Shown: one piece after another, positions 1 through 32,009 of the stretch
Numbering within the stretch: position 1 is the stretch's first letter
How the letters are laid out: every line of letters starts with the position of its first letter
Source of the DNA: Candidatus Nanohaloarchaea archaeon
Lineage (GTDB): Archaea > Nanohalarchaeota > Nanosalinia > Nanosalinales > Nanosalinaceae
Reading direction: 5' to 3'
Assembly (NCBI GenBank): GCA_041639695.1
Contig: JBEQBQ010000013.1
Location: forward strand, 1-32,009
Length of the DNA stretch: 32,009 nt
The notes under the pieces: generated by a model
Told to the model about the DNA's origin: nothing
Database searches by the model: none
Seen by the model: the letters and a program-made list of their open reading frames with translations, nothing else
Program-made: the position numbers and the translations under genes

Positions 1-834
1 CCCCCCTATATTTTTGCCCCAGAAATGGTGAATACCCCCAACCAAAACTAACACGAATAATGATTGTGCCGAAGTCGCAGTTTCTACAAGTGCGGCAGGC
101 CCAAGACTCAAGGCTACAGTTTGAGCCAAAACGGCGAGGTCATTCAAAAGTTCACTAACGGCCAGAAACTCAACTCTACTCCCTTTTACGGCAGTGAGAG
201 TCGAAACTATTTCTGTTCTCGTAGGGCTATGTAAGAGGAAAAACACGATAGGTATTAAGGCACCAATTCTCGACCAAAAGAAAATATTCCAGAAATCAGA
301 AAAACCGAGAATCCATCTAACAGCTAGAGAGTATATAGCAAATAGAAATGTGCCTGTAACAATTAACCAGAAGGCTCTGTTGGCTTCAAGATGGAAGAAC
401 TCTTTACCAAATTTCTTGGATGAAACCATTACAGAACCTGAAATCGCTAGAGCTATACCCAAATATTTACTGAAAGTAAAAATTTCATTCAGAAAAATGG
501 CTCCGAGGATCACAACAAATACAGGAGCAATACTGAAAATAGGTACAACTCTCGAAACTTCTTCCAAAGTTAGGGACTTCATATACAGGTAGACAGGTAG
601 AATGTACAAAACGCCTAACACAATAGAGACCGAGAGAACTTTGAGGGAGGGTACTCCGACATAACCCAAAATTGGAAGTATCAGGGCGAAAAGAGCTCCG
701 AAAACGCCTGTGAAAAAGGTCACAACGACAGGGTTAGTGATGAAGTCCTTCAACACAGTCTTATCCAAAACATTTCCTAAAGACCAGAAAAAGGCCGCAA
801 GCAGAGCAAAAACAAGATATCCAGATAAAACCAT
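1..834 (-). CDS. EamA/DMT family transporter (3' end runs off the window)
   Basis: Manual translation from ATG at 834: MVLSGYLVFALLAAFFWSLGNVLDK...EEVSRVVPIFSIAPVFVVILGAIFLNE..., open to position 1. Absent from the ORF track. Confidence 0.85.
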   Translation of the reverse strand, partial: MVLSGYLVFALLAAFFWSLGNVLDKTVLKDFITNPVVVTFFTGVFGALFALILPILGYVGVPSLKVLSVSIVLGVLYILPVYLYMKSLTLEEVSRVVPIFSIAPVFVVILGAIFLNEIFTFSKYLGIALAISGSVMVSSKKFGKEFFHLEANRAFWLIVTGTFLFAIYSLAVRWILGFSDFWNIFFWSRIGALIPIVFFLLHSPTRTEIVSTLTAVKGSRVEFLAVSELLNDLAVLAQTVALSLGPAALVETATSAQSLFVLVLVGGIHHFWGKNIGG

Positions 835-949
835 ACTTCTATTTTTATGAAATGAATTTTTATCGGTTTCTGAGCCTAACTAGAGAAAATATAACGTCCC
901 TCGTTCGTCGCTTTACCAAAAAATCCGAGATGCGAACCTGCAACGTAGT

Positions 950-1021
<72 letters not shown>

Positions 1022-1130
1022 ACAAACTTTGCCAAGTATTGATCAGGCCAGACGCCTTCAAAAACTGAAGCCGTCAAAACTGACCTTCTGTAAATTATTT
1101 CGAGTAGTTAAGTTCTTTAAATGGAGCGGT

Positions 1131-2009
1131 TTAGAGAGCGATCAACACCACGCCCACAATCAAAACCAGAGAACCAACAACTTTTCTCAGCATGTTCTCC
1201 TCGTTGAACAGGTAGCCTCCTGCCGCAACCGAAGCCAGAACCTGTAGTTGTAGTACTGGGATGACTTTTGATGCGGCAGCCAGTGAGTAAGCTATGAAGA
1301 TCGATAGGTAGGCTCCACTCGCCAGCAAACCAACCAGTAAAAAACTGGAAGGTCTTTCCCTTACGGCATTCCGTGCTTCCACAAGCTTCTCCCTTTTCTT
1401 TGTACCGAGGTATACGGTGAAGCATGCCGACATAACCAGGAAGATACCTGAAACATAGACTTCAGGTCTAATAGCTTGTGTACCGAAACGGTCCATTATC
1501 GAAGCGAAAGCATAAATTACGGAGGAAATCGAGGCCAGCAACGCCGCACGGTTGGAAAACAAACGTTTCAAAGGCCCTAAAAGCGACTGGTGCTTCCTCA
1601 ATAAAACAATATAGCTTCCGAACGTAACCGCCAGAATACCTGTAACAGTCAAAGGCGTCATAGCCTCACCTAGAATCGAAAATCCTAGGATCGCCGTAAA
1701 GATAGGTGTTAGCTTGGTTAAAGGTATTACTTCGCTTATCTCGCCTTGTTTGATCGAGTTGTTGTACGCGATTATTCCGAACGTGTTTGCCACACCCGAG
1801 CCTATTAGTGCGAGCCAAGGAACCAGGTTAGAAGTCAAACTAGTGTTTATGACGAAGTAGATTGAGAACGGAAGTATAAACAAGGTGGCTGACACTGAGA
1901 AGATGAAGTTGTAAGCCAGTCCGGAAAGATCTTGTGTCAGTTTCTTTGTAACTACGTTAAGTATTGAGAAGAATGTGGCCGATGCTAGTGCGGCCAGTAA
2001 CCATTCCAT
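1131..2009 (-). CDS. EamA/DMT family transporter
   Basis: About 10 hydrophobic helices in two repeats, with the typical GEISEVIPL..P.F..ILG...LGE motif. Confidence 0.9.
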   Translation of the reverse strand: MEWLLAALASATFFSILNVVTKKLTQDLSGLAYNFIFSVSATLFILPFSIYFVINTSLTSNLVPWLALIGSGVANTFGIIAYNNSIKQGEISEVIPLTKLTPIFTAILGFSILGEAMTPLTVTGILAVTFGSYIVLLRKHQSLLGPLKRLFSNRAALLASISSVIYAFASIMDRFGTQAIRPEVYVSGIFLVMSACFTVYLGTKKREKLVEARNAVRERPSSFLLVGLLASGAYLSIFIAYSLAAASKVIPVLQLQVLASVAAGGYLFNEENMLRKVVGSLVLIVGVVLIAL

Positions 2010-2054
2010 CCGATACAGTACCTAAAAAGTGGAGAAGGTATCGATTGGGGTTTT

Positions 2055-2216
2055 TTATCCTGCGAACTCTGCGTTCTTAGGTCTTAGGTTGTTGTAACCG
2101 CATTTTCTGCAGGAGCTGGATTCCGGGTCGTCGGTTCTATTGGTTGCGTTACACTTTCTGCAAACATAGACGTCCCCGAAAATTCTTTTCTTAGCCTCTT
2201 CAAATCTCTGTGCCAT
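2055..2216 (-). CDS. rpl40e: 50S ribosomal protein L40e
   Basis: Manual translation MAQRFEEAKKRIFGDVYVCRKCNATNRTDDPESSSCRKCGYNNLRPKNAEFAG (53 aa) shows the CxxC...CRKCG..LRPK signature. Confidence 0.93.
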   Translation of the reverse strand: MAQRFEEAKKRIFGDVYVCRKCNATNRTDDPESSSCRKCGYNNLRPKNAEFAG

Positions 2217-2284
2217 AGTTTATAGTACCTCTTAATTTGTTGATTCCCCGGTTAATTTTAAGTAGTTGGATGTAATCTAAGGCC

Positions 2285-2848
2285 ATGTCTCTGGATAGAG
2301 GGCTCTTTGAACTGGTTCATTCCTTTACCGGGAACGGATTCATCGATTCCATGATGGTTCTTTTCGCAGAGTATCTTGTTTTGGTGGTCCCGGCAGTACT
2401 AGTATACCTATGGTTTAAGGGACGGGAGGGAAAGAACGATTCTGTTCTGACTTTTGGGGCCACTATAACAGGTATCTCAGTAGCTTATGGTATGGGCCTT
2501 CTTTACTTCCATCAAAATCCATCCACAGTCTATGATACGATTGTTGCGGCAAAGCCCGAGAATGCTTTTCCGAGCCAGCATACCGCGGCAGTGTTTTCAG
2601 CTGCATGGCCCTTGTTCCTGAGGGAAAGAAGAAACCTTGGTTACCTGACTCTGATTTCCGCTGCACTTACCGGATTTGCCAGAGTTTACATCGGTGAGCA
2701 CTGGCCTGTAGACGTACTTGGAGCTATTGTAGCTTCACTGGCCGCCATCATCTTCGTCTATGTTTTCAGTGATGAGGTTGACCTCTTGGAGCCTGTTTAC
2801 AGTTTTTCTGAAACGATAGAAAGCCGGGTTAAAAATGTTTTAGCTTGA
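2285..2848 (+). CDS. PAP2-family membrane phosphatase (BcrC-like lipid pyrophosphate phosphatase)
   Basis: FPSQH and ARVYIGEHWPVD motifs; several TM helices. Confidence 0.88.
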   Translation: MSLDRGLFELVHSFTGNGFIDSMMVLFAEYLVLVVPAVLVYLWFKGREGKNDSVLTFGATITGISVAYGMGLLYFHQNPSTVYDTIVAAKPENAFPSQHTAAVFSAAWPLFLRERRNLGYLTLISAALTGFARVYIGEHWPVDVLGAIVASLAAIIFVYVFSDEVDLLEPVYSFSETIESRVKNVLA

Positions 2849-3325
2849 GTTCCACTCAGAATCAAGATAGTTGAATACTCTCGCGACAGCTGCGTAATCC
2901 TCTACTTCATACCCCATTCTTGCTGTAGTATTGTTTGTCTGGTTAGAAGCCAAATTCATAGAAACAAGGCTCTTAAGTAGAGCTCCTTCAATAGGGTAGT
3001 TGATGTCGCCGCTTTCTTCATCCGGCTTAACCCTTCGACCCACTCTATCCACTGTATTATGTATCTCTTTCTGCTGGAACTCGGTGTAGTGATTTCTGTA
3101 ATGTGCTAGTACTGTAGTGTCCCAGACTTCTCCCGTACTATTCTTCATTCCAAGCTGTTTGAAGCCGTCATAAGCTTTTTTCAGTACTTCTAAGGCTTCT
3201 GGACGAGTGTAAAAATAGTCCAGCTCGTTTACTGCGTGTTGTTCAAGCTCTTCCGGAAGATCAAGTTCGTCTTCCTCCAGAACTAGTTCTGCCTCCACCT
3301 GTCTCAGAAAGCTGGGCTCATCCAT
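2840..3325 (-). CDS. Hypothetical acidic protein, possible C-terminal winged helix
   Basis: Acidic composition typical of this genome; LKSLVSMNL...GYEV resembles a helix-wing motif. Confidence 0.6.
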   Translation of the reverse strand: MDEPSFLRQVEAELVLEEDELDLPEELEQHAVNELDYFYTRPEALEVLKKAYDGFKQLGMKNSTGEVWDTTVLAHYRNHYTEFQQKEIHNTVDRVGRRVKPDEESGDINYPIEGALLKSLVSMNLASNQTNNTTARMGYEVEDYAAVARVFNYLDSEWNSS

Positions 3326-3373
3326 CAATCATAATTGAAGGTATTAAATTCTTATAGATCGAAGATTCGAGTT

Positions 3374-3931
3374 ATGAGAACCGTAACCGTTGTAGGCGGA
3401 GGAGTTGCCGGGCTTCAGGCCGCGGTCATGACCGCAAAAGCAGGAGAAGACACACTAGTTCTGGATACAGGAGAATCGCTTGTAAACAATACAGCAAACA
3501 TTCAGAACCTGGTGGGCCATGAATCAATCAGCGGGCAGGAAATACTTAACTCCGGAAAGCAAAAGCTTGATGACTTTAACGGAGAACTTAAAGAGGAGGA
3601 AGTTGAGAAAGTTGAGAGAACTGAGGAAGGTTTTCTGATTAAGACAGATGAGGATGAGTATGAGTCGGAGTATGTTGTTATTGCTTCTGCCGGCAGCCTC
3701 GAGTTTCTGGATGTTGATGTAGAGTTTGAGGACGGTGTTGAAGGCCCTTACATGATGGAAGAACATGTTAAAACGGATGAAAGCAATAAAGCTGCTGAAA
3801 ACTTGTATGTTGCGGGTCTCGCTAACTCTTGGGAGTACCAGACCTCTACGGCTTTAGGCGATGGTGCTAAAGCTGCTGTAAACCTTCTTTCCGACAAGTA
3901 TGGTGAGCCGTTTACCGACCACGATACGTAG
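3374..3931 (+). CDS. Short FAD-dependent oxidoreductase (thioredoxin-reductase-like FAD domain only)
   Basis: VVGGGVAGLQAA, VVIASAG, NLYVAG, A.GDGAKAA motifs; start moved to ATG 3374. Confidence 0.85.
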   Translation: MRTVTVVGGGVAGLQAAVMTAKAGEDTLVLDTGESLVNNTANIQNLVGHESISGQEILNSGKQKLDDFNGELKEEEVEKVERTEEGFLIKTDEDEYESEYVVIASAGSLEFLDVDVEFEDGVEGPYMMEEHVKTDESNKAAENLYVAGLANSWEYQTSTALGDGAKAAVNLLSDKYGEPFTDHDT

Positions 3932-4234
3932 GTGGTTCAGATGGCGCCGATTTTGGATAGAGTAGATGGCTGTCCCGTGGATTCGAACGGGACGTTATGT
4001 TTTGGGCCTAAGGAGAGCCACTGGAGAATTTTTGGAACCGAGCTTAGACGACTAGATTACCATTTTATGGTGTCGCTGATACTTGGGCTTCTCGTGTTCG
4101 GCCTGCTTGAGCTTCTGGAAAGGAGAGGAAGGATCGATATCTCGATTTACAGAAAGATACTGGTATCGCTGGTCTCGATCCTGGCTATCTTCCTAGTGCT
4201 AGCGTACATGATCCCGATACAAGTCTACTACTAG
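3932..4234 (+). CDS. Small two-TM membrane protein
   Basis: Two hydrophobic helices; abuts the oxidoreductase stop codon. Start uncertain (GTG 3932 or ATG 3941). Confidence 0.55.
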   Translation: MVQMAPILDRVDGCPVDSNGTLCFGPKESHWRIFGTELRRLDYHFMVSLILGLLVFGLLELLERRGRIDISIYRKILVSLVSILAIFLVLAYMIPIQVYY

Positions 4235-4312
4235 TCCAGCCTTGTGCCAGTCTATAATCCACTATTGGGTGGTGCTAGAAGATATGTAAACGGTTTAACC
4301 CATTTCTCAGGT

Positions 4313-4654
4313 ATGGTCAGCTATAGCTTCGATGAAGATTACAGGTGGCACGGCAGGCACATGCTCGAGATAGAAGACAATAAATTTGAGATACCTGCGC
4401 ATCCCGGACAACAAGGCTACAGAGCAGTACCAACACTTTACGGGCTTAGTCAAGGCAGACACCTAGAACAAGTCACGGAAGAAGTTTACGAGAATAAACC
4501 GGGAAAAGTACAGAGCCAGATACTAGACGGGATAAAAGATCTTTTGGAAGACGACAGACTTCCCGAAAAATACAGGTACGAAGTAAAAGAGGTAATAGAA
4601 AACGAGTTTGACTTCTTCAGGACAGAATCAGATCCAAGTTTTGGTGTCCCCTAA
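4313..4654 (+). CDS. Hypothetical protein
   Basis: Acidic ORF; the likely start is ATG 4313 rather than 4244. Confidence 0.55.
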   Translation: MVSYSFDEDYRWHGRHMLEIEDNKFEIPAHPGQQGYRAVPTLYGLSQGRHLEQVTEEVYENKPGKVQSQILDGIKDLLEDDRLPEKYRYEVKEVIENEFDFFRTESDPSFGVP

Positions 4655-5373
4655 ACCCGTTCCTCAATCTTTTTCACACCTTCAACCAGTCTAGGTCCCG
4701 GCCTATTCAGCAGGGAATCGTCCACAACAAAAACATTTTCATTTTGAACCGCTTCAATTTCTTCCCAGTCTTCCCTGCGTTCGATTATCGAAGGATCAAG
4801 CCCAGGTCCCGCACCGCAGATATGCAGAACAATAAGCTCGGGATCAAACTGTTTCAACTCTTCCAACTCAAACTCACGGCTTCTACCGCTCTCAATAAAG
4901 TATTCTCCGTTACCTTTTTCGATAAGATCGGGAACCCAGTTGCCTGAAGCCATGGGAGGGTCCATCCACTCTTCACAGTAAACCTTGGTATTTTCAAGAT
5001 CAATATCGTTTATCTCAGACTTCATACTTTCAACAACTTTCACTGCCTCAGACCTTTTGCCGACCTTCTCACCTATACGGATTATTGAGTCAAATACTTC
5101 GTCCAATCTATGGGGCTTTACCTGTAAAACTTCTAACCCGTTTTCCTCAAGCTCTTCAACCGCTTCATCCTGCAACTCATCTGAAGCCAACACAAGGTCG
5201 GGTTCAAAGCTTTCAACCCTCTCAATATCAGGGTTAGTCCATCCGCCTATACTTGGAAGCTTTCTAGCCTCTTCAGGGAAATCACATAGGGAGGTGGTCG
5301 CCACAATTTGATCTCCGGCACCTATCTCGAACAATATCTCTGTGTTTGAAGGAGCTAACGAAACAATCCTCAT
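4651..5373 (-). CDS. Cobalamin-binding / TroA-like substrate-binding protein (BtuF-like), no signal peptide
   Basis: Starts MRIVSLAPSNTEILFEIG; contains CDFP, IGG...PDIERV...PDLV and LNRPGPRL. Confidence 0.85.
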   Translation of the reverse strand: MRIVSLAPSNTEILFEIGAGDQIVATTSLCDFPEEARKLPSIGGWTNPDIERVESFEPDLVLASDELQDEAVEELEENGLEVLQVKPHRLDEVFDSIIRIGEKVGKRSEAVKVVESMKSEINDIDLENTKVYCEEWMDPPMASGNWVPDLIEKGNGEYFIESGRSREFELEELKQFDPELIVLHICGAGPGLDPSIIERREDWEEIEAVQNENVFVVDDSLLNRPGPRLVEGVKKIEERV

Positions 5374-5452
5374 AGAAAACGAAAGTAAATCGAACTGTTT
5401 TGAGCTCTTCGGTTTCGAAACTGTTTTCAAACTCTGCAAACCTTTTCCAACC

Positions 5453-6295
5453 ATGAATCTTAGAGTTGGAGCCCACGTATCTATCTCGGGAGGAGTTGAA
5501 AAAGCTATCGAAAGACAGGAGGACGAGACAGGTAACTGCGGCCAAATATTTGCAGGAAGCCCTAGAACCTGGAGCGTATCAGAATATACTGAAGAGGAAG
5601 GAGAAAAATTCAGACAAGCCATGGAAGATGCTGATCAAAAACCGTACGTAATCCACTCAACCTACCTGGTTAACCTGGCAACGCCAAAGGACGACCTGTT
5701 CGAGAAATCGTTGAACTGTCTGCAGTCGGAGCTTGATGCAGCCTCCACACTCGGCGTAAAATATGTTGTCTTCCATCCTGGATCCCACACAGGTTCAGGA
5801 AGAGAAAACGGTATAGAGAGGATAGCTGAAGGAATCGATGAGCTTGATATTCCTGACAACGTAACACTTCTACTCGAAAATACCGCGGGCAAAGGCACCA
5901 CTCTTGGGAAATCTATGGGCGAGCTCAGAAAAATGATTGAAACTGCAGATACAGATTCAGGAAAGATCGGGGTTTGTATAGACACATGCCACGCACACGC
6001 CGCAGGATACAATCTGGTCTCCGATGAAGGCTTCAAAGACTTTCTACAGGAGATCGAAGAAGATCTAGGAATCGGAAAAGTTAAGGTCCTGCACCTCAAC
6101 GATTCGAAGGATGAGAGAGGTAGCGAGAAAGACAACCACGAGGATATCGGATACGGGAATATAGGCGAAGAAGGTTTCTCAAATATCGTCAACTCTGATA
6201 AACTGGAGGAGAAACCTATGGTACTGGAGACTCCAAGCGATAACCGGGCTAGTTACAAGGAGAATATTGAGAAGATAAGAGAGCTGCATAACTAA
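5453..6295 (+). CDS. nfo: Endonuclease IV (AP endonuclease)
   Basis: GAHVSI, IHSTYLVNL, FHPGS, LENTAG, CIDTCH, HLNDSK, DNHEDIG and VLETP Zn-ligand motifs. Confidence 0.95.
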   Translation: MNLRVGAHVSISGGVEKAIERQEDETGNCGQIFAGSPRTWSVSEYTEEEGEKFRQAMEDADQKPYVIHSTYLVNLATPKDDLFEKSLNCLQSELDAASTLGVKYVVFHPGSHTGSGRENGIERIAEGIDELDIPDNVTLLLENTAGKGTTLGKSMGELRKMIETADTDSGKIGVCIDTCHAHAAGYNLVSDEGFKDFLQEIEEDLGIGKVKVLHLNDSKDERGSEKDNHEDIGYGNIGEEGFSNIVNSDKLEEKPMVLETPSDNRASYKENIEKIRELHN

Positions 6296-7467
6296 CAGCT
6301 TCCCTTCTTCTCAATTACAGCATGGCCGCGGTGGTCCTGAAGTTCAATAGCAGAGTCTACAGAATAAGTTGATTCCCCTATCTGGAACTCTTCACCGCGT
6401 TCGTATCCTTCAATCGCTCCATCGTCTATAGAAAGGAATACTCTATCTCCGTTGATAGCGTTCAACTCAACTTCATAGTACTGGTTGCCTGACTCCACTA
6501 GATCTGAAACACCTGTTTTCAGTGAGGTCTGAGACTCAATACAGTTGTAATCAATTGCAATACCGTGTTCGTAGTCGGGAATTGGATCCACATCAACTAC
6601 AACGATTGAATCGTCAAGGACTCCGATCTCATCTCCCTCCTCGTAAGTATCAGAGTCTACAACTTCTCCGTCCTGCTCTACACGGATGTAAGTTGTTTCG
6701 TCCTTGGCCGAACCGATAAGTATCTCATAATCTTCGCCATTAACGTTTACATCCTTCGATCCCCCCATCGAAACAAAGGTTCTACTGTCGTAGGTATCTC
6801 CGTGCCAGCCTACACTGACATTATTCTTCGAGATATCTTCTACACGGGCTGAGGGAGAGCTATTTGACTCGGTGGCCTGTTGAATCTGGTTGAACGCCTG
6901 ATTGAGCTCCTCGGGTTCATAGATAAAGCCGATGTTGGTATCTCCTTCCCCTCTTATCAATATGCTTGAGTGTTCGTAATCATCCTCAAGGCCTTCAAGG
7001 TTTGAGGCTGCAGCCACCATGATGTCTGTTAGAGGTACTGAGATGTCTTTGATAAGTTTGTCGGTTTTTCCTACTTGGTTGATGTATTTTATGTTCTGGT
7101 TCTCGAATCCTAGAGGCGTTTGGTCAAAGACCTGTTCCAGTCCCAGATCTATGGTGACTGAGGGTTTGTCATCTTCCTGGTCGAAAAGCCTAGTGATATG
7201 TCGGTCATCGTAACCTATGTCTCTCAGCTGATTACCTATCTGAATTGCTGCATCCTTTATTGTTCTCTCTGTGTCATCAGCATCTGCTTCTTTTCCGTCG
7301 TTCTCGGTCTGTTCAAGCTTTGTTGCCGTCTCTGCTAGGGTTTCCGTGTCTCCCGTTTCTTGTGTCGATTTTTGGTTTTCGGCTTTGTTTGAGTTACAGC
7401 CTGCAACTGAGCCGGTTAGTGCGGCTCCTACGCCTGCAAGCACACTTCTCCTCGTTCTCTTTCCCAA
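6292..7467 (-). CDS. Tat-exported lipoprotein with two C-terminal beta-rich repeats
   Basis: TRRSVL twin-arginine motif, hydrophobic stretch, lipobox VAGC, T/E-rich linker. Probable TTG start at 7467. Confidence 0.75.
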   Translation of the reverse strand: MGKRTRRSVLAGVGAALTGSVAGCNSNKAENQKSTQETGDTETLAETATKLEQTENDGKEADADDTERTIKDAAIQIGNQLRDIGYDDRHITRLFDQEDDKPSVTIDLGLEQVFDQTPLGFENQNIKYINQVGKTDKLIKDISVPLTDIMVAAASNLEGLEDDYEHSSILIRGEGDTNIGFIYEPEELNQAFNQIQQATESNSSPSARVEDISKNNVSVGWHGDTYDSRTFVSMGGSKDVNVNGEDYEILIGSAKDETTYIRVEQDGEVVDSDTYEEGDEIGVLDDSIVVVDVDPIPDYEHGIAIDYNCIESQTSLKTGVSDLVESGNQYYEVELNAINGDRVFLSIDDGAIEGYERGEEFQIGESTYSVDSAIELQDHRGHAVIEKKGSC

Positions 7468-7508
7468 TTTAAAACACCTTAATATGTTGTCAACAAACAG
7501 TAACACTT

Positions 7509-7898
7509 TTAACTATTTGTGTTGGTTTCACTAATTTCTTCTCTAATTTTTTTATCGGTCTCGTAAATACCTCCTACAATTTCTGCGCCCCTGGAGGTCA
7601 ACTCAACGTACTCCTCCGGTTCATAGTTAACTATGCCCAAGTTCGCTAAAGCATCTATTTCTCTTTTCGCCTTCAGACTCGTGTTGCCAGTTGTTTCAAC
7701 AGGTTGAAGACTAGATTCAACAACATCCCATGAGACTCTTCCATTCTCCTCTTCCAGTACCTGATAAACCAGTTTAACACGCTTCTTTTCAGCACCTAGA
7801 ACACGCATAACCTTCTCTAGATCGCCAATATTTAGACCTATAAGAGGATTATCTTGGTAAGTTCCATAGTTAGTATTTTCACTTTCCTCTGGCGCCAT
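7509..7898 (-). CDS. Winged-helix DNA-binding protein
   Basis: IDALANLGIV....YVELTSRG is a typical wHTH C-terminus. Confidence 0.7.
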   Translation of the reverse strand: MAPEESENTNYGTYQDNPLIGLNIGDLEKVMRVLGAEKKRVKLVYQVLEEENGRVSWDVVESSLQPVETTGNTSLKAKREIDALANLGIVNYEPEEYVELTSRGAEIVGGIYETDKKIREEISETNTNS

Positions 7899-8012
7899 TT
7901 GGAATCAACTGATCTATGTAGTACCTAAGAACTCCAGATTTATCAATTATATTATGATTCGAAACTTGCTTGTCTGGATAAGTTAAAAACCAGTTAGCCG
8001 CAAACATGTCCT

Positions 8013-8912
8013 ATGCCGCTACATGGTATCGAGGCCGACCTTGAACTCGCCGCACTAATAATCGGGAGCGCACTAATCTCATACTTGATAGAAGGCGCAT
8101 TAGTATCAAACTACCTATTCGCAGGACTGTTGGCCGGACTATTCTTCCTAGTCGGAACACACCTCGAACACTTCAATCCACGCAAAAGAGAGGTTGTAAC
8201 AGGAGTTCTCTCGATATACTTGACCGGTCTCGGGATAGGAGGCATCCTATACCTACTCGGCTTTGGACCTGTAATGTTGGCTTTAGGTCTTTCAGCCGCA
8301 GCAATAGGCTCACCCTCAATCTGGTCCAACCTTTCAAGTGCTGACGGCGACCTTGCATCAGAAATCTCAAGCGCAGCAGTCGTATCCTCGATAATCATAA
8401 TTCCTTCAGTCTCTCTTCTGCTGCCTATGAAATTTGACTTCACCGCGCTGCATGTTGCAGTGGCTTACTTGCCTATGGTCGCAGGCTACCTACTGAAAAC
8501 TTCCAGCTTCGAATACATTCAGGAGGCAAGAGTACACTTCTCTAAGCTCTCACTGTTCCTTATTCTACTAATTACAGGCTTACAGGTACAGTTATTGCTT
8601 GATTCTGGGGCTTACATCTCAATAATCTCGATTGTAGGTAAGGCATCCGTATTTGCGGTATTCTTCATGGCTTGCTTCCTGGCTTCCTACCCGGTCTCCC
8701 GTTTACTCGGTTTCAACATTAAGCAGTCCCGGGCGATAGCTTTCTCCAGCTCCTCGAAAAACGTAGCGATCGGCTTCCTGTTAGCTTCGATGATATCGGC
8801 TGAAGCTGTCGCATCGGTCGGAATTTACTACGCGGTAAGACAGTTGATGGGTGTCGGAACCGTTGATTTCTTCGAGGAAGAAACGGATATTGCCCAAAGG
8901 TTAGGCTTATAA
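8013..8912 (+). CDS. Divergent bile acid:Na+ symporter (BASS)-like membrane protein
   Basis: About 10 TM helices; SNLSSADGDLAS and RAIAFSSSSKNVAIG resemble BASS motifs. Confidence 0.65.
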   Translation: MPLHGIEADLELAALIIGSALISYLIEGALVSNYLFAGLLAGLFFLVGTHLEHFNPRKREVVTGVLSIYLTGLGIGGILYLLGFGPVMLALGLSAAAIGSPSIWSNLSSADGDLASEISSAAVVSSIIIIPSVSLLLPMKFDFTALHVAVAYLPMVAGYLLKTSSFEYIQEARVHFSKLSLFLILLITGLQVQLLLDSGAYISIISIVGKASVFAVFFMACFLASYPVSRLLGFNIKQSRAIAFSSSSKNVAIGFLLASMISAEAVASVGIYYAVRQLMGVGTVDFFEEETDIAQRLGL

Positions 8913-8977
8913 GCTTCTCAAAAGCTAGAACTTTTACAGAAGAACATAACCGAATTTTTTGATGAGGTAAACTTGAT

Positions 8978-9481
8978 ATGTCAGATATACACGATGATCA
9001 GAGAGTAGGCGTCTACGTAGACGTCCAAAACATGTACTACAGCGCAAAAAACCTATACGAATCCAAAGTAGACTTTGACAAACTGCTCGATGCAGCTGTA
9101 ATGAACAGAAACCTAATCAGAGCATCAGCATACGTAATTAAAGCAGACACCCCGGACGAAGAAGACTTCTTCGAAGCACTGAGAAGAATCGGCTACGAAG
9201 TAAAGATAAAAGAACTCAAAGAGTTCTACGGAGGACAGAAAAAAGGCGACTGGGACCTCGGCATGAGCGTTGACATGATCCAGCAAGCCAAAAAGCTTGA
9301 CACAATCGTACTAGTAACAGGTGATGGGGACTTCGCAGTACTTGTCGACCACCTCAAAGCTATGGGCTGCAGGGTAGAAGTCATGTCATTCGGGAAAAGC
9401 TCAGCGAAAGAAATCAGAGAGTCCGCCACCAACTTCATCGACATGGACGAAAACCCGGAAAAGTTCCTCGTAGACAGGTAA
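8978..9481 (+). CDS. NYN-domain (LabA/DUF88) PIN-fold ribonuclease
   Basis: VYVDVQN, KGDWDLGMSVD and LVTGDGDF motifs. Confidence 0.92.
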   Translation: MSDIHDDQRVGVYVDVQNMYYSAKNLYESKVDFDKLLDAAVMNRNLIRASAYVIKADTPDEEDFFEALRRIGYEVKIKELKEFYGGQKKGDWDLGMSVDMIQQAKKLDTIVLVTGDGDFAVLVDHLKAMGCRVEVMSFGKSSAKEIRESATNFIDMDENPEKFLVDR

Positions 9482-9488
9482 AAAAATT

Positions 9489-10658
9489 ATGAATCTAGAC
9501 GAGATAGACGCCGAACAGGTAATGAACACCGAGCCTCTAGTTGAAACCAACGATAGAAACCTCGCACAGATCAAAAACACCATGGAGGAAAACGAGGTAA
9601 GAGCAATACCTGTAACAGACACACAAGGAGGATTCAAAGGTGTAATAGGTTACAGGGACCTAATCAGGTTCATCCAGTTCAACCCTGAAAGGACCTCGCT
9701 TGGAAAAGTGATGCACCAGCCTCCAGAGTTCGAGGAAGACGATTCGCTGGTAGAGCTCGCCGACCTAAGAATCAACTCAGGCAGAAAACTGATGGTCTGC
9801 CTTGAAAACGGCGAACTGAAAGGAGTAGTAGGAGACGACGAATTTATCGAGTACTTCAAGGACGCAGAGGTACTGGAAGAAGCAAATACTCTTGATGTGG
9901 CTTCTCATGATCTCAAGACAGTTTTCGAGGAGGACTCTATCGAGGAAGCAAGACACTTTATGCTTGACAACAATATCTCGAGAGTTCCGGTCTTGGATGA
10001 GGACGGGAAGCTTACCGGTATCATAAGAAGTTCAGATATACTGAGGATGATGGTCCCACGCGACCGTCAGGACGCAGGAGGTACTTCCGGCGACAGACAC
10101 GGTTCAGACGAGGTCAAGATGGCCGGGGGAACCGAGAAAAAACAGTTCTCCGGTGTTACAGCCGACCAAATGATGCGAGAAGACCCTGTAACAGCCACGG
10201 ACCACATGAACTTGAGGGAAGCCGCAGAAATAATGTCGGAAAGAGGTAGAGACGAGATAATCTTTCTCGAAAACGGTTACCCGGAAAGGATTGTCACCCT
10301 GAAGGACATCATCAACTACGTAGAAGGGTTCGCGCCGGGCAAGACCATGATGGTCAACCTTTCCGGTTTAGAGCTTCCTGAAGAAAAAGCAGCTGTACAC
10401 AATTCGATTAAGAGACAGCTTCAGGGGAGCCTGGGAAGAAAGCTTGACAGACCTGAACAGATGGATGTCCATATCAAGAAGTCTGAGAAGGATGGTAAGA
10501 AACACCGCTGGGAACTGGACATGAAGCTTGACTGTGAGTACGGCCTTCTTACGGTGAACGAGGAGGGATGGGAGCTACTGGATGCGGTAGACGAGGCTTT
10601 GAACGAGTTGAACTCGATTGTGAGGAAGAAGCACGAGAAAAGTACGGAACACCGCTAA
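9489..10658 (+). CDS. 4xCBS plus C-terminal HPF/RaiA-like domain: archaeal Hib-type ribosome hibernation factor
   Basis: Four CBS repeats (RAIPVTD, RKLMV, SRVPVLD...GII, DEII) followed by VHIKK...RWELDMKL...EGWELLDAVDEALNEL...RKK, which is HPF-like. Confidence 0.8.
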   Translation: MNLDEIDAEQVMNTEPLVETNDRNLAQIKNTMEENEVRAIPVTDTQGGFKGVIGYRDLIRFIQFNPERTSLGKVMHQPPEFEEDDSLVELADLRINSGRKLMVCLENGELKGVVGDDEFIEYFKDAEVLEEANTLDVASHDLKTVFEEDSIEEARHFMLDNNISRVPVLDEDGKLTGIIRSSDILRMMVPRDRQDAGGTSGDRHGSDEVKMAGGTEKKQFSGVTADQMMREDPVTATDHMNLREAAEIMSERGRDEIIFLENGYPERIVTLKDIINYVEGFAPGKTMMVNLSGLELPEEKAAVHNSIKRQLQGSLGRKLDRPEQMDVHIKKSEKDGKKHRWELDMKLDCEYGLLTVNEEGWELLDAVDEALNELNSIVRKKHEKSTEHR

Positions 10659-10663
10659 ACTTC

Positions 10664-11023
10664 CTACATTTTTCCTTCTTCATTACTCATTTTCTCCAGC
10701 TTCTTTTCCTGGCTTATACCGAACTGGTTTGCGATGCCTTCAAATGATGTGGAGGCGTAGATCAGCGAGATGAATACTGCGGCCAAGATGATGTACATCG
10801 GGTACTGCGCCATCGCATTTCCTTGGAAGAACTGGTTGTAGAAAGTCAAGTAGGAAGTGTAGAGTATCAGGAAGGATATTACGAGTAGGAATCTTTTGGA
10901 GAACTCTTGGAGCTTTTCCTGTTCGAGGCCCCTGAATGTTGTATATACTATTATGAAGGTCATTATGCCGATTGCCAGGGTGCCTGCGGTGTTTACCGCC
11001 AGCATTATCTGCTCCAGACTCAT
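10664..11023 (-). CDS. Small three-TM membrane protein
   Basis: Three hydrophobic helices. Confidence 0.65.
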   Translation of the reverse strand: MSLEQIMLAVNTAGTLAIGIMTFIIVYTTFRGLEQEKLQEFSKRFLLVISFLILYTSYLTFYNQFFQGNAMAQYPMYIILAAVFISLIYASTSFEGIANQFGISQEKKLEKMSNEEGKM

Positions 11024-11113
11024 TTTAGACCAGAATTAGAGACGCTTTTTTAAATAGGTCGGGTTGAAACTGCAAACAATTCTTAAACCTGAAATACAAA
11101 AATCGAATGTTCG

Positions 11114-11809
11114 ATGTCAAAAACGGGTAAAACATCAAGACAAGCTGTTCTAGAACTCTCCAAACTCGACAGCGGTTACGAAAACGATTCCGGTATAGTT
11201 TCACCGGCTTTCTACAAGAACCTCGAGGTAAAACCCGTGAACACTATAGGTATTGATGTAAACGTTATGCTTGATCCAGTGAAGGGTAGAAAGCGAAGCA
11301 CCGAAGTACCGCTGAACTCGACCCAGAAACAGAGAGCTGAAGATGTACTTGGTAAAGACTTCGTTGAGGAGTACTGGGTCGATGAAGACTCAAGCATGAA
11401 AAGCGAAACAGGTGCTTTGTATCCTCTCGGTGTGATCAAAGATCTGTCTCCGTACTTCGACTTGGTCTATCCCGACACATTCGATAGAGCTGTAGAGGGC
11501 AGCAAATTCTCCGAGAGAGCAACGGATGCAGACCTGATAGACAGAAGATACGATGTATTCATGGATTACCTTGAGTCGGTAGCAGAACCTATCGAGGTGG
11601 AAGCAAGACTTGACGAACATGATTTAGAGGATGATGCGATCTATGAGGCCCTAACGGAGTACAAGAGTCCGGCTTTACTCACATACGACTCCGATTTTGT
11701 ACAGAAAGATCATTACTCTGATGTGCTGGCTTTGCCTCCCGAGATGATGAATAGAATGATAGAAGAGAATTCAGGCAGAACAGGACTAGATAAAAAACGA
11801 AAAGTTTAG
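11114..11809 (+). CDS. Divergent PIN-domain protein
   Basis: IGIDVNV, LEDDAIYE and LLTYDSDF match the PIN acidic-residue pattern. Confidence 0.65.
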   Translation: MSKTGKTSRQAVLELSKLDSGYENDSGIVSPAFYKNLEVKPVNTIGIDVNVMLDPVKGRKRSTEVPLNSTQKQRAEDVLGKDFVEEYWVDEDSSMKSETGALYPLGVIKDLSPYFDLVYPDTFDRAVEGSKFSERATDADLIDRRYDVFMDYLESVAEPIEVEARLDEHDLEDDAIYEALTEYKSPALLTYDSDFVQKDHYSDVLALPPEMMNRMIEENSGRTGLDKKRKV

Positions 11810-11810
11810 A

Positions 11811-13598
11811 TTAGCAACGGACCTCAAGATTCCCGGACTCGTAAGCTCCTAGGATCCGTCCTGCAAGATCTGAGTCCTTTGTTAATGAAACTTCACCGTT
11901 CTTACCTACTGTGGCGGTAAACAGGAACTCCTCTTCATCATAAACATCTACATCGTCTCCTGAGTAATCGGTTCCGACATCGATAATCATGGAATTTCCA
12001 CGCTCTTCTACAGAGAACTGCACACCGCTCTTCAACGTCTTCTTCCTAGGTTCTACTGTTATATCAAGTCCGAGTTCGTCTTCAAGCCTGTCGATATTCT
12101 CACCGCCTGAACCTATGACGTGAGGTATCTCATCCTCGTCAAGCAACAACCTGATATGATCATCGGAGATAAACTCTATCTCAGGATCATCAACCCTGCC
12201 CGTTAGCTCGTGTTCAAGCTGTTTCTTCGCCAGCTTCTGGGCGCTGGTCATCTGTTCCTCGTCTTCTATCGGGATTACCACGGTTTCCTCGCCGTAGGTG
12301 TAGATCTCGTAGACAGGCTTCTCATCCTCCAGCTCAAGTATCTGAACGACAGGTCTCGCCAAGTCCGCCTCGTTCATACCCTGCGGAACCTTTACCGTTA
12401 GCTCAAGTTTGTACACCTCGGCGACTTCAGCGTTCTCGATATGGATTACGGTGTCACATATCTGGGGGATCATTCCAAGCTCTACACGTCCAATCAATCT
12501 TTGAACTGCGTCGACCGCTTCACGTGCGTGTACCACTCCCAACATTCCTACTCCGGCCATCCTCATATCCGAGTAGACTTCGAAGTCATCAGTCTTACGC
12601 ACTTCATCGTAGACGGTGAAATCCGGCCTAACTAGTAGTAGGAAGTCACCTGTATTCTCCATAGACTCCTCAAGCTCGGCGTACTGTGTTACATCGGGTC
12701 CTACGTCCAGGTCTCGAGGTTTTTCCATGGTTTTCATGACGTTGCCTTGTTCCTCATAGTATTCTGTAAGTGCCTGTGCGAACGTTGATTTTCCGTGTCC
12801 CGGTGCTCCGGCAATCAGAACCCCTTCAGCCTTTTCATCAAGCCTTTCCATTAGCTTGTCGGAGAGGTTGTAGTCATCAAGGCCAACATCCGCTACCGGT
12901 CTTACCGCTGTAATTTCAGGGGCTTCAGAGAAAGGCGGTCTCGCAATCGCGATCCTGTAACGCCCGATCTGGACAACTGTCGCTCCCTCCTTTTCCAGTT
13001 CGACCATTCCATCATCCGACATTTCCGCGGTCTCGATAGTCTCTTCAATCAACTGGTTTATCTCATCCCTTTCCATAACTTCGTCTCTAATCTCTTCAAG
13101 ACCGAACTCACCGGGAATACCTCTCTTCGCTTTTGGGACGCTCCCCTGCTTCAAGTGGACTGACATGGTTTCGTCGTCAAAGAACTCTTTAACTGAGAAG
13201 GTTTCAACGTACTCTTTCTCGAACAGTTTAACGTCGATTCCTTTGGCTTCCGCGACTTTGGATTGAACAATATCTCCTGTGTATAGTGTGGCGCCCATTT
13301 CCTCGGCAACGTCCCTAATCAGTGCGTCAATTCTTCCGGACTTCGCAAGATTGATTTCCTCCATGTTAGGCCGTCTGCCTGTAAAGTTTACTTCGAAGCC
13401 TTTCTCTTCACCAATCTCCCTAAGCTTTCTTATCTCTTCTATTCCTATATGTCCTATTTCAAGGCCCTTGTTGGCCTGGTTCTCGATCTCATCGACAACG
13501 AACTCTGGTATGATTACTTCTTCGGTTATCTCGCCTTCTTCCGCTAGTTTCGAAATCTTTCCGTCAACGAGGACCGAGGTATCTGGGACAATACTCAT
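11811..13598 (-). CDS. PIN-domain / P-loop ATPase / KH protein (PINA-type branch-migration ATPase)
   Basis: PDTSVLVD (PIN), GAPGHGKST (Walker A), YDEVR (Walker B), VIGSGG (KH). Confidence 0.92.
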   Translation of the reverse strand: MSIVPDTSVLVDGKISKLAEEGEITEEVIIPEFVVDEIENQANKGLEIGHIGIEEIRKLREIGEEKGFEVNFTGRRPNMEEINLAKSGRIDALIRDVAEEMGATLYTGDIVQSKVAEAKGIDVKLFEKEYVETFSVKEFFDDETMSVHLKQGSVPKAKRGIPGEFGLEEIRDEVMERDEINQLIEETIETAEMSDDGMVELEKEGATVVQIGRYRIAIARPPFSEAPEITAVRPVADVGLDDYNLSDKLMERLDEKAEGVLIAGAPGHGKSTFAQALTEYYEEQGNVMKTMEKPRDLDVGPDVTQYAELEESMENTGDFLLLVRPDFTVYDEVRKTDDFEVYSDMRMAGVGMLGVVHAREAVDAVQRLIGRVELGMIPQICDTVIHIENAEVAEVYKLELTVKVPQGMNEADLARPVVQILELEDEKPVYEIYTYGEETVVIPIEDEEQMTSAQKLAKKQLEHELTGRVDDPEIEFISDDHIRLLLDEDEIPHVIGSGGENIDRLEDELGLDITVEPRKKTLKSGVQFSVEERGNSMIIDVGTDYSGDDVDVYDEEEFLFTATVGKNGEVSLTKDSDLAGRILGAYESGNLEVRC

Positions 13599-13666
13599 CT
13601 TATTACAGTAATGAATGGAGAACGAAGATTGAAAAGTCTGGAAGGAATAAAGGGAAAGAGAAAATG

Positions 13667-14380
13667 TTAGGGTTCGAGTCGTGACTCAAGCATTTTCAAC
13701 GAGTTGTTAAGCTCTTCTCCCATTTCCGACTCAAGTTCCTCATCTCTCCAGTCTCCGATTCTGATGGAGACCGTTGGTTGTGCTGCACCTATCTCGTCTC
13801 CGATCTCTGACTGGGTTCTATCAGTATCCATGTACTGCTGGAAACCTGTTGTCCAAGCAGCGTTGTCAGTGTTGGAGGACTCGCGGCTGTTTGTAACCTT
13901 TTCGAACATCTGGTCGACAGCACCGTACTTGTTCTCGACGAATCCAGGGTGGTCCGGTCCAACGGAAAGTCTTATGCCGCCCGTAACTGAATATTTTGAT
14001 GTTCCTTTCGAGGAAGTCTCATTCTCCGTAAGGTCGGCTAGGAACTCGACTTCTTCAACCACTCTTTTCGCATCAGTAGTTAGTTCTCCGTCTTCGTACA
14101 GCTCTGTTCCTTCAAATTCATCGAGTGCTTCATCGTTTCCATTATAAGCCTCGACGAGTGTTTCGGATCCGACTTTAGCGACTGTTGAGAGCATGTCGTC
14201 CATGTATTCGCCCGCAGTCGGTTCTGCGTCTTCCTCCTCATAGCTGTCTTCAGGTTTTTCGTCTTCAGGCTGGAGGGGGCGCGTTGCCTCCTGACTTCCG
14301 CCGACAGCGGCTGCAGAGTTGCTCAGTATGTCTTCCATCTGCTCCTGCTGCCTGTTCAGGTGATCTTGGTATCGTCCCAT
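13667..14380 (-). CDS. Acidic protein with C-terminal HTH
   Basis: TQSEIGDEIGAAQPTVSIRI is a classic HTH. Confidence 0.65.
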   Translation of the reverse strand: MGRYQDHLNRQQEQMEDILSNSAAAVGGSQEATRPLQPEDEKPEDSYEEEDAEPTAGEYMDDMLSTVAKVGSETLVEAYNGNDEALDEFEGTELYEDGELTTDAKRVVEEVEFLADLTENETSSKGTSKYSVTGGIRLSVGPDHPGFVENKYGAVDQMFEKVTNSRESSNTDNAAWTTGFQQYMDTDRTQSEIGDEIGAAQPTVSIRIGDWRDEELESEMGEELNNSLKMLESRLEP

Positions 14381-14464
14381 GACAAGTTCTTATGTTGTTA
14401 CTTAGTCATAACAATTTAAATATATTATGGAAGCGCCCCAGATCAATAGGTAAAGAACAAGAAG

Positions 14465-15499
14465 TTATTCGACATCCCTGATTGAGAATTCGCTCCTCAA
14501 CCTTTCGTCCTCTTCCTCAATTCTCGGTTCAATACGTTCTACAACACCATCAACACCTTCAGCCACCAGCTCACTCATAGGAAGATCTAATTCCCCCTCT
14601 ATCTCACCCTTTGCGATTCTCCTAGAAATCAGGTATCCTCTGTCCCGGATGCTGGCGTAATATTTAGATTTCTCTCTTTCGTCCTCAATATCTTCCGTAT
14701 CGAGTTCTTCCATATGCTCTAACCTATCTCTGGCCGACTCAAGCACATCACTCTTATCAAAGACATCCGATTGAAGCCAATTGGTTCTGACATAAACGTT
14801 GAGAAATGTTTCAGGAAAAGTTCCGAATAAATAATTCTCCCTCGAGTACTCCTGTATGTCGGAAAGCGTATCGATCTGTTTTAACCATTTATTTACTGCC
14901 TCTTCATCATCCTCCTCTATATGGCCTAGTGATTCTCCTACCTCCAGCCTCGAAACCATCTCCTTTTTATGGTCTACAAATTCGGGCAGCTTCTCTTCAA
15001 CAATACTTGTTTCAGTACCGTACACTTCATCAATTACCTCCAGATTTCTTTGAATTACCTGCATATCGTTCTCAAGCAGAATCGGGTCCTCATAGCCGAG
15101 TGCGAGAGCCCCGAAGAGTTCGTCTGCAGCAACTTGTTTAACCGAGACATCAGACGCCTTATTTTTAGGGATGTTGGAGACTAGATGTCCTGCCGACTCC
15201 ACTACCTCGGTTATGGGGATCGGGTAACTATCTCTTATATACTCCTCGGCTCCTTCAACTGGTGTAAATCTCTCTACCATCTCCTCCAGATAGGTGTCCG
15301 GATCACTCAGCTCTGCGTTAAAATATTCGTCCTGAGAAGTCTCACCCATAGCGATACTTATGTCCAGAGCGTTCCCTATGTCGATACCCCACCTGCTTCG
15401 GAGATATCCTACTTTTTCACGGTATTTGGCGCCTACTTCTCTCTGATATTCGTCATCAACATCTTCAGAGCAGACGTCCACCTTCCAGCCAGGCTCCAT
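14465..15499 (-). CDS. Hypothetical acidic protein, possible degenerate zincin
   Basis: Long acidic ORF containing VVESAGH...DELFG. Confidence 0.6.
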   Translation of the reverse strand: MEPGWKVDVCSEDVDDEYQREVGAKYREKVGYLRSRWGIDIGNALDISIAMGETSQDEYFNAELSDPDTYLEEMVERFTPVEGAEEYIRDSYPIPITEVVESAGHLVSNIPKNKASDVSVKQVAADELFGALALGYEDPILLENDMQVIQRNLEVIDEVYGTETSIVEEKLPEFVDHKKEMVSRLEVGESLGHIEEDDEEAVNKWLKQIDTLSDIQEYSRENYLFGTFPETFLNVYVRTNWLQSDVFDKSDVLESARDRLEHMEELDTEDIEDEREKSKYYASIRDRGYLISRRIAKGEIEGELDLPMSELVAEGVDGVVERIEPRIEEEDERLRSEFSIRDVE

Positions 15500-15563
15500 A
15501 AGTATCTGAGTATAGAACGCGTTCAAGCTTTAAACATGTTTTGTTACGAGTTGATGAAAAACG

Positions 15564-16331
15564 TCAGAGGTTGAGGTTGTCCAGCCTTATGCCTCCTGCA
15601 ATCAGCCCTCCCTCATAGTTGAACTCCTCTCCCTTCAAAATCCCTCTTAAGCCGGCATCCTCTAGCCGAGACTTCAGCTCCCCACTGTACTCGTGAGAGG
15701 TAACTTCTTCCAGTCTATTCCCATCGTCGAAGAAAAGACTTGCGATCTCGTAGAACTCGGCCTCTGCATCATATTCCCGGCCGAACTTCCTTTCCATCGA
15801 AGAGTCACCTTTTTTTAGGTAGCTGTGCAGGTCGAAACTATCTTCTAAAGCCTGATTAAGAATTATGACCGTCTGTTCGTCCGTACTATCTTCTTCCATC
15901 ATGTTGTAACGGTCCTTGGAACTCAAGCGTTCGATCTTTGAATTCCAGTTGTCGTAGACCAGCCTTCCCTCCGGCGTCAGTTCTTCGTCCTCCATGAGCC
16001 CTAGCTCGTTCAGACAGTGCTGCTTATGTTCAACCACAGGGTTGGAGTAGTCTTCGAGATTATTTTCCGAGGCCATCTCCAGTACATCCAAGCCGCCTGT
16101 GAAAAGGGTCTGGTAGAGAGGCTCCATCAGGTCCTGTTTGTCAAGTTCATTATTAGTAGTTTCCGGAGATTCTTCGCTTTTCGGTTCTGATAATGGTTTC
16201 TCAGGCACTGAATCGAATATTAGGCTGCCTTTTCTTCTTTCTACAGGAACCGGTTCTCCTTTGTCTTTTTCTGATTCTTTCGCGTTTGTTCTGTTGATAT
16301 ATTCTTCCGCGTCAGGGCCTCTTCCAGACAT
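15564..16331 (-). CDS. Hypothetical protein with winged-helix-like segments
   Basis: LNELGLMEDEELTPEG and LEDAGL....EEFNYEG; likely start ATG 16331. Confidence 0.6.
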   Translation of the reverse strand: MSGRGPDAEEYINRTNAKESEKDKGEPVPVERRKGSLIFDSVPEKPLSEPKSEESPETTNNELDKQDLMEPLYQTLFTGGLDVLEMASENNLEDYSNPVVEHKQHCLNELGLMEDEELTPEGRLVYDNWNSKIERLSSKDRYNMMEEDSTDEQTVIILNQALEDSFDLHSYLKKGDSSMERKFGREYDAEAEFYEIASLFFDDGNRLEEVTSHEYSGELKSRLEDAGLRGILKGEEFNYEGGLIAGGIRLDNLNL

Positions 16332-16420
16332 CAATAACGAATATGCAGGATAACAACTATAATATAACATATGATTTAGGACTTTTTGGTGAATATTCAT
16401 TTCTCTTCAACACGGCAGGG

Positions 16421-16427
16421 TTTATAA
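16421..16427 (+). promoter_or_regulatory. TATA box of the nrdR-nrdJ operon
   Basis: TTTATAA upstream of the NrdR boxes; SD-like GAGGT at 16521. Confidence 0.6.
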
Positions 16428-16456
16428 GGTAAGATCATGAATTCAAGTGACAGAAG

Positions 16457-16506
16457 GTACGACATGTTGTGGGGGAGGGGAACAGGTTCTCCACAACATC
16501 TAGTAT
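16457..16506. promoter_or_regulatory. Tandem NrdR boxes
   Basis: GTACGACATGTTGTGG (16457-16472) and CCACAACATCTAGTAT (16491-16506) match the acaCwAtATaTwGtg consensus and lie directly upstream of nrdR. Confidence 0.8.
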
Positions 16507-16535
16507 GACAATTCACTACAGAGGTAACTATACCG

Positions 16536-16979
16536 GTGCAATGCGCCTACTGCGACCACGACTCAACCAAAGTAATTGACACACGCGAGACCTCCGAAAA
16601 GGTCCGCAGAAGAAGAGAATGCAAAGAATGCGGTAGACGCTTCACAACCTACGAAACGGCCGAAAAACTCGACATAAAGGTCGAGAAAGGTGACGGAAAG
16701 ACAGAAGACTTTGACGAAGAAAAAATCCGTTCAGGCGTTTCCAAGGCAGCCGAAAAAACTTCGATCACCGAAGACCAAGTCGAAGAAGTAGTAGAGGAGG
16801 TCAAGAAATCGGTGCGCGGTGAACAGAAAGTACAGTCCAAAAGGATCGGTGAAGAAGTTAAGACACAGTTAAAGAAACGTGACGAAGTAGCTTACATGCG
16901 GTTTGCCTCTGTATACGACTCGTTTGACGACGCTGAAAGCTTCATGAAAGAAGCAGAAGCGTTGAAGACCGAAGAATAA
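16536..16979 (+). CDS. nrdR: Transcriptional repressor NrdR
   Basis: CAYC...VIDTR...[17 protein letters not shown] Zn ribbon, ATP cone, [10 protein letters not shown]. Confidence 0.96.
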
Positions 16980-17040
16980 TGACTTCAGCTTTACACCTGT
17001 TCCATCTCACTTAATGCTCACAAAAAGGTGTATCCAATTA

Positions 17041-19956
17041 ATGACTGAAACAAAACAGAAGACTTCGTTCAAGCTACCAGTAAAAAGAGTAACAGGCGAC
17101 ACTGTCGAGGAGAGACTCACAGAAAACGCCTATCAAAGAATTCTTCCATCCAGATACCTCCTGAAAAACGAGAAAGGAGAGAACATCGAGGAACCGGAAG
17201 AACTTTTCGAGAGAGTAGCGAAGAACGTTGCACAGCCCGATAAAGAATACGATGACGTAGATTTCGAGGAGAGCTGGCAGGAATTCTTCGACCTAATGAG
17301 TAACCTGGCGTTCATGCCTAACAGCCCTACCTTGATGAACGCAGGAGCAGACCTCCAGCAGCTTTCCGCATGCTTCGTAGTCCACCCTGAAGACGACATG
17401 GACTCGATCTTCTCAAAAGTACATGATGCGGCAAAGATCTTCCAGTCCGGCGGAGGCATGGGATACCCGTTCCATCTAATGAGACCTAAAGGAGACATAG
17501 TAAGCTCTACCGGAGGAGTTTCCTCAGGACCTATGAGCTTCCAGCAAGTCTTCGACACGATGTGCGGAACCATCAAGCAAGGCGGAAAACGTAGAGGAGC
17601 CCAGATGGGAATCATGAAGGTCGACCACCCGGACATCCTCAGATTCGTAACAAGCAAGAGGAAAGAAGGTAACCTGTCGAACTTCAACATCTCAGTCGGT
17701 TTAACTGAAGAGTTCATGGACGCAGTCAAGAACGACGAAGAGTACACACTGATTAACCCGAGAACCGAGGAGCCTTACAGGGTCAAGGAAATGACCGCGG
17801 AGTTCTACAACTCTGATGAGGAGTGGTATCCTGAAGCCGCTGGTTCAGACCAGGGTAAGGACGACAACTTCTGGAGAGACTTCGCCAACACGTTCGGAGA
17901 AGAGATCCAGGACTATGATATTGACCTGGAAGTCGGTGACAAGATGACACTTCCAGCAAGATTCATCTGGGAAACCCTGATCGACGGCGCATGGAGAAAC
18001 GGAGAGCCAGGACTCTTCATGTACGACGAAGCAAACGACATGCACTCATTCGATACAGACAAGCATCCGGAACACACAATTGAGGCCACAAACCCTTGTG
18101 GTGAACAGCCGCTTGAGAACTACGAGGCATGCAACCTTGGACACATCAACCTGTCCGTGCTTGTGGACGACAAAGGAGAGGGGGAAGCTCTTACCTTTGC
18201 GGAGTGGAAGCAGAGAAACGGCGACAAATACGACCTCTCGACCCAGGAAGGACTTAACCAGGCTATGCAGGACTACATCCCTGAAGCCATGGACATGGAA
18301 CGTTTCGAGTACACCGCAAAGACAGGAATGAGGTTCCTCGACAACGTTGTAACCATGTCAGACTTCCCATTAGAAGAGATTGAGGACACAGTTACGGACC
18401 TGAGAAAGGTTGGACTTGGTTTGATGGGCTTCGCACAGATGCTTGTCCAGCTAGGAGTCCGTTACGGTTCTGACGAATCTGTTGCCGCAGCCAAAGAAAT
18501 CCAGCGGTTGATCACACGTTACTCGATCGAAGAATCCAACAGACTTGCGGATGTAAGAGGAGAGTTCCCTGAATGGGAGAAATCCAAATGGGCAAACCCA
18601 ACAGAACACGAAGAATGGTTCAGAGACTACACAGGAGGACTCGATCCTGAAGACTTCGAAGACGGTCTGAAGATGAGAAACCACAACACAACCACGATCG
18701 CGCCGACCGGAACAACTTCCATGATAGGAAACACCTCCGGAGGTTGTGAACCGATCTACAGCTTGGCTTACTTCAAGAACGTTGCGAAGGACATCCAGGG
18801 AGAGGACATGCTCGTCGAATTCGACGACTACTTCATCCGCGCTCTAGAGGCGAACGACGTCGATGTAGAAAAGGTCAAGGAAGCAGCTCAGGAGAAGATG
18901 GAGAACAACGAATGGGAAGGCGTAGAAAGTATCCCTGACGAAGTTCTTCCAGCACACGTCAAAGAAATCTTTGCGACAGCTGACCAAGTCACACCGGAAG
19001 AACACATCGATATCCAGGCAGCTTTCCAAGAACACAACCACTCAGGAATCTCGAAGACCTGCAACTTCCCTAACGAAGCCTCGAAGGACGATGTAAGAGA
19101 GGCTTACATGCGTGCCTACGACAAAGGCGTCAAAGGCATGACAGTCTACAGGGATGGAACTCGAGACACACAGGTCATGCAGACCAACAAAGAGAACACC
19201 TTGACCGACATGGACAAGGTCGACATGCTCTCCGAAATTGTTGAAGAGTTCGGTGGAGCCAAAGAACTTCTTGAATCCAACGAGTTCGAGGAAGTAGTAA
19301 GTCAGACAGGTCTCCAGATCCAAGACGAAGAAACTGAAGATCTTTCACAGGAAGTTACGCAGGAAGGCGTACAGGCCGAGTCAAGTGAGGAAGGCGGCCA
19401 CACCTCGATGGGATCAAACGAGAAGGTCAAGGAAAGACCTAAGATCGCGACAGGAACCACACAAGAAATTGAAACGGCTTACGGCGACCTGTTTGTGACG
19501 ATCAACAACTCGAAGACGAACGGACCAATCGAAGTATTCGCAAGAGTCGGCAAAGGCGGAGGATACACACAGTCCTTCACCGAAGCACTCGGAAGAACAA
19601 TCAGCCTCTCGTTAAGATCCGGTGCTGACGCTGAAGAAGTCATCAAGCAACTGGACGACATCCGTTCGCCGCAGATTTCTTGGGACCAGGGAGAGCAAAT
19701 CCACTCCGTGCCTGACGCAATTGCGGAAGCGATGAAACGTCACGTCAACGGCCACGGCGGGTCGCAGCAGACGGTCGACTCGTTCGATGGAGACACAGAG
19801 TCGCGGACCCAGACCAAGACCGACCAAGAGGAGAAAGCTGACGCCGCCAAGATAGTCCAGGACGGTGGAAACCCTGAATGTCCGGAATGCGGAGGCATGC
19901 TTGTCCTACAGGAAGGCTGCAACAAGTGCCCTGATTGTGGATACAGCAAATGTTAA
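17041..19956 (+). CDS. nrdJ: Class II adenosylcobalamin-dependent ribonucleotide reductase with fused TSCPD/Zn-ribbon domain
   Basis: [48 protein letters not shown], and C-terminal CPECG...CPDCGYSKC. No intein seen. Confidence 0.96.
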
Positions 19957-19959
19957 CTT

Positions 19960-20002
19960 AAGGGTTATAGAGCCCTTTCTTCCCCCTAAATTACTCTTTC
20001 TT
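19960..20002 (+). terminator. Putative nrdJ terminator
   Basis: AAGGGTT-ATAG-AGCCCTT hairpin followed by a T/C-rich tract. Confidence 0.4.
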
Positions 20003-20010
20003 TTCTAAGT

Positions 20011-20427
20011 TTATTTTAAAGATGTTATTACGTCTATAAACTCTTTTCTACCTTCCCAGTCAATAAATACGTCACAGGGCACTCTGTTACCAATAACTAG
20101 ATAAATTTTGTTAGGAAAATTTCTCATAAACTTTCTTGCTCTCTTTTTAGAAATATCGTTTGGCCATCCCTTTACCTCAATAACCACATTTCCAACTATG
20201 AAGTCTGGCGTGTAGGTTAGATTCTTTGAGAGTTCAAAAGTCTTAGACTCGTACTCATAATCCATGCCAGATTCATGCAACATCAAATCTATTTCCTTTT
20301 CCCAGTTTGATCTCACAGTGTGTCCTGTTTCATTTACCGTCTGGAATTTAAGACCTGATGCAACACCATAACTCGGATGATCTTTTCCAGTTACGCCATA
20401 TAATGGATGATTTTCTCCACCTAATGT
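20011..20427 (-). pseudogene. 5'-truncated endonuclease (NUMOD3-like repeats plus PD-(D/E)xK domain)
   Basis: The frame stays open upstream of GTG 20316: TLGGENHPLYGVTGKDHPSYG...GHTVRSNWE...YTPDF...IEVKGW. It is bounded by TAA at 20428-20430 with no start codon. Confidence 0.65.
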
Positions 20428-20633
20428 TTATTTTCACAGGGGTTCTCGCGTCTATCGCAGCCTTCGGGAAGACCAAGGATAATGGTCTAGCGAAGTACGG
20501 TGCAATAGGCTTCTTGGTTTCAGCACTTCTATTCGTCCCGCTTAGAACCAGTATATACCTACTGATGGCCTTTTTGTTCATTTACATGCTGCTCTATAGA
20601 GTTATAGTTGAAGATATAGAGCTGTTAAATTAA
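20424..20633 (+). CDS. Small membrane protein or fragment of one
   Basis: MFIFTGVLASIAAFG... with 2-3 hydrophobic helices; AT-rich. Confidence 0.4.
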   Translation: MFIFTGVLASIAAFGKTKDNGLAKYGAIGFLVSALLFVPLRTSIYLLMAFLFIYMLLYRVIVEDIELLN

Positions 20634-20646
20634 AGATAAGAAAGAT

Positions 20647-21555
20647 CTATTCTCCGGGTTCATGATAAACCACAACGTGGTTGCTGGAGTTGTTGAACGC
20701 GTATTCGTCCATCCATGTTCTAAGCGTTGCCATTTCTTCCTGTCTTTCTTCCTCCGGGATAACCATTCCATCCGGCAGCGCCTCTTGAGCTTCACCCGCA
20801 GTTAGAGTATAACCGTGTACCGGGTATCCTCCAACAAGGTTAGCTGCGTGTCTTTGTGCATCCTTCTCATCAATCCCGTCATGATCCTCGAGGATCGATG
20901 CGGCGTAATGCTCCATGGTTCTTGTCATCCTGAGTGCTTCTTCATACTCCAGGATATCCATTCTTTCCATCATGCTCTGTTCCGGGGCACTTGTTTCAGA
21001 TGGATGCTTGTTATCCCATTTTTCAAGCCATCTCTCGTATGATCCTGTAAGGTCGGTTGTGGAGTACTGTTCTCCGTTGCCATTAGCGATTTGGGGGTCT
21101 AACGGTCCGAGATCACTCATTTCGCCCATGACTATTGTTTCTCCTGTCAAAGACACTAGTGTTCCTCCCGACTTAGCAAAGTGGGGCACGTAGGTCTCTA
21201 CCGTATCGAAGTTATTGTTTATGGATCGGGCTATTTTGTTTGCCGAACCTATCCTGCCACCAGGACTGTTTATAACTAGTTTGAGATCGTCAACATCGGA
21301 GTCGATGTTTTTGAGTGCATCCTCGACGGATCGCTCGTCAAAACGTGTGAAGCTTGCTCTCTTCGCTTGGTTTGCTGAGACTTTTTCAGCGCCATACGGC
21401 GCTGTTATCTGGAGTGCTGCCTCATCTTCATCTAAAATGTTTTCGAGCTTGGCCCTGTTTTCTTCTTTAGGTTCTGGGCCCGAAGGCGTAGAAAGGTGTC
21501 CGCTCTGTTCCAGCAGTCCGATAAGGTCTTCGTCTCTACGGTTAGATCTGTTCAT
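20647..21555 (-). CDS. SDH-family ClpP/crotonase-fold serine protease
   Basis: INSPGG, VPHFAKSGGTL (catalytic Ser), LGPLDPQ and YPVHG motifs. Confidence 0.88.
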   Translation of the reverse strand: MNRSNRRDEDLIGLLEQSGHLSTPSGPEPKEENRAKLENILDEDEAALQITAPYGAEKVSANQAKRASFTRFDERSVEDALKNIDSDVDDLKLVINSPGGRIGSANKIARSINNNFDTVETYVPHFAKSGGTLVSLTGETIVMGEMSDLGPLDPQIANGNGEQYSTTDLTGSYERWLEKWDNKHPSETSAPEQSMMERMDILEYEEALRMTRTMEHYAASILEDHDGIDEKDAQRHAANLVGGYPVHGYTLTAGEAQEALPDGMVIPEEERQEEMATLRTWMDEYAFNNSSNHVVVYHEPGE

Positions 21556-21578
21556 GTAATTGTTTAGTGACAAAAAAG

Positions 21579-21644
21579 ATTTAAGCATGTCCTAAAAGGA
21601 CAGTTCTAGAACTCTGAATCTCAATAATATAACTCTTAGTTATA
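21579..21644. promoter_or_regulatory. Divergent promoter region with three palindromes
   Basis: TATA-like elements about 25 nt from each ATG; TGTCCT-N3-AGGACA (21588-21602), AGTTCTAGAACT (21602-21613), TATAACT-N3-AGTTATA (21628-21644). Confidence 0.55.
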
Positions 21645-21655
21645 CTCCTGTACAC

Positions 21656-22357
21656 ATGGGGGATTGGGGAGAAGAGTTCAACGCACTTCTAAACGGCGAG
21701 GAGCCGGATATCAGAAATCCGGGCGATATCTCCCTTGTTCTTGACCGAGAAAACGATTACTGGCACCCCTCACAGGTAAGAGAAGTTGATAAACAAGAGA
21801 CAATCGAAAGGGAGTATGCCACAAACATGAACAAGGCGATCGCAACAGCTTACGAGCAGCATTTTGCCGATGACTTCCAATCAGAAAAAGCTGACAGAGC
21901 TCACATGGATGTCCGGCTAACCTTTACTCCTAAAGCCCAGAACTGGCCGGTTCAGGTAAAATCATGCAACTATTTCAGGAAAGCCGGTGATCGAGTGAGA
22001 ACAGGTTCTTACAAGTTCAGGAAACAGGACTACGAGAATATGGAAGAAAAATCCTTTCTGCAGTTTTACGTCGGACAGACCTTTTTCGACAACACCAGGG
22101 ATTTTGAGGGAGAGGTTATCCGTGTGGAAAACGATGAGGGTAGAGAGGCCTACGTTGAGAAGCTGGGGCAGATGCTTGTACCTAAACATGTTTTCGACCA
22201 GTACTTCGAGCCGGACTGGAACAGGGGCGATGAGTGGAATCTTCAGTGGACGGAAGTGTTTGGCGAGGTTCCGGCGGAAAGCCCGATCTTCGAGTTCACT
22301 TTTGAGAACTATTCAGAGCTTAATGATGAACGGAATTATATATTGACCGACTTTTAG
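21656..22357 (+). CDS. PD-(D/E)xK superfamily nuclease, QxK variant (paralog A)
   Basis: AYE...HMDVRL...PVQVKS motif arrangement. Confidence 0.7.
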   Translation: MGDWGEEFNALLNGEEPDIRNPGDISLVLDRENDYWHPSQVREVDKQETIEREYATNMNKAIATAYEQHFADDFQSEKADRAHMDVRLTFTPKAQNWPVQVKSCNYFRKAGDRVRTGSYKFRKQDYENMEEKSFLQFYVGQTFFDNTRDFEGEVIRVENDEGREAYVEKLGQMLVPKHVFDQYFEPDWNRGDEWNLQWTEVFGEVPAESPIFEFTFENYSELNDERNYILTDF

Positions 22358-22411
22358 CTTCATGAAGCCGACCGGCCCAGTTAATAAATTTTTACTGTCA
22401 AGTTACAACGT

Positions 22412-23506
22412 ATGTCTGAGCTTGAGGTCGTAAGGGATATACTTGGGAAAGAAAAGGCGGAAGAGCTGGAAGAAGCCAGAAAGAATAAAGCAGATATCAC
22501 CGATGAAGAACGTAAAAGAATTCGGAATACCAATAGAGCACTTGAATATGCTACAGAAGCTTTAGAAGATCCAGAACAAGAGTTCGAACCATCAACCGCC
22601 ACCATTCTATGGGACGGAGGTGAACCCGAAAAACTCCACTCGCTGTTCTCGAAACAACGTATAGTAAGCGCGATGGTGGAGGACATGCGGGACGTCCGTC
22701 AAGGCAACTACGATGGTAACAATTGGAGCGGGGCTGAGCTGATCGAGAGTTTCCAACCTCACGTCGTATCAGAAAACCATCCATTAAGCAGGATGGCAGC
22801 TATTGAACTTGACAACGATTACGACTCAGAACTATTCTCTAAAAAGGAAGAGATAGGAGAATGGTTCAAACAGATTAGAAGCAACTTCCATAAAATACAC
22901 AAAGAAGACGGCTTACTGAGAGATTACGATCCGAAAGAGCTTCGTGAAGAGGATGGAGACATTAGAGAGATGGCTGAAGAAGCCTATGATTCTAGAACCC
23001 TTGAAATTCCTGAGGTCTCAGACCCAACTTCTAGAGAACTCCTAAGATTTCTGGTAGAGGACCGCATCCATCTCTCACAACCCGATGAGAACCTCGGAAG
23101 TAATACAAAAAACGAATATGAGACAGAAAGAACTTTAGAAACCGAACATTCGAGGATTAACTGGGAGAAATTCAGTGAAAGATACGGATCTGTGCCGGAT
23201 GAGGAAAAGAGGGAACTTTATGAAGCCGCCGCTAAATATCAGGACGAGGACAGTACAATCGATCCTGACCTTCTTGGAAGAATCACGGCTGATGTAAACG
23301 GCAGGGATGTCGAATATAAAGCGGAGGAAAAAGATCTAGCTGAAAACTTTGGAGAGCTAAAGCGTGCAGTAGCACAGGTCGAAGAGCTTGACTTTATTCT
23401 GCCTGTAAACGAAAAGAAAACAAAGCTAAGAACCATAACAAGAACAATTCAGAACACACAAGAATTCTACGAAACAGAAACCTATAAAGTAAAACGGAAG
23501 ACCTGA
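22412..23506 (+). CDS. Hypothetical 364-aa acidic, largely helical protein
   Basis: Long ORF with native composition and no recognised motif. Confidence 0.7.
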   Translation: MSELEVVRDILGKEKAEELEEARKNKADITDEERKRIRNTNRALEYATEALEDPEQEFEPSTATILWDGGEPEKLHSLFSKQRIVSAMVEDMRDVRQGNYDGNNWSGAELIESFQPHVVSENHPLSRMAAIELDNDYDSELFSKKEEIGEWFKQIRSNFHKIHKEDGLLRDYDPKELREEDGDIREMAEEAYDSRTLEIPEVSDPTSRELLRFLVEDRIHLSQPDENLGSNTKNEYETERTLETEHSRINWEKFSERYGSVPDEEKRELYEAAAKYQDEDSTIDPDLLGRITADVNGRDVEYKAEEKDLAENFGELKRAVAQVEELDFILPVNEKKTKLRTITRTIQNTQEFYETETYKVKRKT

Positions 23507-23554
23507 TAACGCTCCCTTAAATAATTCGTATTCATTAAATCTGATTTAGAGAAG

Positions 23555-24346
23555 GTGATAGCTCTGTTAACAGAAAAGCAAAACGAAAAGCCTGAAAACT
23601 TTATATACGAAGTTTTTGGAGCTTTAGGCGGCGAACCCAAAAGCTATCATCCACGTTTCTATGTAAATGAATGGGCAGATGCGGCGCACGACCCTCTAGT
23701 TAAACACCCTGAGAATGTTGAGAATGACTGGTTTAGACCTAATCTTGAACCTGTAACCCAGAAAATCAACAATGCCCACGAAAACTATCTTGCTGAGAAT
23801 TTTGATATGGAGAGAATGGATGGCAGAGGAAGCTACAGTTCCGACCTGTTGAACCAAGACGAGTTGAATCAGGCGAAAGAGGTAGACCTAGTCGTAACTG
23901 AAGGTCCTTTCAAAGACACCTTGGTTCAAGCCAAATCCGCGGCCTTGAGAGTGACTAGAGGCAATAGAGCTGCGGGAGGACATAAAAGCACTCCGGGTGG
24001 TATCTACATGAGAAACAACCTAGAGGCGTTGAGAGATGACTGGGACCAGAACGCAGTACTTTATGCCTCAATCCACTACCCGAGAACGGAATTTGAAGAA
24101 GAACTTCCTGTTCCAACTGTTGAAGTTGTTTCTGAGGAAGATGATGAGCTCGGTAATGGAAAGCTTGAAACCGCGTACGTAGGAGATTTCGTTATACCGG
24201 TAGGAAGAGTGCTTGAAGAAGTTGAGTTTTATCCAAGCGGGTACCGGAACTGGGAGTGGCCTAATGCTTTAGGAGAAAGTCCTGACCCCGATTATCTTGT
24301 GGAGAAATGGCACGAGGACTCGTTTATCGAGAGATCTCTTCGATGA
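23555..24346 (+). CDS. PD-(D/E)xK superfamily nuclease, QxK variant (paralog B)
   Basis: AHE...EVDLVV...LVQAKS; aligns by eye with 21656-22357. Confidence 0.7.
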   Translation: MIALLTEKQNEKPENFIYEVFGALGGEPKSYHPRFYVNEWADAAHDPLVKHPENVENDWFRPNLEPVTQKINNAHENYLAENFDMERMDGRGSYSSDLLNQDELNQAKEVDLVVTEGPFKDTLVQAKSAALRVTRGNRAAGGHKSTPGGIYMRNNLEALRDDWDQNAVLYASIHYPRTEFEEELPVPTVEVVSEEDDELGNGKLETAYVGDFVIPVGRVLEEVEFYPSGYRNWEWPNALGESPDPDYLVEKWHEDSFIERSLR

Positions 24347-25244
24347 TCTGTTTCCTGTAAAATTCTTTCTCATCCTCATCAAGTACTTCAAGCTCAATCA
24401 TGCTGGCGACCAGCCAGACCAAGGTCTCGATCCTGTAAAGTCTTTCTTTCTCTTCGAACTCCTCGATCTCCCGCACTTCTCTATAACCTTCATAGAACTT
24501 TTCTCTAATGTTCCAGTCGGCGCCGGGATCGTAGGTCCAGAAGCAGTTCGCGGAATGAGTTAAGTCCCGCAAAGCGTAGGAGGAATGTACATAATCAAAA
24601 TCGATGACACCGGTCACTTCTCCGTCCTGCCAGAGAAGGTTATCCGGACTGAAATCCGCATGACACAGAACAGGTTCAAAGTCTTCAACGAACTCGTCCC
24701 TATTCGCCTCAAAGAAGTTCTCTATTCTATGGACGAGGTCTTCCCAGCCTTCTTGGCGGAAAACATCCAACTTGTCCTCCAGCTCATCAAAAGTTCTTTG
24801 TTTCAAACTCCCTTGATCGAACTCATACAGTTTCTGTTCCTCTAGATCGACCCAACCTTCGTGTTCAAAGCCTGCCTGTTTGTGAAGTTTCGCCAACATC
24901 TTTCCGGACTCCCTGACCCTTTCAGCAGTGATGTTTTTCTCAATAGTTTTCCCGGGAAGCTTATCTACAATCATGTAAGGCCTTCCCTCAAATTCGTTGA
25001 TTTTCCCGGTTATCAGACCTGGAACCGGTACATCCGAGTTCTGGAGAAACTTGTAGGCATCCAAGTTGTTTTCTAGGTTGCCCTCCGCATTCTCCGATTC
25101 ACCTTCGAACTGGAGGATATAGTCTTTTTCAGAGGTTTCAAGACTGTAAGTCTCGTGCATCAACCCTTTGCTTATCTCCTTTACTTCCTCCACTTTATTC
25201 GGCAAATGTTTCTCTGCTAGTTCTTTGATTTCAGTTGTTTCCAT
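24324..25244 (-). CDS. Aminoglycoside-phosphotransferase (APH/choline kinase) family protein
   Basis: LAKLH, LCHADFSPDNLL and GVIDFD motifs. Confidence 0.9.
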   Translation of the reverse strand: METTEIKELAEKHLPNKVEEVKEISKGLMHETYSLETSEKDYILQFEGESENAEGNLENNLDAYKFLQNSDVPVPGLITGKINEFEGRPYMIVDKLPGKTIEKNITAERVRESGKMLAKLHKQAGFEHEGWVDLEEQKLYEFDQGSLKQRTFDELEDKLDVFRQEGWEDLVHRIENFFEANRDEFVEDFEPVLCHADFSPDNLLWQDGEVTGVIDFDYVHSSYALRDLTHSANCFWTYDPGADWNIREKFYEGYREVREIEEFEEKERLYRIETLVWLVASMIELEVLDEDEKEFYRKQIIEEISR

Positions 25245-25322
25245 GTAACTTAACCGGCATAACACAGGTTTTAAGCCTTCAGTTCGTACGGGTTAAAAGA
25301 ACACGGGTCTTAACCTAGAGAC

Positions 25323-25859
25323 ATGATACGAACAAAAGGAAACCACACTATAGAAGATCTTATAAGAGGTTCATGGATTGACGAGGTAGATGCTCCGAAC
25401 GGTTATTCATGGAGTTCGCTCGACAGAATAGAAAACCAGGATGGCCATATAGGGAGTGTATCGGAGTTGAACAGTCAGCATCCTGATGCGATGAAGAGCG
25501 GGGCCAAGGTAGTCTCCAGCATGAACGAGTATCTAGATGGCCTACCTGCACATGCAAGCTGGGAACCTCAACGTATTGAGTCATCAGAAATGGATGGTAG
25601 AGTTAACTACACTTTAGGCATGGCTGTAAGCCCTGATACGGAGGTTTTTGAAACAACTTTGGATCAAGAAGGTTACAGGCCTTTCGCCGATTCATCCTGG
25701 GAAAGGTTTACCATGAACCTGCTAAGTTTGATAGATTCTAAAGCTGCAGATACCAAAGCTTGGGAAAAAGCTAATAGAGAGCTTTCAGGAAACGAATGGC
25801 GGATTAAAGGTGTTGTCGATCAAGGAATTTACGAAGATATAATCGATGAGGACTACTGA
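25323..25859 (+). CDS. Hypothetical protein
   Basis: Acidic ORF with an upstream TTAAAA box. Confidence 0.6.
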   Translation: MIRTKGNHTIEDLIRGSWIDEVDAPNGYSWSSLDRIENQDGHIGSVSELNSQHPDAMKSGAKVVSSMNEYLDGLPAHASWEPQRIESSEMDGRVNYTLGMAVSPDTEVFETTLDQEGYRPFADSSWERFTMNLLSLIDSKAADTKAWEKANRELSGNEWRIKGVVDQGIYEDIIDEDY

Positions 25860-26542
25860 GTACTGATCCACCTTTCCATTTCCTCATCGCCCGATAAATG
25901 CTCTCTCCAGAATTCTTCATCGCCATAGTCTCTATCTATATCCCGCTCTAGTTCCCTATCAAGTATTGCCCTCCGTGTATCATCTTTAACTTGCTTGGAG
26001 GTCTTATCTTCCATATCGAAATGCCTAATTAAAGTAGGCTCTACAGTCTTCTGGCGATCCGTCCAGTGAGAATAACTTTCCTGACCCTCGAAAAGTCTCC
26101 AAGGCTCTTCTTCCCTCAGATGCATAAGCCTTCCGATAGGTGGATAATCCTCTATTTCATCAACTATCTCCTGTCCTTCAAAGCCGAACGATCTCCAAGC
26201 GGTCTTGTAGGCTTCTTCCCAGCGAGAAGGAATATTTCCTATCATTTTTTCTGTTCTATCAAGTTTGTACCAGTTTTCAGCAGCTTGAGGATTTTCAAGC
26301 TCTTCCTCAGCTTTTCTTCTGACTATTGATGGAAAATCTGATACGTGGAGATTGTTTGAAACGTATTCTGCGGACGATTCCAAGGTTTCAGGGTCAAAAC
26401 TATAGTTATCTAAGCCCTGGACCTGATCTGCCAGAGTATTCATTTCCTCGTCGAGATCCAGACATATAACGTATAATTTGTCTATGGCTTTCTCAAGCCC
26501 TCCTACTGTGCCATACTCCAGCACCTCATTTTCCGAAACCAT
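25853..26542 (-). CDS. Hypothetical protein
   Basis: Acidic ORF with an upstream AT-rich promoter-like sequence. Confidence 0.65.
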   Translation of the reverse strand: MVSENEVLEYGTVGGLEKAIDKLYVICLDLDEEMNTLADQVQGLDNYSFDPETLESSAEYVSNNLHVSDFPSIVRRKAEEELENPQAAENWYKLDRTEKMIGNIPSRWEEAYKTAWRSFGFEGQEIVDEIEDYPPIGRLMHLREEEPWRLFEGQESYSHWTDRQKTVEPTLIRHFDMEDKTSKQVKDDTRRAILDRELERDIDRDYGDEEFWREHLSGDEEMERWISTQ

Positions 26543-26590
26543 AACTATTATTTAGTAGCAAAATATTTATTTGAGGACGCTCTGTGCTTT

Positions 26591-26923
26591 TTAAAGACTG
26601 ATACTTGTATCCTCGATCTTCTCTACAACAGGATCCGGATCATACGAATACCCGGCCCAGTCATAGAACTCAGGGTCAACCTCCTCCCTATCTTTACGTC
26701 TTTCCTCAATCATGCACTCCTCAAGGACCTTAGAAGCCTCATCCTCAAGATCGTAATGTGCCAAAACATAGGTTGCCGGCTCTCGTTCCATCTCAACAGA
26801 TACAATAAACTGTGAAAACTTCACTAGGCTCTGAATTTCTGTTTCCAAACTCCGGAAAAACATGTGATCGGGATTATTCCTCTGGTAACCTGTGTAGGTC
26901 CGTATCCGATCCTCGAAGTACAC
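26591..26923 (-). CDS. Hypothetical protein (start uncertain)
   Basis: Acidic C-terminal half; GTG start. Confidence 0.45.
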   Translation of the reverse strand: MYFEDRIRTYTGYQRNNPDHMFFRSLETEIQSLVKFSQFIVSVEMEREPATYVLAHYDLEDEASKVLEECMIEERRKDREEVDPEFYDWAGYSYDPDPVVEKIEDTSISL

Positions 26924-27147
26924 AGACTAAAATTTGATCTCAAACTTTAAACCGAATACCTGCTTTTAGTACAGATCTCCGCCTTCAGAAACCTTCTTAT
27001 CAGGACTGATCAGCACACGATTTCCGTCTTTCAGGACGATTCTGATGTTGAACCGCCAAGAGTTATGTCGGACGATGAGATACGTGAGAGGATTGAGGAC
27101 GGTTAACATAATTTAAAGCTGAGGTTAGACAGTTTCTACAGTAAGTA

Positions 27148-27277
27148 GGGGTCGTAGCTCAACTTGGGAGAGCGTCCGCCTCCAGAAACTTTTCTGGAGG
27201 GATGAGGCTTTCAGCCGATGATTAACCCTTTTATTGGAGACAGCGGAAGGTTGCGGGTTCAAATCCCTCCGACCCCA
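27148..27277 (+). tRNA. tRNA-Trp(CCA) with a 56-nt intron at 37/38 (27186-27241)
   Basis: Acceptor stem GGGGTCG/CGACCCC; anticodon stem TCCGC/GCGGA around CT CCA G|A; intron 3' end TTGGAGAC forms a BHB motif; one C-T mismatch in the T stem. Confidence 0.93.
27186..27241 (+). ncRNA. Intron-encoded minimal box C'/D' guide RNA for Cm34 of tRNA-Trp
   Basis: Guide TTTCTGGAGG is complementary to CCTCCAGAAA; D'-like ATGA; GGCT/AGCC hairpin; C'-like ATGATTA. Confidence 0.7.
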
Positions 27278-27320
27278 AACATATTCTTTTCAAGAAAATA
27301 AAAGAAGGAAGAAGTGCTTT

Positions 27321-27605
27321 TTAGTTGGCGAACGCTAGTAGCGTCGAGACATACGATGCAGCGAGTACTGCCGCCAACAAGGTAAGCAGTGAGATCGCCT
27401 CAGTAAGCTCTTTCCAGTCGCCTTCAAGCATGTCCGCAATTGTCGCAGACACGAAGCTGACTGCGGCCATTACAGCGACACCGAGAAGTGTTCCTGCATA
27501 GCTTGGGTCAAGCGATAATGCGAAGGCGGAAAGTATTGTGAAACCATAGAATATTGGTTTCGCGACCTCGACCGTTTTTTCTGTCGAAATAAACTCGTCT
27601 TTCAT
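27321..27605 (-). CDS. Small three-TM membrane protein
   Basis: Three hydrophobic helices. Confidence 0.6.
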   Translation of the reverse strand: MKDEFISTEKTVEVAKPIFYGFTILSAFALSLDPSYAGTLLGVAVMAAVSFVSATIADMLEGDWKELTEAISLLTLLAAVLAASYVSTLLAFAN

Positions 27606-27652
27606 CACAACAAACTCCTATAAAACATTCAACTTGGTTAAATAAAAGTACC

Positions 27653-28606
27653 GTGATTCATGAAAAGGACGGCATCCACATAAACACGAGTGAGAAGATC
27701 GTGGCGGACGCGAGAAGTGCCAGAGGCGACATAAACTTTGTCTCGCATGCACACGCGGACCACGCCGCGAAGAAAGACGGTGAGTTCATCTGCTCCGAAC
27801 TTACACGGAAGATACTATCCGAAAGATTCGATGTAGAGATCCAAAAACAGCAAAACGATAGAATAGAGCTTATTAACTCCGGACACATCATAGGATCTAC
27901 CTCAGCCCTTATAGACCAAGAAATCCTTTACACAGGAGATTTTTCGCCGAGAGACAGGCTTTATCTAGACGGTTTCCGGCCTGTAAAAGCCGAGAAACTG
28001 GTTATGGAGACGACCTATGGAATACCGGCCTACAGGTTTCCAGACCAAGAAGAGGTAGAAAACAGAGTTAAGGACTGGATACAGGACAACACCGGTCCAT
28101 TAGTACTGTTTGGCTACTCGTTGGGTAAAGCACAGAAAGTACAGCAGATAGCACAGAAAGCTACAGACCGGGAAATTATTGCACACGGAGCCGTCAAAAA
28201 CATGAACGAAGTAATAGAGAAACATACAGAACTAGATTTCAGGGCCAAACCATACGGAAAGAACAAAGACTTACTTGAAGATGACGGGATACTGATCGCG
28301 CCTTCCAGAAGCTCGAAAGCCGACTGGATACAGAAACTTGTGGACAAATACGGTGTGAAGAAAGCCGGTTTCTCCGGATGGGCAAACACCGACTCATACA
28401 AGTATAGAGGCGGTTACGATGAAACTTTCGTTCTTTCCGACCACGCCGACTTCGATGAATTAGTGGAAACAGTCGAAAACGTTAATCCGGAAAAAGTGTA
28501 CACGCACCACGGCTTTGACGAAGAGTTCGCATCATACCTGAAGAGGGAGAAAGGTATCGATGCACGGGCTTTGAAGAACAACCAGTCAAGCCTTACAGAT
28601 TTCTAA
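27653..28606 (+). CDS. Metallo-beta-lactamase/beta-CASP nuclease
   Basis: SHAHADH, SGHIIGS, YTGDF, ETTYG, YSLGKAQ, SDHADF and HG motifs. Confidence 0.92.
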   Translation: MIHEKDGIHINTSEKIVADARSARGDINFVSHAHADHAAKKDGEFICSELTRKILSERFDVEIQKQQNDRIELINSGHIIGSTSALIDQEILYTGDFSPRDRLYLDGFRPVKAEKLVMETTYGIPAYRFPDQEEVENRVKDWIQDNTGPLVLFGYSLGKAQKVQQIAQKATDREIIAHGAVKNMNEVIEKHTELDFRAKPYGKNKDLLEDDGILIAPSRSSKADWIQKLVDKYGVKKAGFSGWANTDSYKYRGGYDETFVLSDHADFDELVETVENVNPEKVYTHHGFDEEFASYLKREKGIDARALKNNQSSLTDF

Positions 28607-28645
28607 AGCTTCACGAATATATTATTTTACGAGAAACGATAATAC

Positions 28646-29170
28646 ATGACTGAAGGTAGCTATGAAGTTAGCCCTGAAGATTTAAGGGCTCGAATAAAAG
28701 ATCCCCTAACCACATTTCCTAACTCCAAAAAGGTTTACATGGAGGCTGTTAGCTCCACACAACTTGATGATTCTGTGATGGAAGAACAATATGAATTATT
28801 CGGTATGGGGCCGGATTTAACCAGTTTTTACAAGAGAATGTGTCTTGACGAGGGCGCGGATCCAGGTAACGACTACGTAGGGAAGTCATGGGGTAGCTTG
28901 ATCCGACATAGGCAGGAAGCACTTGGAGAGGTCAGAACTGCCCTGTTAGGTTTAGCTGATCTTTCTCAGGAGATCGAAAAGGAGGCCGCCGATCTACAGA
29001 GCCCTGCGGGCTTCACCGATTCAGGGGTTCCAGGAGAACCGTCGACCCTCGAAAGCTTTTTCGAATCCTACAAGGACGAAAACGAAAGATACGCCGAAGC
29101 GGATGAAGCTCTGGAACTAACGGAACAGGAGATCAACAACTTCAACGACACACTGCGCAGACTGAGCTAG
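28646..29170 (+). CDS. Hypothetical protein
   Basis: Acidic helical ORF. Confidence 0.6.
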   Translation: MTEGSYEVSPEDLRARIKDPLTTFPNSKKVYMEAVSSTQLDDSVMEEQYELFGMGPDLTSFYKRMCLDEGADPGNDYVGKSWGSLIRHRQEALGEVRTALLGLADLSQEIEKEAADLQSPAGFTDSGVPGEPSTLESFFESYKDENERYAEADEALELTEQEINNFNDTLRRLS

Positions 29171-29172
29171 GT

Positions 29173-29331
29173 TCAGAAGGTATACAGCCGGTCCAAGGCT
29201 GCATCCACAAATTTCTCCTCTTTATCCTCAAATAGTGGTGCAGCATCCTCTACAGCCATTCTTCCCTCGGAGGTAAGCTGTTTTCCGAACTGTTTCCGAG
29301 CCGAACTTAACACATCAACCTTACCGGTCAA
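29173..29331 (-). pseudogene. Orphan 3' fragment (52 codons) of the toprim gene; diverged direct repeat of 30481-30642
   Basis: Translates as LTGKVDVLSSARKQFGKQLTSEGRMAVEDAAPLFEDKEEKFVDAALDRLYTF*; 49/52 aa identical to the C-terminus of 30481-30906. Confidence 0.92.
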
Positions 29332-29357
29332 GCCTTACAGATTTCTGACTAAACTAG

Positions 29358-30449
29358 TTATTCAACCTTCTCCTCCAGTTTTTCAATACGAGCAACCAAG
29401 TCACGCAAAATTTCGTGGTGTGCTGCGATGACAGGCCACTTTTTCGGCTGATTCGGAACCATATCTCCCACATCATAGCCGTACTTGTTAACGTATTCTT
29501 CATGAGCCCATTTTTCCGACAGAGGCTTCATGTGTACAGCATGTTCTGACCAATTGTAAAGGTGCTCCGCAATAAATCCGTGAGCGGTATTCTCGTTATC
29601 ATCTCTTGTTTCGTAGGTAACAGCCTTTACATCGAGTATTCCGTACGGTTTAGCATTAAGTTCCCGGATATTTTTCTTGAACCTTTCAGAAGAGACAGAG
29701 CCGCCAGAATAGTCGAAGAGAGTAGCGGTCTTTGCACCACCAGAACCTTCCTGTGCAGATGAAATACTTACATCGCCGTCAGCAAATCCGCTGATTTGGC
29801 CGTCATGGCCTTGAATCTTCCACTGACCACTACCTGCATCATAACCGCCATCGTAAATATGGTTGCCCTGAATTCTACGGACGGATGTAATCGGTTCATT
29901 TGACATATCAATATACGTGTTCGTAAATTCGAGAGTCCCCGGTGCCGAACTTCCCACGTAATACCGGAAAGCTGAATACGACCCGGCATCGTCATAGACA
30001 TACCACCCCAAATCACCATCATTCAAGCCGGTAGAAGTGTGCATTACAGGACGACCATTACCGTCCAAAGAATACACATCGTCTCCACTACCATTCTCAA
30101 TAGCCTGACCTGTATCCAGCCTCAAATCAGTGTTTTTGATTTCAACTGGCCCCCCTTTGTTTATCTTGAAGTAATCCGTACCTGAATCAAGAAAATCAAG
30201 ACCTGAATCATTTGAAATACCATTATTCGTAAGTTTTAATCCCGAAGCAGAAGCCAACCCCATGGCGCCAATACCAGCAGCTCCAGCCCCCAACTTCTTC
30301 AAGAAACCTCTACGTGAAATCTTATTTGAAACATGATTATCCTTATCTTCCTTTTTAAGCTGTCTTACTTCCTCTTCAAGTTCTTTCTTTTCTGTCTCCA
30401 GTTTTTCGACTTTTCTAGCCAGCTCCTCAACTTTTTCCTCCAAATCCAT
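29358..30449 (-). CDS. Tail-fibre/adhesin-like protein: N-terminal coiled coil, Tat motif, beta-rich body, C-terminal peptidase S74 (ICA) chaperone
   Basis: SRRGFLKK plus hydrophobic stretch and ASA cleavage site; SSERFKKNI...TY...GFIAE...C-terminal coiled coil. Confidence 0.8.
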   Translation of the reverse strand: MDLEEKVEELARKVEKLETEKKELEEEVRQLKKEDKDNHVSNKISRRGFLKKLGAGAAGIGAMGLASASGLKLTNNGISNDSGLDFLDSGTDYFKINKGGPVEIKNTDLRLDTGQAIENGSGDDVYSLDGNGRPVMHTSTGLNDGDLGWYVYDDAGSYSAFRYYVGSSAPGTLEFTNTYIDMSNEPITSVRRIQGNHIYDGGYDAGSGQWKIQGHDGQISGFADGDVSISSAQEGSGGAKTATLFDYSGGSVSSERFKKNIRELNAKPYGILDVKAVTYETRDDNENTAHGFIAEHLYNWSEHAVHMKPLSEKWAHEEYVNKYGYDVGDMVPNQPKKWPVIAAHHEILRDLVARIEKLEEKVE

Positions 30450-30480
30450 GAGAGTAACTGGAAAAATCGAGAACTTAAAC

Positions 30481-30906
30481 TTAATCGAATGTATAAAGCC
30501 GGTCTAAAGCAGCATCCACAAACTTCTCTTCCTTATCTTCGAATAATGGTGCTACGTCCTCTACAGCCATTCTTCCCTCTTTCGTTAACTGCTTTCCAAA
30601 TTGCTTGCGCGCAGAACTAATCACATCGACCTTTCCGGTTAAGTGTTGACGTATTTCTTTGTTCTGCTGTTTTCCGTGTGAATCAAAATCGGTTAAAATA
30701 GCTACTTTTTCACTTCCACGTTCTACATCCTCAGCTAAGTCTTCATGGGTTCTTTCAGCTGATTCAAAGATCTTTCCTTCAAAACCAAGCATTCTCATAA
30801 CTCTCTTGTCGGAGAAGCCTTCTACAATTATAGAGTCAACGTCTCTATCCAGTTTTTCAACCTCGTTTTCCAGACGGTTTCTTTCCTTGAACTTCTCTAC
30901 ATCCAT
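30481..30906 (-). CDS. Small toprim-domain protein (RNase M5/primase-like)
   Basis: IIVEGFSD and ILTDFDSHG motifs. Confidence 0.88.
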   Translation of the reverse strand: MDVEKFKERNRLENEVEKLDRDVDSIIVEGFSDKRVMRMLGFEGKIFESAERTHEDLAEDVERGSEKVAILTDFDSHGKQQNKEIRQHLTGKVDVISSARKQFGKQLTKEGRMAVEDVAPLFEDKEEKFVDAALDRLYTFD

Positions 30907-30941
30907 AACTGGGGTAAATTAGGAACTCGAAGTATAAATAC

Positions 30942-31526
30942 ATGGATTCAAACGACAGCATGGTCGACTACCTCGTCGAAATGGAGAAAATTACTAAGCC
31001 TGAAGTTGAAGAAGCGTTTAGAGCTGTTGACCGGAAGAAATTCGTACCTGAAAACGTGAAAGATAGGGCTTACGAGGACAGACCGTTCAGTTTAATGGAA
31101 GGCTCAACAATTTCAGCACCTCACATGGTTGCAATCGATACGGAACTACTCGAGGTTGAAGACAGTTCTAGAGTTGCGGAAGTAGGTTCAGGTTCGGGTT
31201 ACCAGCTAGCGATACTTTCCGAGTTAGTGGATGAAGTTAAGGGTGTCGAACTTCAGGAAGAACTTGTAGAATCCTCAAAGAAAAAACTATCAGAAAGAGA
31301 TAACGTGGAAGTATTTCAGGGATCAGGACTCGAGCCTCTGGAAGGCAGTTTTGACCGTATAATGTTTTCATGCGCGATAGACTCCTTCAAGCCGTTCCTC
31401 AATAGGTTGAAGGATGGAGGGATTATTGTAGCGCCGGTGAACGAGCAGATGGGTCAGAGACTGAAGAAGTGGAAGGCTGGAGATATCACAAACCATGGAA
31501 TGGTCCGTTTCACGGATTTCAGGTAA
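30942..31526 (+). CDS. pcm: Protein-L-isoaspartate O-methyltransferase
   Basis: AFRAVDRKKFVP, AYEDRP, TISAPHMV and EVGSGSGY motifs. Confidence 0.93.
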   Translation: MDSNDSMVDYLVEMEKITKPEVEEAFRAVDRKKFVPENVKDRAYEDRPFSLMEGSTISAPHMVAIDTELLEVEDSSRVAEVGSGSGYQLAILSELVDEVKGVELQEELVESSKKKLSERDNVEVFQGSGLEPLEGSFDRIMFSCAIDSFKPFLNRLKDGGIIVAPVNEQMGQRLKKWKAGDITNHGMVRFTDFR

Positions 31527-32007
31527 CTTTTCGTTCTATTTCCTTGCTTAAAACCGGGTTAACTGCGGACTGGAAGAAACTTCGGACAGTGTCCCTGTAA
31601 GCATCAAAGGATTCTTTATTACCAGAGTATGAAATATTGAAATCCTCTGTAACCTTGATTTCATGGCTGAACCTTTTGTTCCGGAAGCTTCCGAAATCCT
31701 TTCTAGAGTTAACCAGTTTTTCCCTCATACGTGATTCTGCGTCTTCAGGTATCTCCGCGAACACTTTATGTTTAACATCATCATGAGAGACAACCTCCAG
31801 CCGGAAACCCAGTCCTTCAGAGTCCTTAACTTTGATCCTGTTATCCCCGTATTCTTTCTCAGTTCTTACTTTAGGCGTGAAAAGTTCTGCGATCCTCTCG
31901 GTCGAAACCACGCCGAGTGTTTCCATAACCTCTTTCTCCACTTCCTCTGGCTGAAGTACGTAACCTGATTCGACAGGTTCAAAGGTGCTTACCGCAGCGT
32001 AATAGAC
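31519..32007 (-). CDS. Hypothetical protein (5' end lies outside the window)
   Basis: The frame stays open upstream of 31941 to the window edge (VYYAAVSTFEPVESGYVLQPEEVEKE...). Confidence 0.6.
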   Translation of the reverse strand, partial: VYYAAVSTFEPVESGYVLQPEEVEKEVMETLGVVSTERIAELFTPKVRTEKEYGDNRIKVKDSEGLGFRLEVVSHDDVKHKVFAEIPEDAESRMREKLVNSRKDFGSFRNKRFSHEIKVTEDFNISYSGNKESFDAYRDTVRSFFQSAVNPVLSKEIERKVT

Positions 32008-32009
32008 CT

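Follow-up and report, generated by a model that had tools for sequence, protein, structure and literature searches.

Some integrative elements carry in attP a 3' end that replaces the one of their target gene, whether a tRNA or a protein gene, and they classically leave direct repeats of a gene's 3' end on either side of foreign DNA. The merodiploid duplications of Streptococcus pneumoniae are reportedly large and formed between repeats of one genome. Transformation of S. pneumoniae yields merodiploids, and the process described in PMC3784515 involves partial tandem duplication during genetic exchange. Homology-facilitated illegitimate recombination (HFIR) has been documented in bacteria (PMC3240628, PMC5361080), in natural transformation of Acinetobacter, S. 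pneumoniae and Pseudomonas stutzeri and in conjugation in E. coli (PMC3240628). As described in PMC3240628, the incoming DNA has one homologous end, the other end is joined illegitimately at a short microhomology, and foreign genes without a counterpart are trapped beside the anchor. HFIR has also been proposed in PMC5361080, where Jackson et al. 2009 is cited for rhs, for the C-terminal displacement arrays of Rhs, CDI and T6SS effector-immunity loci. In those arrays, according to the same source, a new 3' module and its downstream gene join a conserved 5' part, the old end is orphaned downstream, and the displaced ends are different toxin domains whose diversity is under selection. Here we describe an archaeal locus that bears a likeness to each of these systems.

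The locus lies in a salt-lake nanohaloarchaeal MAG of roughly 1 Mb, within a 32-kb contig (the window). On its left is a gene for a 317-aa MBL-fold/beta-CASP-like exonuclease (27653..28606, + strand), which matches Pfam RMMBL (E 3.8e-6) and, at 191.5 bits and so under the cut-off of 325, the NCBIfam model TIGR04122 (ligase-associated exonuclease). The protein ends in a conserved tail, NQSSLTDF followed by the stop, and this tail peptide is kept across relatives. On the right are an intact gene for a 141-aa toprim-domain protein (30481..30906, − strand) and a gene for a protein-L-isoaspartate O-methyltransferase (pcm; 30942..31526, + strand; Pfam PCMT, E 4.6e-40). The toprim protein matches Pfam Toprim under the cut-off (E 1.4e-3) and PRK04017-type NCBIfam models, again under their cut-offs. 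Two cargo genes lie in between: an acidic 174-aa ORFan (28646..29170, + strand) and a gene for a secreted, 363-aa S74-like protein (29358..30449, − strand), which starts 31 nt past the toprim stop.

Two gene ends are repeated around this cargo. An orphan toprim 3' end, corresponding to codons 89 to 140 plus a TGA stop, occupies 29173..29331 (− strand), with its stop 2 nt away from that of the ORFan. The final eight codons and TAA stop of the exonuclease (28581..28606, + strand) recur as a second, 26-nt copy at 29323..29348 (+ strand). The locus thus reads as two head-to-tail units, each made of an exonuclease tail, a cargo gene and a toprim 3' end; the unit at 28581-29331 holds the ORFan, and that at 29323-30642 holds the tail-fibre-like gene. 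The original prediction had placed only the S74-like gene between the two toprim ends and had overlooked the exonuclease-tail copy. No integrase, transposase or recombinase family was detected with Pfam among the 39 ORFs of the window; the original prediction had likewise seen no integrase. The only tRNAs in the window are at 950-1021 and 27148-27277, none of them at a junction, and codon usage did not separate resident from foreign parts.

A repeat search of the window aligned 29176-29332 with 30487-30643 (157 nt, 80% identity), and self-blastn extended the match to 29176-29346 against 30487-30658 (172 nt, 78.5%, one gap). Our recount of the 52 shared codons returned exactly the figures first proposed: 25 codons are identical, 24 differ synonymously and 3 nonsynonymously, so that 124/156 bases are identical, 32/156 are different and the peptides agree at 49/52 positions. 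The corresponding Nei-Gojobori proportions are a pS of 0.75, which is saturated, and a pN of 0.049, indicating that the copies diverged under purifying selection in separate lineages. The sequences thus support the idea, already put forward in the original prediction, that the two toprim ends are products of separate lineages rather than of a fresh local duplication that then decayed. Chance likeness is excluded, since the orphan matches the toprim protein within the genome with an E value of 1.7e-26. The orphan reading frame is free of stops over its 52 codons; it starts at TTG, the toprim Leu-89 codon, two codons downstream of an in-frame TAA. It carries only four private substitutions, all of them synonymous, and together with the open frame this points to a recent event, as had been surmised. 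The longest identical run between the two copies is 23 nt within the 80% repeat. A run of this kind is compatible with an att core site and is also expected of a conserved coding stretch (GRMAVED).

The two exonuclease tails (28581-28606 and 29323-29348) differ by 2 mismatches, and when the window was shuffled 100 times, 2 or more matches never arose. Their longest identical run is 20 nt. The second copy abuts the inner end of the orphan toprim and retains an in-frame stop (TGA, versus TAA in the first copy), as would be expected of a once-functional gene end. The position of this copy places the illegitimate joint at ACCGGT (29323-29328), a 6-nt microhomology common to the orphan end and the exonuclease tail: the sequence is of the orphan type as far as ACCGGT and of the exonuclease-tail type thereafter. 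Around the joint there is a patch of fortuitous similarity of roughly 15/24, counted by eye. Because the insert includes an exonuclease tail with its own stop codon, the donor appears to have been a relative's allelic chromosomal locus and not a mobile element.

The insert is absent from the relatives that we searched. The original prediction had suggested comparing the locus across related genomes. Exonuclease and toprim genes are convergent in 29 of the 32 relatives examined, and none of the relatives searched has the scar. The two stops are 13 nt apart in a same-genus relative but 1874 nt apart here, and toprim is single-copy in 52 of the 53 genomes of the order that had a match. A second same-genus genome (G001, 77% complete) contained no part of the locus, and the order exonuclease-S74-toprim was not found in 49 other genomes of the family. 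Queries with the S74-like and toprim proteins found no confirmed relative and no exonuclease-S74-toprim order in JGI metagenome contigs and nothing in IMG/VR, and tblastn against phage records gave no match; the donor of the imported segment was thus not found in the JGI contigs, the family genomes or the viral and phage collections. Genome-wide self-blastn for the same footprint elsewhere in this genome returned only tandem paralogs and tRNA-like repeats. One apparent second scar, in genome G021, was withdrawn. A gene in the gap there has, like the exonuclease, the tail NQSLTDF before its stop; however, its 73%-identical homolog ends in a similar tail, VTSLDDF, and L[TSD][DE]F closes 3 of the 1120 long ORFs of the nanohaloarchaeal genome studied here, where 0.24 would be expected. 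A short functional motif is therefore the likelier reading of the tail, and a recombination scar the less likely one.

The ORFan is single-copy in the genome, and we found only the self-match among 5.8 billion clustered proteins and, with HMMER, among 1.84 billion representatives. Its CAI is 0.72 in frame, compared with 0.63 and 0.58 out of frame. The S74-like protein combines an N-terminal coiled coil with a C-terminal S74-like chaperone segment, and it also has a twin-arginine signal and a tail-fibre-like body. Residues 253-298 match Pfam Peptidase_S74 (PF13884) with an E value of 6.1e-4, at 20.5 bits against a gathering cut-off of 22; one homolog of the same architecture has a precomputed PF13884 match. 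Among PHROG families, two for tail fibres gave matches (5.8e-9 and 3.5e-7). The match of residues 44-63 (ISRRGFLKKLGAGAAGIGA) to the Tat signal model TIGR01409 scores 19.8 bits, above the cut-off of 16.7, with no single stretch above the cut-off by itself. A PDB sequence search with the S74-like protein gave nothing under E 0.78, and the AlphaFold2 model, built from a 2-sequence alignment, has a mean pLDDT of 36. The N-terminal module occurs in 28 other loci of this genome.

We then asked which toprim end is resident. Over 144 aligned nucleotides, 19 sites unite the orphan with the same-genus relative against the intact copy, and 4 unite the intact copy with the relative against the orphan (binomial p 0.0026). 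At all three amino acid differences between the copies (L, S and A), the orphan matches the relative. The three-way relationship is not clean, since at 15 sites the orphan and the intact copy agree against the relative. Within the intact gene, divergence from the relative is 30/240 nt (12.5%) over codons 1-80 and 60/180 (33%) over codons 81-140 (Fisher p 3e-7 for the tract of codons 81-141), compared with 18% for the orphan. Codons 81-88 alone differ at 10/24 nt (Fisher p 8.6e-4 versus codons 1-80), and the foreign tract therefore seems to begin about eight codons upstream of the orphan boundary. Synonymous divergence from this relative, the only usable one of the same genus, is nearly saturated and noisy (pS 0.41-1.03 per 50-codon block, about 0.72-0.77 for whole genes, and 0.99 for pcm codons 1-50), so the toprim step falls within the noise of the neighboring genes, and the direction depends mainly on the paired count of 19:4, drawn from only 144 nt. 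The orphan (29173..29331) is probably the displaced resident allele, and the 3' part of the intact gene, codons 81-141 (30481..30666, − strand), is probably the imported one; the proposal that a resident 3' end had been displaced thus gained support from the closer match of the orphan to the same-genus relative.

These observations lead us to propose, as the somewhat probable explanation, that the locus is the scar of a single inter-lineage recombination event, with one homologous crossover in toprim and one illegitimate joint, in which the S74 unit came in. We regard as very likely the broader class of explanation, in which a foreign allele of the same locus was acquired by a homologous event paired with an illegitimate one, whichever the direction and whether or not two steps were involved. 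The ancestor would have had the exonuclease (+) and toprim (−) genes convergent, with the ORFan in between, and the donor would have been a related nanohaloarchaeon with the tail-fibre-like gene in its own exonuclease-toprim gap. Homologous recombination within toprim, with crossing-over near codon 80, would have made the right-hand border. At the left-hand border, the donor strand would have ended eight codons ahead of its own exonuclease stop and been joined illegitimately to resident toprim codons 89-90 at ACCGGT. With an illegitimate left joint, the donor segment (exonuclease tail, surface-protein gene and toprim codons 81-141) would have been added and not exchanged. The toprim gene would have stayed intact with a foreign 3' end encoding nearly the same peptide, and the resident 3' end of 52 codons would have been stranded downstream as an untranslated orphan. 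Both repeats, the joint, the lack of the insert in relatives, the synonymous divergence and the bridging by a second assembly are observed; which of the cargos was incoming, a mechanism of one step and the way in which the DNA reached the cell are inferred.

The original prediction had called for coverage across the junctions as a check against a chimeric assembly. In run X1, a single Logan contig, 3569 nt long and at a depth of 7.67, extends over 27600-30923 and so crosses every junction, with 9 differing letters and no gap. X1 is the probable source run of the MAG, so this bridging contig represents a second assembler and not second data. Two other runs of the same study, X2 and X3, contain almost none of the words of the stretch, only short pieces under 90% likeness. 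Two joints on contigs of relatives in X1, 28604 to 30661 and 29291 to 30749, were considered as insert-free or looped-out forms and rejected: the contigs stand at about 80% likeness, and the latter joint is out of register with the repeat, skipping 1457 nt where a loop-out would skip 1311.

The locus could be a chimera made by the assembly from two strains present together, with the ORFan in the gap of one and the S74-like gene in that of the other; it lies 1.4-2.8 kb from the end of its contig, and the sample holds many relatives, with depths of tens to hundreds on conserved parts of the flanking genes against 7.67 for the bridging contig. We consider this highly improbable. The repeat copies have identical runs of at most 23 and 20 nt in common, under usual assembly k-mers; the orphan-tail joint is a new adjacency that has only 6-9 nt in common with each parent, a length from which no k-mer graph could invent it; all junctions are spanned gap-free by the second assembler's contig; and no other contig covers either cargo gene at 80% likeness or more. 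Equally remote, in our judgment, is the idea that a virus or plasmid integrating site-specifically at the toprim 3' end left this remnant, having carried the replacement end in its att site and since lost its integrase. Direct repeats of a gene 3' end do bracket the foreign DNA, as in the classic footprint, the S74-like protein resembles phage tail fibres, and the identical 23-nt run could be a core site. Such an element would, however, be 1.3 kb long with a single gene, and its far end would be the tail and stop of a neighboring chromosomal gene, which a mobile element has no reason to contain; the 39 ORFs of the window include no integrase or mobile-element family, the N-terminal module of the cargo protein recurs at 28 other loci of this genome, and neither IMG/VR nor phage records contained a relative. 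The original prediction had rated homology-facilitated recombination as plausible as att-site integration. A homology anchor on one side fits the anatomy, and the tail of a chromosomal neighbor in the insert speaks against a mobile element.

Two further readings keep the recombination and alter its direction or number of steps. An event in mirror image would have started from a resident exonuclease-S74-toprim arrangement and imported the 3' part of the exonuclease gene, the ORFan and the toprim 3' end as far as codon 89; the anchor would have lain in the exonuclease gene, and the same ACCGGT joint would have displaced the resident exonuclease tail at 29323-29348. The anatomy is symmetric, giving the same map and the same joint, and the displaced tail, only 26 nt long, would sit close to where homology stops, a place that might be expected for such joints. 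Over roughly its final 300 nt, the exonuclease gene also resembles the same-genus relative slightly more (80-84%) than it does elsewhere (71-80%), but pS has no step along the gene (0.56-0.85 per block). Such an event would moreover make the intact toprim native, yet it is this gene whose divergence rises from 12.5% to 33% after codon 80, while the supposedly foreign orphan stands at 18%. We therefore judge the mirror event, in outline and in its details, unlikely. Head-to-tail units with a microhomology joint are also the exact traces of tandem duplication, and partial duplications during DNA uptake are reported in S. pneumoniae (PMC3784515). A microhomology-mediated duplication running from exonuclease codon −8 to toprim codon 89 might thus have come first, followed by homologous replacement of one unit with a relative's allele bearing different cargo. 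This course seems distinctly improbable to us: it needs two rare events where one is enough, tandem duplications are unstable, the second unit would have offered only 26 nt of left-hand homology for the later replacement, and the sequence demands no intermediate.

A single acquisition with the S74 unit incoming comes closest to HFIR. A donor tract continuous with the insert was found in the homologous gene (toprim codons 81-141), although against a noisy background divergence; the non-homologous joint lies at a few-base microhomology (ACCGGT, 29323-29328); and the DNA derives from another lineage (pS 0.75, pN 0.049, 19:4). Genes without a counterpart are likewise trapped beside the anchor. The locus differs in that the "foreign" DNA is a relative's allelic locus, so that the product is a gene-end duplication and not a simple insertion-deletion, and in that the anchor is only about 70-85% identical. 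It is also a natural scar only, in a DPANN archaeon. As in Rhs, CDI and T6SS loci, a new 3' end has arrived with a downstream gene and the old end lies orphaned. Here, however, the displaced and active ends encode the same peptide (49/52) and not different domains, the gene is a housekeeping toprim gene, any selected cargo would be the neighboring gene, and there is one displacement and no array. An intact target gene whose 3' end is the incoming one, with the displaced one forming a diverged direct repeat at the far border, recalls integrative elements of the attP type, from which the locus departs in its 1.3-kb size, in the neighboring chromosomal gene's tail at the far border and in having no integrase or recombinase in or beside the insert (39 ORFs of the 32-kb contig, Pfam). 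It resembles the S. pneumoniae merodiploids as a partial tandem duplication arising in genetic exchange, but its two units come from diverged lineages. We found no paper joining Nanohaloarchaea with illegitimate recombination. The type of event is already known, and what is new here is a clean archaeal example.

The original prediction went further and saw the toprim 3' end as a possible exchange site for variable surface-protein cassettes, a suggestion that is borne out only in part. The contents of the convergent exonuclease-toprim gap do differ among relatives, but no surface-protein paralog is among the genes found there, no other genome has an orphan toprim end, and repeats of at least 18 nt flank none of the 27 other paralog loci of this genome (one 14-aa fragment omitted; random controls gave 0-6 per set). 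It is very doubtful that the gap is a preferred point at which nanohaloarchaeal lineages exchange whole "gap alleles" of accessory genes, and no less so that the duplicated gene ends would serve as homology handles for looping the cargo out or passing it on. If this were true, recombining 29173-29331 with 30481-30642 would delete the surface-protein gene and leave toprim unharmed, and tiny symbionts would possess a recombinase-free surface-protein cassette system. As a single event of a known kind, the scar is a worked example and a marker for population studies and not a new principle. The episymbiotic Nanohaloarchaea have genomes of about 1 Mb, and their modes of gene gain are little known. 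At base resolution, the scar provides direct evidence that DNA from a lineage at synonymous saturation recombined into the chromosome, and that a gene was added through one homologous and one microhomology joint, without mobile-element machinery. Judging from its sequence, the product of that gene would be a secreted tail-fibre-like protein, of a kind that could mediate host contact.

The locus lies on a 32,009-nt contig, C13, the whole of which is the window, 1.4 to 2.8 kb away from the contig end, in a 971-kb genome of 38 contigs (89% completeness, 45.5% GC); the only run containing the window sequence was a hypersaline-lake metagenome. A 52-codon ORF at 29173-29331 (−) encodes the last, C-terminal third of a 141-aa protein with a toprim domain, whose own gene is at 30481-30906 (−) (E 1.7e-26), and a repeat search of the window returned the same pair as DNA, 29176-29332 against 30487-30643 (157 nt, 80% identity). 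Comparing this orphan toprim end with the intact one, we reproduced exactly the repeat and counts of the original prediction: 49 of 52 residues and 124 of 156 bases were identical, and 24 codons differed synonymously and 3 nonsynonymously, the other 25 being the same. pS was 0.75, which is saturated, and pN was 0.049. The claim that only the S74 fibre-like gene lies between the copies had overlooked a further, short direct repeat: the last eight codons and stop of the exonuclease gene (28581-28606, ...NQSSLTDF-TAA) recur with two mismatches at 29323-29348, and none of 100 shuffles gave at least two matches. This second tail copy keeps the register and retains a stop codon (TGA), and its overlap with the orphan's inner end is six bases long, ACCGGT.

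Along the + strand, the exonuclease gene (27653-28606, +), ending in the first tail copy, is followed by a 174-aa ORF (28646-29170, +), the orphan toprim end (−), the second tail copy, a 9-nt spacer, the S74-like gene (29358-30449, −), a 31-nt spacer, the intact toprim gene (−), and pcm (30942-31526, +). The locus consists of two head-to-tail units, each made up of a tail, a cargo gene, and a toprim 3′ end.

The exonuclease is an MBL-fold, beta-CASP-like protein with a Pfam RMMBL match, and a ligase-associated exonuclease model matched it below threshold. It is convergent with toprim at 29 of 32 loci from relatives; the stop-to-stop distance is 13 nt in the same-genus genome G002 versus 1874 nt in the window. 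Measured between aligned gene ends, the gap was 35 nt or less in 10 genomes, 81 nt in 1, 365 to 424 nt in 10, 537 to 682 nt in 4, and 1447 to 1963 nt in 4; in 3 genomes, the exonuclease gene was not adjacent to toprim. Among the varied contents were genes for a pterin-4a-carbinolamine dehydratase (one genome tested against Pfam, seven others judged by eye) and for an HD-domain protein (one genome tested against Pfam, four others judged by eye), a nucleotidyltransferase/HepT pair, and several ORFs of no assigned family. In G018, a relative from another genus (locus L039), the gap holds a nucleotidyltransferase/HepT-like toxin-antitoxin pair together with an HD-domain gene. Some of this variation resembles differential loss of two long-standing residents, and some seems specific to particular lineages. 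The 32 loci show a variable gap; they do not establish a hot spot. Beyond this variability, the proposal that the site exchanges surface-protein cassettes finds no support. Neither cargo gene of this genome was found at any of the 32 loci (tblastn, 1e-4). When 70 genomes of the order were searched, 53 had a toprim match and only this one had a second, and 37 additional locus files, covering those 32 relatives, contained no short toprim copy on a permissive scan.

Because the second exonuclease tail adjoins the S74-like gene, the incoming DNA would have come from the same chromosomal neighborhood of a relative, an allelic locus whose gap contained another gene. Within toprim, the insert would be bordered by a homologous exchange. 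The other border is a new adjacency at ACCGGT, joining toprim codons 89-90 to exonuclease codon −8, and around this joint the toprim and exonuclease sequences match at roughly 15 of 24 positions (counted by eye). The resident toprim end would have been duplicated and not replaced because the donor fragment brought its own. This pattern resembles homology-facilitated illegitimate recombination, a mechanism also proposed to displace effectors in T6SS clusters and rhs C termini (PMC5361080).

To assign the ends, we compared 144 aligned nt of the orphan, the intact 3′ end, and G002. Ninety-nine sites were invariant, 19 grouped the orphan with G002, 4 grouped the intact end with G002, 15 grouped the two local copies, and at 7 all three differed. 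For the 19:4 asymmetry in nearness to G002, the binomial p is 0.0026. At all three amino acid differences the orphan carries the G002 residue, and its four private changes are all synonymous. The orphan is therefore the more likely of the two to be resident. Counted in 10-codon steps along toprim, the differences from G002 number 0, 4, 1, 6, 3, 4, 6, 6 and then 12, 7, 14, 7, 7, 13, that is, 30 of 240 nt before codon 81 and 60 of 180 after. Codons 81-88, upstream of the orphan boundary, already differ at 10 of 24 positions (p 8.6e-4), which suggests an imported tract extending from the S74-like gene across the end of toprim as far as codon 81 or so. A serious caveat is that the two genomes are near synonymous saturation (pS 0.41 to 1.03 per 50-codon block) and that neighboring genes swing comparably in divergence from G002. 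We therefore grade a resident orphan and an imported intact end as fairly probable, short of firm.

This history has four rivals: a mirror event anchored in the exonuclease gene, with the 174-aa ORF imported; allelic replacement after an earlier tandem duplication; an integrative element that has since decayed; and a chimeric assembly. The integrative element is disfavored, as no integrase was detected among 39 window ORFs, the far border is a chromosomal exonuclease tail, and viral relatives were absent from the viral and phage collections searched. An assembly chimera is likewise disfavored. A 3569-nt Logan contig (contigs only, probable source run) spans 27600-30923 without a gap and differs at 9 letters, stretches of identical bases between the repeat copies reach at most 23 and 20, and the new joint has only 6 to 9 bases in common with either parent.

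The orphan, with no stop in 52 codons and only four private substitutions, points to an event that is recent compared with the split between the participating lineages. It starts at TTG, which is simply the Leu-89 codon; a TAA precedes this by two codons, and 26 nt separate the orphan from the preceding stop of the S74-like gene, which lies on the same strand. Most simply, it would be an untranslated remnant, possibly within the 3′ UTR of the S74-like gene.

We then looked for further scars. A genome self-blastn returned tandem paralogs and tRNA-like repeats only, and none of 27 other paralog loci had flanking repeats of at least 18 nt. A candidate in the relative G021, a gap gene ending in NQSLTDF-stop, was withdrawn: a homolog has a similar tail, and L[TSD][DE]F ends are enriched in our genome (3 observed versus 0.24 expected among 1120 long ORFs: window 28583-28606 and 22334-22357, and contig C24 near 5588 [−], two reading QxxLxDF-stop). 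Both observations argue for a short C-terminal motif with a function. Across relatives the exonuclease tail, NQ[SAT]SL[TS][DE]F, is conserved, and it may resemble a C-terminal PCNA-interacting (PIP-like) motif. The G021 gene (L059:7849-8598, −) ends like the adjoining exonuclease; a hypothetical protein of Candidatus Nanohalobium constans is identical to its product over 95% of the length, and a 73% homolog ends in VTSLDDF. The tail may be the scar of an old fusion or else a shared motif. Elsewhere in the window, 27148-27277 (+) matches tRNA over 130 nt (Rfam, 50.1 bits; no ARAGORN call), is 91 to 96% identical to the same-genus relative, and is probably an intron-containing archaeal tRNA.

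The 174-aa ORF matched itself alone in a word-indexed search of 5.8 billion clusters and in a full HMMER pass over 1.84 billion representatives and is, by these searches, an ORFan. The 363-aa S74-like protein has an N-terminal coiled coil, a twin-arginine signal (TIGR01409, above cutoff), PHROG tail-fibre matches (5.8e-9 and 3.5e-7), and a subthreshold Peptidase_S74 match (20.5 versus 22 bits). Its sole homolog (542 aa, 40 to 46% identity) shares its architecture and carries a precomputed PF13884 hit. Since its N-terminal module recurs at 28 other loci of this 1-Mb genome, the protein belongs to a cellular family and is not obviously viral. Its C-terminal 263 residues had no ortholog-level match in 49 other family genomes, 4 of which matched at E 1e-5 or better (at best, 52% identity across some 83 residues). 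The genome encodes about 29 small secreted proteins that have the N-terminal coiled coil and twin-arginine signal in common (..SRRxFLKKxGAGAxGxGA..GLKLT.NG) and carry unrelated C-terminal domains; members include window 29358-30449, C9:13927-14742, C9:19413-20198, C12:18520-19455, and C2:38076-46420, several being clustered on C2 and C9. They could form a variable surface repertoire for host contact. By eye, an AT-rich, TATA-like stretch (ATATATTATTTT, within 28607-28645) lies about 20 to 30 nt upstream of the ORFan start, and a TATA-like TTTAAG (within 30450-30520) lies about 20 to 30 nt upstream of the S74-like start, within the toprim 3′ end or immediately beyond it. If these putative elements are real, the imported gene's promoter would be carried by the imported toprim end.

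The core of the original prediction, that foreign DNA recombined into toprim, holds, with the donor now an allelic locus, the joint identified, and the direction probable. No paper in the literature collection searched mentions both Nanohaloarchaea and illegitimate recombination. The locus is a real, unusually legible recombination scar: events of this kind are already known, and what is new is an example in Nanohaloarchaea.

Follow-up and report, generated by a model that had tools for sequence, protein, structure and literature searches.

Intramolecular chaperone auto-cleavage (ICA; Peptidase_S74, PF13884) domains of phage tailspikes and fibers, such as those of the endosialidase endoNF (3GW6), the L-shaped T5 fiber pb1 (4UW8), and the GA-1 neck appendage (3GUD), are C-terminal modules that follow a beta-rich trimeric stalk. 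They start with S-x-x-R-x-K, hold a Ser and a Lys five residues apart, and run through a GF[IV]AE block to a terminal helix. The eukaryotic membrane-bound transcription factors MyRF/MrfA (7DC3) are cellular proteins with an adopted viral ICA module, which provides trimerization and Ser-Lys self-cleavage (PMC8326128). The dyad is spaced i/i+5 in both MyRF (S587/K592) and endoNF (S911/K916), and both are cut just N-terminal of the dyad Ser (PMC8326128). Cleavage of MyRF takes place inside a eukaryotic cell and separates the DNA-binding domain from a membrane anchor.

The Tat-fimbriae (tafi) of Haloarcula hispanica are built from RR-dependent subunits with twin-arginine signals that are cut by signal peptidase. 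Their N-terminal regions are kept among otherwise unrelated proteins (PMC11821415). The signals are short and ordinary, and the subunits are modeled as beta sandwiches joined by donor-strand exchange. The available text on tafi describes no coiled-coil leader, trimeric fiber, or S74 module. In nanohaloarchaea, SPEARE, LamG, and adhesin-like proteins have been proposed as host-contact surface proteins (PMC10266531, PMC9765267). As far as the available text of these reports describes them, they are giant multidomain proteins. The cultivated strains of PMC10266531 contain a lone TatC, and their Tat system is described in that text as likely inactive.

We analyzed a 32,009-nt stretch of nanohaloarchaeal DNA (the window). 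P0001 is encoded at 29358..30449 on the minus strand by a frame that is open throughout (363 aa plus stop). It contains, in order, a heptad coiled coil, a twin-arginine signal, a beta-rich fiber, and a C-terminal Peptidase_S74-type module. The earlier note had placed a Tat signal, a viral-fiber-type C-terminal part, and an S74-type module with a Ser/Lys dyad in one cellular gene, and P0001 combines all three. We consider it fairly likely that P0001 forms a homotrimeric two-module fiber on the cell surface, that Tat exports this cellular protein, and that its gene is a recent lateral arrival. We infer its export, its cleavage, and its function as an adhesin. It is probably one of some thirty surface fibers for touching other cells.

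The P0001 module shares the position of the phage ICA domains, their S-x-x-R-x-K start, their Ser/Lys spacing, their GF[IV]AE block, and their terminal helix, which is packed in the trimer in our model. Unlike them, P0001 lies outside a virus, and its N terminus adds a coiled coil and a Tat signal, which would address it to the cell's own surface. Its module also differs in being long (111 residues) and diverged, and comparisons of its sequence and fold with solved structures were not significant. MyRF/MrfA is a precedent for the cellular takeover of a viral ICA module, whereas the module of P0001 would end a secreted archaeal fiber. Tafi, as haloarchaeal surface appendages with twin-arginine signals, resemble the fiber predicted for P0001. 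No search found a sequence relation between its family and the tafi subunits. Like the SPEARE, LamG, and adhesin-like proteins, as far as the available text covers them, it is a candidate host-contact surface protein of the same organism group. In contrast to those giant proteins, the P0001 family consists of short Tat-addressed fibers in many copies.

The leader coiled coil comprises residues 1 to 38 (30336..30449, minus strand). A single helix was predicted over residues 3 to 38 at pLDDT 92 to 98. In the best 28-residue segment, 7 of the 8 a/d positions and none of the 20 others are L, I, V, or M, and none of 200 shuffles matched this a/d occupancy. The register was read with Val in the a and Leu in the d positions, a pattern that does not discriminate between dimer and trimer. 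The helix and its heptads bear out the coiled coil that the earlier note had seen ahead of the RR motif. That note had called such a placement unusual; it is a hallmark of the whole family. Long helical n-regions are present in 25 paralogs, 15 of them heptad periodic.

The twin-arginine signal comprises residues 44 to 68 (30246..30320, minus strand), with SRRGFLKK, a Gly/Ala h-region, and ASA. It reads I44-SRRGFLKKLGAGAAGIGAMGLASA68-S, with the motif S45-R-R-G-F-L-K51. TIGR01409 matched P0001 at 19.8 bits against a cutoff of 16.7, and Pfam TAT_signal (PF10518) reached 13 bits, below its cutoff of 22.7. R46 and R47 are kept in at least 90% of 92 aligned relatives. The Tat signal claimed earlier is supported by TIGR01409, and its RR motif is conserved. 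The stretch from L52 to L71 is uncharged (Kyte-Doolittle maximum, 1.29 over 19 residues) and includes A66-S-A68, followed by S69. P0001 has the S-R-R-x-F-L-K motif, the weakly hydrophobic Gly/Ala h-region, and the AxA site of the canonical Tat signals (TIGR01409, PF10518). Unlike them, it has a 38-residue heptad coiled coil before the motif. Its RR, at residues 46 and 47, is later than usual and not close to the N terminus; in the paralogs, RR is mostly at residues 40 to 58. TATFIND accepts RR only within about the first 35 residues.

The genome encodes TatC (184.3 bits) and TatA (44.1 bits). The two genes adjoin on contig C2, inside a cluster of family members. Among 70 genomes of the phylum, tatC is present in 10 of the 12 family-positive genomes versus 10 of the 58 family-negative genomes (kin are not independent). 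In 7 of the 10 family-positive, tatC-bearing genomes, tatC has a family member within 5 kb. Of the 28 ORFs that carry a Tat-like motif in this genome, 26 belong to the family, and a speculative reading of this count is that its Tat system is used almost only for this fiber family.

The 0.97-Mbp genome contains about 29 paralogs (29 ORFs by phmmer and 31 by the N-terminal HMM), which have the leader, signal, and stem in common. They are short proteins of about 200 to 410 aa. Elsewhere, the leader-Tat family has 239 representative clusters. The S74 module occurs in P0001 alone among the paralogs of the genome, and a search of 70 phylum genomes located it in a single one. P0009 (5620 aa, 226 bits) was rejected as a relative and treated as a repeat artifact. 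It is an Ig-repeat adhesin that aligns only with residues 201 to 242 of P0001, about 44 times at 2 to 8 bits each.

The family-typical stem and shaft comprise residues 69 to 180 (29910..30245, minus strand). They contain a motif common to the paralogs (SGLKLTxNGIS..SGLDFLDSG..YFK..GGPVE..NTDLRL..GQAIE), and the shaft unit occurs repeated in P0002. P0001 and its paralog P0003 are 57 to 77% identical over residues 1 to 120 and 33 to 47% identical over residues 121 to 180, and likeness to the genome's own paralogs is gone after about residue 180. At about residue 211, likeness begins to P0012 and P0021, which are Tat-less. These relatives match annotated phage tail fibers (P0021 in 19 records and P0012 in 4), and their sequences suggest a viral origin for P0012, P0021, and P0027. 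The tip region comprises residues 181 to 252 (29694..29909, minus strand) up to the predicted cleavage site V252/S253. A module swap describes the protein better than the domesticated viral fiber of the earlier note: residues 1 to 180 are typical of the family, and likeness to Tat-less phage-type fibers is confined to residues from about 211 to 363. Conserved termini around a hypervariable middle, which the earlier note had suggested surveying, were seen only against P0002, which differs mainly by an extra shaft unit.

The Peptidase_S74-type intramolecular chaperone module comprises residues 253 to 363 (29361..29693, minus strand), where SSERFKKNI...GFIAE...VARIEKLEEKVE is present. The Ser253 codon is at 29691-29693 and the Lys258 codon is at 29676-29678, both on the minus strand. 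The spacing of Ser253 and Lys258 equals that of MyRF and endoNF. S253, R256, and K258 (S..R.K) are kept in 6 of the 6 relatives covering the site, and the GFIAE and AAHHEILR blocks are kept across relatives of 30 to 52% identity. The stretch between GFIAE and the last helix is diverged. PF13884 (curated cutoff, 22 bits) scored 20.5 bits on the whole of P0001, which is under the cutoff, 22.3 bits on residues 220 to 363 alone, and 23.9 bits in a six-frame genome search. P0002 (26.6 bits) and P0012 (33.8 bits) are both over the cutoff. S74 was matched at an E value of 0.1 or less by 6 of the 7 aligned C-terminal modules (best E, 5.8e-9), and two PHROG tail-fiber families matched P0001 (5.8e-9 and 3.5e-7). 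The motif and dyad of the proposed S74 domain are thus present. The HMM match is clear in the relatives and borderline in P0001, and membership in S74 is supported by sequence at the level of the family.

Searches of the PDB by sequence, with the protein and two profiles, returned coiled-coil noise only and no ICA chain. The monomer model of the C-terminal part reached pLDDT 55. With this low-confidence model, Foldseek returned no row at an E value of 0.001 or less; 7dc3 (the MyRF ICA) took ranks 1 to 3 (E, 0.11 to 0.2), 4uw8 took rank 5, 3gw6 took rank 13, and 3gud took rank 37. The VIA Z scores were 3.5 for 3gw6, 2.9 for 7dc3, 2.9 for 4uw8, and 2.4 for 3gud, and an unrelated chain tops the set at 4.0. 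The whole-protein monomer model (pLDDT 64) found nothing at an E value of 0.001 or less, and its top rows were trimeric viral and eCIS fibers at E values of 0.16 to 0.9, which are not significant.

The homotrimer model of residues 150 to 363 gave a median ipSAE of 0.85 versus 0.00 for the best control. Contact agreement among three homotrimer runs was at least 87%, and partner pLDDT was at least 74. Of the solved pairs, 20 of 30 attained this trimer pass mark, as did 1 of 23 single chains. The C-terminal helix (residues 344 to 362) gives the tightest trimer contacts, in residues 340 to 352, and residues 170 to 200 and 223 to 245 lie within the modeled interface. This score may draw on S74 trimer structures that the model had already learned. 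The trimer proposed in the earlier note is supported by modeling.

No relatives of the C-terminal module were found among GenBank phages (tblastn) or among proteins of 637 to 2000 aa. IMG/VR yielded no relatives with alignment A1, P0021, or P0012, and alignment A4 found none in JGI metagenome contigs. In the GTDB species genomes, A4 found only a weak Micromonospora match (26% identity; E, 1e-4). P0135 had no match among plasmids and one weak minor-tail match among phages. Two matches to the S74 part were rejected as spurious. The one in genome G028 lies inside a 638-aa ORF whose translation reads like a helicase, and the one in G067 covers only the terminal coiled-coil stretch.

No capsid, portal, terminase, tail, or integrase gene was found among 40 ORFs of the window with Pfam or among 27 with PHROGs. 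The only PHROG matches near P0001 are a ClpP/NfeD-type protease and a small resolvase-type endonuclease, about 8 to 9 kb away. The contig ends at 32009, 1.5 kb beyond the gene, so the right side of P0001 is only partly seen. The absence of viral neighbors reported earlier holds within the window, with 1.5 kb of right flank, and P0001 appears as a cellular gene without a viral structural module around it.

P0001 lies between an MBL-fold gene and a PRK04017-like gene. These two genes abut in G064, G028, and G065 (gaps of about 35, 13, and 82 nt), and here they are 1.87 kb apart. A displaced 3' end of the PRK04017-like gene, a 52-codon remnant, is present at 29176..29332 (minus strand). It forms a 157-nt direct repeat with 30487-30643 (80% identical). 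The final 24 nt of the MBL-fold gene (28581-28604) recur at 29323-29346 as another copy with 96% identity. This copy and the remnant overlap by a 12-nt microhomology (29317-29328), within a junction at 29317..29346 (plus strand). All insertion junctions are spanned by a contig from a second assembler, and runs X2 and X3 yielded no coverage. Loose ends at 29192 and 30509 hint at alternative alleles. Judged from the duplicated flank and the microhomology junction, P0001 was probably acquired laterally into a site that is empty in relatives, and part of the neighboring gene came along.

The remnant is 85% identical to the congener G064 over 29198-29328, and the resident PRK04017-like 3' end is 71 to 72% identical. 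The remnant is thus closer in sequence to the congener than is the 3' tract of the resident gene (30487..30698, minus strand). Identity to G064 is 71 to 72% in the bins of 30499-30698 versus 85 to 91% for 30699-30906. The tract at 30487..30698 was probably imported together with P0001, on a comparison of about 200 nt with one congener in which other window genes also fall to 62 to 72% identity in places. The inserted stretch also contains orf174, an acidic ORFan at 28646..29170 (plus strand). No family in Pfam, PHROGs, or NCBIfam matched it, the genome holds no paralog of it, and one of the 70 phylum genomes contains it. It is not between the flanking genes in G064, G028, or G065.

P0001 could be read as a viral tail-fiber gene left from an integrated virus or virus-like element, with the repeats as attachment-site duplications. 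Its absence from the same site in three relatives, the direct repeats that flank it, its matches to tail-fiber PHROGs, the S74 module it has in common with Tat-less phage-like fibers, and the adjoining ORFan orf174 would all suit such an origin. However, viral hallmark families and an integrase were not found on the 32-kb contig, and the first 180 residues, leader and Tat signal included, match chromosomal paralogs that are scattered on many contigs (57 to 77% identity over residues 1 to 120). The repeats are the 3' ends of two flanking cellular genes and are ordered as a recombination junction, not as att sites. We regard this origin as highly improbable. It is also quite improbable that the S74-like module is an attached noncatalytic trimerization tail on an uncleaved fiber, or that P0001 is a recent, decaying, unexpressed copy. 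The borderline Pfam score and the long module, diverged between GFIAE and the last helix, could be taken that way. Against this, the frame is intact for 363 codons, and the dyad and R256 are kept in all six relatives that cover the site. GFIAE and AAHHEILR are also kept at 30 to 52% identity, which points to purifying selection.

The N-terminal half allows a further reading, in which the Tat signal stays uncleaved, the coiled coil is a cytoplasmic trimeric anchor, and the Gly/Ala-rich h-regions pack in the membrane as a bundle of three helices. Some Tat signals, such as those of Rieske proteins, do remain uncleaved as anchors. Leader length and helicity are kept across the paralogs, which would be costly for a discarded part, and small-xxx-small spacings are abundant in the h-region. 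We nevertheless think this arrangement unlikely. The cytoplasmic anchor that the earlier note had offered as a role for the leader is less likely than a cleaved leader because of the weak hydrophobicity of the h-region (Kyte-Doolittle maximum over 19 residues, 1.29) and the ASA/S site directly after it. The residues just past ASA/S are also among the most conserved of the family, as for docking of a mature N terminus.

In the preferred reading, a Tat-exported cellular fiber, residues 1 to 180 would be the front end that members of a nanohaloarchaeal multigene family have in common (leader, Tat signal, and stem/shaft), and residues from about 211 to 363 would be a tail-fiber-type tip that closes in the chaperone. 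In the high-salt cytoplasm, the S74 module would nucleate an intertwined trimer, perhaps with the N-terminal coiled coil. The Ser253/Lys258 dyad would cut Val252-Ser253 and free the chaperone. TatAC would then export a folded trimer bearing three bundled signal peptides, and signal peptidase would remove the leader after ASA68. The conserved N-terminal stem would dock a fiber of about 184 residues at the cell surface, where the variable tip may meet a ligand, with the haloarchaeal host as its most plausible bearer. This would explain the need for Tat, since the fiber would have to fold with its chaperone while still in the cytoplasm. We offer only tentatively, as a doubtful combination, that the coiled-coil and RR leader is a dedicated device for exporting preassembled trimers and bundles three signal peptides so that a three-fold fiber faces a TatC-based receptor, that tips, the S74 tip of P0001 among them, are exchanged with viruses of the same haloarchaeal hosts, and that S74 is shed in the cytoplasm before export. 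Recent cryo-EM structures of the TatC-based receptor resolved three TatC with three TatB (PMC13673990). The symbiont and the viruses of its host would then take their receptor-binding modules from a common pool.

P0001 and its family are short, tractable candidates for the host contact of DPANN archaea. Each comes with an evident export route and with a trimer and two cleavage sites that are predicted, and it is accessible to mutagenesis. The family would also provide a specific task for the Tat system of nanohaloarchaea, which has a patchy distribution. No report of S74 on a Tat-exported protein was found in the literature searched. If the reading is true, P0001 would be another setting for the S74 chaperone, besides viruses, tail-derived particles, and eukaryotic MyRF. 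The insertion scar would then record a fiber gene caught moving between genomes and an exchange of modules. A TTTAAG element lies about 25 to 30 nt upstream of the P0001 ATG, inside the 31-nt gap after the upstream gene. From its sequence, it may be a TATA-like box.

P0001, the 363-residue product of an open reading frame at 29358-30449 (-), contains the coiled coil, the Tat signal and the S74 region listed in the earlier note. Judged from its sequence, it appears to be a member of a Tat-addressed family of nanohaloarchaeal fibres onto which a viral fibre tip, capped by an intramolecular chaperone auto-cleavage domain (ICA, or S74), has been grafted. It also appears to have moved recently into its present site. 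The observation in that note stands, and all of its elements were found. The interpretation of P0001 as a domesticated, exported viral fibre is partly supported; its export, self-cleavage, surface location and host binding are roles that we infer.

Residues 3-38 form a single helix in the structure model (pLDDT 92-98). In the best 28-residue window of this leader, L, I, V or M fills 7 of the 8 a/d positions and 0 of the 20 others, a pattern matched by 0 of 200 shuffles. With Val in the a positions and Leu in the d positions, the heptads do not fix the oligomer state. Residues 44-68 are ISRRGFLKKLGAGAAGIGAMGLASA, followed by Ser69. The NCBIfam model TIGR01409 scores 19.8 bits (cut-off, 16.7), and the short Pfam model TAT_signal scores 13 bits, below its cut-off of 22.7. 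As in cleavable Tat signals, the hydrophobicity of the h-region is weak, with a Kyte-Doolittle maximum of 1.29 over 19 residues.

The genome (0.97 Mb in 38 contigs) contains 29 ORFs, P0001 included, that match the first 100-240 residues of P0001 (phmmer), and 31 ORFs that match an HMM of the signal and stem. The coiled coil upstream of the RR motif, called unusual in the earlier note, thus belongs to a front end common to about 29 paralogs. The S74 tip is particular to P0001, where a six-frame search of the genome found its single occurrence. The family front end consists of a long helical n-region with the RR mostly at residues 40-58 and then SRRxFLKKxGAGAxGxGA. The start of the mature protein is conserved (ASGLKLTxNGIS..SG.DFLDSG..YFK..GGPVE), and the members diverge beyond it. 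Among the 25 paralog n-regions that are 28 residues or longer, heptad periodicity is significant in 15; the remaining 10 are charged helices without heptads. Genome-wide, 28 ORFs have a Tat-like motif within their first 120 residues. Because 26 of these are family members, the Tat system of this genome seems to serve the family almost exclusively. The single tatA and tatC genes adjoin on another contig, C2, among five family members. Members lie at about 38100-46400 of C2 and in 28 other places in the genome.

The N-terminal 125 residues of P0001 matched 12 of 70 species genomes of the phylum at an E value of ≤1e-5. The family is greatly expanded in the P0001 genome, with 29 matches versus 2-7 in each of the 11 other positive genomes. 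TatC is present in 20 of the 70 genomes; tatC was found in 10 of the 12 family-positive genomes versus 10 of the 58 family-negative ones, counts that include kin and are not independent. A family member lies <5 kb from tatC in 7 of the 10 genomes with both (coordinate comparison; kin are again not independent). Completeness is 77% and 86% for the two family-positive genomes in which tatC is missing. Among 1.84 billion representative proteins, there were 239 matches at an E value of ≤1e-3, most of them through the N-terminal part only. No description of the family was found in literature on archaeal S74 domains, tail fibres and Tat-signal extensions. Excerpts of two nanohaloarchaeal genome papers mention only patchy tatC presence (PMC9765267, PMC10266531). 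In function, the family comes closest to the Tat-fimbria of Haloarcula hispanica, a structure of very different construction (PMC11821415).

Window-by-window identity places a module boundary in P0001 at residues 180-211. The paralog P0003 is 57-77% identical to P0001 at residues 1-120 and 33-47% identical at 121-180, and it is unrelated beyond. The Tat-less relatives P0012 and P0021 are similar to P0001 from about residue 211 through to the end; these two and a further relative, P0027, contain neither leader nor signal. Through its middle part, P0021 matches 19 records annotated as cyanophage tail fibres; for P0012, there are 4 tail-fibre records. Because of this boundary and these viral-type relatives, P0001 looks like a fusion of the family front end with a viral-type tip and the chaperone of that tip. 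P0002 (542 aa) contains the whole P0001 architecture with an extra shaft unit. The metagenome proteins P0074 and P0135 are very acidic, and each contains its own coiled coil, RR signal, fibre and S74 domain, plus another long coiled coil at the C-terminus. The combination of leader, Tat signal, fibre and S74 may also occur outside nanohaloarchaea.

Residues 230-363 have a strong match in 1 of the 70 genomes of the phylum, which is the P0001 genome itself. Two weak matches to the S74 part are apparently spurious: one ORF reads like a helicase in translation, and the other match covers the coiled-coil end only. The paralogs P0149, P0121 and P0038 end in a module that matches phrog_18834 (unknown function; E values of 3e-7 to 2.7e-10), so other family tips may also be shared with viruses.

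The C-terminal 111 residues of P0001 begin with S253-S-E-R-F-K258 and include GFIAE and a terminal heptad helix. For P0001, the Pfam Peptidase_S74 model (cut-off, 22 bits) reaches 20.5 bits with the full-length sequence, 22.3 bits when only residues 220-363 are scored and 23.9 bits in the six-frame genome search. It scores 26.6 bits on P0002 and 33.8 bits on P0012, and of the 7 C-terminal modules in an alignment, 6 match it at an E value of ≤0.1. The proposed S74 assignment is therefore borderline for P0001 alone and firm for its relatives as a family. Two PHROG tail-fibre families match P0001 at 5.8e-9 and 3.5e-7. All 6 relatives whose sequence extends over this site retain Ser253, Arg256 and Lys258. 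MyRF (S587/K592) and endoNF (S911/K916) have the same Ser-Lys spacing; their chains are cut directly before Ser, and both residues are essential there (PMC8326128). By analogy with this cleavage, self-cleavage of P0001 is predicted between V252 and S253.

The homotrimer model of residues 150-363 passed the modelling check proposed earlier, with a median ipSAE of 0.85 versus 0.00 for the best of three controls. Contact agreement among the runs was at least 87%, and partner pLDDT was at least 74. In the calibration of the tool, 20 of 30 solved pairs reached this mark, as did 1 of 23 single chains; the calibration fits a three-copy job only roughly. The modeled interface contains residues 170-200, 247-266, 271-295 and 331-362, with the tightest contacts at 340-352. 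Such a pattern would be expected from an intertwined stalk capped by a helical ICA domain. S74 trimers have solved structures, so the pass may partly be model memory of them. Monomer models were poor (pLDDT of 64.3 for the whole protein and 55.0 for the C-terminal part). Foldseek with this C-terminal model placed ICA chains of MyRF at ranks 1-3 and those of T5 pb1, endoNF and GA-1 at ranks 5, 13 and 37, with E values of 0.11-3.1 across the ICA rows. VIA Z was 2.4-3.5 for ICA chains, not above the unrelated rows, which go up to 4.0. These fold comparisons with ICA chains are not significant.

The P0001 fibre would fold on its C-terminal chaperone in the high-salt cytoplasm, and the chaperone would then release itself by the predicted cut. 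TatAC would export the folded trimer, and the leader, whose coiled coil may bundle three signals, would be cut off after ASA68. The conserved N-terminal stem would dock on a common surface partner, and the variable tip would bind a ligand. Folding on an S74 chaperone takes place in the cytoplasm, and Tat carries proteins that are already folded, which would account for the use of Tat by P0001. Most proteins that haloarchaea secrete go through Tat (PMC13673990).

The absence of viral neighbours holds because the gene content is ordinary and cellular and, in a PHROG scan of 27 ORFs, none matched a capsid, portal, terminase or tail family; this view is limited on the right, where only 1.5 kb of contig remains. 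The 32-kb contig encodes EamA transporters, a class II ribonucleotide reductase with NrdR, PCMT, a PIN/ATPase/KH protein and an MBL-fold exonuclease. The only notable PHROG matches in the window are a small resolvase-type endonuclease (20011-20316, -; phrog_29037, 3.5e-20) and a ClpP/NfeD-type protease (20647-21588, -), both read as cellular. An NrdR-type repressor with a Zn ribbon and ATP cone (16536-16979, +) is directly upstream of the class II-like reductase, which contains a TSCPD domain (17014-19956, +). NrdR is mainly bacterial, so the pair may be a transferred operon. A 198-aa ORF and then two short ORFs without family matches are present at 3335-4654 (+). Of a pyridine nucleotide-disulphide oxidoreductase, the 198-aa ORF encodes just the FAD-binding part at the N-terminus, and the region may be a split or frameshifted gene.

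The MBL-fold gene and a small PRK04017-like gene converge in G064, a congener whose genome is 99% complete, and in two other genomes of the phylum, G028 and G065, with gaps of about 35, 13 and 82 nt. A further genome, G047, contains about 1.4 kb of other DNA at this site. The P0001 genome contains 1.87 kb between the two genes, in the order orf174, a 157-nt copy of the PRK04017-like 3' end (29176-29332, -), a duplicate of the final 24 nt of the MBL gene, at 96% identity, and P0001. These two stretches of homology have 12 nt in common (AACCTTACCGGT, 29317-29328), which resembles a microhomology junction. The 157-nt remnant is 85% identical to G064; the resident PRK04017-like gene is 71-72% identical to G064 over the same stretch and 85-91% identical in its 5' part. 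The simplest interpretation is that P0001 arrived by recombination of related-strain DNA ordered MBL end/P0001/PRK04017-like. One crossover would be homologous, within the PRK04017-like gene, and the second join would be illegitimate and would displace the native 3' end. The inserted orf174 (28646-29170, +) encodes an acidic protein of 174 aa. It has no family match in Pfam, NCBIfam and PHROG scans, no paralog in its own genome and no homologue in the 69 other genomes of the phylum.

A 3569-nt contig from a different assembler covers 28000-30923 with 9 differences and no gap, so the arrangement is not one assembler's artefact; the contig comes from the single run that contains this DNA, possibly the source sample itself, and the sampling is not independent. 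Short contigs from run X1, at 29192 and 30509, are 90-95% alike to the PRK04017-like 3' end and then leave it for unlike sequence, which hints at other alleles at the insertion site in the community.
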